In this document: positions 1-64,000 of the stretch, piece after piece
Numbering within the stretch: position 1 is the stretch's first letter
How the letters are laid out: every line of letters starts with the position of its first letter
From: Adineta vaga
Taxonomy: Eukaryota; Animalia; Rotifera
Assembly (NCBI GenBank): GCA_021613535.1
Contig: CP075494.1
Span: forward strand, 16,492,001-16,556,000
Length of the DNA stretch: 64,000 bases
Direction: 5' to 3'
The notes under the pieces: model-generated
Seen by the model: the letters and a program-made list of their open reading frames with translations, nothing else
Database searches by the model: none
Told to the model about the DNA's origin: nothing
Position numbers and translations under genes: made by a program

Positions 1-2484
1 GACACTACGAATTTCAACAATTAATGTAACACGTTGATTTTGATATTGACAATTATTTCCATATGTACTTGGTGGACACATACATTTCCATGTTAAACCA
101 TTTTTCCATACAGTTCTTATCATTATTCCACGATGACATAAATTATTAGAATTAGAATTTAATAATAAAGATTGTTTTTCTATTCCTAAATGACCAATAA
201 GAAAAACACCAGCTGTTTTAATATATGTTAATCGTTCAAGATGATTTTCAATCATCAGTATATTTTTATTAGAAGAATTTTGACGTCCCGATGATAAAAT
301 CAATTGAAGTTTATCGTCTATATAAGAATCACAGTGTCGAATTGTCTCTATATTAGTACATTCATCAGAATTCCAACATCGATAACGATTCCGTTTCTCT
401 AATGAATATTTTAATCGACAAAATTCTTGTTCATCAGTTGCTCCTATACAATCGATTATATTATTATTTATATATTCAATAGATAGACAAAATAATTCAT
501 GCGTTAATGGTGATATACACGAATGATGATTTAATGGACATTTAAATAAAAGATTATTACAATCTAATTCATCTTCTCCTTTTGGACAATTCCATACAAA
601 ATTACAACGAGTATAATGATTATTACATGGCCATTCTTCACAATTAGTTTCATCACTTTGATTATGACCATCGATTAAAATTGGTATCATATCTTCAATA
701 CCATCACAAAGAACTTTAAATACGAGATGATTTTGTAAATAATATTGAGTGGAATGTAATTCATCTGAACTATCTGAACAATCACTTATTTTATCATTAA
801 TCAGAAATTTATTTATACATTTATTTTCATTTAAACACTTGAAACGACAAGTTTTAATATCATTAAGTAAACAACTATTATCATACATTTCATCGTCACG
901 AAGTGGACAATCTATTCTACCATCTAATAGACGACTTATTGATATACATTTAGAAAAAAATAAACATTGATATAATAATAAATCATGTGAACAATTCATT
1001 AATGATAATGGACAACGAATTGAAAAATATTTACGAATTATTTCATATGTTTTATTCCAAGTTTGAGAAATAGATGACACATGACGAAATTCTTTGTTAA
1101 AATCTACACATGTACGTCCTAGAATTACAATGATTGTGGCATTCATAAATGGACATAATTTTGAATTAAAACATATATATAATGGTGGATGAAATAATGC
1201 TTCGGAATTCATACGACTTATTTGATAGAGAAAATAGATATGATTAAATAGAACAGGTGTTAAAGGGAACACAAATAAATATTTTGGACAATCAATTTCT
1301 GCTGAATTAATCCATGAAAAGAATTCAAAATCACTTTCACATATGATTGAATCTTCTTGTTCGATAGAATGTTGTAAACCTGTTAGACAAAACATTGATT
1401 CTTGACAAAATCTTGGTAATGGTTCTCCATATTTAGGATATTGAATATATTTATAACGATTATTTTGACATTTATGAAATGCATCAACACATTGTCCATC
1501 TCCACATGAAAATAATTGTAATTGATCTCGTCGTGGATAACATGTTGTTTCTTCACATCGAAATGCTAAATCTATTGAACATTCAGTTGATGTAGTTTTT
1601 GTTCCCAATTCATCAGTTCCATCGATACAATCTGGATTTAATGGATCATCATAAAAAAATTCGATCGGTATACATTGACCATTGTAACAACGATATTCGT
1701 TCATATTGCATTGATTTGCTTCTAGTTGCCAACATTCTTCTTCATCTTCACCTTGAAGACAATCTTGTTTTCCATCACATATTTCACGCCAATCAAGACA
1801 AAGATTTTGTGATCCAAGATTACATTCTAAATAAATAAAACATGCAGGAGGAGAAGAAGCTCCAGTAAAGTAAGGAGGTCTATTTATTGTTTCGATATAA
1901 TCAATCAATGAAAAATTTTGAGCTTTTATCATCATTAATTGATCAGACAATGATATTAATCCAAATGAATATTGACAATAATATCCAAACCAAGGTGGTG
2001 TACAATTATAATAGATTAATTCTCTACCTAATTTATCTGGAGATATTTCAACAGAATTATTCTCAAGAAATACTTGATAATTTTCAATCACATCAATCGA
2101 AGCAGACCAACTCAATAATTGTTCTGTTGTAACACTTTCTTCTTTTAAATCAAAAAATGTATAATACTTGTGACCAAATTGTGATGGGTCAAAATATTGA
2201 GAGTCAAAGATGAAATCTGTATTGTCTGGTCTAAAACAGTATGTTATTATTTCATCAACAGAACTAAATAGATCATAAAACTTTTGAGCTCGATCAAGAA
2301 ATTGATAGTATAAACAATCATAATCCAAAGGAAAATTGTTTACGTGATTTAGTTCCGAAGAATAAGTGTGAAATAAATTTATTCCATTATGAGTTAAATA
2401 TCCGGAAGTATGTTCCATGTAGTGCAATAGCAATGATAGAATAAACATACTACTAGTAATTGTGGAACACATTGGTATCAACAT
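1..2484 (-). CDS. LDL-receptor class A/EGF repeat protein, N-terminal part of an LDLa-EGF GPCR paralogue (runs off the left window edge)
   Basis: Not in the ORF track, consistent with no stop before the window edge. Segments translated by hand from ATG 2484 share one frame: MLIPMCSTITSSMFILSLLL..., YNCTPPWFGYYCQY, CLDWREICDGKQDCLQGEDE, ...GNNCQYQNQRVTLIVEIRSV at position 1. Colinear with the 24234 protein (CLDWREICDGKIDC; YGDRCQYQNQRISL). Confidence 0.85.
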   Translation of the reverse strand, partial: MLIPMCSTITSSMFILSLLLHYMEHTSGYLTHNGINLFHTYSSELNHVNNFPLDYDCLYYQFLDRAQKFYDLFSSVDEIITYCFRPDNTDFIFDSQYFDPSQFGHKYYTFFDLKEESVTTEQLLSWSASIDVIENYQVFLENNSVEISPDKLGRELIYYNCTPPWFGYYCQYSFGLISLSDQLMMIKAQNFSLIDYIETINRPPYFTGASSPPACFIYLECNLGSQNLCLDWREICDGKQDCLQGEDEEECWQLEANQCNMNEYRCYNGQCIPIEFFYDDPLNPDCIDGTDELGTKTTSTECSIDLAFRCEETTCYPRRDQLQLFSCGDGQCVDAFHKCQNNRYKYIQYPKYGEPLPRFCQESMFCLTGLQHSIEQEDSIICESDFEFFSWINSAEIDCPKYLFVFPLTPVLFNHIYFLYQISRMNSEALFHPPLYICFNSKLCPFMNATIIVILGRTCVDFNKEFRHVSSISQTWNKTYEIIRKYFSIRCPLSLMNCSHDLLLYQCLFFSKCISISRLLDGRIDCPLRDDEMYDNSCLLNDIKTCRFKCLNENKCINKFLINDKISDCSDSSDELHSTQYYLQNHLVFKVLCDGIEDMIPILIDGHNQSDETNCEEWPCNNHYTRCNFVWNCPKGEDELDCNNLLFKCPLNHHSCISPLTHELFCLSIEYINNNIIDCIGATDEQEFCRLKYSLEKRNRYRCWNSDECTNIETIRHCDSYIDDKLQLILSSGRQNSSNKNILMIENHLERLTYIKTAGVFLIGHLGIEKQSLLLNSNSNNLCHRGIMIRTVWKNGLTWKCMCPPSTYGNNCQYQNQRVTLIVEIRSV

Positions 2485-3930
2485 TAATATTACAATGTAG
2501 AGAACTAGACGAAGTTTGTTCTTGTCATATATATTTGTAATGTTATCTACCATCTGTTACAACGATTTTGCTTATTATGTTGACAATCAGTCAATCAATA
2601 AAGTTTTAGACTTTTTATTTATCATATATCATAAATTTAATTTTTTACTATGGATCAGAACCTCAAGCAGACCAAGCTAAGCCTGTCTATCTAGTTTTTC
2701 CTATTATACCATAATGTTATATCATAAATCGAATATTTTCAAGGAAAAATATGCGGATGAATTTACTTTCAATGTTTATAATGAACTTGTATGCATTACA
2801 CTCCTACGTCAGAATGAAGAGTAAAAGATATTCATGAATAGTCAAGTCTCTTACTATTATAAAGAGTATACGGAAGCAAGCTCTTATACACATAACTATG
2901 ACTTGCTCATTAATACCCCTATGTTGTCAAACTCACTTACGGCCAAGTACTTTTCCTTCTGCAGACTTTCTAATGAATCACGGTCAATCTTCTTTTAATG
3001 TCAATATGTCACTCCGCACTCTTGTCTAGCGAATCCATTTGATACGGACGTACGGGAAATTCAAGACTTTACAGCTGTGTTCCTATATTTTTAATTTCTT
3101 TTTGATCTAAAGTATGACTATATTGCACAAAAATGATTAACTTATATCACTATATTCTGTTTCTGATCTTTTTGCAACGTAAATCCACAGCATTGAATGA
3201 AATCTTGTATCTTATGAATCCGCTGTTCCTTGTAACCGGTCGTTTCTTAGTCAGCAATTACATCTTGTCAATTATAAGCGATTTTTTGAGCGACAACGAA
3301 TAAAAATACCTTCAACAGCTAGAAAATATAGCATACAAAAACTGTCCTCTGTAACGAATCATTTCAAATATTTTCTCAGATTTTTACATTAGAATGTTTC
3401 TACTATGATCATCCTTTCGAATTGCAAGGAAGCATTTGATTATCATGAACTCACATAATCAATTTGCCAGCGATCTTTGTCATTATGATATTATCATAAG
3501 AATCAGACGAGCTCATACAGGCAGGCCAGGTCGAGTGGAAAATATGATAGGCGCAGGCAGGCTGCGCAGGATATAGACCTGTTATGAGCATGCCGGGCCT
3601 GCAAAATCATGACCTCTTTGAACCTTTGTTAAGTACACTTTTCATGAAACCATACTAGGTTTTGTAAAGAATCGAAAGGTTCACTATAGGGCTTGTCCAA
3701 ACGTAACGTTGTGACATTTTTGACATATTTTCATAGGATTTTCTCGAGCACCATAAATGCTAGAAGGTTCATTTAAATGTTGTTAGACACAACTCATTAA
3801 GCTCTACCAACGTTAGAAAAATCAAGAGTTGTGATACAAGTATCGTGCCTCTACAATGGTTTTATGGTCGCGTAACACCGTGACATAAAAGGACCCTAAA
3901 TTTCTAGTACGCTTATTTCCTTCTCCCGTT

Positions 3931-3997
3931 TTGAGGGTGTGGGTGTGGGTAGGTGTGACTCTTATTGCATCTTCATCCACACCCATCCTTACGATGA
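3931..3997. repeat. Telomere-hexamer-like inverted repeat element
   Basis: TTGAGGGTGTGGGTGTGGGTAGGTGTGA...CATCCACACCCATCCTTACGATGA, about 135 nt downstream of the ABCB stop. Confidence 0.7.
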
Positions 3998-4131
3998 CAA
4001 TTTAACATTCCAATGTGCAACAATCTCTGTCAGTCAGATAACAAGATGATGATTGAAAAAAAGAGTTTTTTTTATGAATTAAAATATCTACAACAAATCA
4101 GTATGAGTTGTTTCTTCACTCACACAGTCAT

Positions 4132-7100
4132 TTATATACAAGTCTTTAGTTTTTCGTGTATCATTCGATAGTAACGTCCACCATGTGCTAGTAGTTCTTC
4201 ATGAGTTCCTTGTTCAACAATCATTCCATCGTGTAAAACGCAAATCATATCTGCTTTTTGAATTGTTGATAAACGATGGGCAATTGTAATCGACGTTCGA
4301 TTTTGTTGAGCACGATCGAGTGCGTCTTGAACTAATTTTTCACTTTCAGTATCCAAAGCACTTGTGGCTAAAGGAAAATTTATCACATGAACTATACGCG
4401 CAAATTTTGTTCACCTATACCTTCGTCGAGAAGTAAGACTTTTGGATTTCGAAGCAATGCTCTTGCGATAGCTACAAATGGAACAAATCGATGATTAAAA
4501 GAAATATTTCACTCAATTTTATTTTACCAATTCGTTGTTTTTGACCACCAGATAACTGGACACCTTTCGCACCGCACATTGTCTCGTATCCCTTTGAATA
4601 GAGAAAAAAGAGAATAACGATGAAGAAATGAAATGAATGGTAATATACATGAGGAAGATTTTGAATAAAATCATGAATATTCGCACTTGTAGCTGCTTGA
4701 ATGATTTCAACAAGTGAAATATCCGTTCGACTATTATCACCATAAGCAATATTTTCACAAATTGTCATATCAAATAGAATTGGTTCTTGCGAAACAATAC
4801 TAACTAAAACAAATAATTGTAAAATCTATAGGAAATAACAGATTCTTCTTACTTTGTGATCGATACCATTGAAGATCAAGACTTCGAATATCTTTCGAGT
4901 CGACCAACTATAACATAGAAGAACAAAATCTATTAAAATTCACTTGAAAAAAAAAGATATTTACCAAACGACCAGCGTTTGTATCATAAAATCGTTCAAT
5001 CAATTGAGTTATGGTCGATTTTCCACAACCAGATGTACCTAAAGATAATAATAATAAACAATTCGTAATAGAATTATATCGTTACATACCAACGAGTGCA
5101 ATCTTTTGTCCTATAACAAAGAAAAAATATCATTAATGGATATGAATAAGAAGAAAACTTACCAGATTTAATATTTAATTTAAAATTTTTGAGAATCTTT
5201 GATTCTGGTCGAGTTGGGTAAACAAAACTAACATCGTCGAATTCAAATTGTCCTGTAAAATTCGACTAAAAACGGACACAGATTATTTTGGATAGTCTAT
5301 CCAAACTCACAATTCTTTCGCCCGTATTTGATTCATTATCAATCAATGGTTTCCGATTGATTAATTCGAATATTTTCTTAGCACCTTCGATTGCTCTTCC
5401 ATAATCCGGAGATCTATAAGATAAAATATGTTTTACTCTACATCTAAATCGAATCATTGAATTAACGTACAACATTAAAGTTTGAGAGACGAGATCGGTA
5501 ATATTGGCAACAGAATTATAAACCCTAAAAGAAAATCATTTCAATCATTGATTGACTGAAAAAATTTCATCTTACATGTACATATCTTCGAATGAAATCA
5601 TAGCTTTATGAACTAAAGAACTACTTAATGCAAGAAGAGCTGCCGAAGCGAAATTTGACGATGTAATTGATATTGAAGCACATAATGCCGAAAGATGAGA
5701 TCGTTTCACTTTTGATCTATAGAGGAAAACTTCGTTTTTTCTTTGTTTAAAAATCGAACAAAAAATAATTACTGATAAATAGTGTCAAGAAGATGAGAAT
5801 ATTCATCATAAAAATATGTTTCTTTGGCTAATTGAACTACAGTTCGAATATTTTGAATAGTTTCCATAGTTATCTATAATATAAAACATTGTCCATGTTA
5901 TACACATTGTTCAATTATGTTCAAACCTTTCCCGCATTGTCAACATATGGTTTATCTTTATGTTCAAATGCTGCTTCTACTCGCATTTGAAAATACGCAC
6001 CAAGTATAACTACAGGTATGAATGCCATCATCATCAAAGTTAATTGCCAAGAAAAAATAAATCCAATAAAAAGACCCATTCCCAATGATATAAATGTTTG
6101 ACAAACAAAACCAAAATGAACACCACTGGCACCTTGAACAGCCGATGCTTCTGTTGCTAAATGTGTACATAATGCACCTGTGCTATGCTTTGCGTCATCA
6201 AAATAACTCATATCTTGGCGCAGAATAGCTCGAAAAGCTTTCGATCGCAGACGTTTAGTCAAAATTTCACCCGAATAAGCAAACATATAACTCTAGAAAA
6301 AAAACGAGATATATGTCAAAACAAAATTCGATCGCTCTGTGGTTTACTTGAAGTATATGAAATACGAATGCGACAATTCCTAAACCAACGAAGAGTAAAG
6401 TATACATTAAAATGTGTTGATTTATAACGTCTTTGTCACATTCTTGATATAACTATTAAAGATTTATAGAGAATATTTTCAGCTAATTGAACATTAATTA
6501 CTTACCACAGTCATTTTTGTTCGGATTATAGCAAATGATGGTTGTATTGCTCCAGTAAACAAAGCTGCAATACATCCGATGATAATCAATATCCATTCAG
6601 TTTGATTTATTCGTAATATACTGATTATGATATTTGTATTCTTCTTCTAAAATAATCAAACTTTATCATAATATTTCTAATTCGTTTCATTACCTTTTCT
6701 TCAACATTCACAGTTGATATCGATGAATTTGCAATCACATCTAATTGTACATCATGAGTTTTACCACCCAAATCATTAGACGAAAGAATTTGTGTCGATT
6801 CTTTTTCTTCACTCTGAGGTAAAGTTTGTTGTTGAACAAGGTTGAAATATACACCTCGATCTTTCATCAACGAATTATGATCACCATCTTCAATGATTTG
6901 TCCTTTTTGTAAGACGATAATTCTATCAGCATTATAAATTGTCGATAAACGATGAGCGATGATCAACGTTGTTCGACCTATGCGAATATAACATTGATTT
7001 TAAGTTCAGAAAACGACTGATTAGATTTACCTTGAGCAGCATGATCTAAAGCGTCCTGAACTATCTTTTCACTTTCATTATCAAGTGCACTGGTAGCTAT

Positions 7101-9427
7101 AATAGAAATGGAAAAACAAAATTACACGACTGACAATTCGAAGATAAATTGTACCTTCATCAAGAAGTAAAATTTTCGGATTTCGAATGAGTGCTCGCGC
7201 AATAGCTATAAATAGAATATAAAGGAAATTAATAAATAGTATATGATGAGGTATATTTTTACTAACCAATTCTTTGTTTTTGCCCACCAGATAATGCAGT
7301 TCCATGTTCACCTACTTGGGTATCATATTTCTACATTGAATATAAATCCAAAAACTTAAACAAATGAAAATTTTTCCGAAAACTTACATCAGGCAAAGTC
7401 ATAATGAAATCATGTGCATTCGCCATCTTTGCTGCTTGAATAATTTCCGCTTCGGTTGCTGAATCACATCCCAATAAAATATTTTGACGAATAGTTGTAT
7501 GAAATAGAACTGGTTCCTGACTAACAACACCGATATGTTCTCGTAACCATACCAAATTATATTCATTAATGTCTTTGTCATCAATTGATATTGAACCGGA
7601 ATCGAGTTCATAAAATCGTTGTAATAATTGTACACATGTAGATTTTCCTGAGCCCGAACAACCAACAAGAGCAACTGTTTGACTAGATTGAACATCGAAT
7701 GATAGATTCGTAAGAATGGGAACATCTTGTCGTGATGGATAAGAAAAATTTACATTAGAAAAACGTATATGACCAATAAGATCATCCGTTGTTTTACTAA
7801 TCATTGAATCGTTAGTAATCTTCGATGGCTAGAAATGATACTATTAATTTTTTTGAAAATAAAAAAAATAAATTTACTTCATCAATAACTTTCTGTATTC
7901 GATAAGCAGCGACTTGAGCTTGAATTAAAGCTTGAAATTGTGGTGTAATATGTTGTAAAGTAAATACAGCATTGAAAATCGTTAGAAAAACCTGAAAAGA
8001 ATCTATTTGTCAGTATTTTCCTGATCTTCTCTTCATACATACAGTATAAACAATACCAATCGTATAATTTTCTTCTCGAATCAATTTTGCGCCATACCAA
8101 CATCCTTTGAATAAAAATTCAATAAGAAAAACAAATTTCAATTTAACCAATGTTACCTAATCCAAATAAACTATATACGAACAATAATTGTATAGCCATT
8201 GTGATGCCATTAATGATATTTTTCTTAATTGCACTTTTCTTTGCTTTATCAAGAGATTGTTCATAGCTAAATATAGAAATGAAAATTGATTTTTCTCTTC
8301 AAAATATTTTCTCTACAAACCGCTGTATTTCTTTTTCTTGTCCATTGTATGATAAAACAGTACGAATTGAACTAATAGCTTCCTCTGCAATGATTCCAGC
8401 ATTTCCATATGCTTTTAATTCAATCGCACTGAATTTTCTAATGATCTAATGAGAAATAAATATCACACATTTATTACAATAAAAAACAAATCTATTTTAC
8501 CATAGATGTGATTATGAATGACGTCAAGATAATCGGTAATGTGGATAATATGACTAATGCTAATTTCCATCCTTTAACAAAACCTAAACCATCGAAAATT
8601 TTCTTGATGAAAATATACAAAAAAATAACTTACTGATGACAATAGAACTGATGAGAGTTGCAAATGTGTGAACTAATGCACCGAATTTATCTCCGATTCC
8701 ATCGCGTATTTTCATAATATCATCAGTTAATAATAAATTAAGTTCACCAGTTTTATGAGTATCAAAATAAACAATATCTTTTTTCATGATTGATTGAAAT
8801 AGAATTTGACGAATTGTTCGAACTTGTCTTTCAGCTGTTATATTAAAAAATGTCACTCGGAAATAACAACAAAGAAATCCAATACAACTAATGATAATTA
8901 AATATATTGTTTGTTCACTCGTTTGATTTGTGAATGCTATATTAGTATGAGTGAAATTAGTTTCAGTCAAATTACATAATCTAAATTATTGTTTTAGATT
9001 AAAAACAATTTTATGTGAAAAAAAAAGTGTTCCTACGAGATTGATTTGTAAAAATTATTTGATGTTAATGTGATTCCTGGTGGACAATATTGTTGAGTAA
9101 GAGAAGTAAGATTAAATGGACATAGAGCAGTTTTTTGATTGATGAATGAATCAATTGAATTACCAAAAATAACCAAAAATAAAGGTTCAACAAGACCAAA
9201 TATCGTCGAACTGATAAATGCAAAGAGTAAATAAAGAGAATCAGTCAAAGTGGCATATCGAAACTGGAAGAGAGAGAGAAATGAAAATATATAATAGAAT
9301 AAATACAATTGTTTATTACCAAATGTAGAATGCTAACAGTTTGAATTGATTGTCTCTTCATACGATACCATTGGGCAATCATCGATTGTTTTTCATTTTT
9401 CTCCTTTGATACCATAATATTCGTCAT
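4132..9427 (-). CDS. ABCB1/P-glycoprotein-like full ABC exporter (TMD-NBD-TMD-NBD), many short introns
   Basis: Exon fragments give [29 protein letters not shown]1: [40 protein letters not shown]2: [29 protein letters not shown]2: [40 protein letters not shown] introns separate the fragments. The start is approximate because an acceptor-like site lies just upstream. Confidence 0.93.
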
Positions 9428-9856
9428 TTGTATTACAAGTTTCTAGAAACAAAATAAATTCAGAATATCAAAAATAGTTCTTTTATATTTGCGGGTTTTT
9501 CTTCTGTATTGTATAGGAATGAAATATAATGTTATGGAAGAAGTGACACAGCGTCTTTATATCTTTTCTCTTTCTATATAGTCTCGTCCTATTGAACATA
9601 AAACGCGTGATTGTCAAACAGAACGGGTTAAAATGTGACTGTTCTCTTTCAATGCACATGACGCTCATATTATATTTCTTTTTCTCCCACTCATAACCAC
9701 AACATCGATAACGATACATTATATAGATATGTGGGTTAGATCGACATTTGTATCGTATGATTCATGGGGAATTTCCACAATAACAATATTGTTCATATTC
9801 CTTTCACAAATATAAACGAGTATCGTATAATGTATAGGTGATGTGCCGATCAACAC

Positions 9857-9963
9857 CATGACGTCATGTGTATCCGTTTACGATACCTGGTACCTTTTTC
9901 CCTCAATCATGACTCATGTGTGTTTGTACAAGGTGTATCGAGGTCATTCTTTCGCTATTTAAA
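9857..9963. promoter_or_regulatory. Candidate bidirectional promoter with CRE, AP-1 and TATA-like elements
   Basis: CATGACGTCATG palindrome at 9857-9868 (TGACGTCA core), CATGACTCATG at 9908-9918 (TGACTCA core) and TATTTAAA at about 9956, within the ~580-nt gap between divergent start codons. Confidence 0.45.
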
Positions 9964-10008
9964 TAACCGATGATTTTTCATTAGCATCAACATTTCGATC
10001 AAACAATA

Positions 10009-11910
10009 ATGGAATTCAATCCCAGTCGCTATTATCTATTAGAATGTAGTAGAAAGCAAAGCATTGCTGATTTAAAATATGGCCGAGTGAATTGTCTTCG
10101 ACTACGAAATCAATCTCTACAAGATATGATTGATTTATCCTATGGATTAGGGACACCATTTAACGTCCATGAAAAAAATCGATCGAAATCATTAATTCGT
10201 AAAGTTACACCAGCAAAAGATCATGCACACGAAGAATCCGCCAATGGTAATGTCTATTTATCATATCATACTGAAAATCTCTCGCATTTAAAACCGCCAA
10301 ATTTCGTTGCACTATTTTGTGAACGAAAAGATCGAAATAATCAAGGTTATACTTTATTATCCACAATCGATGATATTAAAGAATTGTTAACCGAATCAGA
10401 AATTGAAATTTTATCAAGTGACAAGTTTACAGTTTATATTGAAGATTCACTGAACATCGATGGGATCAAAGCAGCTTTACCAACGAAAGTTCCTGTTTTT
10501 CGTGATAACAAAATGTTTTTTGATAATTTATTTATGGTTCCGGATGCAGATGCCGTCGATGCATTTGAAAAACTCAAACAAATTATCATTCAAGTTGAAA
10601 TGAAGATTCTATTAGAACCTGGAGATCTTTTAATTTTCAATAATTTCACATGTGTACATGGAAGAAGTGAATTTCATCCGAAATTCGATGGTCAAGATCG
10701 ATGTTTACATCGTTTACTTATTCTCGACGAATTCAATACTTCATCACCAGTTATTGAATTCGAAAAATATCCAGTCGTCATGAACAACAATATCTTAGAA
10801 ACGAACAATCAATTAACAATGAATTTAGCAAAAAAAAGTCTCAATAATACTGAAATCTTCATTCAAAAGATGAAAAAAGTTTGTATATTTGAAGTTGAAG
10901 GTGGATTTGATAAACATCACGCACCACACCGTCGTGAAATCGTCTTGATAAAAGATGCATTGAAAGCAAGAAATATTTATTCCGAAGTTGTATTCTACAA
11001 AGACGAAGATGCATATATTTATGATTATGTTGCATCAAATTTCGACTTTTGTTTAGTACGAATCAATCCAGAATTTTATCCAAGTTATACAAAAAGCAAA
11101 TTTTTCAAACTATTGACAAAATTTGAATCGAAAATCATTTGTCTTCCAACGGCAAATTCGATTGTTAATTTGGATAGTAAATCAATCATTTATTATATTC
11201 GAAATACGTTGTTTGGTATGGCAGATACGAATTTGTATACAAATATCAATGATTTTAAGAAGAATTTTCAATGTTATGAACAACGAGTCATCAAAGCAGA
11301 TCATAATGCAGAAGGACGAGGTGTTTTTCTTGTATCAAATCATTTGGAAGAAGAACCGGAGATAAAAACAAATCGGAAAAGTCATTATTTGAGAATTATT
11401 GAAGCTGCAACAAATAAGGAAGAAATCATGACCAAAGAAAACTTTGCTAAAGTTTTATTTAAGGAGAATTCTCAAATTCTTGATCAGAAATATCTTCAGA
11501 AAATTAAAGAAATGGAAATTCGTATAATGTTAATCGAAAAAAAGATTATTTGGATCATTGTTTTCATTCCGAAAAGTGAAGAATGGTTGGCGAATGGCGA
11601 TGGAATCTATTATGAACCATCTAAATGGCCAAATCTTTGTAAACAAATGACGAATTGGTTACCTCAATTAGAGAAATATCTTCAAACAAAAAATTGCAAA
11701 CTTCCATTCTTATGGAGTGCAGACTTTATCATGCAAGACGATGATCATCATTATGATAGTTCACAAGATATTTGTGAATATGCTGACAAAGCTCAATTTG
11801 TTTTATCTGAAATTAATTGTTCGTGTCTTGGCTTTCGGCAAAATTCATCACAACCAAATGTGGCATTGGATATCGCAGAAGCCATTTTCAATATGTCCAC
11901 TGTAATATAA
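10009..11910 (+). CDS. Fusion of a TauD/clavaminate-synthase-like Fe(II)/2OG dioxygenase and a Cj0069-like ATP-grasp domain, intronless
   Basis: N-terminal half: LGTP..E..LIRKVTP...ESANGNVYLSYHTE (H-x-E) and LEPGDLLIFNNFTCVHGRSEFHPKFDGQDRCLHR (distal His, 2OG-binding Arg). C-terminal half: IFEVEGGFDK, RINP, RVIKADHNAEGRGVFLV, DQKYLQKIKEMEIR, LPFLWSADFI, LSEINCSCLGF. Confidence 0.85.
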   Translation: MEFNPSRYYLLECSRKQSIADLKYGRVNCLRLRNQSLQDMIDLSYGLGTPFNVHEKNRSKSLIRKVTPAKDHAHEESANGNVYLSYHTENLSHLKPPNFVALFCERKDRNNQGYTLLSTIDDIKELLTESEIEILSSDKFTVYIEDSLNIDGIKAALPTKVPVFRDNKMFFDNLFMVPDADAVDAFEKLKQIIIQVEMKILLEPGDLLIFNNFTCVHGRSEFHPKFDGQDRCLHRLLILDEFNTSSPVIEFEKYPVVMNNNILETNNQLTMNLAKKSLNNTEIFIQKMKKVCIFEVEGGFDKHHAPHRREIVLIKDALKARNIYSEVVFYKDEDAYIYDYVASNFDFCLVRINPEFYPSYTKSKFFKLLTKFESKIICLPTANSIVNLDSKSIIYYIRNTLFGMADTNLYTNINDFKKNFQCYEQRVIKADHNAEGRGVFLVSNHLEEEPEIKTNRKSHYLRIIEAATNKEEIMTKENFAKVLFKENSQILDQKYLQKIKEMEIRIMLIEKKIIWIIVFIPKSEEWLANGDGIYYEPSKWPNLCKQMTNWLPQLEKYLQTKNCKLPFLWSADFIMQDDDHHYDSSQDICEYADKAQFVLSEINCSCLGFRQNSSQPNVALDIAEAIFNMSTVI

Positions 11911-13411
11911 AACTGAGTTTTTCTACGCACATGTAAAAATGTACACAGCGATTCATCTGGATTTTTCTGCGTGGATGACTTGTCTTTTTTTGTTAATTGA
12001 ATAAATCACAGCATAAAATTAGTTCTTGAGGAAAAAGACATAGTTTTAGTTGAACATAGATATCAATGTATATGTGATTTATAATTAAGCAAGATCAAAA
12101 TAAATCTATTTCTAACAATTTCTATTTTCACAAGGAGAACATTGGAAATACTCTATAAATGCATCAAATTAAAACTACATCTAGTCCTAATATATATTCA
12201 AAGTCGTATAAGGCATCGCATGGCTTCGCGAGGAAAAACGACGTTCGTATGTTGTTGTTTTTTTCAACAAAATATATTTATCATGTGAAAAAATATACTT
12301 CATTACCTGTACAAACATCGTTTATATGCGTACAAAAGTATATTTTTCGACGTAGTAAATACACGTTTTGTTGGAAAAAACAACATAAGAACGATCGTTT
12401 CTTATCGATTTTATCTATCTGGATATTAGTCAAATTTCGTTGAGATGATCATTTGTAAGAATATGTCCATAAGATAGGAAAATTTCAGAGATAAAAATAG
12501 ACACAATTCTGTTTTTTATTCTACCTAAATCTTGAGGTTATGTGAGGTGATAAAACGGACTCAAAAAAATCCCTTATACTATCATCCACCGTTGTTTAGG
12601 TTTTATATTTCGACAACACGAACCCATGGAATGTCTAAAAAACGTTACATATGTGAACTATACTAAAATGTACTTTTGAATTGATCATGACTTGACCAAT
12701 TCTTTGGTATTTGATTGTCGTCTTCATAATATTCTGCTGAAATTTTATTGAATAAATTCGTGTTCTCTAAAACATAGTTTGCGAGTAACACTAATATTAA
12801 TCATAGCCTGTCGTTCTTATTCAAATGCTAATACCATCGAGATTTTTCTTAATTTTTCATTACTATTAAATACATCTTGCGAAGATAAATAGATCTATGA
12901 TGAATAGATGACTTAGGCATTTTGCGTTTTAATCTTGTAACTCAATTCATGAAAATAAAAAAGTGATTCTCTCGGACATTTATTAAAAATAGTTTTATCA
13001 GGTTTTTTTTATTATCATTATCGACGAAATATTATATAAGACGAAAAGAAAGAGATGAGATTTCAAGGTTATTTAATGTGTGATGTAACCAGTACAACAC
13101 AATAATAATAAAAAGCTGAGGTTGTTGTGTAACTGTTTCGTTTTCTGTTAATAAAAAAAAGGTAGGTTTATTTTTACCTTTTCAACGTCGATACAGAGTA
13201 GTGTTATACAACAGCATCTTATGTAACGAATGTTTTTTTGAATAGTTTTCGTACTTTGATTGATAAAGGTGGACTTTTCTTTCTATGTTAATGTCAAATA
13301 CAAGATTATGCTAAATAAATATCTCTTCCTACAAGTATATATATACACAGGTAAATCGTTTGATATATTTATCTGTTCATTTACTCGTCGATTTCAAAAG
13401 AAGAAATAATT

Positions 13412-14037
13412 ATGCAATCAATAACGATAGTCGTTTGTGTGTCAATAATTTTATATCAAGCAACTCTTATTAAAAGTATAGTGTATATAAATATTATTTA
13501 TTTATAAAAATTTAATTAATTAATTTAGCACAAACTACTGACATTGTTCAAACTGCCATTAACAATGGTAATTTTAAAACACTTGTTGCAGCATTACAAG
13601 CTGCTGATCTTGTCGCAACATTGAAAGGCAATGGTCCATTTACTGTATTTGCACCTACTGATACCGCATTTGGCAAACTACCAGCGGGTACTGTTGATGA
13701 TTTACTCAAACCAGAAAATAAAGGAAAATTAGCTGGAATCTTAAAGTATCATGTTATCAATGGTAAAAGTTTAACATCAGCACAAATCAATGCAATGACT
13801 TTACCAGTAAAAGTAGAAATGTTAGAAGGTAGTACAGTTACTGTCAGTAAAGATGGAAATAATCTTAAAGTAAATGATGCTACAGTTATTATACCTGATG
13901 TTATAGCTACCAATGGGATTATTCATGTGATTGATACAGTTCTTATGCCTCCTGCATCAAGTTCTGCAACATCTATTTTTCTTAATCAATCAATTTTCTT
14001 TATTTTATTTTTGACAATTTTATTTTCTTTATTTTAA
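13412..14037 (+). CDS. Single-domain fasciclin (FAS1) protein with signal peptide and C-terminal hydrophobic (GPI-like) tail
   Basis: Exon 1 (13412-13475) encodes MQSITIVVCVSIILYQATLIK. A phase-1 intron (13476-13528) is followed by DIVQTAINNGNFKTLVAALQAADLVATLKGNGPFTVFAPTDTAF...ILKYHV...DVIATNGIIHVIDTVLMP and the tail ASSSATSIFLNQSIFFILFLTILFSLF. Confidence 0.92.
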
Positions 14038-14081
14038 TAAAAGAAAATATTTTATTCTAATTAATAGAATGTACTATCAAC

Positions 14082-14501
14082 CATCTTGAGGGTGGGTGTG
14101 GATAATGATTCTTTATTTTAACCCACATCCCCATCGTGTTTTATTACAAAAAATATTTTCATTAAGATAAATAGAAAAAAGAAACTTACTTAAGTATGGG
14201 TGTGGATGATAGATAGATGTAGTACTCACACCCACATCCAGCCTGCATAATTACTCTTTAAGGTTCTCTTTCGTTTCAGCTGTCGTACATTTTGCCTTGA
14301 AATATAAATAACCAATCTATTTTTGTTGATGTCGATGTTGAAATCCAAGAAATGATATAGAAATTTTCGATGATATACTTTTCTAATCTATTTCTTCATA
14401 CAACCAAAGAAATAATTCTCATCTTCAATTCATTCATCAACATGTACTGACCATAAGCATTTCATCAATTGAGGGTGGGTGTGATATATTTATTCCTCAA
14501 T
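14082..14501. repeat. Cluster of three telomere-hexamer-like inverted repeat elements
   Basis: 14082 CATCTTGAGGGTGGGTGTG...ACCCACATCCCC; 14197 TGGGTGTGGATG...CTCACACCCACATCCA; about 14467 ATTGAGGGTGGGTGTGA...CCTCAAT. Confidence 0.65.
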
Positions 14502-15464
14502 CATTCTTATTGAATGCTAAAATTTCTTTTAATGCTCAACCAGGGTTGCTTCTCTCAAAGAGGAACCGTACGGATGCAATTTGTTTTCATAATTTATGAT
14601 CCAGTGCGGAATTAATTACGATAATTTCTTTGTATGATTGTACGGAAAATGTTTGTTGATGATATTGTCATTCAAAAATAATGAAATTTTCAAGAACCAC
14701 TCTCATCTATAGTATGGAAAGATTAGTTAACAGAAAATCTTTTTCTTTCAGCTATTTCTTCTAAAATCGTCATATGTCGTAGGTGATAATTAGTTCTTAT
14801 TTTCGTATCAGACAGAAACGTTTTTGATAAATAAATATTTTGCTTATCTTGTGTTCATTATAGTTTTCTCAAAATATATTCGTATCGTTGAATTTGTAAT
14901 TCAAACTGTCTGACGCAATTGCGAAACATAAACAGCATTCTTTTTCATAGTGACTAATATTTTCTAATGAATTCACATTTGATGAAAGAAAAAAACTATT
15001 GAAATTTCCATTAGTTGAAGATCTGAATAAAACAAGAATCTAATTAAAATATTTCAAATAAAAATGTTCGTCAAATATATAATTACATTTGACATAGAAA
15101 AAAAAGCATGTAGATCATGAATAGAATTATATTTAATAAATATAGTTACGAGTTACGAACTGTTTTTCTTCCTTATTTCTATACTTTACTGAAGTGACGA
15201 ATTACGAGAACATTGTGTTGTCCTGAAATACAAAAATTGAAAAACATTACAATTGATATTAATGATTATTCTTTGTTTTTCTCTAACAATTTTACAATTA
15301 ACTAAGATAATATCTGAGTTTTGTTTAGAATATAACAGAAAAATATTCAATTAGAAAATATACTTCACTGAGCAGAAGAAATAAATTATTATTTTTATAT
15401 AAACAGATATTCATTTTCTTGCTTTTATTTACACATATTAACGTTCATAGATATTAAAACTTTA

Positions 15465-17321
15465 ATGGTAAGTATGACACGTATTCTAATCATATTAAAT
15501 CGATAACATACACAAATTCATTTCGTTATTTTGGGTGTGAATGAGGGTGTACATTATGTTATGTTCTTAACCCACACCCACATTCTCCTTGTTTCACAGA
15601 TAATATAATTCACTTATTCATCTAGTCTGATTTTTCAAATCTACATATTGACTTATTTAGAATCCTCAATCATCATTCGATGTCGCTAAAAATATTGTCA
15701 TTGTGCAACAACCAGTTTTTTCCAAATCAATTCAAAAGTCAATATACTAAACTATCATCTTTATTATTTTATTAATAATAACAAATTTCATTTTAAGGAC
15801 TAATTTCTTGTCAAGACACAAAGCAAAATTCATCAGGATCATTATCTTTGTTATAACATTGGCTATTTCGGCTCTCATCGGACATTTTGTTTTCGCTCGT
15901 ACTCCCATACTAAAATCAACAACAACAAAAACAACAACTCTGATAAATCTTACTACTAGTAAGTACACATTTCATATTTTGTCAAAGAAAAATGCATATA
16001 ATGCATTCACATAGGAACATCTTTAGTCGATATTTTGAAATTTTGTTATGGTTCATATTTTTAGAAACTACTAGAACATTATCATCAACAAACAGCAGAT
16101 CGACAACAATATCGAGTACTACTGGTAAATATATTTAAATAAAAATAAAACTTGTCAAATAAATATATGTTTAGTTCGAACATCGACTAGAAGTAGCAGC
16201 ACTAGTTCAAGTTCGAATTCATCTAGTAAGTCATTTCATTAATTATTGCATCAATATATTTATATTAATTTATAGATATTTCCTGTCCATCATTACCCTT
16301 TAGTTCATATATATCATATTCAACTGGAACTGGACCATGGTCAATAAGTATTGCTGATTTAGATAATGATAATAAAAAGGATATTATTGTTCTTAATGCA
16401 AATGATGGAAATCTTGGAATATATTTTAATCAAGGAAATGGAACATTTCAAATACCAATACTCTTTCAAACTAGTATTAATCCTGCATTTGTCACATGTA
16501 CTGATTTAAATCATGACAATATATCAGATGTAATCTTAACTCAAACTACAAGTAATAGTATCGGTTTATTTCTTGGTTTTGGCAATAAAAATTTTAGTTC
16601 ACGTATAAATATTCCAGTTGGTCTTTATCCATATTGGGTTGGTTTTGGTGATTTTAATAAGGATAAAAATTTAGATTTTATCACTACTAATAATTATGAA
16701 AGTACTGTTAGTGTTTTATTTGGATACAGTAATGGAAGTTTTATTAGTGTCAACACTGTAACAACAGGTAGTGGACCAACGGGAGTAGCTATTGCTGACT
16801 TCAATGCTGATAATTATTCGGATTTTGTTGTTACTGATTATAATAGTAATACAGTAAGTTTGTTTATTAATTATGGTAATGGAAGTTTTCAACAACGTAT
16901 ATCTTATCCAACGGGAACCTCTCCATGGGGAATAGCTATTGCAGATTTTAATCATGATGATTATATAGATATTGTTATTGTTAACTATGGTAGTAATACA
17001 ATGAGTTTATTGTTGGGAAACGGAAATGGAACACTTCGATCACAAAAATCCTATTCAACTGGACAATATCCAATGTCAGTAGCTGTTGGTGATTTGAATA
17101 ATGATACACATATTGATATTGTAGTTGCTAATTTCTATAATAATTACTTAAGTGTTTTTCGTGGGTATGGTGATGGGAATTTTACAACAGCTATGACTTT
17201 AACAACAGATTGGTATGTAACATCAGTAGCTATTGCTGATTTGAATGGTGATGGTCGTTTAGATATAGCTGCTACTACTCAATACAGTAAAACTTTAAAT
17301 ATATTTTTCAGTATATGTTAA
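15465..17321 (+). CDS. Type II membrane FG-GAP/VCBS 7-repeat beta-propeller protein with Ser/Thr-rich stalk
   Basis: Putative ATG|GTAAGT at 15465, exon at 15661, TM exon (KFIRIIIFVITLAISALIGHFVF), two S/T-rich mini-exons, then an open exon 16276-17321 with seven D(L/F)(N/D)xDxxxD repeats ending FFSIC*. The 5' exons are less certain. Confidence 0.85.
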
Positions 17322-17422
17322 TTTCATAAGATTTAACTTTTATTTGCTTATCAGTTTAAATTTAAATAATATTTCAAATACATTATTATTTATCATATTC
17401 AAGAGGAAAAAAACGAAACTTT

Positions 17423-17484
17423 ATCTTGAGGGTGAGTGTGAACATTTGATCATAGAATTATGCTAACATTCACACCCTCAATAT
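17423..17484. repeat. Telomere-hexamer-like inverted repeat element between convergent genes
   Basis: ATCTTGAGGGTGAGTGTGAA...TTCACACCCTCAATAT. Confidence 0.75.
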
Positions 17485-17662
17485 GAGTAGAATTTATTAT
17501 ATTTTATTCATCAATATACGAACAACATTGATTTACATTGAATAATATATGTGGAACAAAAAGTATTAAGCCTTAGTTAAATTTAAAGATACAAATACAA
17601 ACTGATTGAAAGCAAAGCAAATAATGTCTCTTACTACGATACGATCTATATTCATTTTCAGT

Positions 17663-20600
17663 TTATAAATTATATGAATTTGATTGATCATCAATCAATG
17701 AAATATTTGTTGTTTGTAATGACATTATTGGAACAACTTTTGCTTTTCTTTTCTGAATCGAAATTAATAATCTTATAAAAACTTTAGAAATACCAAATTT
17801 AAGAGCCGTTACTAAACCACCAAGAAGACCAATAACTGTTGTAATTATATAAATAGCATCATTTCTAGTTTCATATGTATATCGACATTCATATGGTTGA
17901 CATTCACTAAAATATAATTCATATAATATTGACCAATTCCATTTTTCAATCATTAATTGATTAAGTATAACTTCTAATGTTGTATTAGGTGAATATTGAC
18001 TTTCTAATGATGAATTAAGAGGTATTGGATTGATTATTATAGAAGAATTATTTGTAGGTTTGATCATATTTATACATATTTCATCATAAAAACATTCAAA
18101 TGTTGATTGTAAAAGACCTTCAATAATATAACATCCAAGAAACATTCCTGGTACTTGATAATATTTAATATGATCATTATTTCTATAAAGAACACTTGGT
18201 TCAATACAAGTATTAATCATTCCACAAGAACAACCATTTCGTACAATTGATCCAGTAAATATAATATTTACTGAATATCCTGAAACAGAAGGTTCCCAAT
18301 AATAATGATCAGTTAATGTTGCTGATCCAATTGCATTTGCATAAGTTGTACTTCGAATTAATTGAAATGATTGTAAAAATATATTTATTGTTGATGAAAT
18401 AAATTGATTAACAAAAGAATCAATTTGAGATTTTAATAAATCTTTCGATGTTATTATAACACTTGTATATTCATTAAAATAAAAATTCTTTAAATTTTCA
18501 ATAATTATTTTATCAATTGATTCACATAAAAATATAATTCCTTGAAATATATATATACTATAACTTCGAAAATCATCACGAGATACATTTGTAAATTGTA
18601 AATACATTAATTTTAACCAAATTTCATTGATAAAATCACTATGACATATTGGATGAAATTGATATGTTATATTAACTAATTTATTATATTTTATTGAAGT
18701 TTTATTACATGGACATGTTAATTGTTCAGAATATTTCGAATATAATTCAATATAATCTTCAATTGAGGGATTTTCGATATGAATTGTTTTATTTATTTGA
18801 ATTGATGATGTATATAAAATAAGATTAAACATTCCAACAAATAATAGAAAAAGAAATAATTCTGTTGATAATCTTTGATTTCGTAATGTTTGATAATCAG
18901 TTGATGGTGGAATTGAAGGAAAAATATTGAACGTTTTTATAAATTTAATCATTTCAGTAAGAATAATACGAATGGATTGACTCAAGCTGTTTACTAAAAA
19001 AGAATTTTTCTATTAATTTTAATCATAATCTATTTCTTTCCTCTAATATAACGAGTCAGAGACATGCGCGGCAGTGATTTTTCATGCCCACGTGGAAAAA
19101 TCCTTATAAGTCTTATCCGTCTCGTCAAATTTAACAACGCATATAGAACAATTCACTTACTAATTGAAGTTTTAGTAAATGCTTTGTTTTATATATTTAA
19201 TTTATTCATCATATTACACTCTTTCCCTCTAAATTATATATTAATCATATTTGAATATCTTACCAGGTTGATTTCTTCGACGTTGTTTCTTTGTTTTAAT
19301 TAATTTAATAATAAATGGAGAAATTATTTTAAGAGCTGTAACTAAACCTCCAGTTAAACCACATATAGTTGTAATTATATAAATAAGATCATTTCTAGTT
19401 TCATATGTATATCGACATTCATATGGTTGACATTCACTAAAATATAATTCATATAATATTGACCAATTCCATTTTTCAATCATTAATTGATTAAGTATAA
19501 CTTCTAATGTTGTATTAGGTAAATATTGACTTTCTAATGATGAATCAAGAATTTGTATTTTATTTTCATCATCAAAAACTCCTATAAACAATATTTGATC
19601 AATACATTGTTGTTGAAAAAAACATTCTAAAGTTGATTGAAGAAGACTTTCAATTGGATAACATCCTGTATATATTCCAGGTATTATATAGAAATCTTGT
19701 GTTATTAATCTTTGAAAATAAGCTGATTGAATACATGTTTTATTAATTGCACAATTACAATTTGAATAAATCTTTGGTAATGTTGTTAAATTACTATTTG
19801 AACGATAACTTCGTATAAATTCATAATTTGTTTCTAATGATGATATTAAATTATTTATTTGAGTTGTACTTCGAATTAATTCTAATGATAAAATAAAATT
19901 TGCTTTTGTTGATGATATAAATTGATTAACTAATGAATCTATTTGTATTTTTAATATATCTTTTGATGTTATTATTGATTGAACATATTCTTTTGAATTA
20001 AATTCATTTAAACTATCAGATATTCTTTTATTAACTAATTCACAAAAATATTTTAATGATTGAAACATATGTGGACCAATATAGATAAAATCTTCTTTAG
20101 AATAATCCATTAGAGAATCTAAAGTATCTAAATTTTCAATCCATCTATTAATAATATTTTCATCAATAATATTACTATGACATATTTCATGAAATTGATA
20201 TGTTATATTAACTAATTTATTATATTTTATTGAGATTTTATTACATGGACATGTTAATTGTTCAGAATATTTCGAATATAATTTAATATAATCTTCAATT
20301 GATGGATTTTTGACATAAATTGTTTTATTTATTTGAATTAATGATGTATATAAAATAAGAATAAACATTCCAAGAAATAATAAGAAAAGAAATAATTTTG
20401 TTGATAATTTTTCATTTCGTAATGTTTGAAGATCAATTGATGGTGGAATTGAAGGAAATAAATTGATATTTAATAAATAAAATTTCATTTTTAAAAATAA
20501 ATAACGAACAAATTTTCGATTTTGATTATCTATATCGTAGAAAAAGAGGATATAATAATTCTAATAATGTTTATTTATTTATATATCATACTTTTTATTG

Positions 20601-21843
20601 ATGATGTTTGAGAATGATTTTGATTTAAAATAAATTTGACAATAAATGGAATAATTATTTTAAGAATTGTAACTAAACCACCAATAAGACTAATAAGAGT
20701 TGTAAGAATATAAATAGGTTTATTTGTTATTTCTAATGTATATAAACATTGATATGGTGAACATTGTTGATAATAATTAGAATAAAGAATAGACCAATTC
20801 CATTGTTCAATCATTAATTGTTCAAATATAATTTCAATTGATGTATTAAACATATATTGACTTTGTAATGATAAATTAAGAGGTATTGGATTAATTGAAT
20901 ATGTATGTGTTAATATATCATATCGAATATGATTAAGACATTCTTGACTATAAAAACATTCAAGAGTTGATTTCATAATTGCTTCAATTGAATAACATCC
21001 CGTATTTAAACCAGGTAATCTATAGATAATTCCAATTCTTGGATAACCTTGAAATGTTCCTTGTTGAATACATGTTGATTTCGCTCGACAATTACAATCA
21101 TTATAAATATTAGGAATTAAACGTAGATTATTATTATCATTCGAATTAATTAAATAAAAAAAATATCCATTTTGATATGATGTAAATAAAGCATTTGCTT
21201 GTGTTGTACTTCGTATCATTTCTAATGATAATAAAAAATTTTCTTTTATTGATAATATAAATTGATTAACTAATGAATCAATAATCAATTGAAATAATTC
21301 ATAAGATATTATTGATTCACTTATATATTCATTTGTATAAAATTTATTTAAACTATTTAATATGATTTCATTTGATGATTGACAAAAAATTGATAATCCA
21401 CGAAGAATATGTGAACCGATTTTTCTATAATCTTCATCATACATTGTTAATTCATGTGATGAAAAGAAAACAAACCAATAATCACTTACAAAATCACTTG
21501 TACATATTTCATGAAATTTATAATTAATAGAAAGAATTTTATCATATTTTATTGATGTTTTACTACATAAACATGTTAATGTTGAAGAATATTTAGAAGA
21601 TAATTCTAAATAATCTTCATAATTAGGATCATTTATATTTATACTTTTTGTTATTCGAATTAAAGATGTATAAAGTGTTAAAATTATTAATAACCATATT
21701 AATAAAATAAGAAATAATCGTGTTGAAATTATTTGCCATTGTAATATTGATTCATCAGTTGATGGTGGAATGGATGAAAATAAATTCAAATTTTTAAGAT
21801 AATCAATTAATTTTCCTCGTAAATTAGAACGATTAGTTTTCAT
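17663..21843 (-). CDS. Single spliced gene (~1270 aa) with three tandem TM / Cys-rich ectodomain / TM units; uncharacterised family
   Basis: The three ORFs join in frame through phase-1 introns 20591-20530 (AAAA|GTATGA...TATAG|AT) and 19263-18994 (CCTG|GTAAGA...TTTTAG|TA). Each unit has NxFxSIPPS, TM1, LTCxCxK, HxICxS, CxCxxxxxC, PGxxxGCYxIE, STxECF, LMIExWNWSILY, CxPYxCxY and TM2 IYIxTTxxxLxGGLVTxLK. Confidence 0.85.
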
Positions 21844-22078
21844 ATCTATAACAAAATAAACTTCGAATGGAGAGGAGGATACAGGAATATTATTCTATAT
21901 CATATATAACAAAGCAACTGCGTAATCAATCTTCTTTTCTTTCTTTTCAAGCAAAATAAATATATTAAGGAAATGAAATTCTAAGAACTATTGAATATTT
22001 TCGATTATAAATCATTTTTCTTTTAAAGATTTAATTAAAAGAATTTTTAATTGTTTTTCATTTTATTTAAAAATTAAA

Positions 22079-23820
22079 ATGATTGAAGTCATACCAGTAA
22101 GTTAGATTTATATAATAAATAAAATCTTAAATAGCATCTTTCTAATCTACAATTATGATATGTAAAGAAATTGAAAAATTCTTGATTACACGATACATTA
22201 TAATGTATGTGTAAGTCTATAAGTTTTTTATTCATTAAAAAAAACTCTCTTTGATCGGATAATATGATTATTTACAATTTAATGTCTTAAAGGATACTAC
22301 CAATCAATTATCTACTCAAAAAACTATAATAGTTAATAATAAGTATGTAGTAAAAATTAATTGTTTAGATCATTTTTGATTTATTATTCTTTAGAGAAAA
22401 TATTCGATCAACAGGTTATCGATTGATACTTTTGGAAAGTATTGTTGGATCAATAATATTTATTGGAACATTTACTGTTATTGTTACTTTAATTCATGAT
22501 CGTGAATCTTCATTTTCGAATCTTTCAAAAGATATAACAGGTTAATATTTATAATTATTTGTTTATTTATCTTTCTGATCAACAGTAAAGACTAATTGAA
22601 TAATTACGCAAATATATTAATTATTTTATTTAATATAATTAGAATCGACTATAATAATCACATCTATTCCATATAAAAGTTCAACACCAATATCAAAATC
22701 AACAATACGTAAATATATATAGATATATATTTAAGAATTTTCAAAGAATAAAATTTATTATGAATATGATTTAGGTCCAAGATGTGAAGAATTAACATTT
22801 GTATCAGTGGGTGTTTATGAAATTTTATCAAATGCTTTTTCAATTAGTATTGGTGACTTAAATAATGACAAAAATTTGGATATAATTATTTCTAATTGGA
22901 ATAATAATCAATTTGATTTATTTTTCGGTTATGGAAATGGAAGTTTTGGTTCACATAGAATTTATTTAACAATTGATCTTATCTATTTTATTGTTATTGA
23001 TGATATTAATAATGATAATAATAATGATATTATTATTGTTCATCATAAAACAAATCAAGTTGGTCTTTTAATTGGATATGGAAATGGAACTTTTCAAAAT
23101 GAAATTTATTTTACAATTTTTGATTATCCAGTTTCTATTGCTGTTGGTAATTTTAATGATGATATTTATCGAGATTTAGTAATTCCTTGTATGGATAATC
23201 ATGTAGCAGCGGTTATTTTAATTAATTCAACTATAAATCTATCATGGTCTATCAAAAATTATGTAACTGGATATCTTCCAAGTTCAGTAGTTGTTAATGA
23301 TTTTAATAATGATAATAAAGATGATTTTGCTGTTATTAATTCTTTTATTAATAGTGTAAGTGTTTATTTAGGAATAGGAAATGGAAGTTTTATTTTTACA
23401 AATTCTTTTATAACAATGATTGATCCATTAGTAATAGCTACTGGTGATTTTAATGGTGATAATATTATAGATATTGTTACAGTTAATTGTAATAGTTATT
23501 CGTTCAGTTTATTATTTGGTTATGGAAATGGATATTTTCAAGAACAAAAAAATTATTCAACTAATATATGTTCTTATTCTGTAGCTGTTGCTGATTTAAA
23601 TGGAGATAGTTATTTAGATTTAGTTTTTGATAATTATCATAATTCAAGTATTATGATTTATCTTGGTTATGGTGATGGAAATTTTCGACCACCAATTCGT
23701 GTGTTTACACCAATAAATGCAATTTTTGTTGCTGTTAATGATTTTAATCATGATGGTCGTTTAGATTTAGCTATTTCACATTATAATGGATATTTAAGTA
23801 TTCTTTTAAATACATGTTAA
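22079..23820 (+). CDS. Type II membrane FG-GAP/VCBS 7-repeat beta-propeller protein
   Basis: Phase-compatible exons: ATG 22079 MIEVIP|, DTTNQL.., TM exon (LILLESIVGSIIFIGTFTVIVTLI), an S/T-rich mini-exon, and a last exon RPRCEEL... with seven DxNxD repeats ending LLNTC*. Confidence 0.85.
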
Positions 23821-24233
23821 TATTATTTTATTTCTCATTTTTATTCTATATTAATAATATTTTAATCTAGAGATTTTTTTTCTTTTCTTTTCTTTTCTTT
23901 AATAAGAATTCTTTGTTTTATTATTTCAAAATAAATATTCAAGAAAAAACAGTGATATGAAATATTTTATAAAATCAGAATTTCAATCGTTAAATAGATA
24001 ATATTTGTACCTTTCATATTCTTATTCATACCTACGACGAAAGGACTATTTTCATTTATTATATAATATTAATTTGATTTGTGTCATTTTTTGACATGTA
24101 TAAAATATTTATATAAAATATCATAAATAATTTTTGAGATAAGATTAGATATTTATCATTCAATGATTGAATGAATATTATTAAATATAAAGAAGAGAAG
24201 AATCATAGAAATTCATATTGAATTTTTCTAAAC

Positions 24234-27200
24234 ATGAATATATTTCCGTTTTCTATTTATTTGTATATTTTATTGGTAATAATTGTTCAATTATCAACAT
24301 TAGAAATTTACTTATATAATTCTCTTGAAGAAAATAATTCAATTAATTATTTTCAACATAATTGTTTTTATTATCAAATAGACGATAATATTATTGACTA
24401 TGGTGAATCTATGAAATTAATTTATCAAATTATTCCATATTGTATACGATCTGATGAGAAAATTATTATAAATGAAAATATTATTAATAATATTGATATA
24501 TCTCAAATAAAAACATTTGATCAATTACGACAAATGAATATAACAAGTGATGAATTAATTCGTTGGTCTGCATCTATTGATATTGCTGAAAGATATGAAA
24601 TCTATTTGAAAAATCAATTATTTTATATGAAGATTTTACCTGAAGAACAATTTTACAATTGTACATGGCCACGATTTGGTCATATGTGTCAATATGAATT
24701 TGATATTAATGAAGAAATCTCATTCAATGAATTTATTTTTCATATTTTTCAATCAAAATTTAAATTGAAATTTTCAGAATTAAACAAATTTACAAATTTA
24801 TCGTGTTATACACATTTAAAATGTATGCGTGGGCAAGATCCATTATGTCTTGATTGGAGAGAAATATGTGATGGGAAAATTGATTGTCTAAATGATGGGA
24901 TAGATGAAGATGATTGTTGGCAATTGGAAATTAAAGAATGTTTAATACATCAATATCGATGTCATAATGGCGCTCAATGTATTCCAGAGAAATTTATACA
25001 TGATGATCCTCTTAATCCTGATTGTCTTGATCAATCAGATGAACCATTATCACAACTCTATCCTGAACATTGTCCTGCTGATCCTGCTTTTCGTTGTGAA
25101 GAAACTATCTGTAGATATTCACGAAATACATTTCTTTATTCTTGTGGTGATGGTCAATGTATTGGAATGAAAGATCAATGTACAAATGAACGATCGATTT
25201 CTTATCTTCCGATTTATTTATTATTGAACAATTGTAGTCGTGCAATGGCTTGTTTAACTTTAACTCAACAACATTTTGATGATATTCTATGTGATATATT
25301 TTGTACTGATTCTCGTTGTAGTGATATTATTAGAGAAGAATGTTTACCACTTTTTCAATTTCCACCAATGAATGTTCTTTTTGATCATGTATCTTTCTTA
25401 TATACAAATAATCAGCCTAATTACAATTATCTAGTCCCTCCTCCACCTGAATTCGTTTGTTACAAAGAGCCATTATGCAAATATGTTCTTTCAACAATTA
25501 AAACAATTTTAGTTAATAATTCTACATGTATAAAATTTTCAGAATTTAATTTCACACAAAAACCGTTCATTCAACGCAGTTGGGACACTTTTCTAACATT
25601 AATCAAAGGATATTTTCAAGGTTGTTCAACAAGTAAACATTTAACAAATACAACAAATTGTTTGTATTCATCATTATATCGATGTACAAATTCTTTAACA
25701 TGTATTTCTAAACATCGTTTACTCGATGGAAATCAAGATTGTTATCTAATGGATGATGAAACTATGAATACAAGTTGTAATCTTATTGATCAATATCGTT
25801 TTCATTGTTCCTTAGAAAATCGATGTATTTCAAGGATATTAGTAAATGATTTTCATAAGGATTGTTTAGAAAGTGAAGATGAAATTTCATTTGATATGAA
25901 GATTTCAGCAACACATATTTCTTTTCAAACAATCTGTGATGGTTTTCAAGAATTATCAATGACTATTATCGATGGAAAAAATGAATCAGACGAAACGAAC
26001 TGTCATATGTGGCCATGCAATAATATCTATACAAATTGTAATGGTATATGGAATTGTCTTGATGGTGCCGATGAAGTCAATTGTTCAGAATCACGTTGTC
26101 CATCATCATATCATACGTGTGTTTCATTAATAACAAATAATTTCACATGTTTACCTATCGCACAAGCTAATGATGGTAATGTTGATTGTCTAGGTGGATC
26201 TGATGAACGTCATATATGTCGAATGTATTATCCTGAAGATCCATCCAATCGATTTCTTTGTCGAAATTCTATCGAATTAAATCCAAGGTGTTTATTTCCA
26301 GATAATCTTTGCAATCAAGTACCGACCTGTTTCGATGAGGATGATGAAGTATTTTGTCTTAAACGTGATCATTTTTATGGGAACATTTTTTGTCATCCTC
26401 TGTTACAAATACAACGTACAGATGTAGAAACATTTCTTTGTGGTTTGAGTGATTTATCAAAAAAGTCAATTGTCTACTTTGCATTATATTCTAATCAACT
26501 AAATAATAACGATTATTCTAATAAGAAAATAAAAGAAAATAATCTGTTAGAATCCAACATTAAAAATCATGATGATAAAACATTAGATCTCGCTCGAATA
26601 TGGCGTTGTAATCGAGGACTTCCAATTCGAAATAAAAATAATTTCTTAATGTGTTTATGTCCACCGAGTTATTATGGAGATCGATGTCAATATCAAAATC
26701 AACGTATAAGTCTTATTCTACAGTTACAAGCAATAGCTGATTTTCGTACGGTATTTACTATCGTTATTATGTTAATTGATAACAATGATCAAATTAATTC
26801 TTATGAACATATTAATTATTTACCAATTCGACATTGTAATACAAAATTTCATATATATCTTTTATATTCCACGCGACCTAAAGATTTGACGAAAAATTAT
26901 TCTATTCGTATTGATGCTTTTACTGCAAAATCATTAATGTATAGGTCAAGTTGGTTATATCCAGTTGAATTTGCATTTCTTCCTGTCTATCGTTTATCTG
27001 TTGAATTAAAAATTCCACTTTCCGATGATGATATGAAAAGTTGTATACTTAAATGTCATCATGGTCATTGTCGAAGATATGAAAATACAGAAATCGAATT
27101 TTGTCAATGCAATTCAGGCTGGTCAGGTTCTCAATGTTTAGTCTCGCTTGATAATTATGTTTGTTCATCTGATTCATTACACATTGGTCCATCAATATGT

Positions 27201-28943
27201 ATTTGTCCACTTGGAAAATATGGTAAACATTGTTTATTAGAAAAATCAATTTGTTTCAAACAACATTGTGAACATGATGGACAATGTGCACCAATTGATG
27301 AACGTATGATTAATAATCAATGGGAATGTATTTGTAAAGAAGGATATTCTGGTAAACAATGTCATACAATTGATAGAGAGGTTATTATTTCCTTTCATGA
27401 CATGACAATTCCGTTATCTATTCTTGTACATTTTATTTATGCACCAGGTAATGTATCTCATGAACGTATAACAACATTTAAAAAGATTTCACTCGATAAA
27501 AATACAGCTACTGTGTATTCATCTAGACCTTTTCATTTGATTATTGTTGAATTTTCTGATAAATATTATCTAACAACTCTAATTCAACAATCAGAATTTC
27601 AATTGAACAAATCGGTTCATGTAAATGTAATTGCTTCACAGAAATGTCGACCTATTGAAGAATTATTTGATAATACTATTATTCAATTAGAGCTTTTACA
27701 GCGTATTAAATATTATCATCTTCCTTGTCAAAAACAATTAAATTTAGTTTGTTTTTATGATTCTATTCATATGTGTCTTTGTAATGCAGATCAACATGCC
27801 AATTGTTTTATTTATGAACATAAAATGATTTATAATTGTCAAGGTACCATCTATTGTTTGAATGATGCTCGATGTTATCAAGACAATACTATTTGTCCAA
27901 CCGATTATTTATGCGAATGTACAGAATGTTATTATGGTACTCGTTGTCAATTAACTACGAAAGATGCAGTTTTATCATTGGATGCAATTCTTGGAAATCA
28001 TATTCGTCCTCATCTCAATTTCATTCAACAGCCCATTGCGATAAAAATATCATCTATTATCACTATAATTATGTTAATTTTAGGTATTATTGATGGATTT
28101 GTCTCTTGTATGACATTTAAAGTGAAAAAATTGAGAAAAGTCGGATGTGGATATTATCTTTTTGTCTTATCAATTATATCTCCACTTTTGATGATAATAT
28201 TATCTTTAAAAGTTTGCTTTCTTATTTTAACACAAATGTCTGTAATAACCAATCGCTTTTTTCTATTCATTCAATGTCGTTCGATTGATTTTTTTCTATT
28301 GACTATTCTTCGATTGAATGGTTGGCTAAATGCATGTGTTTCACTAGAGAGAGCAATTACTATTTTTAAAAGTACTCAATTTTCTAAAGAGAAAAGTAAA
28401 TATGCAGCTAAATGGGTCATAATCTTTCTTCCTATATTGATCATTTCTACAACAATATATGATCCAATACATCGACATCTCATCGATGACGTAGAAGAGC
28501 AACGTATATGGTGTGTGATTAATTACACTGGAGTTTTACGAATATTGAATATCATCATGAATTTATGCCATTTTATTATTCCTTTTTGTATTAATATTAT
28601 ATCTGCTTTTGTAATTATTCTAAAAGTAGCTCGAAAACGTTCTAAAGCTCACATTCAATTATCTTACAGACAGCATATTTCAGAACAATTTCATCAACAT
28701 AAACATTTATTGATTAGTTCAATGATTTTAGTTCTTTTAGCTTTACCTCATCTGATCATTTCTTTTCTATCGGGTTGCATGAAATCAATACGTGAACCAT
28801 GGTTATTCTTATTCGGTTTTTATATATCTTTTGTTCCGTCTACTCTTGTTTTTGTCATTTATGTTCTTCCTTCGCAAACATACAAGAAAGAATTTATTGA
28901 ATCGATCAATAATTTTATATCAAATCTTCGACATTTTATATAA
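24234..28943 (+). CDS. Large rhodopsin-like GPCR with LDLa and EGF-like ectodomain, intronless, 1569 aa
   Basis: Signal peptide, LDLa repeats (CDGKIDCLNDGIDEDDC, CNGIWNCLDGADEVNC), EGF repeats (CLCPPSYYGDRC, CICKEGYSGKQC), seven hydrophobic segments at the C-terminus with ACVSLERA at the DRY position and FVIYVLPSQTYKKEF. Confidence 0.9.
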   Translation: MNIFPFSIYLYILLVIIVQLSTLEIYLYNSLEENNSINYFQHNCFYYQIDDNIIDYGESMKLIYQIIPYCIRSDEKIIINENIINNIDISQIKTFDQLRQMNITSDELIRWSASIDIAERYEIYLKNQLFYMKILPEEQFYNCTWPRFGHMCQYEFDINEEISFNEFIFHIFQSKFKLKFSELNKFTNLSCYTHLKCMRGQDPLCLDWREICDGKIDCLNDGIDEDDCWQLEIKECLIHQYRCHNGAQCIPEKFIHDDPLNPDCLDQSDEPLSQLYPEHCPADPAFRCEETICRYSRNTFLYSCGDGQCIGMKDQCTNERSISYLPIYLLLNNCSRAMACLTLTQQHFDDILCDIFCTDSRCSDIIREECLPLFQFPPMNVLFDHVSFLYTNNQPNYNYLVPPPPEFVCYKEPLCKYVLSTIKTILVNNSTCIKFSEFNFTQKPFIQRSWDTFLTLIKGYFQGCSTSKHLTNTTNCLYSSLYRCTNSLTCISKHRLLDGNQDCYLMDDETMNTSCNLIDQYRFHCSLENRCISRILVNDFHKDCLESEDEISFDMKISATHISFQTICDGFQELSMTIIDGKNESDETNCHMWPCNNIYTNCNGIWNCLDGADEVNCSESRCPSSYHTCVSLITNNFTCLPIAQANDGNVDCLGGSDERHICRMYYPEDPSNRFLCRNSIELNPRCLFPDNLCNQVPTCFDEDDEVFCLKRDHFYGNIFCHPLLQIQRTDVETFLCGLSDLSKKSIVYFALYSNQLNNNDYSNKKIKENNLLESNIKNHDDKTLDLARIWRCNRGLPIRNKNNFLMCLCPPSYYGDRCQYQNQRISLILQLQAIADFRTVFTIVIMLIDNNDQINSYEHINYLPIRHCNTKFHIYLLYSTRPKDLTKNYSIRIDAFTAKSLMYRSSWLYPVEFAFLPVYRLSVELKIPLSDDDMKSCILKCHHGHCRRYENTEIEFCQCNSGWSGSQCLVSLDNYVCSSDSLHIGPSICICPLGKYGKHCLLEKSICFKQHCEHDGQCAPIDERMINNQWECICKEGYSGKQCHTIDREVIISFHDMTIPLSILVHFIYAPGNVSHERITTFKKISLDKNTATVYSSRPFHLIIVEFSDKYYLTTLIQQSEFQLNKSVHVNVIASQKCRPIEELFDNTIIQLELLQRIKYYHLPCQKQLNLVCFYDSIHMCLCNADQHANCFIYEHKMIYNCQGTIYCLNDARCYQDNTICPTDYLCECTECYYGTRCQLTTKDAVLSLDAILGNHIRPHLNFIQQPIAIKISSIITIIMLILGIIDGFVSCMTFKVKKLRKVGCGYYLFVLSIISPLLMIILSLKVCFLILTQMSVITNRFFLFIQCRSIDFFLLTILRLNGWLNACVSLERAITIFKSTQFSKEKSKYAAKWVIIFLPILIISTTIYDPIHRHLIDDVEEQRIWCVINYTGVLRILNIIMNLCHFIIPFCINIISAFVIILKVARKRSKAHIQLSYRQHISEQFHQHKHLLISSMILVLLALPHLIISFLSGCMKSIREPWLFLFGFYISFVPSTLVFVIYVLPSQTYKKEFIESINNFISNLRHFI

Positions 28944-29487
28944 TTGAATCTGATGATTGCGATATTAATGCTGCAAACGTATTTCATCATTTAATCGAGA
29001 TAAATTCTATTTGGGAAAAGTGTCTTTGTTCTATTGACAGCCTGTAGACGGGTGGGGTGGATGAACTGAGATACCATGATCGATTTCGTCTTCCGCTACG
29101 AAGACTTATCAGATGATTTATTAATCTGACTATATGATTTACATTAATATTAATTTTGTCTAATTAAAAATCAAGGATATTCTTAAAACTGATGTAACCG
29201 AATTATGCGAAAAATGAGAAGGCAAGTTCTACCACTTTAATGGGCATTGATGTAAATGAGCTATCAATGTATCTCAATCGTTATGACAAATGGAGAGGCA
29301 TAGTGTAGTGTTTTGTGACACGATGTTTATTTGGCTATGCTCTACCATCCAAATGTAACTATCTAACATACAATACGAGTTTATATACGAGAGAGAGAAA
29401 GAGACAACTTAAAACGATAGAATTATAGCTAGATAAAAAAGATATAGGAAGTGCCATTTAAAAGGACGTCCATTCATTCTCTTAGCA

Positions 29488-29823
29488 CAGTATAATCATC
29501 GCATAATGATATGGGAAAAAGATGCTCGAGAAGGTGTGATTGTAACTAGAGGAAATGGCATGGGAAAGAATCTTAATCAATTACAGCTTCCTTATGGATT
29601 GGTGGTTGATAATCGCCGTTAAATATACGTGTCAAATTGGAAAAATGCTCGAATTATGCGTTGCAGCGAAGGAGCGAAAGAAGGTAAAATTATTGTTAAT
29701 AAAGATGAAAATAGAGAAGAATCAAGTCAATTGTCTGATTCTCATAGTTTATCATTTGATACGAAAGGAAATATTTATGTTAGTAGTTAACCATATCATC
29801 GAATCCAAAGATTTGACATAAAT
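29488..29823 (+). pseudogene. NHL-repeat gene fragment
   Basis: QYNHRIMIWEKDAREGVIVTRGNGMGKNLNQLQLPYGLVVDNRR*IYVSNWKNARIMR...LSFDTKGNIYVSS*PYHRIQRFDI. Two in-frame stops, no start; resembles the 52899 protein. Confidence 0.8.
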
Positions 29824-31531
29824 AGGTTTCAAGAAAGAATTAGCATCAAGTTTTTTTAAAGTATACAGCTACGCAGCAGCTCAGAATTCTGTCAAAAAGC
29901 CATTACTTGGTTTTAAAGAACTGATGACAAACATCTTTTTGAGATCTTTCCTATAGAGTCAGTTTAATTCCACCTTAGCGAGTGTGATCAGAGTCAATGT
30001 TCGATATGAAGAGTAATGAAGTAATACAAATTTAAAGAAAAAAATAAACTTTTTGCCGATAGGTTGATTTTATAACATAAGGACTAGATTTTCAGCGTTT
30101 TCATTAGAATGTGTAGAATTTATACATGTATTGATATCACGTAGTGATTACAGATCATTCCTGTATTGATTCACCTCATTACATCATCCTCTGTCCTTTT
30201 TTATGACCTGAATTTTTCATCGTCTGTCAGTGTTTTTCTTCTTATATGTGATGTTTAATCACTATTCTCTTTTACTTTACTGATAGGCCATCGTTCGCAA
30301 TGTGTATTACTCTTGTCTTTTTATTACTGACTGTTTAATAAAATAATGATGATAATAAAAGAACAGTTTACAGTAATAGGATAAATATGTTGTGATAAAG
30401 GATGACACAGTACCGTATTGAGATCAATTTATACTCCAGTGTGAAAAACAATCTTTTTGTGTTCTTTGACGCTTTACTAAATTATGTGATGTAGAGTCAA
30501 ACTCACAGTAAATATTTCTTTATATCGTAACCAACATTTGTATCTTATTAAGGATTACTTCTCGAATTAATCTATCCTAGTACTGGTATATTTTGTAAAC
30601 TTTGTTCTATATTCTGTGCAATATAATGTTTTCTATTTATCTTGTTGTGGATCAATATCTCGACTAGCTTCCTCTCCATTCTTTAATAATCGAAAGCAAA
30701 TATATGAGGACGTGTGACAAACGAGAGGGCGAGAAAGAGTGATGCGAAGAAGAAGAACGTATGTATAGAAGAAAAAGAAAACAGACATAGTCGATTTTTT
30801 ATTTTCTTTTTTCTATGTCGACGCGCTATTCATTCTCTTCTTTCCTCGTACCCATGCTTCTAACACATGAAGAACACAAAAAATTTCTCATTCTGTTTTC
30901 CTCAAAAGAAAAAAGGCGAACAACACACATAGAAGAAGACATTTATCGAGAGGAGCGTCCATATAATCTTTATTTTGACATACTAGTGAGTTTCTCGTAT
31001 AAAAGGCGTTGTATTCTTAAAAATCTGTTTTCAAACGTTACAAACGATTATACTAAATAGTCACGATTATTCTGTATTGGTCAATCTTCTAATGACTAAT
31101 TATTTTTATGACGCCCTCTGTAATAAATTATCGAAACTAGGCCTCGTAGCGACTCCTTGTCAAGTTACAGGAATTATGGTTCTATACATCGCAACGCTCA
31201 TTCTTGTTTAGCAAGAAATAGAAAAACTATAACGATATTGATGACGAAGAATCAATTAGATTAATATATACGTAGATAAAAATTTTGAACAAAGCCAGAC
31301 AGTTTCATAAGAGTTCGAAAATATACATTTGAAAGACCACGGTAAACTAGCTCAGTTATAGCGACATGGATTGAGAGGATAAATTTTTCGTTCTGAAATT
31401 TAATAGTTAACATAGAGTTAGCAGCGATTTTCCCTGATTATAATGTCTATTCGAAGAAAAACTGAGTATAATCTTTTATGTTCCAGATAAAAAAACTAAT
31501 TCAATTCACGTCGATACTTTAACGTCTGCAA

Positions 31532-31939
31532 ATGGTGGGACATAGTTTAAGTCAATCACAATTATACAGTCTGGTTGGTCTTGGCGCCCTATATTGGGGT
31601 GCAGCCGCCGTTACTATTCGAAATGTTGGTCATATTTTATTTGCAAATGATGCGCGTCGACTTGCAACCTTCGCTGGATTAATACCCACTGGTTACATGC
31701 TGATTATCGTGAGCGAAGGACTTCTGGGTATTCATTCAAGCCAACGATTTATGGCAACGGCAGTTATGTTAGCAGCGGCTTTACCACTTGACGGTTTGGC
31801 ATTCATGTTTTTTCCATCATTGTATGAAAATCCAACAATAAAAAAAACAAATCCTCATTCAGCAGCTACTTTCTCAAGAATGGGTGCAGCATCGATTTTT
31901 TGGGGTGTAGGTGTTGTTTTGATCATGGCATTATTCTGA
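31532..31939 (+). CDS. Small 4-TM membrane protein, DUF5367-like, intronless
   Basis: 135-aa ORF with four hydrophobic segments and motifs GALYWGAAAVTIR, LDGLAFMFFPSLY and GAASIFWGVG. Visibly more GC-rich than its flanks. Family call is from memory. Confidence 0.6.
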   Translation: MVGHSLSQSQLYSLVGLGALYWGAAAVTIRNVGHILFANDARRLATFAGLIPTGYMLIIVSEGLLGIHSSQRFMATAVMLAAALPLDGLAFMFFPSLYENPTIKKTNPHSAATFSRMGAASIFWGVGVVLIMALF

Positions 31940-32064
31940 TTATCATGCTTTCTAAAATAACTATACATACATATTAGTTAAACCCGGGTCAGTTCTATTC
32001 TGAAGTACCATTTTTTCGTCATTATATCCTTCGCGTAGAAACTTTCTTTTAGAAATAAAAAAAA

Positions 32065-32143
32065 TTCTTGAGAGTGTGTATATATATATATAGATATAGA
32101 AACAGTGATTTGCACCGTCAACTCACACTCACATTCTCAAGAA
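32065..32143. repeat. Telomere-hexamer-like inverted repeat element (diverged)
   Basis: TTCTTGAGAGTGTG...CTCACACTCACATTCTCAAGAA. Confidence 0.65.
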
Positions 32144-32185
32144 ATACCAATAATAACCGAAGATAAATGAATATTGTTTTGTTAA

Positions 32186-32426
32186 CCCTAGTACTACCAA
32201 ACAGGGTCCAGATGGACCCCGTCTCGAAAAACTTGAAATAAAATGCAAAAAAATATGTTGTCATTTCTTAACGAAGAAAACGCAAATACTGGTGTTTATA
32301 GTGACTTATTCAACTGAGAATTATGATAGGGATATAAAAGAAATAAATGTATTTCTCGTTAAACGACGAACTTCGAAAACAATCTCGTAAAATCAACGGC
32401 AGGAAATTGGTTTGGTAGTACGGGGG
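32186..32426. mobile_element. piggyBac-type MITE (241 bp)
   Basis: TTAA|CCCTAGTACTACCAAAC ... GTTTGGTAGTACGGGGG|TTAA: 17-bp TIR with 2 mismatches, TTAA target-site duplication, no ORF. Confidence 0.85.
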
Positions 32427-32483
32427 TTAAAAATTAAAACAAAGTATGAATCAGTATATGAAAGTCAAAAATTCTTTCAAATG

Positions 32484-33764
32484 TTAATTTCTTTGTTTTA
32501 TTTTATTGATAAATAAGAAAGTATTCATTGATGAATTATATACTTCAGGAGTTATTTGAGCTGCATGATCAACATCATTACCACCAATGACTAATATATT
32601 TCCATCTTTCAATACGGTTGCTGTATGACTTCCTCGTGGATGATTCATAGTACTAGTAATTGTCCATACTCCTGTTGATATATCATATAGTTCAGAACTA
32701 TTCGAAAAATCACTATGAGGATCAGGACCACCACCACCAGAAACTAAAACTTTTCTATTTGGAAGCAAAGAAGCTGCATGTGTATATCGACTGCAACTCA
32801 TGTTACCAGTAATTGTCCAGGATTCTGTCGATGGATCAAACAATTCTGTGCTATTTAAAACATTTTGATCACTATCCATTCCACCAGTAACAAGAACTTT
32901 ACCATTATTTAACAAAGTTGCTGTATGAAGACATCGTTGATAATGCATACTATCAACAACTTTCCATGTTTCTGTTGATGGATCAAATACTTCAGCATTA
33001 TTTATCACATTGGATTCAGTATCATCTCCACCGGCGACTAAAACTTTTCCATTTTTCAATATAGTTGCCGTGTGCCATTTTCGTCCATAGTGCATATTTT
33101 CAGTATTTGTCCAAGTTTCTGTCGGTGGATCATATAATTCAGCACTTTTAGGTTCATCATCATTTCCACCAACAACTAAAACTTTTCCATTTCGTAATAC
33201 GGTTGCTGTATGAAAGAATCGTTCAAGATTCATACTACTCGTTGGTATCCAATATCCGGTTGACACTTCGTACACTTCAGCTTGATTTAAAATATATCTG
33301 ACATTGCCGAAATGTTCAGGTTCTCCAGCATATCCACCTGCGATTAAAATATTTCCATTCAATAATAATGAGGCTGTGTGAAACCAACGACAATCAGTCA
33401 TATCATAAGTATTTGTCCAATTTCTTGTCAATGGATCATACAATTCTCCAGTGGAACAAGTATTATCACCATATCCACCAGTCACAAGTACTTTTCCATC
33501 GAGCAACAAACTTGCCGCTTGATACATTCGTCCATTATGCAAATAACCAGTTTGAAACCATTCTATAGAGACGAAAGAAAATAGATATTTAAAAGTTTAA
33601 GAAAAAACTATTCTTTGACTAACTTGATCGATCACTCAAGGCTTTTGATGTAACAATGGATACTATTGACAATGCCAAGAAGAGAATAACTATAAAAGTA
33701 ATTTACGAAGAAAAAATAATGAAAATAAGGTTTATTTACTGTCGTCTGTTAGTTTGTTGTGCAT
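32484..33764 (-). CDS. Secreted Kelch-repeat beta-propeller protein
   Basis: Small exons MHNKLTDD|IILFLALSIVSIVTSKALSDRS| (signal-like), then an exon with about 7 repeats of RxxHTATxLxNGKVLVxGG...AELYDPxTxxW. Confidence 0.88.
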
Positions 33765-34586
33765 TCTATAGGCTTTACAAAAGAGAACTGAAATTGAAAA
33801 ACAAAAGAACGAGCTCCTTCATTTTGACCTATTTTATACTTGTTTTAGCATTGTTATATAGGTCACAAAAGATAACTATGTAAATTTTTGCAGTTTGTCA
33901 TCTTTTTATTCAGTATATATCTCTAATTTATAGTCATTCCAAAGTCTAACAAATTCATGTTTGTAAATAAAATAATTTATTATATGAAGTTAAGAGAGCG
34001 AATGTTCTTTTTGTTTTTCGAAAGTAACAACAGTATGTGATTGAATAAATGAATTAACACTTGTTCATTCATTCATTCATTATAAATATATTTGCAATTT
34101 TATTAAGTAAAACGAATACGATTGAAAAAAACTAGCATATAAATTCGATTAAGGGTGTGATTATCTCATCTTCAATCACGCGTATCTAATTTCGTAAAAT
34201 GGATTTAATTCATCTATAATATTTATGAATATATAAAGAAAATTATTATAGGTGCGCGTTATTGGATTATTTTCTGTGTCGTCTTAGCACACGTTGTGCA
34301 ATAAAGTATGTGTAGAAAAATATATCCTCAAAAAAAATAGATACTCAACGAATATGATTGGATTTTTTCTTCTTATTTATTCATCTGTGACTTATCGTTT
34401 ATAAATAAATGTTAATAGAAACAGAAAATGTCGTGAAATATCTTTTTTAAATTTTCTAACGAATAAATTTGTAGTTGAAGGTATATATGGTACAGATATG
34501 AATAACAATAAATTCTCAACTACATCTAATTTATATTTTATTGTCTTTTTGTTAAACATATTAGATCAATCGATATCAACAACAAG

Positions 34587-37500
34587 ATGAAATTGAATGA
34601 ATATTCATTTACTAAAAATCTTTCGAATTCTAACAGAAACAGGTCAGTAGTATTATGGTGTAATTTTAATATCTATCATATTTTTATCTCTAGTTATATT
34701 ATACGTTATCTTCTTTGGAAAGTATGGCATTCAATCAACGTTTCTATTACTTTTGCTTTGTTTACAATCGTAACGATCATTGTCGGTGTTCTAACAGTTT
34801 ATTTTACTGCGTCAAAAGGATCATGTAAGTTAAGTTTTGTATATACGTATGTTTATGTCTGAATATCTTCAACATTTTCTTTATAATTAATTAGCTCGGA
34901 TATGTAAATCGATGTTTGAATCAACCGATCAACATCAAATGAGTCCCAATTCAAATCCACAATGTGTTGTTATTGGAGATTTTAATAAGGACAATAACTT
35001 AGATGCGATAGTAGTCACTCATGGATATAATCAAATAGCTATATTTCTTGGATATGGTAATGCAACCTTCGGGAAAAGTGCTACATATTCAACAGGCTAC
35101 CGATCCTTACCGAAATCGATAACAATTGGCGACTTTAATAATGATAAAAATTTGGATGTTGCTGTCGCCAATTATGGTACAAATAATATTGGTATTTTTC
35201 TTGGACATGGTAATGGAAGTTTTCAAAGTCAGAAAATCTATACAACAGACTCATCTCGTCCACTTTCAATTATTAGTGATGATGTCAACAATGACGATCA
35301 ACTAGATATTATCGTTGCTAATTATGGTACACATAGTGTAGGAATACTGTTAGGACAAGGAGATGGATCTTTTGGAAAACAAACACTTTTATCAACGGAT
35401 TACGATTCATTTCCACAATCAGTTGTTCTAGGCGACTTTAATGACGATGCAAATTTAGACATAGCTGTCGCCAATTATGGTACAAATAATGTCGGCATTT
35501 TTCTCGGTCATGGAAATGGATCGTTTGAAAAACAACTTATTTATTCTACTGAAGTTGGATCCCATCCATATTCACTTGTTATCGGTGATTTTAATAATGA
35601 TCATTGGTTAGATATCGCTGTTGCTAATTATGGTACTGATAATATTGGATTATTTTTTGGCACTGGTAACGGAAGATTTGCTAAGCAAAAAACTTATTCT
35701 ACAGGCATAGATTCTAATCCATTTTCTCTTGCTACTAATGATTTTAATAATGATAATATATTGGATATTGTCGTTAACAATTATAAACAAAATAGTATAA
35801 GTGTATTTCTTGGTGATATTAACGGAAGTTTTTCTAATCAAATGACTTATCCAACTAAAATAGGACCGTGTTCATTAGTCATTGGTGACTTTAATAATGA
35901 TAATAGATTAGATTTGATTGTAGTTACAAATGGTTCCAATCTTTTCAATGTTTTTCTTGGATATTATCCTGTCGCTTTTCAAACAGAATATTTTTATTCA
36001 TCTGGAACTAATTTCAATCCAAGTGCTGTAATTACTACTGATTTTAATAATGATAATCAATCTGATATTGTCGTTACTGATTCCAATAGTAATGAAATAC
36101 TTATCTTTCTAGGATATGGGAACAAAACATTCGTGAAGAAAGCGACCTACTCTACGGGCTATCAATCTGTTCCTTATTCGGTGGATGTTGGTGATATTAA
36201 TCGTGATAATTATCAAGATATTGTTGTTGCCAACTCTCTCGCTGGTAATGTGATCATATTTCTCGGAATTGGAGATGGAACATTCACAATCTCTGATATG
36301 TATACAACTGGTAATGGATCAGTACCGTATTCAATCGTTCTTACTGACTTAAACAATGATAATCTTTTAGATATTGTCGTTGCTAATTCTATGCTTGATA
36401 ATATAGGCATTTTATTTGGTCATAGTAATGGAACATTTACAAGTCAAAAAATATACTCGACTGGCATTAATTCTCGTCCTCGAGCTGTCACTATCGACGA
36501 TTTCAACAACGATAACATACTAGATATTGCTGTTGCCAATTATGCTGCTAGAACTATAGGCATTTTCTTTGGGTTGGGCAACGGAACCTTTCTAGAACAT
36601 ACAAATTATACTACTGGACTTTATCCTACTTCTATTGCTACTGGCGATTTCAATAATGATACTCTGACAGATATCGCCGTTGCCTGTCAAGGTGATCAGG
36701 TTGTGCAAATATCATTTGGGCAAAAGAATGGATCTTTTGTCATTCAAACGATCTTTGCAGTTCCACCATTAGTAAACGATGTTCCGCAATACATTGTCAT
36801 TGGAGATTTCAACAATGACAAAGGGCTTGATATAGCGTTTACTACTGATTCTTGCCTAGTCTATGTGATTGCCGGATACAATAATGGATCTTTTGAAGTG
36901 GATCCAAAGTGGTTGTCGATATCAGGCAATGTACCGGCTTTATTACCGGTCGCCGCTGGCCATTTCAATAATGATAATGTTTTAGATATTGTCGTTACAA
37001 GTTACTATAATCATAAAATTGCTGTACTTCTTTCATATGATTACGGACGTTTTACAGATTATGAATTGTATTCAACTGGTTCGGCTACTTCTCCATTCTC
37101 TCTTGCTGTAAATGATTTTAATAATGACACTTATTTGGATATCGTTGTAGCTAATTCTGGAACTGATAACATCGAAATCTTTTTTGGATATGGTAATATA
37201 ACTTTCAAAAGTGAAACAACATATTCAACAGGATTTGGATCTCAACCATATTCCGTAGCTATTGCAGATTTCAACAATGACAAACAATTAGATATTATTG
37301 TTGTTAATTCAGGAAATGATAATATTATTATTTTTTTCGGTTATTCGAATGGTTTATTTGGTAATCAAAGAACATTTTCAACCGGTTCTTATTCTAATCC
37401 ACAAGCTGTTGCTATTGGCGATTTCAATCATGACAATTGGTTAGATTTAGTAGTTGCTAACAGTGGTACAAATAATATTGCACTTTTTCTTACATATGAT

Positions 37501-39222
37501 ACAGCATCTTTTCTGAACAAAAACATTTATACGATGATGCCTGATCTAGGACCGAACTCGGTTGCTATGGGTGATTTTAACAAAGACAATCAACTTGATA
37601 TTGTTACTGTTAATCATAATGACAGTATAGCTATATTTTTTGGATTTGCAAATGGAAGTTTTTCAATTCATGCAATATATTCAACGGGTCTTGGTTCAAA
37701 TCCACGATTTGTCAGTGTCGCGGATTTGAACAATGATAATCAACTTGATATTGTAGTAGCTAATACTAATACTAATAATATTGGTATTTTTTTGGGATAT
37801 GGTAATGGAAGTTTCACTGATCAAAGAAGTTATCCGACTGGTGAATGTTCTAATCCATACTCACTTGTTGTGAATGATTTTAATAATGATACTCGATTAG
37901 ATATTATCGTAGTTACGTATACCATCGGTTGTATCTATGTTTTTCTTGGAAATGGTGATGGATTATTTTTCAGTTCGAACTACATTTCAGTCAAATCTGG
38001 ACCAAGATCGATTGCTGCTGGAGATTTCAATAATGACTATTGGTTGGATATTGTTATTGCTAATTATAATCAACAAAGTATCGATGTATATTTCGGCTAT
38101 GGTAATGGAACATTCATCAAAAGAACGAATAGTTATAACGTTGAATATCAACCGTGTTACATTGCTGTTGGAGATTTCGATAACGATACGTGGTTAGATG
38201 TTGTCTTCGCTGTAGGTGGCGACTCTACAAGTCATGTTGGCATACTTCGTGGAGCTGGTAACGGTAATCTATCTTCTGTACAAAGATATTTTACTGGCAA
38301 AAATTCGCAAGTTAATTCTGTCCTTACTGTGGATCTCAATAATGATAATCGACTAGATATTGTCTTCACTACAAATGGTCACGGAAATGTTTTTACTTGG
38401 CCGCTCCCACCTTTGCTCGGATACAATAGTATAGGCATACTTGTTGGATGGGGAAATGGTAACTTTAAAGCTCAAACAACATACTCAACGGGATCTTTTT
38501 CTGGTCCATTTTCAGCTGTAATTGGTGATTTTGATCATGATAATCGATTAGATATAGTTATCGTTGACTTTGAAAAGAACAATGTATGCATACTTTTCGG
38601 ATATCAATTTGTCACTTTTACAACAATAACAACATATTCAACGGGTAATACTTCTAGTCCACGATCTGTTGCTGTTGGCTATTTAAACAATGACAATCAC
38701 TTAGATATCGTTGTGGCAAATTCTGGTATTAATAATATATGTATATTTTATGGATATAAAAATGGATCATTTATCAATGGCGAAGTGTATTCAACTGGTT
38801 CTGATTCACAACCATATTCGCTCGCCACTGGTAATTTCAATAATGATAATTACTTGGATATTGTCGTTGCTAATCATAATTCTAACAATATAATGATTTT
38901 TTTTGGACAAAATAATGGAATATTTATAGTTAGTGGGATCTATTCTACTGGTATTGGTTCAGCTCCATACTCGATTACTGTTGCACATTTAAACGAAGAT
39001 AAATGGTTAGATATTGCTGTTGCTAATTATGGTACGAATAATGTTGGAGTTTTCCTTGGACAAGTTAATGGCACTTTTAAGAATCAAATGAAATATGCTT
39101 TAAACTTTGCTTCACGTCCATGTTCTATTGCTGTTGGGGATTTCAATAATGATACTATGTTAGACATCGCAATTACTAATTATGGTACAAATAATATAGG
39201 ATTTGTTTTGCGAGTGTGCTAA
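34587..39222 (+). CDS. Giant type II membrane FG-GAP/VCBS protein with 28 repeats (four propellers)
   Basis: Small 5' exons include a TM segment (VSITFALFTIVTIIVGVLTVYF), then |SRICKSMFE and one 4.3-kb exon with 28 DxNxDxxxD-type repeats ending VLRVC*. The start may lie further upstream. Confidence 0.9.
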
Positions 39223-39617
39223 AACGTAGATTTTGAAGTTTTCAGTTTCATTCTTTTTTTCTTATCAATAATCAAACAAATAAATCGTTTTTTTTGTCTT
39301 TTATATTCATAGAATGTTCGATCTGAAGATATTTTTGCATAGATTCAGTCTTGATATATGTCTTATTCTATGAAGATTACTTACATGTGACAAATATTTA
39401 CATTTATTTTACTTGGAATAAATCGAGCATTTTTCAATAGTTTTACAATATTGAACGTTTAATATGGATGTGTACGAACATGAATATAAAACTGGCTATA
39501 TATATATATATATATGTAATTGAAAATTACGATTAGATAGATTCCCAATCACTTTTACCTTCATCATATGTATACACAAGTAAATATCAGAAAATAGAAT
39601 ATTTTGTAAATTTTTAT

Positions 39618-40613
39618 TTGCTTCTCTTTTTAATTACATTTATTATTAATCTATGTCAATCGATTGAAATTTTTTGTCAAATTTATTTATTTTTATCAAA
39701 ATTTTCATTAAATGAATTTTCCAATATTCAATCGTTAACTTTAATCAATTTTGCCTATCATAATTATTCACAATTACGGACTCAATTACCATTTCCTCTC
39801 CAATTATCATGTTTTCGTTTAGTGAATTGTGAATGTAGAATACGCTATTCATTACCAGAAATAACATCTCAATTACGAATATTAACGGTATCAGAGTTAC
39901 TTTTTGATTATAATGATAAACTTCTCTGTAATATTTGATCACTTCAATATCTAACAATATCTCATTGTCTACTAAGAGAAGTATACGAGATATTAAAGAA
40001 TGCACCTCTGTTAAAGTATTTAAATATAAATTCTCTTAAAAGAAGTCATACGCTGTACGAATTCGCCAATGTATATTTTACAAAAATGCAACAAACATCT
40101 CATCTTAAGTATTTTGTTCTAAATGATTACGATGAATTATTATCGGATTTAGAACTTTTTTTCAAAAAAACACCAAATTTAGAAATTTTAACTATATCGA
40201 TTTTGAATGCCATGGGAATTAGAGCTAATCAATGGCGAAAATGGATTGTTAATTTATTACCAAAGTTAAAAACATTTCGATTCCATTTTCATTTTCGCGG
40301 ACGAGCGGCATCTAAAAATACAGAGAGCATATTTATGGAATTTCAAGATGATTTCTGGCAAAAAGAACATCATTGGTATACAGAATTCTTCGTATCGATA
40401 AATTCTGGTTCTATTCATACAGTTTCGTACCCCTCGAACCATTTTACACTGCAAAAGTTTCTATCGCAATACGATTATCCTCTGCTAAACACTTCAAACA
40501 AATATCACTCTGTCAAACGTTTAGAGATCGGTACTGGTGCATGGAATGATGATAACGATCAATTTTATTTTTCGAATGTTGACTCATTAGGGTGGGTGTG
40601 GGTGTGGGTGTGA
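39618..40613 (+). pseudogene. F-box-associated LRR-like gene remnant
   Basis: ORFs 39618 and 40086 are in the same frame, separated by one TGA (39936-39938). Motifs IQSLTL, TPNLEILTI, LPKLKTFRFHF and FQDDFW are present. There is no clear 5' end, and the coding sequence stops abruptly at a (GGGTGT)n tract at 40590. Confidence 0.7.
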
Positions 40614-41611
40614 TATTAGCTACCATATAAGGCTGCCAAACCTCCTGATTTTTGCTTTCCCTTAGTCGAGATTTACAGATACCTTCTCGTTTATACAAAT
40701 TCAGTGGAGAAAACGAGAAAATAATTCGAATTCAATAGATTTTTATCAACTATTTCTGTGTCGAATGCTTTTTCTAAATCAGTTTCTAGATAAATGATTT
40801 AGCTGAAGTAGAATTTCAAACTATATGAACACCCATTTGACATCTACAGTTTCATGTTTGTGTGTTTACTAAATCGAATATACTAAGAGAAATATAGTCT
40901 CATTGAAAAAAGCCACCAATTTAATAGTAATTACTTAATTACATACTTTCTGCTTTATTTTTTGTTCTATATTAATCGAGAAGTTAATATTCATTTACTA
41001 ATAATTATTCATAGAATAAATATAGAATAAATTATCATTTCTTTCAGTTTCCTTTAGTTATATGGAATTCTTTTATAGTTACTTTGTAATGGAAGAGTAA
41101 CACGTCTGTACGGAGGTATAGGCAAAAGTTAAATATTATTCTGATTCTCGTAGAAAAGGATTTTTGCAAGAATAAATTATTTACTTGTTTAGTGATCGCA
41201 TTTCGCTGATTGATCGAAAGATGAATAAAAACGAAAGAGACCATTTCACCTAATACTTGACTAAAGGGTAATAGAAGATAAGAAATCTGGATTTGACAAT
41301 AGTTTGAAAAGAATAGGTCCTATTGTTTTGGATAAAAAAACATCTTTCCTTCTACGAAAAATGAATAAACAGTTCAGTAACAGTGAAAAACAGATTCTAT
41401 CAGAAACACTTGAGCAAGTTTTTAGATGAGCGTAACTTGTACAGTAAAAATTATATTTACGTTCTTGAATATCTAAAGAAAACCTCCTGATTTTTTTCAA
41501 AAATTCCTAATTTGTAAAATTTTCATTCGGCAAGCTTGCACCCTCCTTCCAGTCGAGGGAAAAATCGTTGAATTTTTCATTTAATTGAATATACAAGAAC
41601 GTCTCTTGTTC

Positions 41612-42808
41612 TTATAAAATACAAGTTTCATTTTCACCTACAAGCCACAAGTAATTTTTTTCCATTAATTCTAATTTATCTTTAACCCATGAATTGAAAT
41701 GAATGATAAACGGTCGAAAGAAAGGATTGATTTTTTGAAGTTGAATTATTTCATTCCAATATTGATTATTTAATGAACCAAATATATGTCCATTTATATA
41801 AGATCTTTGATCTAACAAACGTAATTTAATCGAATTATTTGTTTTTATACTTGTATTTTTTCGTTTTAATCCTAATGGAAATGGTTCAACAAGCCAAGTA
41901 CGAGAAGAATCATAAAGAAATTTATTATTTAAAGAATCGTAACGATTATTTAAAAGTAAATCCATTGTCCATTGATCATTTGCTTTTGAATCAATTATTA
42001 TTATTTTATTTAAATCATTAAGTAAATCAATCGTTGGTTTTGTAGGACGCATAAGAAAAAATCCACCACATATTGGTGGTACAAAAGGTTTTCCTTCAAA
42101 TGGATCTTTTAATTGATTATAGAAATTTCGAGCATCTGTACTATAAATTAAATCTTCAATTTCATGACGATCTTCATTGAAAAAAAGATCATTTAATGGA
42201 TCATTCAAAAAAACAATATCAGCATCCATAAAAATAAATGAAAGATGAAATTGTTCAAGAAATAATAAATAAATTGATATTCTATGACGCATTAATTCAT
42301 AAAATCCATCCGTTCCAATATCTTGTATAGTTTTAATTTGATCAAATTTTGAATGAAAATAATAAATGCCAAATGAAAGATTATTTTTATCTCGATAAGA
42401 TTCTAAATCTTTAACAGCAGATTGATCTATTGCCCAAAAAATCAATTTTTTTGCAAGTAAATCTGCATGAGCTTTTCGTAATGAACATAAAAGATTATAA
42501 GCTACAGATAACATATCACTATTAACTTGAACAATTGCAATTGTACCAGGTCGAAGAAAATAATCAGAAAATGACATATCACCAACAAGAACAGGAGAAT
42601 ACCATGATGAAAAATTATTACTCGAATCTATGAAAATATAATTCAATTTTTAAAAGAAAAAATATTTATTTCCTTTTTTCATTTTCAACATACTTAAAGA
42701 ATGATTTGATACGGATAAAGATCGAGTGAATAATTCCATATGAAGAAATCCAGAAGAGATAAAAACAAAAATTAAACATATTGAAAATAAATAAATAAAA
42801 CGCCGCAT
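41612..42808 (-). CDS. Nucleotide-diphospho-sugar transferase (GT-A, GT77/Nucleotid_trans-like), type II membrane
   Basis: Exon 1 (42808-42694) MRRFIYLFSICLIFVFISSG..., phase-1 intron 42693-42628, then the FMDADIVFLNDP DxD motif, ICGGFFLMRPT, NDQ and IIHFN. Confidence 0.88.
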
Positions 42809-44219
42809 TATTCTTTAATGAAAAACTTTGAAATTAATATAATTTTAATAATAATTATTGTTCATCTCTTTTATCTAAAAGCAAAATATAAAGTATCTAA
42901 AGTCTTAAGAATTGATTGAGAGTGTATGAATGAGAAAAGTTCATACAGTTTCTTTTCTTTTAACTTTTAATCAGTAACAAGAAGTTTTTCATTTTTGTGT
43001 CAGAATTTAAATGCAACAAAAAAAAACCTTATCGATTTCTTTTTATTCTAAAGAGATATTTTATCACAGGATTCAACTTTTCTCAGGACTGATTTGTTTA
43101 ATTGTACATAATTCTCATTCGTGGATATCTTCAGACCACTCTCGTCGAACTCGCTTCGAAAAACAATGTAATTAAAGTTACGACGTAATAAAAAGAATAC
43201 AATACTTACTAATACTTTTATATGATTTGTTAGATGTCATTTCATAATACCTCATTATTTCATATAAAAACGCACACGTGAGTACTTTTTTCATTAGCTA
43301 TTTGCTTATATATATATATACATAAATGATTCACTTCAATGCACATATTTATGATAAGAGGAATACATAAAACGTATGGTGGTAATGAAGAATATAGTCG
43401 AATGTAAAATAAAATTTTAATTGATATTATTTTATTTGAATGGAATATTCCCATCGATTACGATCGAATAAAGTATAATCAGTTGAAGATATGTTAAATT
43501 ATCAAATTGTTTCATTAAAATTCGATGAAGAATTTCAATTAGTAAACTTTTAAGATGAGATTCATCCATAATCGATGTATTTCATTATGAGTGTTAAGTA
43601 TCAAATAGTTTTATCAATGAAACAATAAACACATAAGCGTAATTATAACGATAAAGATATTATCCCTTGTGGTGATATCAATATATGATCATCTCTCCCA
43701 ATCATGCGTATCCTTTCGTTGTTCTCCTCTCTCTCTCTCTCTGTATAAGCGTGCATTGTATTAAGGAGTGGTTACACTCTGGACATGTGAAGTAGCTCAA
43801 TAAACATCTACACCTTGAGCAGCGGTTCGCTACTCATCCAGTTTGTCTTTACAGTAACTCGTGACTTATATCCTGGTCTACATCCTCAAATTTTATCATC
43901 TTGAGGGCGAGGGGGTGCTCTTAGGATATTGTAATATCGAATTCTTTATTTGTCGTGCTAAGATGGGGTAGTCTGCAGGTGGGTATCCACAAGGTAATGC
44001 GTTGAAAATATTATGTTTTTTTTCGGCTATCAGATACGAGTGTTGATTTTTATTAATTACTTTTTTTTATCATTTCATCGCATAATAATTTATGAAGAGT
44101 ATGATGTCTTGCATATTCAAAAGATTCGTGTTGGCGGAAGCAAAAACGTGCTAAGATAATGATATCTCTTCTTGAATTAAAACTGACAAGTGTATGAATT
44201 ATTCCTTTAATTCATGGAG

Positions 44220-44268
44220 ATCTTGAGGGTGTGGGTATATCTTCTTCACTTACACCCACACTCAAGAT
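44220..44268. repeat. Telomere-hexamer-like inverted repeat element (cleanest copy)
   Basis: ATCTTGAGGGTGTGGGT-atatcttcttcactt-ACACCCACACTCAAGAT. Confidence 0.8.
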
Positions 44269-44551
44269 GACGAAAAAGAGATACTATTTTTATGAAAACC
44301 AAAAAAAGAAAAGGATTACTAAATACTATTCGTTTTAAAAAAGCCTCCGAAGAAAACAATATTTTTTAATTGTCTACTCCACTCTATCAACAATAATATC
44401 TCTTGGTAATTATCTAAAAAACACAAAACCTGATAATTTCAAGCCTGACTTTTGATCGGTACTTTCGAAATAAATCCTTTGATTTCTACTATAAATATGA
44501 TGAAAATATTCTACACTCCTCAATCAAATATTCGAAAAACAAAAGATAAAT

Positions 44552-45327
44552 ATGTTCCAATTCAAAGTATTCATTGTTTTGGCTATTATTACAAATGCTT
44601 TAACGAATCCCGTTGCAAATCAACCTGCTCGTTGTTGCTCTGCCAGTCGGTATACTCTCAAAACAGATCATACTGTTTACTATCTACAACAGGACGGTAC
44701 CAATGCAACCAAAAGTGTAAGTATTTTGATTGAAACTTGATAATCAATTTGTTTTCTTTGAAAATTATTTCAATAGATACATTTTCAATAGGTATATGAT
44801 GCTGAAAGTGGATTCTATGCAGTGGCAGGAACTACACAAAGTGCTTCATCTAATCAAAGTAGTTTTCGGCATCTCACTGATTCTAAAAATAAAGCTTTTT
44901 ATATCATTAATCCTGACGTCAATACTTGTGCAATATTTTCAAATCCTTCTGGTCCAGAAAATTGCATTCACGGTTAATGCATTGTGTTTCTAAAATAATC
45001 CGAAACAAGCTTTTTTTTTTCTTTTAGAAACAGCAACATATGCAAATTCATCAATATATATTTTTAATGGAAAACGAATTCTTGTTGATACATGGATAAT
45101 TGAGAATAATGATTATATGAGCTATCGAAAAGTGAGTCGAGATGGCTGTGTTCAAATAGAAGCTGGTTATGCAATGAAAACTGATAGTGAGATTTTCGAA
45201 AAATAAATAATCATTTATTAATTATAATGATTTGATTTTAGCAACGCATGGTAAATCAATAACCAGTGATTATGTTGAAGATATTATTGATCCAACTATC
45301 TTTGAAATTCCATCGTATTGTCATTGA
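44552..45327 (+). CDS. Ependymin-related (EPDR-like) secreted protein, 4 exons
   Basis: Spliced: signal peptide...QPARCCSAS...|VYDAESG...NTCAIFSNPSGPENCIH|ETATYANSS...VDTW...VSRDGCVQI...|...DPTIFEIPSYCH*. The CC, YD, W, DGC and FxxPxxC pattern is typical of ependymin-related proteins. Confidence 0.8.
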
Positions 45328-45724
45328 TTGATTTTCATTAATAGAATGAAAAAAATAAAGTAATAAACTAAAACATTCAGTTTTGATTATTAAAAAATGA
45401 TTTATTCTTTTTTAACACCTTGAGAGAAAGACTATTCCTAAAGATCGCAAGCAAAAAAAAATTAACAGGTAACCGTCAATACTTGGGGAAAATGCAGCGT
45501 TTTTCTCTTGCGTTCGCTAATGACAATATTTGAAAAAGACTAAAACGAAGAAAAAAAGAGAGATAAAATTCATTTTTGAATAGGGTGTATGAAACGTGAC
45601 ATGTATTGTATTGCAACTACATGTAAAAATAATACATCAGCTTTTTTGGTCCACTTTTCGATCAATTACTATACAATCACGAGATCGAAGTTTTCGCTTT
45701 TCTCCAATAAGTATCAGTGTTTTC

Positions 45725-45802
45725 AGGGTGTGGGTGTGGTAAGGGTATTCAGTATTGACTCTTAGATACACTCACATCCGCACACACCCACACCCACACC
45801 CT
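45725..45802. repeat. Telomere-hexamer-like inverted repeat element
   Basis: AGGGTGTGGGTGTGG...CACACACCCACACCCACACCCT. Confidence 0.75.
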
Positions 45803-46546
45803 TGGAGTTTTGATCCAAAATATTTCTTTTAAGTTACTCAGTATAGGTAGATGAATTAATGCTCGATACATGTATCTACGAAAAATTCTTCAAAACTTTC
45901 AATGAAACAAAGGGTTCTTCAATATATAATAAATATTAGTTTTATTTATGAATGTTTTTCTTAGTTTTTTTTGGAAAAAACGATCGATGAATTTTGCTCT
46001 TGTTTTTTCTTTGCTTCATTTTCATGTCTCGTTATAATTCTTAACTACTTGTTTTGTGTGTTTTCTTATGTAATGATGTTTAACTACCTTTTCGTTATGT
46101 ACTCAATCTATCACATTATCTCTTCTATTCTTATGAAGGAATACATTAAATAGTGCGATAAATATTCGCGTCAACCGAAATTGCTTCCACTGCTTGACAG
46201 ATATTATATTATCAAAAGCAAAATTTTTTATTTATCTGTCTATATTTCTCCTATCGTATTTGCCTAGTAATCAACTTACTTAACCATTACCCAATTTGTT
46301 TTACAGCTGGGTATAGCTGTCAATTTTCATCATATTTTGGAGATATGAAGCGATTTTCGTGAACTCAGTACCTTCGATTACGTATCAATTTGTCAGAATT
46401 CCATCGATTCAAAAGCGTTTGATAACCAATTAGATCCAACTGTTAATTTACTAATTTCTTAGCGATGCCATCTTGCTATAACTGAAAACATATTTAATCT
46501 CCTTCAACTATTTGTTTTTATTGACACAAGTTTTAACAAATAACAT

Positions 46547-48356
46547 TTACAATGAAGGAAAATAGTGATGAAAATTTTCTGGAGAAACAAACAGCTCCTC
46601 TATATGAAGACTCGTTAATTTAGTACAAACATGACGTGTCCCATCATTAGTAAAATTATTTGTGACTATCACAAGTGCTTCGTACTTGATATAAAGCTCC
46701 CGTAAACGAGGCGAATGACAATGTTTATCGAAGAGAAATTGTGCAGCGTAGTCGACATGAGCGGTGGCAATATTGAGTAAAATAAGATGAGAAAATTGGA
46801 TGAAAGTTATTGACTGTTTCTTCTCTTTCTGTGGTTCATCATTGAAAATATCCAATCGTTTCAACAGAGGAAAACTTTGAGCAATAACTTTGAAAAAGTG
46901 ATGTTCGAAAGGGCGTATGTCTGATATCATCAGCGATTGAACGTTATCAAGTATGCCACCTTGAAAAGAATTGCTTAAATTATGAAAATTTTTGAATTGA
47001 TATGGAAGTGAATAGATATGAACTCTCCTGTTCTTTTCCTCTGAAAAGTTTCAACGTGTGTAACAACTAGTCCATATTCTCTTCTAATGAAACTACGCTG
47101 AATAACTTCATTCGATGAAAGAGCAATTTCAGTATTCCTCTTGATCACGCATGTGTCGATCTTGAAAGCGAATTTCTTCAATTGTCGCATATGAATAAGA
47201 ATATCATCATACAATTGAGTACCATCGATATAGTTCGAGTCAATTCTTATTATTGAAAGAAATAATATCAACTCTTCCAGATTAATCATTCGTCGAAATA
47301 ATGGAACAAGTTCCTTATCATATACAATTGCGTGTGGATATGACGTAAATGTCAAATGTTTAAGTTTGGGAAGTTTCTTCTACAAAAATTTTAAAAAAAA
47401 TGTTAGTCTATCGAGTCCATTCTTTACTTTTTTGAAACATAATACCTAACAATAATACTAACCGTTTTATCTATTGTTCCTGATGTAGGTGTTATTTCGT
47501 CCACGTGAATTTTCAGTGTTGATAAACAATTGAGACGTTCGTCAAGTAAATAAAGGAAATCATTGAAAGTTTCCGCAGTAATTTCCAGTGTAGTCAAAGT
47601 TGTAGACATGAAATTAGTTGATAAGTCAAAAGTACAGCTGGTTAAGCGATGTGATGATTCACAAAAGTTCAACTCCGTCAATCGTTTACATAAAGATAAA
47701 ATCAAAATGAATATAGTCGACAGATTTCGAGAAAGTGATGGTGTTGTCATATTCATGACATCAATTTGAAGACATGTAATTTGTTCAGTAAGAAGCCGGC
47801 GAAGAATTGTATTATCTTCAGTTCATAGACACAAAAAAAAGAAAATGCTAATTAACTTATTCAAATGATTTTATCACCGTATTGATTAAAATTCGAAAAC
47901 AAGTTTATCTGTTAGGTATTTAACCAGTACATCTTCTCGACAACCTCTAAGTGATAATAAATAAAGTTCAGGATAATTGATAGTACCAAATACACGTTCC
48001 ACTGAACTTTGTTCAAGAGTAAGTTCATTTACTTGCTGATAAATTCGAGGTAAAATATTTTGACAAATTTTATTAAGAACTTGATTGTCTATTGAATACA
48101 TAAATTGAAAACATGATTTCATCGTCACAGTGGTCATATCAAGATTACGAATATAAAATGGATTGAGCACTATTTCATTAAATCGTTGACAAACATCCAC
48201 AAGTGAATAAAGAATGTCGACCATATTTAATTTATTGAAAATAATAAATAAAATTTCATTAGGTAAATCGAATATATTTTTTTGATCATTGTACGAAATA
48301 TTCATATCTATTTTTGTCATTGCCGTCTGAGAAGACAATAAAAAATAAATAATCAT
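46547..48356 (-). pseudogene. F-box / LRR-like gene, probably inactivated
   Basis: F-box IFDLPNEILFIIFNKL. The expected first donor reads ACAG|ATAAAC (AT instead of GT) near 47909. A frameshift near 47030 is needed to reach HIYSLPYQF...NSFQGG...DIRPFEHHFF...HYFPSL*. Confidence 0.72.
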
Positions 48357-48441
48357 GACATACTAATAGACTGCGATGAACAGTTGATGTCACCTTGTTT
48401 TCCAGAGACATGGAACAAACAAGGCGAAAAATAGATCATTC

Positions 48442-48705
48442 TATTTTCAAGATTTCTCGGTCCAGAGCCATGACGGACTTTTTTTTCTTTTTTTCAATTC
48501 TTACTTTTCACTGAAGAAAAGGCATGAGAAGTTCAATGACCTAAAAAATGGGTGTCCAGTAATATAAATGTGTGATTCTTTAATCAAAAAGAAAGGTTAA
48601 TTAAAAAAAAAGACTCTTCAGTGCTCTGTATCCTGACAATGGTCTATCAAACAAAAAAACAAAAAAAAGCATACCATGGACCATGACCGAGAAATCTTGA
48701 AAATA
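48442..48705. mobile_element. MITE-like element bounded by perfect 21-bp inverted repeats
   Basis: TATTTTCAAGATTTCTCGGTC (48442-48462) and GACCGAGAAATCTTGAAAATA (48685-48705); no clear TSD. Confidence 0.55.
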
Positions 48706-49425
48706 AAATTGAAAAACCAAACTGAGAAGAAATGAAAAAGCATGGTTTTTCATTAGAAACCATGAAGATTTTGTGAACAAAAGAGGTTTTGAGAAAAAAA
48801 AACTTTATGGTCTCTGAAAGATCTGAAGATGGGCTATCTTCCTATGCATTTATCTCATTTTTAAGAATTTTCTCGAAAAGTGACTTTTTTTGAGGGTGGG
48901 GTTTAATGATTTCAGAAATATTTTTGAAGAATCAAAATTTGCTATTTAAATTTAAAAAACAACTGAATTTCTTCTTGTTATCATTTAAAAGAAAGAAACT
49001 TTCATATTTTCAATATCGAATAATATTAAATCTTAAAATAAGGGTGCAAATGACTATAAATCGTTTGTTCTCATTCTCCATATTACGTAGAATTCTTATT
49101 CATATTATGAAATGATTATTTATTGATGAAAAGATAAATGATAAAATCATACTTTATTAGACAACAATAAATTATTAAAATGGATATTCAAAGCGAACAT
49201 TGACAAATCAGTTATTAATGATGATGATTATATTCTTAATTTTTAATTTGTTTCAGTTAAATATAGCTAAAAATAAATATAATTAGCATACATTCATAAA
49301 TCGAAGAATCTAGAAAATCTCTTACTCGATCTATTGCTTCGAATAATCGATCAATTTTCTCTGCAAGATGTTCAATATGTTCTCCATGATTCAAAGTATT
49401 TCTTTCTTCTTCTGTTGCTTTTTTT

Positions 49426-49490
49426 AAGGGTGTGGGGGTGTAGGTGCCGGTAAAGAAGAAATCAATACTCATACCTACATCCTCAAGATG
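49426..49490. repeat. Telomere-hexamer-like inverted repeat element
   Basis: AAGGGTGTGGGGGTGTAGGTG...CTCATACCTACATCCTCAAGATG. Confidence 0.7.
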
Positions 49491-50080
49491 TACCTCATTC
49501 ATTGCCTAGTTAGATTTTGAACTGCCCATGCCTGCCCAGTCTTCAACTGAGCTTCAAGGGAGCATTGCTCAGTGTTCAAAAAATCCTAGCTACCCCACAG
49601 GAATCATCTAGTATATCCACCGCAGAATCGAAACAGTTTACGCCAGCTATTCATTTCTCACTATTGAGTGCGAAATACTAACTTTTCTCTTCCTCGCATC
49701 ATGAAGTACGACAAGTGGCTCCTAAAGTGACATATGTGTTATCATGAAATGAATCAATCTCAATGCACAATTAACAGAATAAGCTTTACATTTGTTTGTT
49801 CTATTAATCCCCACACCTCATCAATCGTTATTCATATATTGGTTCTAGCTTTAGACGTTTTAATAGAGTCATCTAATCGCTTGAAAATTGCATACATATG
49901 AGAATTTATTTGTAATTAAAACAATGACATCATTTAGTTTAGGGCTTTACAAAACATACCCATGAGTATTTAAAAGCTAATACACGAATAGAAAAAACGC
50001 AGAGAAATTGATTGATATTCAGTAGAATCGTTAATTCAAAAATACCACTCTACGATTTATTCTTCATCCCCATCAATAAA

Positions 50081-51796
50081 ATGCTGCACAACTTAGCGTT
50101 TAAACAATTTGTTGCTCTGTTAACAGTGATTGTTTACAGTTTTGTAATTGATAAAACCGCAGCAGTATATATATTCAACAACGCTGACCATGAAATGACG
50201 TTAAAAGAACAAAAGAGTTCAGACTCTTTTGTTGGTCGATCTAAGTATGTAATGTTTTAGTTATAATATTTAGTAGTCTGTCTTTTAACTTCTCTTAAAT
50301 CTAATGTATAAGTAACGTTTGTCTTTTCGACTTGCTCGATTCTCGACTAAATCCAATCTCTGTAACTCCTATTATTTTCTAACAGATTCTATTCCGAACT
50401 AACGTCAAATTCTATTCAATAGTAGCCGACCACCGAAATGAAATCAAGGATAATTTGATTTAAAATCTGCCATTCTTTTTTCGATCATGTCGTTCACATG
50501 GAGTAGGCCATAGTCGATCGTCAATGTCCTTATGATCCATCACTTTCACCTATTCGATTTTCTAAATAATGCTCATACAATATCATTTATTGTTTCATTT
50601 TTTCTTCATGAAGCACTAAAAATGTTGACTGTGGTTCATACAATGCATCATTCTACACCTGCTGCAATGGAGCACTCACTTTGGGACATAATCAATCGTG
50701 TTGTGGTACAACAGCCTACAATGCGTCAATGCATACCTGTTGCAACGGCGTATTCACTTTAGGAAGCCGACAATCGTGTTGTGGCACGACAGCTTACAAC
50801 CCATCAATGTATACCTGTTGTAATGGAGCACTCATATTGGACAAAGGATTATCATGTTGTGGCGCAACGGTGTACAATTCATCAATGTACACGTGCTGCA
50901 ATGGCGAAGTCAATAGCAGAAGCAATCAAAAGTGTTGTGGTTCAAAAGTCTATAATCCGTCATCTTACACCTGCTGTAACGGTACACTCACTAGTGGAAG
51001 CTATCAAGAGTGTTGTGGAACCAAAGGTTACTATCCGTCATTGTCTACTTGTTGCGACGGCGAACTTACTAGCGGAGGTAATCAAAAATGTTGTGGTACC
51101 GAATCCTATAATCCATTGTCCTCCACTTGCTGCAATGGCATACTCAACAATGGGGCTCGTCAAGAATGTTGTGGTACGAAAACTTATAATCCATCCTCTC
51201 ATACTTGCTGCAATGGCGAAGTCGTAAGCGGAAGCAATGAAAAATGTTGTGGTACAAAAGCCTATAATCCATCATCTTCTACATGTTGCAATGGTGAACT
51301 TAATAGTGGAGGTTATCTAGAATGTTGCGGCTCTAAAGGTTTTTCTAAATCATCCTCTACTTGCTGTAATGGTACACTCACCAGTGGAGGTTACCTTGAA
51401 TGTTGTGGCTCTAAAGGTTTTTCTAAATCATCCTCTACTTGCTGTAATGGTACACTCACCAGTGGAGGTTACCTTGAATGTTGTGGCTCTAAAGGTTATT
51501 CTAAATCATCCTCTACTTGCTGTAATGGTGAACTCACCAGTGGAGGTTATTTAGAATGTTGTGGCTCTAAAGGTTTTTCTAAATCATCCTCTACTTGCTG
51601 TAATGGTACACTCACCGCTGGAGGTTATCTAGAATGTTGTGGCTTCAAAGGTTACTCACGATCGTCTTCCACTTGCTGTAATAGTACAGTTAACAGTGGA
51701 GCTTATCAAGATTGTTGTGGTACCAAAAGCTACTCTAAATCGTTCTCCACTTGTTGCAATGGTGAAGTCCTTCGCGGAAATGCTTTAAAATGTTAA
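50081..51796 (+). CDS. Secreted di-cysteine repeat (galaxin-like) protein, ~448 aa
   Basis: Exon 1 (50081-50244) has the signal-like MLHNLAFKQFVALLTVIVYSFVI. A phase-2 join to 50614 is followed by about 14 repeats of the 26-aa unit CCGxxxYxxxxxTCCNGxLxxGxxxx. Intermediate exons cannot be excluded. Confidence 0.8.
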
Positions 51797-52232
51797 AAAT
51801 AAACCGTTATACGCAACCTCACGAATGAACGACTCTAACAATAAGATCATACAACCTTTACTTTTTCAATCTTTTCCTTTCTAACAATTCATACCCATCA
51901 ATTATTCGGTTTAATCGTGCCTGTTCTTCATTTTTTGTTCAGGATTGATTTTTCACTTTTCCTGGTATTATTTATTAGTTTCTTCTCTTTATCAATGAAT
52001 CTTTTACTCAGTTAGTTTCATTTTAAGACATTTTTTGTGGATTATTTTGCTCTCTGCAGAATTTTATTGTTAACGTTAATTCCAAAATAAAGTACTGGAC
52101 TTTGTCATCATGATAATGTTCTTGTTTTCAGCTGACTCAGATATGTATTTATTTCTCAAAAGGAAAAAGGAATCGAATCTATTCATTTAACGTTATCATT
52201 AGAACTCGATTCAATTAGTCCTAGTCCAGGTC

Positions 52233-52283
52233 GGGTGTGGGTGGGGTGAGAAAGAGATCGACACCCACACCTATACCCACCCT
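52233..52283. repeat. Telomere-hexamer-like inverted repeat element
   Basis: GGGTGTGGGTGGGGTGAG...ACACCCACACCTATACCCACCCT. Confidence 0.7.
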
Positions 52284-52495
52284 AAAACTATTCGTATTCA
52301 TCGTACTCTTATTTTTTCAATAGCTGTGATATTGAGCGAAAAGCCCTATACTACTCCATAACTTTAATACTCAACATCTCAGGAAAGAAGGGCCATGGGC
52401 ACGAATCCGTTTAGGTTTGTTCTAGTCTAGAGGTACCCTTTATGTCCCCGAAGTATGAACTCTAAAGCCGTTAATCACTTGGGGCGGTTCCCTTG

Positions 52496-52657
52496 TTAGC
52501 TGTAACTTACAATAATATTGGTAATGTTCATCGAGTGAATAATGATATTGAATTAGCAAAGAATAATTTTCAATTAGCATTGAAAATTGCTTTACAATCT
52601 CTACCAGAAGATCATCCATCTGTTCAAATCTATCAAGAGCAGTTACTATCATTATAA
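52496..52657 (+). pseudogene. C-terminal TPR gene fragment
   Basis: LAVTYNNIGNVHRVNNDIELAKNNFQLALKIALQSLPEDHPSVQIYQEQLLSL*, the same repeat type as the TPRs in the 54798 gene. Confidence 0.7.
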
Positions 52658-52763
52658 CTTTCTGATTATTTTCTAAATCTTCCGAGAAAAATGATAGAAA
52701 AGTTCTTAAACTCATCTAAACGGATGCGTGAGCTGAATTGTGATACCCCTATTCGTTACTATA

Positions 52764-52812
52764 TGGGTGTGTGAGGGTGAACACAAGAGACCCTCACCCA
52801 CACTCTTTGATG
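52764..52812. repeat. Telomere-hexamer-like inverted repeat element
   Basis: TGGGTGTGTGAGGGTGA...ACCCTCACCCACACTCTTTGATG, within 90 nt of the NHL gene stop. Confidence 0.7.
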
Positions 52813-52898
52813 TTATTTCGTAGATAATTATGACAAATTGAGAAAAACTATAAATCTACACTCTCAATCTAGAATATATAGTTGAATCATGTAGTGAT

Positions 52899-54335
52899 CT
52901 ATCCTTTACGAAAAGAAGGTCTTCGAAAAGACGAAGATTTTGTTAGATCAACAGAAGAATCTTGCCAAGTTTTATGATTTTGATCTTGATACGCATCAAT
53001 ATCGAATGGTCGTCGATTGTGTTCGAATCCGGGTTGGGGAAAAAACGTGTCATCAATTGGTGACTGTTTTTCATTTGGAATATCATCATTATCAGAGTTT
53101 TTCTGATCATTATAATTGATCTGATTATGCCATTGTGATACATTTCTTTGTGTTGAGAGTATTGTGGATTTTGTAGATGATGTTGAATGCGATGATATAT
53201 AATGATATCTATATAATGAACTATCATAATTATTGATTGTTATTTGAAATTTTTGAACTCGTTGATTGTTTGAATCGAGTACCAATAGATTATTATTAGA
53301 ATCAAATTGAATTTTGTTTGGTTTATTCAATTGATTTTCGTCATTTCCTGGTTCATTGGTAATCCCTGCAACTGCTTTTATATGAAATGGTTTATCAATT
53401 TGTATTTGCAATATTCGATGACGTTTACTATCAGCAATATAAATATAGATTATTCCTAATAAATTATCTTCACGAGTGATGACACTTATTGGACCTTTGA
53501 TAATATCTTTTCCTATTTGACGAATTAAGAAACCATTTGATTGAAATTGTTTTACAGAGTTTTCTAAATAACTTGTCACATAAATATCACCAGTTCTTTC
53601 ATGAATATAAATTCCACTTGGTGCATATGTTCGGATAAGTAATTGTCCTGATGGAGCATCTGGTGACCATTTTGTAATACGATGATTTACAAGTTCCGAA
53701 ATATAAATATTTGATTTCTTATCAACATAAATACTCGAACAATTATCGAGTTGATTGAAATGACTTCCACGACCAAATTGGCCAATTATTATCATTCCAT
53801 ATTCACTACCCACAGGCCACTTAACAATACGATTATTTCCATTATCTGCTATGTATAGATTTTCTTCACTATCGACAAATATTGCCGTAGGATAATTCAA
53901 TTGATTTGTCTGATTTCCTTGTCCATTCCCACCAGCTACAATATCACCTTCAAGAGCATTTTCAGTCCATTTCATAATTCGATGATTTAACGAATCAGCA
54001 ATATATATATTATTCATCTTATCGACAAACATATCATTGGGCTCTGCTAATTGATCTATTGCAGTTCCTTGACCATTTCCACCAGCTACAGTTTGTGCTC
54101 GTTTTGACCAAGTGATCAGTGAATAAATATTAGTAGGACGTTTTTGTAACGGTGTTGAAGTTTGTCGAGGTACGTTTTTTGAACTATATTCATTTTTATC
54201 AAAAAATGAAATTATAACCATTAAAAAACATATAAGAGATAGCCACATCAGTATTATTATTATAATGTTTTTAACGGTTGATTTTGAATGTCTTTTTATA
54301 TTTACTGTTGTTGTTGTTGTTTCCACTTCGATCAT
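52899..54335 (-). CDS. Type II membrane NHL-repeat beta-propeller protein with low-complexity C-terminal tail
   Basis: TM IIIIILMWLSLICFLMVIISFF; repeats TVAGGNGQG..QL..P..VD....IYIAD..NHRI.KW; ...NQRVQKF. An upstream exon is possible. Confidence 0.9.
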   Translation of the reverse strand: MIEVETTTTTVNIKRHSKSTVKNIIIIILMWLSLICFLMVIISFFDKNEYSSKNVPRQTSTPLQKRPTNIYSLITWSKRAQTVAGGNGQGTAIDQLAEPNDMFVDKMNNIYIADSLNHRIMKWTENALEGDIVAGGNGQGNQTNQLNYPTAIFVDSEENLYIADNGNNRIVKWPVGSEYGMIIIGQFGRGSHFNQLDNCSSIYVDKKSNIYISELVNHRITKWSPDAPSGQLLIRTYAPSGIYIHERTGDIYVTSYLENSVKQFQSNGFLIRQIGKDIIKGPISVITREDNLLGIIYIYIADSKRHRILQIQIDKPFHIKAVAGITNEPGNDENQLNKPNKIQFDSNNNLLVLDSNNQRVQKFQITINNYDSSLYRYHYISSHSTSSTKSTILSTQRNVSQWHNQINYNDQKNSDNDDIPNEKQSPIDDTFFPQPGFEHNRRPFDIDAYQDQNHKTWQDSSVDLTKSSSFRRPSFRKG

Positions 54336-54797
54336 AGTTTTCAATTTTATCTGAAAAGGGACATATGGTCTAGTTTTATATCATATTTATGATATACTAT
54401 AGTTATTAATTCTTCAGCAAACTAATATGATTAAAATCAATCTGTCGATAAAAAAAAAGGAAGGAAGAAAGAAAAAGAAAACAACACAATTGATAAAAAA
54501 ATCAAATTTGATCTTATCGATCTCTCTATATCATATATCCAACTCAACGAGAATAATTCTGTTTATTCGAGTTGAAACAGAAGCGAATATTAAATTGTGT
54601 CATAAAAACAAGAGAAGCAGAAAAAATGTTATCGAGAAAAAAACATTCTTTTCAGTGTATATAGTAGAGTATGATCGATAACAGACCTTTTTTACCAAGA
54701 GAGAGAGAGAGGGGAAGTATATTTTCATTAATGATAGAAAAAAAGTGTTTATCTATTGCTCTTTTATATGTTCTATATAGATATATATTTCATAATA

Positions 54798-56860
54798 ATG
54801 GGAGCAAAGTTATGCAAGAAAAACAAGAAAAATTCAGAGACATTTTTATTAATTTGGCTTGATGCTACAGTAAATAATTCAAAAGAAAATATCAATGCTC
54901 AACAACAACTTCGAAAAATAGTCAATTGTATGAAAATATTTACAGACGAAATTCAATTTGATCAATATATACGAACTGTAGTCGAAGATGATGAAATTAT
55001 TTTGATTATTAGTGGACATTTTGGTTATAGAATTGTACCTCGTATTCATCAATTTCGACAAATCTTATCGATCTATGTTTATTGTAATGATAAAATTCAA
55101 AATGAACAATGGAGTAAAGAGTTTATCAAAGTATAATCAATTATTCGAATTTTTAAGTTGAAAAAAATCTAATTATTTTATTTTAGGTGAAAAAAGTAAT
55201 TGTACAATTGAATGAACTTCTAAATGAAATTCAATCTGAATATGAAAAATGGATTTATAATCAAAGAAATAAATCATTAGCAATTTGTATTTTTAATACT
55301 TTATCAAATGTTCATGAACAATCAACAATTGATCTTAATGGACAATTTTTATATTCACAATTATTAATGGAATGTCTTATTCGAATGGAATCAACAATAA
55401 TAAATAAAAATGAATTGATTTCATTATGTAAATTACAATATAAAGGAAATAAAATTGAAATGAAAAATATTAATGAATTTCAACAAGATTATATTGCTGA
55501 TCAAGCTATTAAATGGTATACAAGACCATCATTTCTCTATCAAATTCTTAATCGAGCTCTTCGTACACAAAATATTGATTTACTTTTCTATTTTCGTTTT
55601 TTCATTTGTGATATTGAACAACAACTCAAACAACATCAATGTTCATCATTTGTTCGTCTTTATCGAGGTCAATTAATATCAATTAATGAATTTAAATCTT
55701 TACAAAATTCTATTAATAAATTTATTTCAATAAATTCATTTTTTTCGACAACACTTAATCGTGATGTTGCACTTTTCTTTCTTGGTGATCCTGATGATAC
55801 AAATAAAAATTATCAACGTATTTTATTTGAAATTGATGCTGATCCAAATATTGAAGGTATTAAACCATTTGCTAATATAACTTTATTAAGTTATTATCCA
55901 GATGAAGAAGAAGTTCTTCTTATGATTGGTTCAATTTTTCGATTGATTCATATGGATTATTATGAAGATAAGAAAATATGGATTATTCAGATGAAATTAT
56001 GTAGTGATAATGATTATGATTTAAAATCGATGATGAATTATATGAAAAATGATATTTTTAATGTTAATGAAACTGGTATCGGTCAATTTGGTAATATTCT
56101 TCAATCAATGGGGAAATATGATGATGCTGAAAAATATTATCATCGTTTATTAAAAGAACAATCATATGATCATCAAACTATTGCTAGTTGTTATTGGGGA
56201 CTTGGAATTGTTGCTTTTAATAAAGGTCAATTTAATCAAAGTCTTTCTTGTCATAAATATTCATTAAAAATTTATCAAGAAATTTTACCTTCAAATCATC
56301 GTTATCTCGCTGATAATCGTAATTGTATTGGTTCAGTTTATAAAAGTAAAGGTCAATGGAAAAAAGCATTGAAATTTTATCAAGAAACTTTGATAATTTA
56401 TCAACAAATACTTGGAGAAAATCATTCTGATATTGCCATGTGTTTTGCTAATATAGGTAATATTTATCAAGAACAAAAGAGATATTCTCAAGCACTTGAA
56501 TATCATCAAAAAGCATTTCTTATATGGAAAAATTCCTTACCATCTGGTCATCATTATTTTGGTTGTACACATAATAATATTGCTAATATTTATTATTTAC
56601 TTGATGATTATAATCTTGCATTACAACATTATAATGAATCATTGAAAATTAAATCTCGTTCACTTCCTCAACAACATCCTTCTATTGCAAGTACAATGAA
56701 AAATATTGGGGATACGTATGAAAATATGAGTCAATGGCAATTAGCATTAACATATTTTAAACAAGCTGCTAATATTTATTGTCAGACATTACCTTCTAAT
56801 CATCCATATATTATTGGTATTCAAAATGATATTCGACGAATATCTTCTCGATGTAAATAA
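54798..56860 (+). CDS. R-S-E type ADP-ribosyltransferase domain + TPR protein, ~668 aa
   Basis: Exon 1 (54798-55130) starts MGAKLCKK and contains LIWLD; intron 55131-55186. ART motifs: WYT, LNRALR, LYRGQ, NSFFSTT, PDEEEVLL. C-terminal TPRs such as HSDIAMCFANIGNIY. Confidence 0.9.
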
Positions 56861-57097
56861 ATCAATCATTTTCATTCTTAATTGTTCAAATAATGAAGAT
56901 AGTTAGTGTGTGAGATCTATATTTTGAAATATTCTTCATAATATGTGTTTATTTACTAATTGAATGGTAAAATAAAGAGTTAACAATCACTGTGCGCTAA
57001 TTTTTACAAACTTAAATGAAAATTCTTGTTCGATTGTTCTCTCTTGAGTGACTATATACAAGAAATTTGCGAAAACATGAGATATGAACAGAAAAAA

Positions 57098-57173
57098 AGG
57101 GTAGATGTGGATGTGGTAAGCTTATAGATATTCCTCATTCATACACCTTCACCCCGACCCACTCACACCCTTT
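57098..57173. repeat. Telomere-hexamer-like inverted repeat element (diverged)
   Basis: AGGGTAGATGTGGATGTGG...CACCCCGACCCACTCACACCCTTT. Confidence 0.6.
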
Positions 57174-57606
57174 ATCGTATATTATAAACTGGTAAAAACC
57201 ATAAGAAGAAAAACATGACATCTATAGAATGATTGTAATCGACAGAAAAGGACGAAAAAAAAATCACGTGTTCAAAGATAAATATCGGAATATAATGTTA
57301 AAATATTCTCTTTATCGTTATCCTACACTTAATATTGTTGATATGATGAACAAAACTTAATTTTTTATAATTTATTATGATTATGAAAAGAATCTTGCTC
57401 GATAGAAAATACGTTGAAATATAATTTTACTGTCAATAGTTTGAGAAATAAAATTACTAAATGTAATTAAATACATATCCATTAATGCTTTCTGTTTTAC
57501 GCATTTCCTTATTTACAAAAGAATAAAAAAAATCTGTCGAAGTAATGTTATCATAGATTTATCTCTCGACTTAAAATACAACATTGTATAAAATAAGTAT
57601 TGAAAA

Positions 57607-60600
57607 ATGAAAGAATTTTTTCTTATTTTTAAATTTATACTATTTTTTTTATCATCGAAATGTTCATATTATTTATATCATAGTCAGTATTCTATATCAA
57701 ATAATGATCATGATTGTTTCTATTATTTTGAAAATAGTTTTAATAATTTATCTCATCATCTTATTCCATATTGTATTCGTCATAGTTCAATACATACTAA
57801 GAATCAATGTTTTGGAAATGAATTTACTTTTGATCAACTTCGTTTGATGAATATTACAGGAAAAATTCTATGGGAATGGTTTGCACCCATTGATCTTATT
57901 GATGATTATATGTCATCGTATTATCTTAATCAATCCAATGAACAAATATTTTGTAATTGTACAGATTCTCGATCGTTTGGAAAGTATTGTCAATATCAAT
58001 TCATCTCAGGAGATTATCGAAATTCATTTGATCAAATTATTCGTGAAAAAACAATACAAAATCGATTTGATCAAAATTCTTTATATTTACTTGATGAGAA
58101 AATATCAAGTACATGTTATATATCAATCAATTGTACTACTTATACTGGTATTTGTCTCGATTGGCGAGAAATAGGTGATGGTTTTCTTCATTGTACAAAT
58201 GGTATAGATGAACAATATTTTATAACAATGGAATTAAATGATTGTGATTCAAATACGGAATATCGATGTCGAAATGGTCTCTGTATTCCACGTAATTTTC
58301 TTCTTGATCGAACATTCGATTGTCCAGATTGGTATGATGAACCAAAAGAAAGTAAATGGAATCTAACCAATTCTAAAGAACTCTGTTCTGTTGGATTAAA
58401 AACAGCAGAATGTGAAGAATATAGACTTGGACTTAATTATCAATCGTGTGGCGATGGTCAACATATTACTGTTTTGCATTCATTTGAAACAAATTGTTCG
58501 AATTTTCGTGATATTCTATTAATTAAAAGTCTATTTCGTCCATATTTTAATCAAATGCGTCATGATCAATGCTATTTACCTTTATTATGTCTATGGAATA
58601 TTCTTTGTCTATTTGAATCTTGTCCAAATGGACCAAAACAACGTTGTGAAGAATTAATGTTAAATATTCAACAAAATTTATGTACTACTAAGCTTTTTTT
58701 CTTTCCACCAGGTCCTTTTATATATCCATATGTTCGACTTGCCTATACTTCACGCGTATTGAATGGTAATGTTTATCCTAATTTCATATGTTGGAATAAA
58801 TCAATTTGTAACATATCTCAAAATTCAACTGAACAAATTGATGGTTTTGAATGTATTAATAGTCAATCATTTCATTTTAATATAATGTTTACTGTTGATA
58901 AATTCAATATTTATACAATGATTCGATTTATACTTATGATTCAACGTGTATTTTATGAATGTATTGATCAAGAAACACATATAAATTTATACAATTGTAG
59001 TTTCTTTCGTTTATCAATATCACCATATCGTGTTAATGATGGAGAATATCTTGATTGTTATCCATGGGTAATTAAAAGTGAAGAAGAAAGATATACTGTT
59101 GTTAATTATCAGTTTGCTTGTCATTTACCTGATCGATTTCCGTGTAAAGGTTATCAATGTATTACTCGACGTACAATTGGTGATGATGATATGGATTGTT
59201 TCGAAAGAGAAGGTGAAAGTTCTTATTTAAAATGTATTGATGAATTTAGTTGTCAATATCTACGAGAATTAAATAATTTTCAAAGACAATTAATTGTGTA
59301 TCAAGAAATTTGTGATTCATTTCATTTCTTCGATATGTTTCATATAAATAGGTTAGATAAATCTTATTTATAAGCGTTTTTTTTTGAAAAAAAAATGTTT
59401 CTTTCTAGTGATTCAAATGATACTGATGAAACAGATTGTGAGATGTGGCCATGCGATGCACCTTATACCTATTGCAATGGACGATGGAATCGAGCAAATG
59501 GATGTGATGAAATAAATTGTCCTGGAATGGCAAAAACGATCTGTGCAAATAATGAACATCCTTGTATTTATTTCAATACAACAATCATCAGTTGTTTACC
59601 ATTAATAAATATTAATGATGGTCATTTGGATTGTCTTTTAGGTGTTGATGAACCTGCAATGTTCTTTCAACAAGAAACAAGTATTACATGTAATATAGAA
59701 TTATTAGCATTATACAGATATCGTTATTATAAACTTCCATGTTGGAATCATTCGAATATCAACATTCGATCACAACAGATTTGTAATGGTCAAAATGATT
59801 GTCCATTGGGTGATGATGAATGGATTTGTGATTGGCATCAATATTCATCGTGTGATAAAATTAAAGAATTTACATGTAAAAATGGTACATGTATTTCTCG
59901 AATTAATCAATGGTGTAATGGTATTATTGATTGTTTTCCAGAAGGTGAAGATGAACGATTTTGTCATATGTTTAAAACAGAATGTATTCCAGATAATAGT
60001 TTACGAAGAGAACCTTATATATCATTTCTCTACGATCATTTCATTAATTCTAATCGTCAATTATTGATGAGTATAAGTCAAGTTTATTGTCATCATGGTA
60101 TTAATATTTTTAATAAAATTAATAATATTGAAGAATGTTTATGTCCTCCCAGTTATTATGGTATTCATTGTGAATTACAAAGTGAACGTTTAACCATTTT
60201 CTATCGTATTGATGTTCCACCGACATTTAATCGGAAATCATTACATTGGCTTGTTTTCTATTTATTGGATGATAATAATCAAGTTTTAACTTATGAAACA
60301 ATGATTCATACAGTTTTTAATGAGAATTTAATGAATAAACAATTGATCTATCTCAATTATCCTCGATTTCTACAAGGATATTCATCATATAACAAAAAAT
60401 TTGTTCGTATAGATGCTTATCGCGTTACAAACACTTCGATCGAGCCAACCATTTTGTCTTGGTATTATTTTATACAATTTTCAGCATTTTTACCTGTTAC
60501 TCGTCTGTCCATATTACTTAATCTAGTTGAACCATCACATAATCAAATGCTTATGTGTCAAATGTTTGGTCCATGTCAACATGGAACTTGTCAGATATTT

Positions 60601-62496
60601 GTCAATACAGGGACTCCATTTTGTCGTTGTCATAATGGGTGGTTTGGAAATTTATGTGAACATAAACGTACAATAGATTTATGTCAAAACCTTAATTGTA
60701 GTCGTACATTTTCCAGATGTGTAATACAAAATAATCATGCATTTTGTCTTTGTACTCTTGGTCGTATGGGTCCTAAATGTGAAGTATTATTTGATGTTTG
60801 TTCATCAATTTATTGTCAAAATAATGGTACATGTATATCAATTGATCAAAAAAGTATTCCACAAGTTTGTATGTGTTCAATATCTTATTTTGGAAATCTT
60901 TGTCAGCATACAACTGCACAATTACAAATACAAATTCCATTTAATATATCATACATTCCGATGATGATAACACATTTTCTATACACTCCCTCAACGGTTC
61001 CTGGTGTTTTGCTTCATCAAGATTTTTTCTTTCATCGAAATTTACATTCTAATACTCAATTAATTATTTATAATTACAATCATATAAATTTACCTCCAAT
61101 TATTATTACACAAATCTTTTTTGATTCAATTTCTCCATATGGAAATTACTATCTTCTCTCTTTAACAAATACGAATCGAAGTAAATTAATTATTACATTA
61201 CAAGAAATACAACATTGTTCAAATGCTAATCTATATCTCAATGCTACATTAATTCATCAATCATGGTTAAAACGTATTAAATTCTATCCTTTATCTATGA
61301 AACATCTTCAATGTTTTTATGATGAAGCTTATATGTGTTTAGTAGATACAAAAGGTTTTCCTCATTGTTTAATTTTTAATCATCATGTTACTAATTGTAC
61401 TAAACGGAATCTATGTGAACATAATGGAAGATGTTTACAGAGTAAAAGTTTAGGTCGATTAGAATATGTTTGTCTATGTCCTCAATGTACAAGTGGTGAT
61501 TTTTGTCAAATTTTAATGAATGAATATTCAATTACTCTTGATTCAATGTTAGGACCAATAATTTCTACTAATATTTCACTTCATAAACAATCAATAACAA
61601 TTAAAATATTACTTATTATTATTTCATTGATGTTTATAATTGGATTTATTTCAAATATATGTTCATTTCTTGTTTTTCGTCATCAAGATATTCAACAAAT
61701 TGGTTGTGGTTATTATCTTAAGATTTTATCGATTATTAATCAAATAACAATTATTATATTTGTAATTCGAATAATTTATTTAATCTATAGTCAAATAATG
61801 ATTATTCACAATATGAAAATCTTGAATATAACATGTTATTTATTTGATTTTATTCTTCAATCAAGTATTTCATTCTGTGATTGGCTTCATACATGTATTG
61901 CTTGTGAACGTACTATTACTGCAATGAAAGGTACTCAGTTTAATAAAGGTTTAAGTGTACGAATGGTTAAATTTATTATTCCAACATTATTATTCCAAGT
62001 TATTCTTACATCTATTCATCATGTCTTTAATCATATCTTAATTCAAGATCCTCGATCAAATATTCGTTTTTGGTGTGTAATTAAACATCGTCAATCATGG
62101 CTTCGTATTTATGAAATATGTATCAGTATATTTAATAATGTAATTCCACTTTGTATTAATTTTATTTGTGGAATCGTTTTATTGATATCACTTTCAATTA
62201 AACATAGACGAGTTTCGCCTAAAAAACGATATCGAACAATTTTCATGTCAAATATGAGATTACATAAGGATCTTTTGATTGCACCATTAATAATGATTAT
62301 GACTAAATTACCATTATTAATTATATCACTTTCGGTCAAATGTCTCCAACAACAATGGCAAATCTATTTATCACTCTTTGCTTATTGTCTTTCATTAATG
62401 CCAATGATTAGTACATTTTTTACTTTTGTTTGGCCTTCAAATTCTTATATGAGAAAATTTCAAGAACAACTTTCATGTTTTAAATCATCAAAATAA
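57607..62496 (+). CDS. LDLa/EGF ectodomain rhodopsin-like GPCR, ~1610 aa, one intron
   Basis: The two ORFs join through a phase-2 intron 59352-59408 (AG|GTTAGA...TTCTAG|T). Motifs CLDWREIGDG, CLCPPSYYGIHC, 7TM with TCIACERT, and FTFVWPSNSY. Confidence 0.9.
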
Positions 62497-62922
62497 AGAC
62501 AATGAACTTATATCTTCATCTTCACCCTCAATTCCTTGTTATTTATTCATATTTTATCATTTTATTCAAATAAGTATTGATTTATCAATGACATTAAATT
62601 TCTGTCGATATGAATATTATCATTTCTTTTAACCCTAGTAGTGCCGGCCTATTCTATAAGCATTATTTTGACAACATATGTTTTTATAAACCTTTTTCTT
62701 TTCTTTTTTTACATTAGTTTCTTGATGTAATATGCTATATATGTATTCGCTTTCATGGAAAATAGAAAAATGAATATCATTTCCTTTATTTCAAACAAGT
62801 CATCTAAAAAACATAAAATGAAAAAAGTCAAGTAATACACCACTGATATGTTTGATCTACAATAGTATCGATTATCTATTACCATCATTGGATAGCTTAA
62901 CACCACTCAAAAATATTTTGAA

Positions 62923-63535
62923 TTGTTCGGACATATATATCCAAATTGTATTCTTGCCGAAGTTGTAACTTCGTCATTATATCTTGTCGAAGTTATTGTA
63001 TGATACTTAATTAGCATTGAACATCATGAAACTAACTTTTTTTTCTCAATATCAACTTTAAAAAACATTTTCTTGTATTAATAATGAATAGAATAATATT
63101 TATTGATATAGATTTTCAAAAATATACACATATAACAAAAAAATAACATAAATAGAAACCAGTACATTGAAGCTACTTGTTACCACATGTTGAAGAATTA
63201 TGGGAACGTGAATTGCATAAGACTTTAGCCTGTTTACATTTACATCTACTACTGGTGCAACCACCTTTGCATGAATATTTTAACAATCCTTGTTCACCAG
63301 TAATACTTTGACTTTTAGCAATTTCTCTCAATGATTTTTGTGTACCTTTATTAATATTTTCAATCAATAATGTTGGTATTCCAGGTGCTTTTGAAATTTG
63401 ATTAAAACTATAATAACCATTGATTAATCCATGTTCAATTCTCAACTTAAATTTATTATTTTGTATTTAGAGAATCACAGCGAGAACATTGCATGCGTCA
63501 GTTGGACCACGATCAACCTCTGGTACTGGTACCAA
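62923..63535 (-). mobile_element. Degenerate Ginger2/TDD-like (KRBA2/SCAND3-like integrase) transposon 3' fragment
   Basis: VPVPEVDRGPTDACNVLAVIL*...SLREIAKSQSITGEQG..YSCKGGCTSSRCKCKQAKVLCNSRSHNSSTCGNK*. The Cys-rich C-terminus is typical of these integrases, with one in-frame stop. A possible TGT terminus lies near 62923. Confidence 0.7.
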
Positions 63536-63536
63536 C

Positions 63537-63650
63537 TACCCAGCTCAACCAATCCGCTGATCCGATAGAATCCTATAGGATCCCTGGTGACGGAATCGAA
63601 TACGAATCCGACTGTCGGAATCCACTACACTTCCGATAATATCCGATGAA
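63537..63650. mobile_element. Probable end of a second DNA transposon interrupting the integrase fragment
   Basis: Coding similarity stops at TACCCAGCTC..., followed by GC-richer sequence with multiple ATCCG/CGGAATC subterminal-like repeats. Confidence 0.4.
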
Positions 63651-64000
63651 TTGAAAAAATTCTACAAATGCCTAATTTCTTTGTATTTTCTCGGATTACA
63701 AATCCTTTACTTATTCATTTGATATCTATCTCGTAGGATTTCTTTCGATTTCTTTTCGATTCAATCAAAATCCCTCACTTATATTTGCTATATGCTCGAT
63801 TAGAGTATGATTCATTTGGACTGGTTTAGGACCAAATGCCGATTATGTAGATTGTATAGTGACTTAAGGAAGGGATGGAGGAATATGATTGTTTTTTCGG
63901 ACTCTCAGAATGGCAGGAGATGAAATATATGAAAGAATGCCAATGTTAAAGTTGTTTTGTGTAGAATTAATCGAGTATTTCGGTGGAAAATGAACATTTT

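Follow-up and report, generated by a model that had tools for sequence, protein, structure and literature searches.

The question raised by this locus of the bdelloid rotifer Adineta vaga is whether an enzyme gene of foreign appearance and a P-glycoprotein-type exporter gene work together as a unit that makes and exports a small molecule, or whether they only share a promoter. Within the window, the 64,000-nt stretch of contig CP075494.1 that was analysed, an oxygenase-ligase fusion gene and an ABCB1-type pump gene lie head to head with their start codons 582 nt apart. The first-pass annotation had described a divergent pair about 580 nt apart, an intronless enzyme gene and an intron-rich eukaryotic P-glycoprotein, and all three were borne out. 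The enzyme is encoded by an ORF at 10009-11910 (+), which specifies 633 aa, requires no intron and is followed, 90 nt past its stop codon, by an AATAAA polyadenylation-like signal read from the sequence (12000-12005, +). Contamination was ruled out by the chromosome-scale contig, by a GC content of 31% that matches the flanks and by orthologues that adjoin intron-rich genes in other samples. The fusion is not a pseudogene either, as it is under purifying selection (dN/dS 0.06-0.15), with the active-site residues intact in both domains.

The pump gene (4132-9427, -) was modelled with 28 exons, from the ATG at 9427 to the stop codon at 4132. Its 27 introns are all GT-AG and 45-61 nt long, and the 1283-aa product contains no internal stops, exons of at least 17 aa having each been examined separately. 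It is a full transporter with the order TMD-NBD-TMD-NBD, in which the Walker A, LSGGQ, DEATSALD and H-loop motifs are complete in duplicate, one set in each NBD. Human ABCB4 and ABCB1 are its best matches (exon 16, E 1e-48), placing it in the ABCB1/P-glycoprotein class. A further exon may lie upstream, with an AG acceptor near 9446. We also considered the idea that the close ABCB paralogues all serve enzyme neighbours; five paralogues showed no common pattern.

The first domain of the fusion (aa 1-250; 10009-10758, +) was identified by profile and structure matches as a compact clavaminate-synthase (CAS)-like Fe(II)/2OG oxygenase. Residues ~42-245 match the structures of clavaminate synthase, AsnO and KDO (E 1e-19), and the iron triad H87-x-E89...H217 and the 2OG-binding arginine R231 align to those of CAS and AsnO. 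These four residues are invariant among the fusion copies, except for E89K in one of them (L005). The domain also resembles clavaminate synthase, AsnO, KDO1 and VioC in its pocket, where D172 and R235 are retained as the equivalents of AsnO D241 and R305. However, its identity to these enzymes is only ~30%, it is joined to a ligase, and it falls far below the equivalog HMM cut-offs (Cs1 98/450, GntD 81/345 and VioC 62/419 bits). It is ~50-90 residues shorter at the N-terminus than its CAS relatives, as are the 250-280-aa stand-alone forms found on viral contigs.

The second domain (aa 288-633; 10870-11910, +) was assigned to the Cj0069/DUF6815 ATP-grasp family by profile, fold model and conserved residues. 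Residues 290-624 score marginally above the cut-off of the Cj0069 profile NF033816 (152.5 vs 150 bits), and the domain also passes that of PF20668 (63.5/28 bits). K391, K429, D492, E503, R505, D572 and E601-x-N603 are invariant in all six full-length fusions. As full-length AlphaFold prediction gave a pLDDT of only 39, the model used was that of the ATP-grasp domain (pLDDT 91.5), which shows the complete three-subdomain fold with its presumed ATP/Mg ligands Lys, Lys, Asp and E-x-N, all of them invariant. Despite these family features, the fusion ligase is only ~30% identical to the family, sits on a long branch and deviates from the family consensus in its signature loops. The family occurs in Campylobacter, Corynebacterium, Bacteroidota, an alga and a giant-virus-like contig. 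No substrate for it was found in titles and abstracts, where Cj0069 appeared in passing mentions only, and a search for literature on DUF6815/NF033816 found none.

A fold search with the ATP-grasp model returned DcsG first (Z 23.1, rmsd 3.1, 280 aligned), with ArgX at 22.0 and GshB at 21.5, a fold that is also found in kinases and synapsin. The presence of RimK, LysX and ArgX among ranks 2-5 could indicate that the fusion modifies proteins or peptides, by RimK/LysX-like tailing and hydroxylation of protein residues, with no role in export. This is very improbable, since the oxygenase falls in the CAS class, which acts on small molecules, a non-exhaustive look at the three paired loci revealed no conserved small ORF for a precursor, and the linkage to a pump would be left unexplained.

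The description of the enzyme as bacterial-looking holds for both domain families but not for the fusion itself, which was absent from the bacteria searched. Its only relatives outside bdelloids (55%) are on eukaryote or giant-virus contigs; the two non-bdelloid fusions have no pump nearby, on short contigs. Among the best 150 Cj0069-family representatives there was no other fusion with this oxygenase, and pattern scans of JGI metagenomes and IMG/VR found neither the fusion in either resource nor a Cj0069 gene in IMG/VR. An origin from a bacterial operon was rejected, as no CAS-like oxygenase lay within 6 kb of the Cj0069 gene in 160 bacterial or metagenomic loci, and no Cj0069 gene adjoined any of 80 viral CAS-like genes. 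With neither the same fusion nor adjacent genes found in bacterial genomes, the fusion as a whole is unlikely to have come from a bacterium. A giant-virus origin is hinted at by an F-box/FNIP neighbour in L009 and by the A32/RPB10 neighbours of P0022; in the domain trees, however, the fusion did not group with viral sequences, and neither domain had a resolved sister.

The genome contains about 15-19 ABCB-type genes (single-exon searches), so that a single adjacency would be no more than chance. The pair is not unique to this assembly, however, as an orthologous fusion and ABCB recur together in two bdelloid-like contigs, L004 and L006, at dS>1. Compared one exon at a time, as were presence and absence across the loci, the three ABCBs are orthologues (59-95% identity per exon for L004). 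The outer neighbours of the pair differ among the three loci: one neighbour in L004 maps to C4:9.48 Mb, with the actins of L004 nowhere near, and Piezo, a neighbour in L006, maps to C1/C4. Conserved physical linkage of non-homologous genes, one mark of a eukaryotic biosynthetic gene cluster, is therefore present here, and that the pair has stayed together despite relocation suggests a tiny make-and-export chemistry unit. In the A. vaga genome the fusion is a single-copy gene and has no homoeologous copy.

All three fusion copies with both active sites intact (window, L004 and L006) have the pump next to them. In the four copy types without a pump, the iron ligand or the ligase domain is missing, or the copy has decayed. 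L005 carries the single-base change E89K, and in L007/L120/L121 and in L008 the ORF ends at aa ~385. At a site of the L004 type, L039 has lost both the ABCB and the oxygenase half. The solo copies L005, L007 and L008 belong to one clade, all stem from a single sample covered 4-6x, and are a small, non-independent set.

The region between the two genes (9428-10008, 581 nt) is a candidate bidirectional promoter. On the ABCB side, a putative TATAAA box-like site faces the pump gene (9556-9561, -) and a weak, imperfect CRE/AP-1-like site lies at 9659-9667. A CRE palindrome, TGACGTCA, is located at 9859-9866, inside a 21-nt block (9853-9873) that is 95% identical in L004. Towards the fusion gene there are an AP-1-like TGACTCA at 9910-9916, within an element at 9909-9926 (+), and a TATA-like site at 9956-9963 (+); TATA boxes are similarly placed in L005, L006, L008 and L120. 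The CRE palindrome is present in all three paired intergenic regions and absent upstream of the solo fusion copies, and its 10-mer form occurs 248 times in the genome against 61 for the control, a 4-fold enrichment. The AP-1 element is part of the enzyme gene's own promoter, because 17 of its 18 positions match upstream of the solo copy L005. In L006, a 214-nt inverted block (CRE/AP-1/AP-1/TATA) faces both genes, its copies being 93% identical. This inverted repeat was also considered as a MITE; no target-site duplication was seen by eye and the promoter motifs in its arms follow the same order as in the window, so it is probably not one. The two genes of the pair share bZIP-type promoter motifs.

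Such sharing could also have arisen by hitch-hiking, if the foreign gene came to lie next to an inducible ABCB gene, both belong to a general bZIP stress regulon and the enzyme's product is not carried by the pump. The two genes would then move as one segment because their promoter is short and shared. An ABCB paralogue at C5:16.15 Mb has CRE and AP-1 sites upstream and no enzyme partner, solo copies of the fusion carry an AP-1/TATA promoter of their own, the many ABCB genes offered many chances of adjacency, and a gap of 0.6-1.5 kb is seldom broken. However, loss of the pump accompanies loss of one enzyme activity in all cases observed, and in L006 the entire promoter block was duplicated towards both genes with its identity kept, so we regard this explanation as unlikely on balance.

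Another possibility is a phase I-II-III detoxification cassette, in which an amino-acid-like toxin of food microbes or fungi would be oxidised, conjugated by the ATP-grasp domain and expelled by the ABCB. Xenobiotic responses typically involve P-glycoproteins and elements of the AP-1/CRE type. Both are present here, the ATP-grasp fold is near glutathione synthetase and the glutamyl-transfer enzymes RimK and ArgX, and the anatomy of the locus would be identical to that expected for biosynthesis. Against this, those CAS-like relatives that have been characterised are biosynthetic enzymes that oxygenate a narrow range of amino acids, and the gene is single copy, rather than part of an expanded detoxification family, which makes detoxification improbable.

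The reading we lean towards, to which we give slightly less than an even chance, is a co-induced module in which an amino acid is oxidised, ligated into a small amide and exported. The oxygenase, with Fe(II), 2OG and O2, would hydroxylate an L-amino acid with a nitrogen-bearing side chain, either free or as a small amide, as the retained equivalents of AsnO D241 and R305 suggest. The ATP-grasp domain would turn a carboxylate into an acyl-phosphate and couple it to an amine, so that a small (pseudo)dipeptide would form independently of any NRPS; these two steps could occur in either order. Both genes would be switched on by stress or infection, signalled through the CRE/AP-1 sites, and the ABCB would export the product or shield the producer. 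The fusion would most likely have arisen outside bdelloids, entered once, gained its AP-1/TATA promoter and then settled beside the ABCB. P-glycoproteins usually prefer amphipathic substrates over small polar dipeptides. This preference, the failure to find a Cj0069-family substrate in the literature searched, the lack of a pump by the non-bdelloid fusions, the lack of a Cj0069-CAS neighbourhood in the 160 loci and the small, non-independent set of copies were counted against the make-and-export module. The first-pass proposal that a foreign enzyme was paired with a host exporter is thus partly supported, by the linkage in L004 and L006, the conserved CRE, the degenerate pumpless copies and the purifying selection; bacterial acquisition of the whole fusion is improbable, and the detoxification and shared-promoter readings are also compatible with these data.

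The closest parallel in bdelloids is that of the PKS-NRPS clusters of Adineta ricciae, which are flanked by ABCB1 and MFS genes, the ABCB1 genes being co-upregulated (Nowell et al. 2024, PMC11258130). In both cases a host-type ABCB1 lies beside a horizontally acquired biosynthetic gene, but the A. ricciae clusters are built around a large PKS-NRPS, their pumps are no more than flanking genes and co-expression has been measured for them, whereas in the window a two-domain, NRPS-independent enzyme and the pump form a close divergent pair that is conserved across lineages. Clavaminate, TauD and Cj0069 are not mentioned in those of its supplements that were searched. Oxygenase plus ATP-grasp chemistry without an NRPS is known from the fungal E-64 cassette, in which Cp1A (Fe/2OG oxygenase) and Cp1B (ATP-grasp) make a pseudodipeptide (PMC12568646). 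However, these are separate genes, used with an amide-bond synthetase, and Cp1B is like homoglutathione synthetase, whereas the fusion ligase is of the Cj0069 family. AnkG of the NK13650 pathway, proposed to attach L-Asp through an amide bond (PMC12568646), also combines ATP-grasp and TauD-clan domains in a single chain (AnkG_N + TauD cluster). It is 792 aa long, was found as a lead with a feature score of only 0.83, had no match to the fusion in sequence searches and, by Pfam name, has its ligase N-terminal to TauD, the reverse of the fusion, in which the ligase is C-terminal and Cj0069-type. By analogy, the E-64 cassette and AnkG may support the proposed oxygenase-ligase chemistry.

Microbes and fungi routinely have metabolic gene clusters with an exporter, of which animals offer hardly any documented examples. 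A pair of genes kept together through relocation would be an unusually tractable case of the domestication of a foreign enzyme, in both regulation and export. The fusion also links the uncharacterised Cj0069 ATP-grasp family to a predicted amino-acid oxygenase, and therefore a single 633-aa protein could reveal the chemistry of that family. A bolder and more doubtful reading is that of a minimal, mobile, NRPS-independent animal cluster, in which a fusion from a protist or giant virus and the animal's own P-glycoprotein share one bZIP-inducible bidirectional promoter and a new modified dipeptide is secreted; if true, this would assign the Cj0069 family its first function.

The pair lies on contig C5 of the A. 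vaga genome (100.8 Mb in six contigs; window at G000:C5:16,492,001-16,556,000), ~0.43 Mb from the end of C5 (16.93 Mb). The intronless ORF at 10009-11910 (+ strand), single copy in this genome, encodes a 633-aa oxygenase-ligase fusion. Its N-terminal ~250 aa matched clavaminate synthases, the asparagine oxygenase AsnO and lysine 3-hydroxylase (E 1e-19 to 4e-13), falling below the cut-off of every named equivalog model in a curated HMM search. When aligned with characterised relatives, H87-T-E89, H217 and R231 were all present, and E55, N90 and R235 corresponded to AsnO E125, N158 and R305, which we take to be pocket residues. D172 aligned with AsnO D241 (24-residue tag offset subtracted), and D241N changes the AsnO substrate from Asn to Asp (PMC9968057). 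A second, distant stand-alone clavaminate-synthase-like (CAS-like) oxygenase ORF (G000:C3:13,612,889-13,613,377; 334-aa frame) showed ~30% identity to this half.

Residues 290-624 narrowly passed the cut-off of the Cj0069 model. The domain, modelled from a 44-sequence alignment (pLDDT 91.5), is predicted to be a complete ATP-grasp, with DcsG as the nearest fold (Z 23.1, rmsd 3.1, 280 aligned), and ArgX, glutathione synthetase, LysX and RimK also near. The usual ATP/Mg ligands were invariant in the alignment of six full-length fusions. That the enzyme modifies proteins is considered very improbable.

A word search found seven other proteins related to the fusion. The full HMM search put every fusion in one 50% cluster, and of its best 150 proteins none outside that cluster combined the two domains; the separately occurring domains are ~30% identical to those of the fusion. 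Five relatives (70-79% identity; dS ~1.0-1.9 and dN/dS 0.06-0.16 against the window gene) are on contigs which, judging by common intron positions and synteny, carry bdelloid-type genes. Two (55%) came from non-bdelloid-type sources: an AT-rich contig (L009), where an F-box/FNIP neighbour of the fusion resembles giant-virus proteins, and transcript-sized contigs out of four sequencing runs (L010-L013). Domain trees gave no resolved sister group for either domain, and none of the bacterial loci searched had both domains fused or adjacent. This combination argues that the gene is foreign to animals and that the fusion event probably predates its arrival in bdelloids. A separate Cj0069-family gene (P0022, L122:425-4946) probably sits in a giant virus, because it adjoins RPB10 and an A32-like packaging ATPase, and compact CAS-like oxygenases of 250-280 aa were frequent in IMG/VR contigs (L124-L203; 179 hits).

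The product of the minus-strand ABCB gene (4132-9427; 28 exons, 27 canonical introns) is 1283 aa long, and each of its two NBDs has a full set of motifs; exon 16 best matched human ABCB4/ABCB1, and the two start codons are 582 nt apart. As the genome has roughly 15-19 ABCB-type transporters, a single adjacency says little by itself. A fatty-acid-synthase/PKS-like gene with a ketoacyl synthase domain (L016:903-5478; G000:C4:3,634,400-3,639,000) is divergent from, and ~2.7 kb upstream of, a close ABCB paralogue at C4:3.64 Mb, possibly a second enzyme-pump pair. An ORF resembling a TauD-type dioxygenase by eye (L014:3-695; G000:C3:14.277 Mb) is ~7.5 kb upstream of the paralogue at C3:14.29 Mb.

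A divergent ABCB gene was also found upstream of the fusion in two bdelloid-like contigs, L004 and L006, and was compared exon by exon against five A. vaga paralogues. In most exons, and clearly in those of the TMDs (e.g. exon 16, 0.84 vs <=0.61), the L004 gene resembled the window gene more than any paralogue did. The L006 gene also did so in exon 2 (0.64 vs <=0.55), its exon 3 being truncated by the contig end. The outer neighbours differ at all three loci: a fasciclin gene in the window; two actins and a gene with an A. vaga orthologue at C4:9.48 Mb in L004, the A. vaga pair having no actin closer than 5 Mb; and Piezo, mapping to A. vaga C1/C4, in L006. Synteny is detectable at such divergence, since the RhoGEF-Na/K-ATPase block of contig L005, used as a control, has its syntenic counterpart at C6:1.47 Mb in A. 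vaga. These comparisons indicate that the pair was kept while moved between genomic places.

A 136-nt inverted repeat (80%) between ABCB and promoter in L004 (8659-8983) is possibly a small transposon. In the window, a self-inverted 165-nt element (12236-12400) is directly downstream of the fusion gene, with an apparently similar symmetric stretch at ~3490-3600. Further ORFs encode 371 aa of cysteine-rich CCG/CCN repeats (50681-51796) and 344 aa with a DAD motif, by eye like a nucleotide-diphospho-sugar transferase (41612-42646).

Both active sites were intact in 3/3 copies with the pump vs 0/4 copy types without, a contrast representing about two independent losses only, mostly from one low-coverage sample. 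The pump-less copies are degenerate in sequence. The L005 copy has E89K in the iron triad. One 2-kb cassette occurs at three sites (L007/L120/L121, 97-98% identical), and these copies and that of L008 stop near residue 385, with a conserved oxygenase (dN/dS 0.04) and a relaxed ligase remnant (0.35). L039, at the L004-type actin site, is without ABCB and the oxygenase half, and its ligase remnant is frameshifted. In the tree, the L005/L007/L008 copies formed one clade (96) beside the paired L004 gene (79), a grouping which fits a pairing that was ancestral and then lost. The losses within this clade, all from one sample, are complementary: some copies keep only an oxygenase, which is under purifying selection, and another keeps an intact ligase but carries E89K, so the fusion may have undergone fission. 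A single 23-kb contig has L007 at one end and L121, inverted relative to it, at the other. PLP-dependent decarboxylase gene(s) (L008:10565-12516) are ~7 kb from the L008 copy; fungal E-64 clusters also contain such a gene, and the proximity is probably due to chance.

TGACGTCA was present in all three intergenic regions and absent upstream of the solo copies. Its shuffle probability was 0.02-0.04 per region, values which are post hoc and, from homologous regions, not independent. The window and L004 share the surrounding 21-nt block at 95% identity, and across the genome the 10-mer form shows four-fold enrichment. An AP-1-like element of the pair is also present in the solo copies and is therefore part of the enzyme gene's promoter. 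In L006, a 214-nt block with motif matches to putative promoter elements (CRE, two AP-1 sites, TATA) occurs twice, inverted and 93% identical, one copy facing each gene. Hitch-hiking on a shared promoter could account for the linkage, although we regard this as rather unlikely.

For A. ricciae, published work describes ABCB1 genes next to foreign PKS-NRPS clusters that are co-induced with them (PMC11258130), so such an arrangement is already known in kind. The literature searched held no instance of the fusion architecture, its proposed NRPS-independent chemistry, the conserved relocated pair or the mirrored promoter. Fungal E-64 synthesis (PMC12568646) has oxygenase and ATP-grasp steps like those proposed here. 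A phase I-II-III detoxification cassette is a less probable reading than promoter hitch-hiking. The analysis shows that the genes are intact and linked, and covers their folds, the selection on them and their promoter motifs; we infer the substrates, product, induction and transport. In our best reading, held tentatively at somewhat under even chances, the two genes would be induced jointly, the oxygenase would oxidise an amino acid, the ATP-grasp would ligate it by an amide bond into a small amino-acid-derived product, and the ABCB pump would export this product.

Follow-up and report, generated by a model that had tools for sequence, protein, structure and literature searches.

The oxygenases closest to the protein described here are the clavaminate-synthase-like (CSL) Fe(II)/2-oxoglutarate (2OG) enzymes, among them CAS1, CAS3, AsnO, KDO1, NapI, OrfP, VioC and CmnC. 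For clavaminate synthase, the substrate is an elaborated derivative of arginine and not a free proteinogenic amino acid. On the ligase side, the relevant enzymes belong to the RimK/LysX-ArgX/GshB/Ddl branch of the ATP-grasp fold, where RimK adds tails to ribosomal protein S6 and ArgX and LysX work with the carrier protein LysW. A further group, the Cj0069 family (DUF6815), was detected in approximately 500 of the 185,579 species genomes of bacteria and archaea that were scanned, those of Campylobacter and Helicobacter among them; its hosts are Campylobacterota, Bacteroidota, Cyanobacteriota and others, and members are also present in marine protist transcriptomes. A literature search found DUF6815 mentioned nowhere and no function given for Cj0069, in keeping with the original prediction that Cj0069-like proteins have no assigned function. 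In bdelloid rotifers, foreign biosynthetic genes have been linked to pathogen defence. The study of bdelloid NRPS and PKS clusters by Nowell et al. 2024 (PMC11258130) leaves TauD and ATP-grasp genes unmentioned.

A fusion gene embedded in animal DNA

The window, which is the whole stretch of 64,000 nucleotides of Adineta vaga DNA that was analysed, contains a complete, single-exon coding sequence at 10009..11910 on the + strand. This was identified from the list of open reading frames and runs from an ATG at 10009 to a TAA stop at 11908-11910, encoding 633 aa, while the open frame upstream of the ATG adds just 8 codons. A candidate polyadenylation signal (AATAAA) was read from the sequence at 12000..12005 on the + strand, 90 nt past the stop codon, and a 3' UTR of similar length was seen in transcript-like contigs of the homologue P0006. 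As predicted, a CSL Fe(II)/2OG oxygenase and a Cj0069-like domain are fused in one open reading frame, which Pfam, NCBIfam and PDB matches bear out, and all motifs that had been quoted for the two halves were found: YHTE (H87/E89), VHGR (H217), FHPKFDGQDRCLHR (R231/R235), FEVEGGFDK, RVIK..GRGV, WSADFI and EINCSC. This architecture is new; both kinds of component enzyme were already known.

The 100.8-Mb genome (6 contigs) holds one full copy of the fusion gene. The sole other genome match to the fusion protein (L005, C3) is an HxD-type TauD protein with 27-31% identity, and was ruled out as a paralogue. The fusion gene is embedded in animal DNA, inside a 16.9-Mb contig and approximately 0.4 Mb from the chromosome end, where it is flanked by intron-bearing animal genes and has the same GC content as its flanks (31%). 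A multi-exon ABCB-type transporter gene, recognised by ABC_membrane and ABC_tran exons, lies head-to-head with it at 4132..9427 on the - strand. A relative has the same arrangement of ABCB and fusion genes on an independently assembled contig of 276 kb (L002), whose fusion protein is about 79% identical to that of the window. Other fusion copies adjoin Piezo, cation-ATPase and GPCR exons. At the assembly level, the linkage to intron-bearing neighbours on which the original prediction depended is therefore supported both by a chromosome-scale contig and by the independent recurrence of the ABCB arrangement.

Contamination of the assembly, or a foreign insert that is decaying and does nothing for the animal, would account for an intronless gene that has not been found in most sequenced animals, lies near a chromosome end and has truncated copies elsewhere. 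This is highly improbable, since the contig is long and carries intron-bearing animal neighbours, GC content matches the flanks, the ABCB junction is repeated in an independent assembly, open reading frames are intact in seven members (dN/dS 0.05-0.16) and transcript-like contigs exist in a relative. The latter are those of P0006, for which assemblies of four sequencing runs gave a contig of 2.14-2.2 kb, in one case flanked by Illumina adapters; these transcript-like contigs were taken as expression in that relative.

The head-to-head ABCB arrangement kept in the window and L002 could also reflect a xenobiotic or toxin module, in which a foreign amino-acid-like compound would be oxidised, conjugated and then exported by the adjoining pump (phases I, II and III). 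Such a role is very unlikely, because the P0003 and P0004 copies are in other neighbourhoods that lack an ABC transporter, the giant-virus-like copy likewise has none nearby, and synteny in two close relatives is a weak sign of functional linkage.

Distribution and origin of the fusion

Among 1.84 billion (1.84e9) representative proteins, one cluster covers both halves of the protein, and seven full-length fusion members are known. The fusion was found in only a few related animal contigs and in a single contig that is probably from a giant virus. The expectation that the architecture would be rare and uncharacterised was thus upheld by this single cluster and by a literature that is silent on DUF6815. 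A search with the fusion alignment did not find the fusion in viral contigs or genome contigs, and metagenome contigs yielded single-domain relatives only. Longer relatives of each half were considered as candidate fusions and rejected: those of the Cj0069 family have tandem DUF6815 domains or unannotated N termini in place of an oxygenase, while those of the oxygenase have DUF4350/GIFT-like domains or NRPS C-A-T modules in place of an ATP-grasp domain. The nearest stand-alone relatives of either kind share <=37% identity with the fusion, too little to point to a donor lineage, and the cluster listings of the nearest single-domain relatives carry almost no taxonomy.

Separate trees were constructed for the two halves, as had been proposed. 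The fusion proteins form a monophyletic clade in both, with support of 100 in the C-domain tree and 98 in the N-domain tree, and the branching order within the clade is identical. Since both halves give the same tree, a single fusion event is indicated. Purifying selection acts on both halves, with dN/dS values between the window and L002 of 0.052 for the N domain and 0.121 for the C domain (dS 1.3-1.5). The least constrained part of the protein is the Asn-rich inter-domain segment (residues 246-289; 10744..10875, + strand), where dN/dS is 0.14-0.46. This segment had been described as an Asn-rich linker; its Asn-rich composition was confirmed, but a floppy linker is not what the full-length AlphaFold model predicts (pLDDT 92.4 and pTM 0.87 overall), where the segment appears structured, with pLDDT 80-94 and helices at 249-253 and 267-276. 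Two homologues, P0007 (388 aa) and P0008 (365 aa), consist of the TauD domain only, and no match to the remainder of the C-terminal domain was found downstream in the P0007 contig (L086).

The most divergent member, P0009, belongs to a 23-kb contig; the locus examined there (L001) is dense and intron-free, and the adjoining gene matches giant-virus proteins. Owing to the relatives of this neighbouring gene, L001 is probably a giant-virus contig. The mimivirus-type early promoter motif (AAAATTGA) was not found in L001, and matches of L001 proteins to PHROGs were uninformative. The lack of introns, the <=37% identity of stand-alone relatives and the location of P0009 on a giant-virus-like contig together indicate, from sequence, that the fusion gene was horizontally acquired and is of foreign origin. 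With its closest outgroup on such a contig, the gene is a candidate for gene flow between giant viruses and an animal.

Features of the two enzyme domains

The N-terminal domain (residues 1-245; 10009..10743, + strand) was assigned to the CSL oxygenases from Pfam, NCBIfam, PDB and Foldseek matches. The Pfam TauD score of the fusion protein is 44.8 bits, above the cut-off of 27. In NCBIfam, ClavSyn_CS1 matched residues 42-241 with 98 bits against an equivalog cut-off of 450, and the N domain scored 81 bits for GntD (cut-off 345) and 62 bits for VioC (cut-off 419). Because these scores are far under every NCBIfam equivalog cut-off, the sequence places the domain in the CSL family as an equivalog or orthologue of no characterised enzyme (CAS, GntD or VioC). 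Its PDB sequence matches were CAS3 (7.7e-20), CAS1 (2e-19) and AsnO (3e-17), with KDO1 and NapI also matched, while a Foldseek search with the full model ranked AsnO (2og7, 2.5e-17) first for this domain, followed by CAS (7e-16), KDO1, NapI, OrfP and VioC. The predicted double-stranded beta-helix fold agrees with that of solved CSL enzymes (target TM 0.66-0.69 for AsnO and CAS in Foldseek).

The H-x-E...H triad had been predicted to be intact, and H87, E89 and H217 indeed align to the iron ligands of CAS1 and AsnO. H87-T88-E89 (10267..10275, + strand) aligns to the H-T-E motif of CAS1 and would provide the first two ligands (HxE). From the H...DGxDRWLxR alignment with CAS1 and AsnO, H217 would be the third ligand, with R231 binding the 2OG C5-carboxylate and R235 the substrate alpha-carboxylate (10657..10713, + strand). 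This follows the CSL logo, in which the Arg at P18 binds the 2OG C5-carboxylate and the Arg at P19 binds the substrate carboxylate (PMC6224419). In alignments with AsnO, CAS1 and KDO1, and with roles taken from PMC6224419, E55 and N79 map near the alpha-amine and carboxylate, and D172 maps to the side-chain pocket. H217, R231 and R235 are invariant in the alignment of seven fusion proteins (A1), as is H87 (7/7). The named CSL residues are invariant across these proteins save for N79, which is Tyr in P0009, and E89, which is retained in 6/7 and is Lys in P0004.

The C-terminal domain (residues 290-633; 10876..11907, + strand) was identified as a Cj0069/DUF6815 domain with a predicted ATP-grasp fold using NCBIfam, Pfam, AF2 and Foldseek. 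NCBIfam NF033816 (Cj0069_fam) covers residues 290-624 (model positions 1-331 of 334) with 152.5 bits, marginally above the cut-off of 150, and Pfam DUF6815 (PF20668) scores 63.5 bits against a cut-off of 28. An AF2 model of the domain (pLDDT 90.7, pTM 0.89) gave ArgX (3vpb, 2e-13) as its first Foldseek match, then DdlB, RimK, DcsG, GshB and synapsin, with a probability of 1.00 for the top matches. At least 500 PDB entries matched this model with E <= 0.001, and the best 50 were all ATP-grasp enzymes or synapsins. The ATP-grasp reading of the C-terminal half, for which structural modelling had been named as a decisive check, is thus carried with confidence by AF2 and Foldseek. In likeness to the Cj0069 family, the match is full-length and above the curated cut-off, the nearest ESM Atlas structure is a Cj0069 cluster (TM 0.82), and all 14 of 14 family-invariant columns (R..P, K, Y, K, GxG, E, P..W..D, ExN..C) are kept in an alignment of 29 sequences that includes the window.

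Residue roles in this domain were assigned by motif position and are putative. By analogy with ATP-grasp enzymes, K429 (RVIK) and the Gly-rich loop G436-R-G438-V (11293..11322, + strand) may be the phosphate-binding Lys and flexible loop for ATP; K429 and the G436/G438 loop are invariant in 29 Cj0069-family and fusion sequences. E503-I-R505 (11515..11523, + strand), also invariant in these 29 sequences (A2), corresponds to the D/E-x-R strand motif of RimK/GshB type in profile alignments to RimK (5zct) and GshB (1gsa). The E-x-N motif is the canonical metal site of ATP-grasp enzymes, and D572 (WSADFI) and E601-x-N603 (EINCSC), at 11722..11817 on the + strand and invariant in alignments A2 and A3, are candidate Mg2+/ATP ligands by motif. 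Across the E-x-R / Gly-Gly region, the Cj0069-family profile matched RimK (E 0.03), GshB (0.08) and TTLL7 (0.13), and family members match Pfam RimK and GSH-S_ATP as well.

The loop motif F-S-A-T-L-x-S-G-A of the Cj0069 family is absent from the fusion clade in the 29-sequence alignment, where all members of the clade feature E-W-L-A-N-G-D-G, and the stem of the clade in the C-domain tree is a very long branch (2.47 substitutions/site). The long stem and replaced loop motif suggest that the C domain of the fusion clade may act on a different substrate from the Cj0069 family. In 80 bacterial Cj0069 loci (+-8 kb), zero CSL oxygenase neighbours were found, and no neighbour was conserved beyond close relatives. 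The idea that an operon had turned into the fusion was rejected for the sampled bacteria, given that these 80 loci feature no conserved operon. With no oxygenase neighbours for the bacterial Cj0069 genes, there is no independent 'Rosetta stone' argument that the two activities share a pathway. This, along with the very long C-domain branch and the altered loop motif, makes the value of the fusion as a guide to Cj0069 function in bacteria uncertain.

Predicted activity and comparison with known systems

We lean towards an account, held to be modestly probable, in which an acquired single-exon gene that arose by a single fusion encodes one polypeptide with two enzymes, for amino-acid oxidation and ATP-dependent ligation. 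The N domain would oxidise, and most likely hydroxylate, a polar or basic L-amino acid at its side chain. The C domain would use ATP to couple a carboxylate with an amine via an acyl-phosphate intermediate, and the product would be a modified amino-acid amide or pseudo-dipeptide formed by a two-step NRPS-independent route. The one fusion event may have taken place in organisms other than animals, or in a setting of giant viruses and protists, and both halves have since stayed under purifying selection. The order given in the original prediction, hydroxylation and then ligation, is one candidate, and either step may come first. The Lys of P0004 at the Glu iron-ligand position and the TauD-only copies P0007 and P0008 count against this account.

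The order of the steps could instead be reversed, with the ATP-grasp domain first making a side-chain-linked conjugate (a gamma-glutamyl-type amide or omega-amide) with a free alpha-amino-acid head, which the oxygenase would then modify. By sequence, the N domain is best matched by CAS1 and CAS3, enzymes of elaborated arginine derivatives, R58 aligns with CAS1 R115 at position P3, and the ATP-grasp folds closest to the C domain (ArgX/LysX and GshB) form side-chain or peptide-extending amides, all of which would suit this order. We nevertheless regard it as unlikely, since the E55 position is occupied by the alpha-amine-binding Glu in AsnO and KDO1 but by Leu in CAS1, and a simple free amino acid is a better fit to this residue.

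A distinctly less likely alternative is protein or peptide modification, in which the ATP-grasp domain would attach an amino acid at a carboxylate of a protein or peptide, in the manner of RimK, TTL or LysX, and the oxygenase would hydroxylate the same target. By structure and profile, the C domain is indeed closest to RimK, ArgX/LysX and TTLL7. However, the structures of AsnO, CAS, KDO1, NapI, OrfP, VioC and CmnC hold free amino acids or small derivatives, the N domain keeps the residues for clamping a free alpha-carboxylate and alpha-amine, and no conserved candidate for a carrier or target gene adjoins the fusion copies.

If the function inferred in the favoured account is true, this would be the first testable function for Cj0069/DUF6815, with the oxygenase partner pointing to amino acids as the likely class of substrate, and a non-NRPS, non-PKS kind of foreign biosynthetic gene would join the bdelloid rotifer repertoire. 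A broader proposal, which we put forward tentatively and hold to be doubtful, is that the gene represents a self-contained NRPS-independent two-enzyme pathway that was built in the giant-virus/protist gene pool and captured by bdelloids. Its hydroxylated amino-acid conjugate might serve as a natural product or a signalling or defence metabolite, possibly exported by ABCB, and the pathway might offer a first biochemical handle on Cj0069/DUF6815. Compact oxygenase-ligase fusions are also attractive biocatalysts for hydroxylated dipeptides.

In comparison with the CSL oxygenases (CAS1/CAS3, AsnO, KDO1, NapI, OrfP, VioC and CmnC), the N domain has a common fold and HxE...H triad, an Arg for 2OG followed four residues on by an Arg for the substrate carboxylate, a Glu close to the alpha-amine and, in the pocket for the side chain, an Asp. 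It differs in sharing just 17-24% identity with them in Foldseek structural alignments, in being approximately 80 residues shorter N-terminally (245 aa compared to roughly 325) and in being joined to a second enzyme. Members of the Cj0069 family are stand-alone proteins of approximately 340 aa, whereas the C domain is joined to an oxygenase as the C-terminal half of a protein of 633 aa, and it features an extra insert of approximately 15 residues between WSADFI and EINCSC. The C domain resembles the RimK/LysX-ArgX/GshB/Ddl branch in its ATP-grasp fold of three subdomains (probability 1.0; Foldseek E 2e-13 to 1e-10) and in retaining the conserved Lys, the Gly-rich loop, E-x-R and E-x-N, but identity is 10-16%, profile matches are borderline (E 0.03-0.1) and its substrate-binding loop is unlike those of RimK and GshB.

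Fusions of approximately 518 aa from Myxococcota, found as an ESM Atlas cluster, also unite a 2OG oxygenase with an ATP-grasp ligase on one chain (feature score 0.78, a lead only). In these uncharacterised proteins the ATP-grasp domain is of RimK type and the oxygenase is 2OG-FeII_Oxy_3, of the prolyl-hydroxylase type, so each half is from another family than here, and these family assignments exclude a shared origin of the fusion event. The fusion gene is neither an NRPS nor a PKS, unlike the bdelloid clusters of Nowell et al. 2024 (PMC11258130), but is comparable to them as an intron-free gene of biosynthetic type and foreign origin that lies close to a chromosome end, in a genome where such genes are plentiful.

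The fusion gene and its two domains

One uninterrupted reading frame of 633 codons, closed by TAA, makes up the gene (window 10009-11910, + strand). The open frame continues just 8 codons 5′ of the ATG, a TATA-like element was read ~45 nt upstream of the ATG, and an AATAAA lies 90 nt 3′ of the stop. The window (G000:C5:16492001-16556000) belongs to a genome of 100.8 Mb in six chromosome-scale contigs; a chromosome-scale assembly of Adineta vaga has been described (PMC11258130), and the low GC, the numerous intronless foreign genes and the animal genes beside the fusion are in keeping with a bdelloid rotifer. The gene lies ~0.4 Mb from the end of its 16.93-Mb contig and, at 31% GC in a window of ~30%, is not distinct from its surroundings.

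The original prediction of an oxygenase fused to a Cj0069-like domain was correct. Every motif that it quoted is found in the ORF, Pfam matched both TauD and DUF6815, and the NCBIfam model Cj0069_fam matched residues 290-624 (152.5 bits, cut-off 150). PDB sequence searches matched CAS3, CAS1, AsnO, KDO1, NapI, OrfP, VioC and CmnC with the N-terminal half only, while NCBIfam models of clavaminate synthase, GntD and VioC matched residues 42-245, all below threshold. Judged by sequence, none of the characterised enzymes is an equivalog of the N domain.

Alignment placed E55 at AsnO Glu125 (P2 of the clavaminate-synthase-like (CSL) logo, contacting the alpha-amine), although a two-residue gap ambiguity means that P2 is either E55, which is invariant across the fusion clade, or N57, which is variable. 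N79 aligns with AsnO Asn146 (P6), D172 with AsnO Asp241, in the side-chain pocket, and R58 with CAS1 Arg115 (P3); AsnO residues carry their native numbering. In alignments to CAS1, AsnO and KDO1, H87, E89 and H217 occupy the iron triad positions, and R231 and R235 align with the Arg residues at P18 and P19, which bind the 2OG C5-carboxylate and, in every CSL group, the substrate carboxylate, respectively (PMC6224419; this source supports positions P2, P6, P15, P18 and P19). Structural matches of the full-length model were AsnO, CAS, KDO1, NapI, OrfP and VioC. From these conserved residues and structural matches, the N domain appears to be a catalytically competent oxygenase, acting on a substrate that combines a free alpha-amino-acid head with a side chain of polar or basic character. 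In the homologue P0004 (L087:10001-11920, on a contig labelled 5x), HTK replaces HTE, placing Lys at the Glu iron ligand of an otherwise intact and conserved protein; this reflects a sequencing error or, alternatively, a paralogue whose oxygenase is dead and whose ligase half is retained.

When the C domains of the fusion proteins were aligned with 22 stand-alone relatives, 14 residues were invariant, including K429 (RVIK), G436/G438, E503/R505, D572 (WSADFI) and E601/N603 (EINCSC), which are putative classical ATP-grasp nucleotide/Mg positions. From this alignment, AlphaFold2 modelled the domain at pLDDT 90.7 and pTM 0.89, and the best 50 Foldseek matches were all ATP-grasp enzymes or synapsins, the closest being ArgX/LysX (2e-13), followed by DdlB, RimK, DcsG and GshB. 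The Cj0069-family profile aligned with RimK, GshB and TTLL7 across the E-x-R...Gly-Gly segment (E 0.03-0.13), and stand-alone family members matched Pfam RimK and GSH-S_ATP. The C-terminal half is therefore predicted to have an ATP-grasp fold, the point on which the original prediction chiefly depended. The fusion clade differs from the Cj0069 family in having E-W-L-A-N-G-D-G in place of the F-S-A-T-L-x-S-G-A loop, and an extra insert upstream of EINCSC. In each of two metagenome proteins, P0029 (585 aa) and P0032 (699 aa), Pfam DUF6815 matched two distinct regions, a pattern suggestive of Cj0069-type domains in tandem or in partial duplication.

The full-length model (pLDDT 92.4, pTM 0.87) is structured even across the Asn-rich segment (residues 246-289), and its high pTM suggests that the two domains are held in a defined arrangement. 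From residue conservation and fold, the most economical mechanistic reading would be that the protein couples the oxidation of an amino acid to an amide ligation driven by ATP.

Genomic linkage and evolution of the fusion

A multi-exon ABCB transporter gene (window 4132-9427, - strand) lies upstream of the fusion gene, and a relative carries the same head-to-head pair on a 276-kb contig (L002), which aligns with the window block by block. This shared arrangement is independent evidence that the fusion gene is linked to animal DNA. Downstream, the window carries a fasciclin-domain exon (13621-14037, + strand; Pfam 6e-32) whereas L002 carries actin exons, so synteny holds on the ABCB side only. 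Further copies of the fusion adjoin Piezo, cation-ATPase, GPCR and F-box exons, so the pairing with ABCB is not shared by all copies. The homologue P0006 was assembled in four sequencing runs as a 2.14-2.2-kb contig with UTRs of ~80 nt; one such contig is flanked by Illumina adapters and looks like a transcript.

In separate trees of the C and N halves, the seven fusion proteins formed a single clade with strong support (100 for the C half, 98 for the N half) on a long stem (2.47 and 1.34, respectively), with the common topology (P0009,((P0005,P0006),(P0003,(window,P0002,P0004)))). This agreement in clade and topology indicates that the halves were fused once and have co-evolved since. Identity to the closest stand-alone proteins, drawn from unnamed metagenomes, protist transcriptomes (MMETSP/EukProt) and bacteria, reaches 37% at most, which points to no particular donor lineage. 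Between the window and L002, dN/dS was 0.05 for the N domain, 0.14 for the linker and 0.12 for the C domain (dS ~1.3-1.5); values for other pairs are saturated, yet consistent with these.

Distribution of the architecture

A HMMER scan gave 1319 matches among 1.84 billion cluster representatives. Among the matches listed, only P0002, which represents the window protein's own cluster, covers both halves; the others cover one half each. A word-index search yielded seven full-length members including the window's protein: P0002-P0004 (74-79% identity, ENA assemblies), P0005 and P0006 (55%, Logan assemblies) and P0009 (42-45%, a JGI metagenome). The search also recovered two copies, P0007 (388 aa) and P0008 (365 aa), that have the TauD domain only. 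P0007 (L086:711-1877) is truncated at ~residue 384, no match to the rest of the C-terminal domain was found downstream on its contig, and it may be a decaying paralogue. We found no mention of DUF6815 in the literature, where Cj0069 appears solely as an antigen or in screens. With a single cluster among these representatives, the fusion is genuinely rare, and no published description of it was found.

The most divergent homologue, P0009, is carried by L001 (JGI 3300048588, Ga0498926_0005917, 1-14248), a gene-dense, intron-free contig of 35% GC that encodes an HtrL_YibB + GT_PLOD protein, an AlkB-like protein, an ADP-ribosylglycohydrolase, AAA_33 and many orphan ORFs. The HtrL_YibB + GT_PLOD glycosyltransferase, encoded next to P0009, has its nearest Atlas clusters in Nucleocytoviricota; its relatives occur on contigs of 0.3-1.6 Mb, and one of them, 62% identical and on a 1.6-Mb contig, is labelled 'uncultured virus'. 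Judged by these relatives, L001 probably derives from a giant virus.

The Cj0069 family is present in 496 species genomes. Derivation of the fusion from a frozen bacterial operon was rejected, since a CSL oxygenase was absent from the ±8 kb around each of the best 80 Cj0069 loci, and any neighbour that these loci shared was confined to close relatives. Gene neighbourhoods in bacteria thus offer no clue to function.

Other TauD genes and analogous fusions

The same genome (G000) encodes two giant intronless hybrid megasynthases on contig C3, of 2232 aa (16432589-16439287, + strand; L110:590-7288) and 1630 aa (2734937-2739829, + strand; L111:1938-6830), the latter preceded by a separate 625-aa A-T ORF. 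Both are foreign-type NRPS/PKS genes with the order adenylation-T-KS-AT-(beta-lactamase-like)-T-TauD, ending in a TauD oxygenase, not a thioesterase. A third locus (G000:C3:13611389-13614877; L005/L103) contains an intronless HxD-type TauD ORF (306 aa from its first start codon, GTG; open frame 334 aa), which closely follows a BAHD-type 'Transferase family' fragment and adjoins a 350-aa ORF with a candidate GDSL-lipase-like N-terminal motif, read by eye. This locus may be a further small foreign enzyme cluster.

An ESM Atlas feature search also returned bacterial proteins in which a RimK domain is fused to a 2OG oxygenase of another family; these, as a lead only, are analogous rather than homologous to the fusion in the window.
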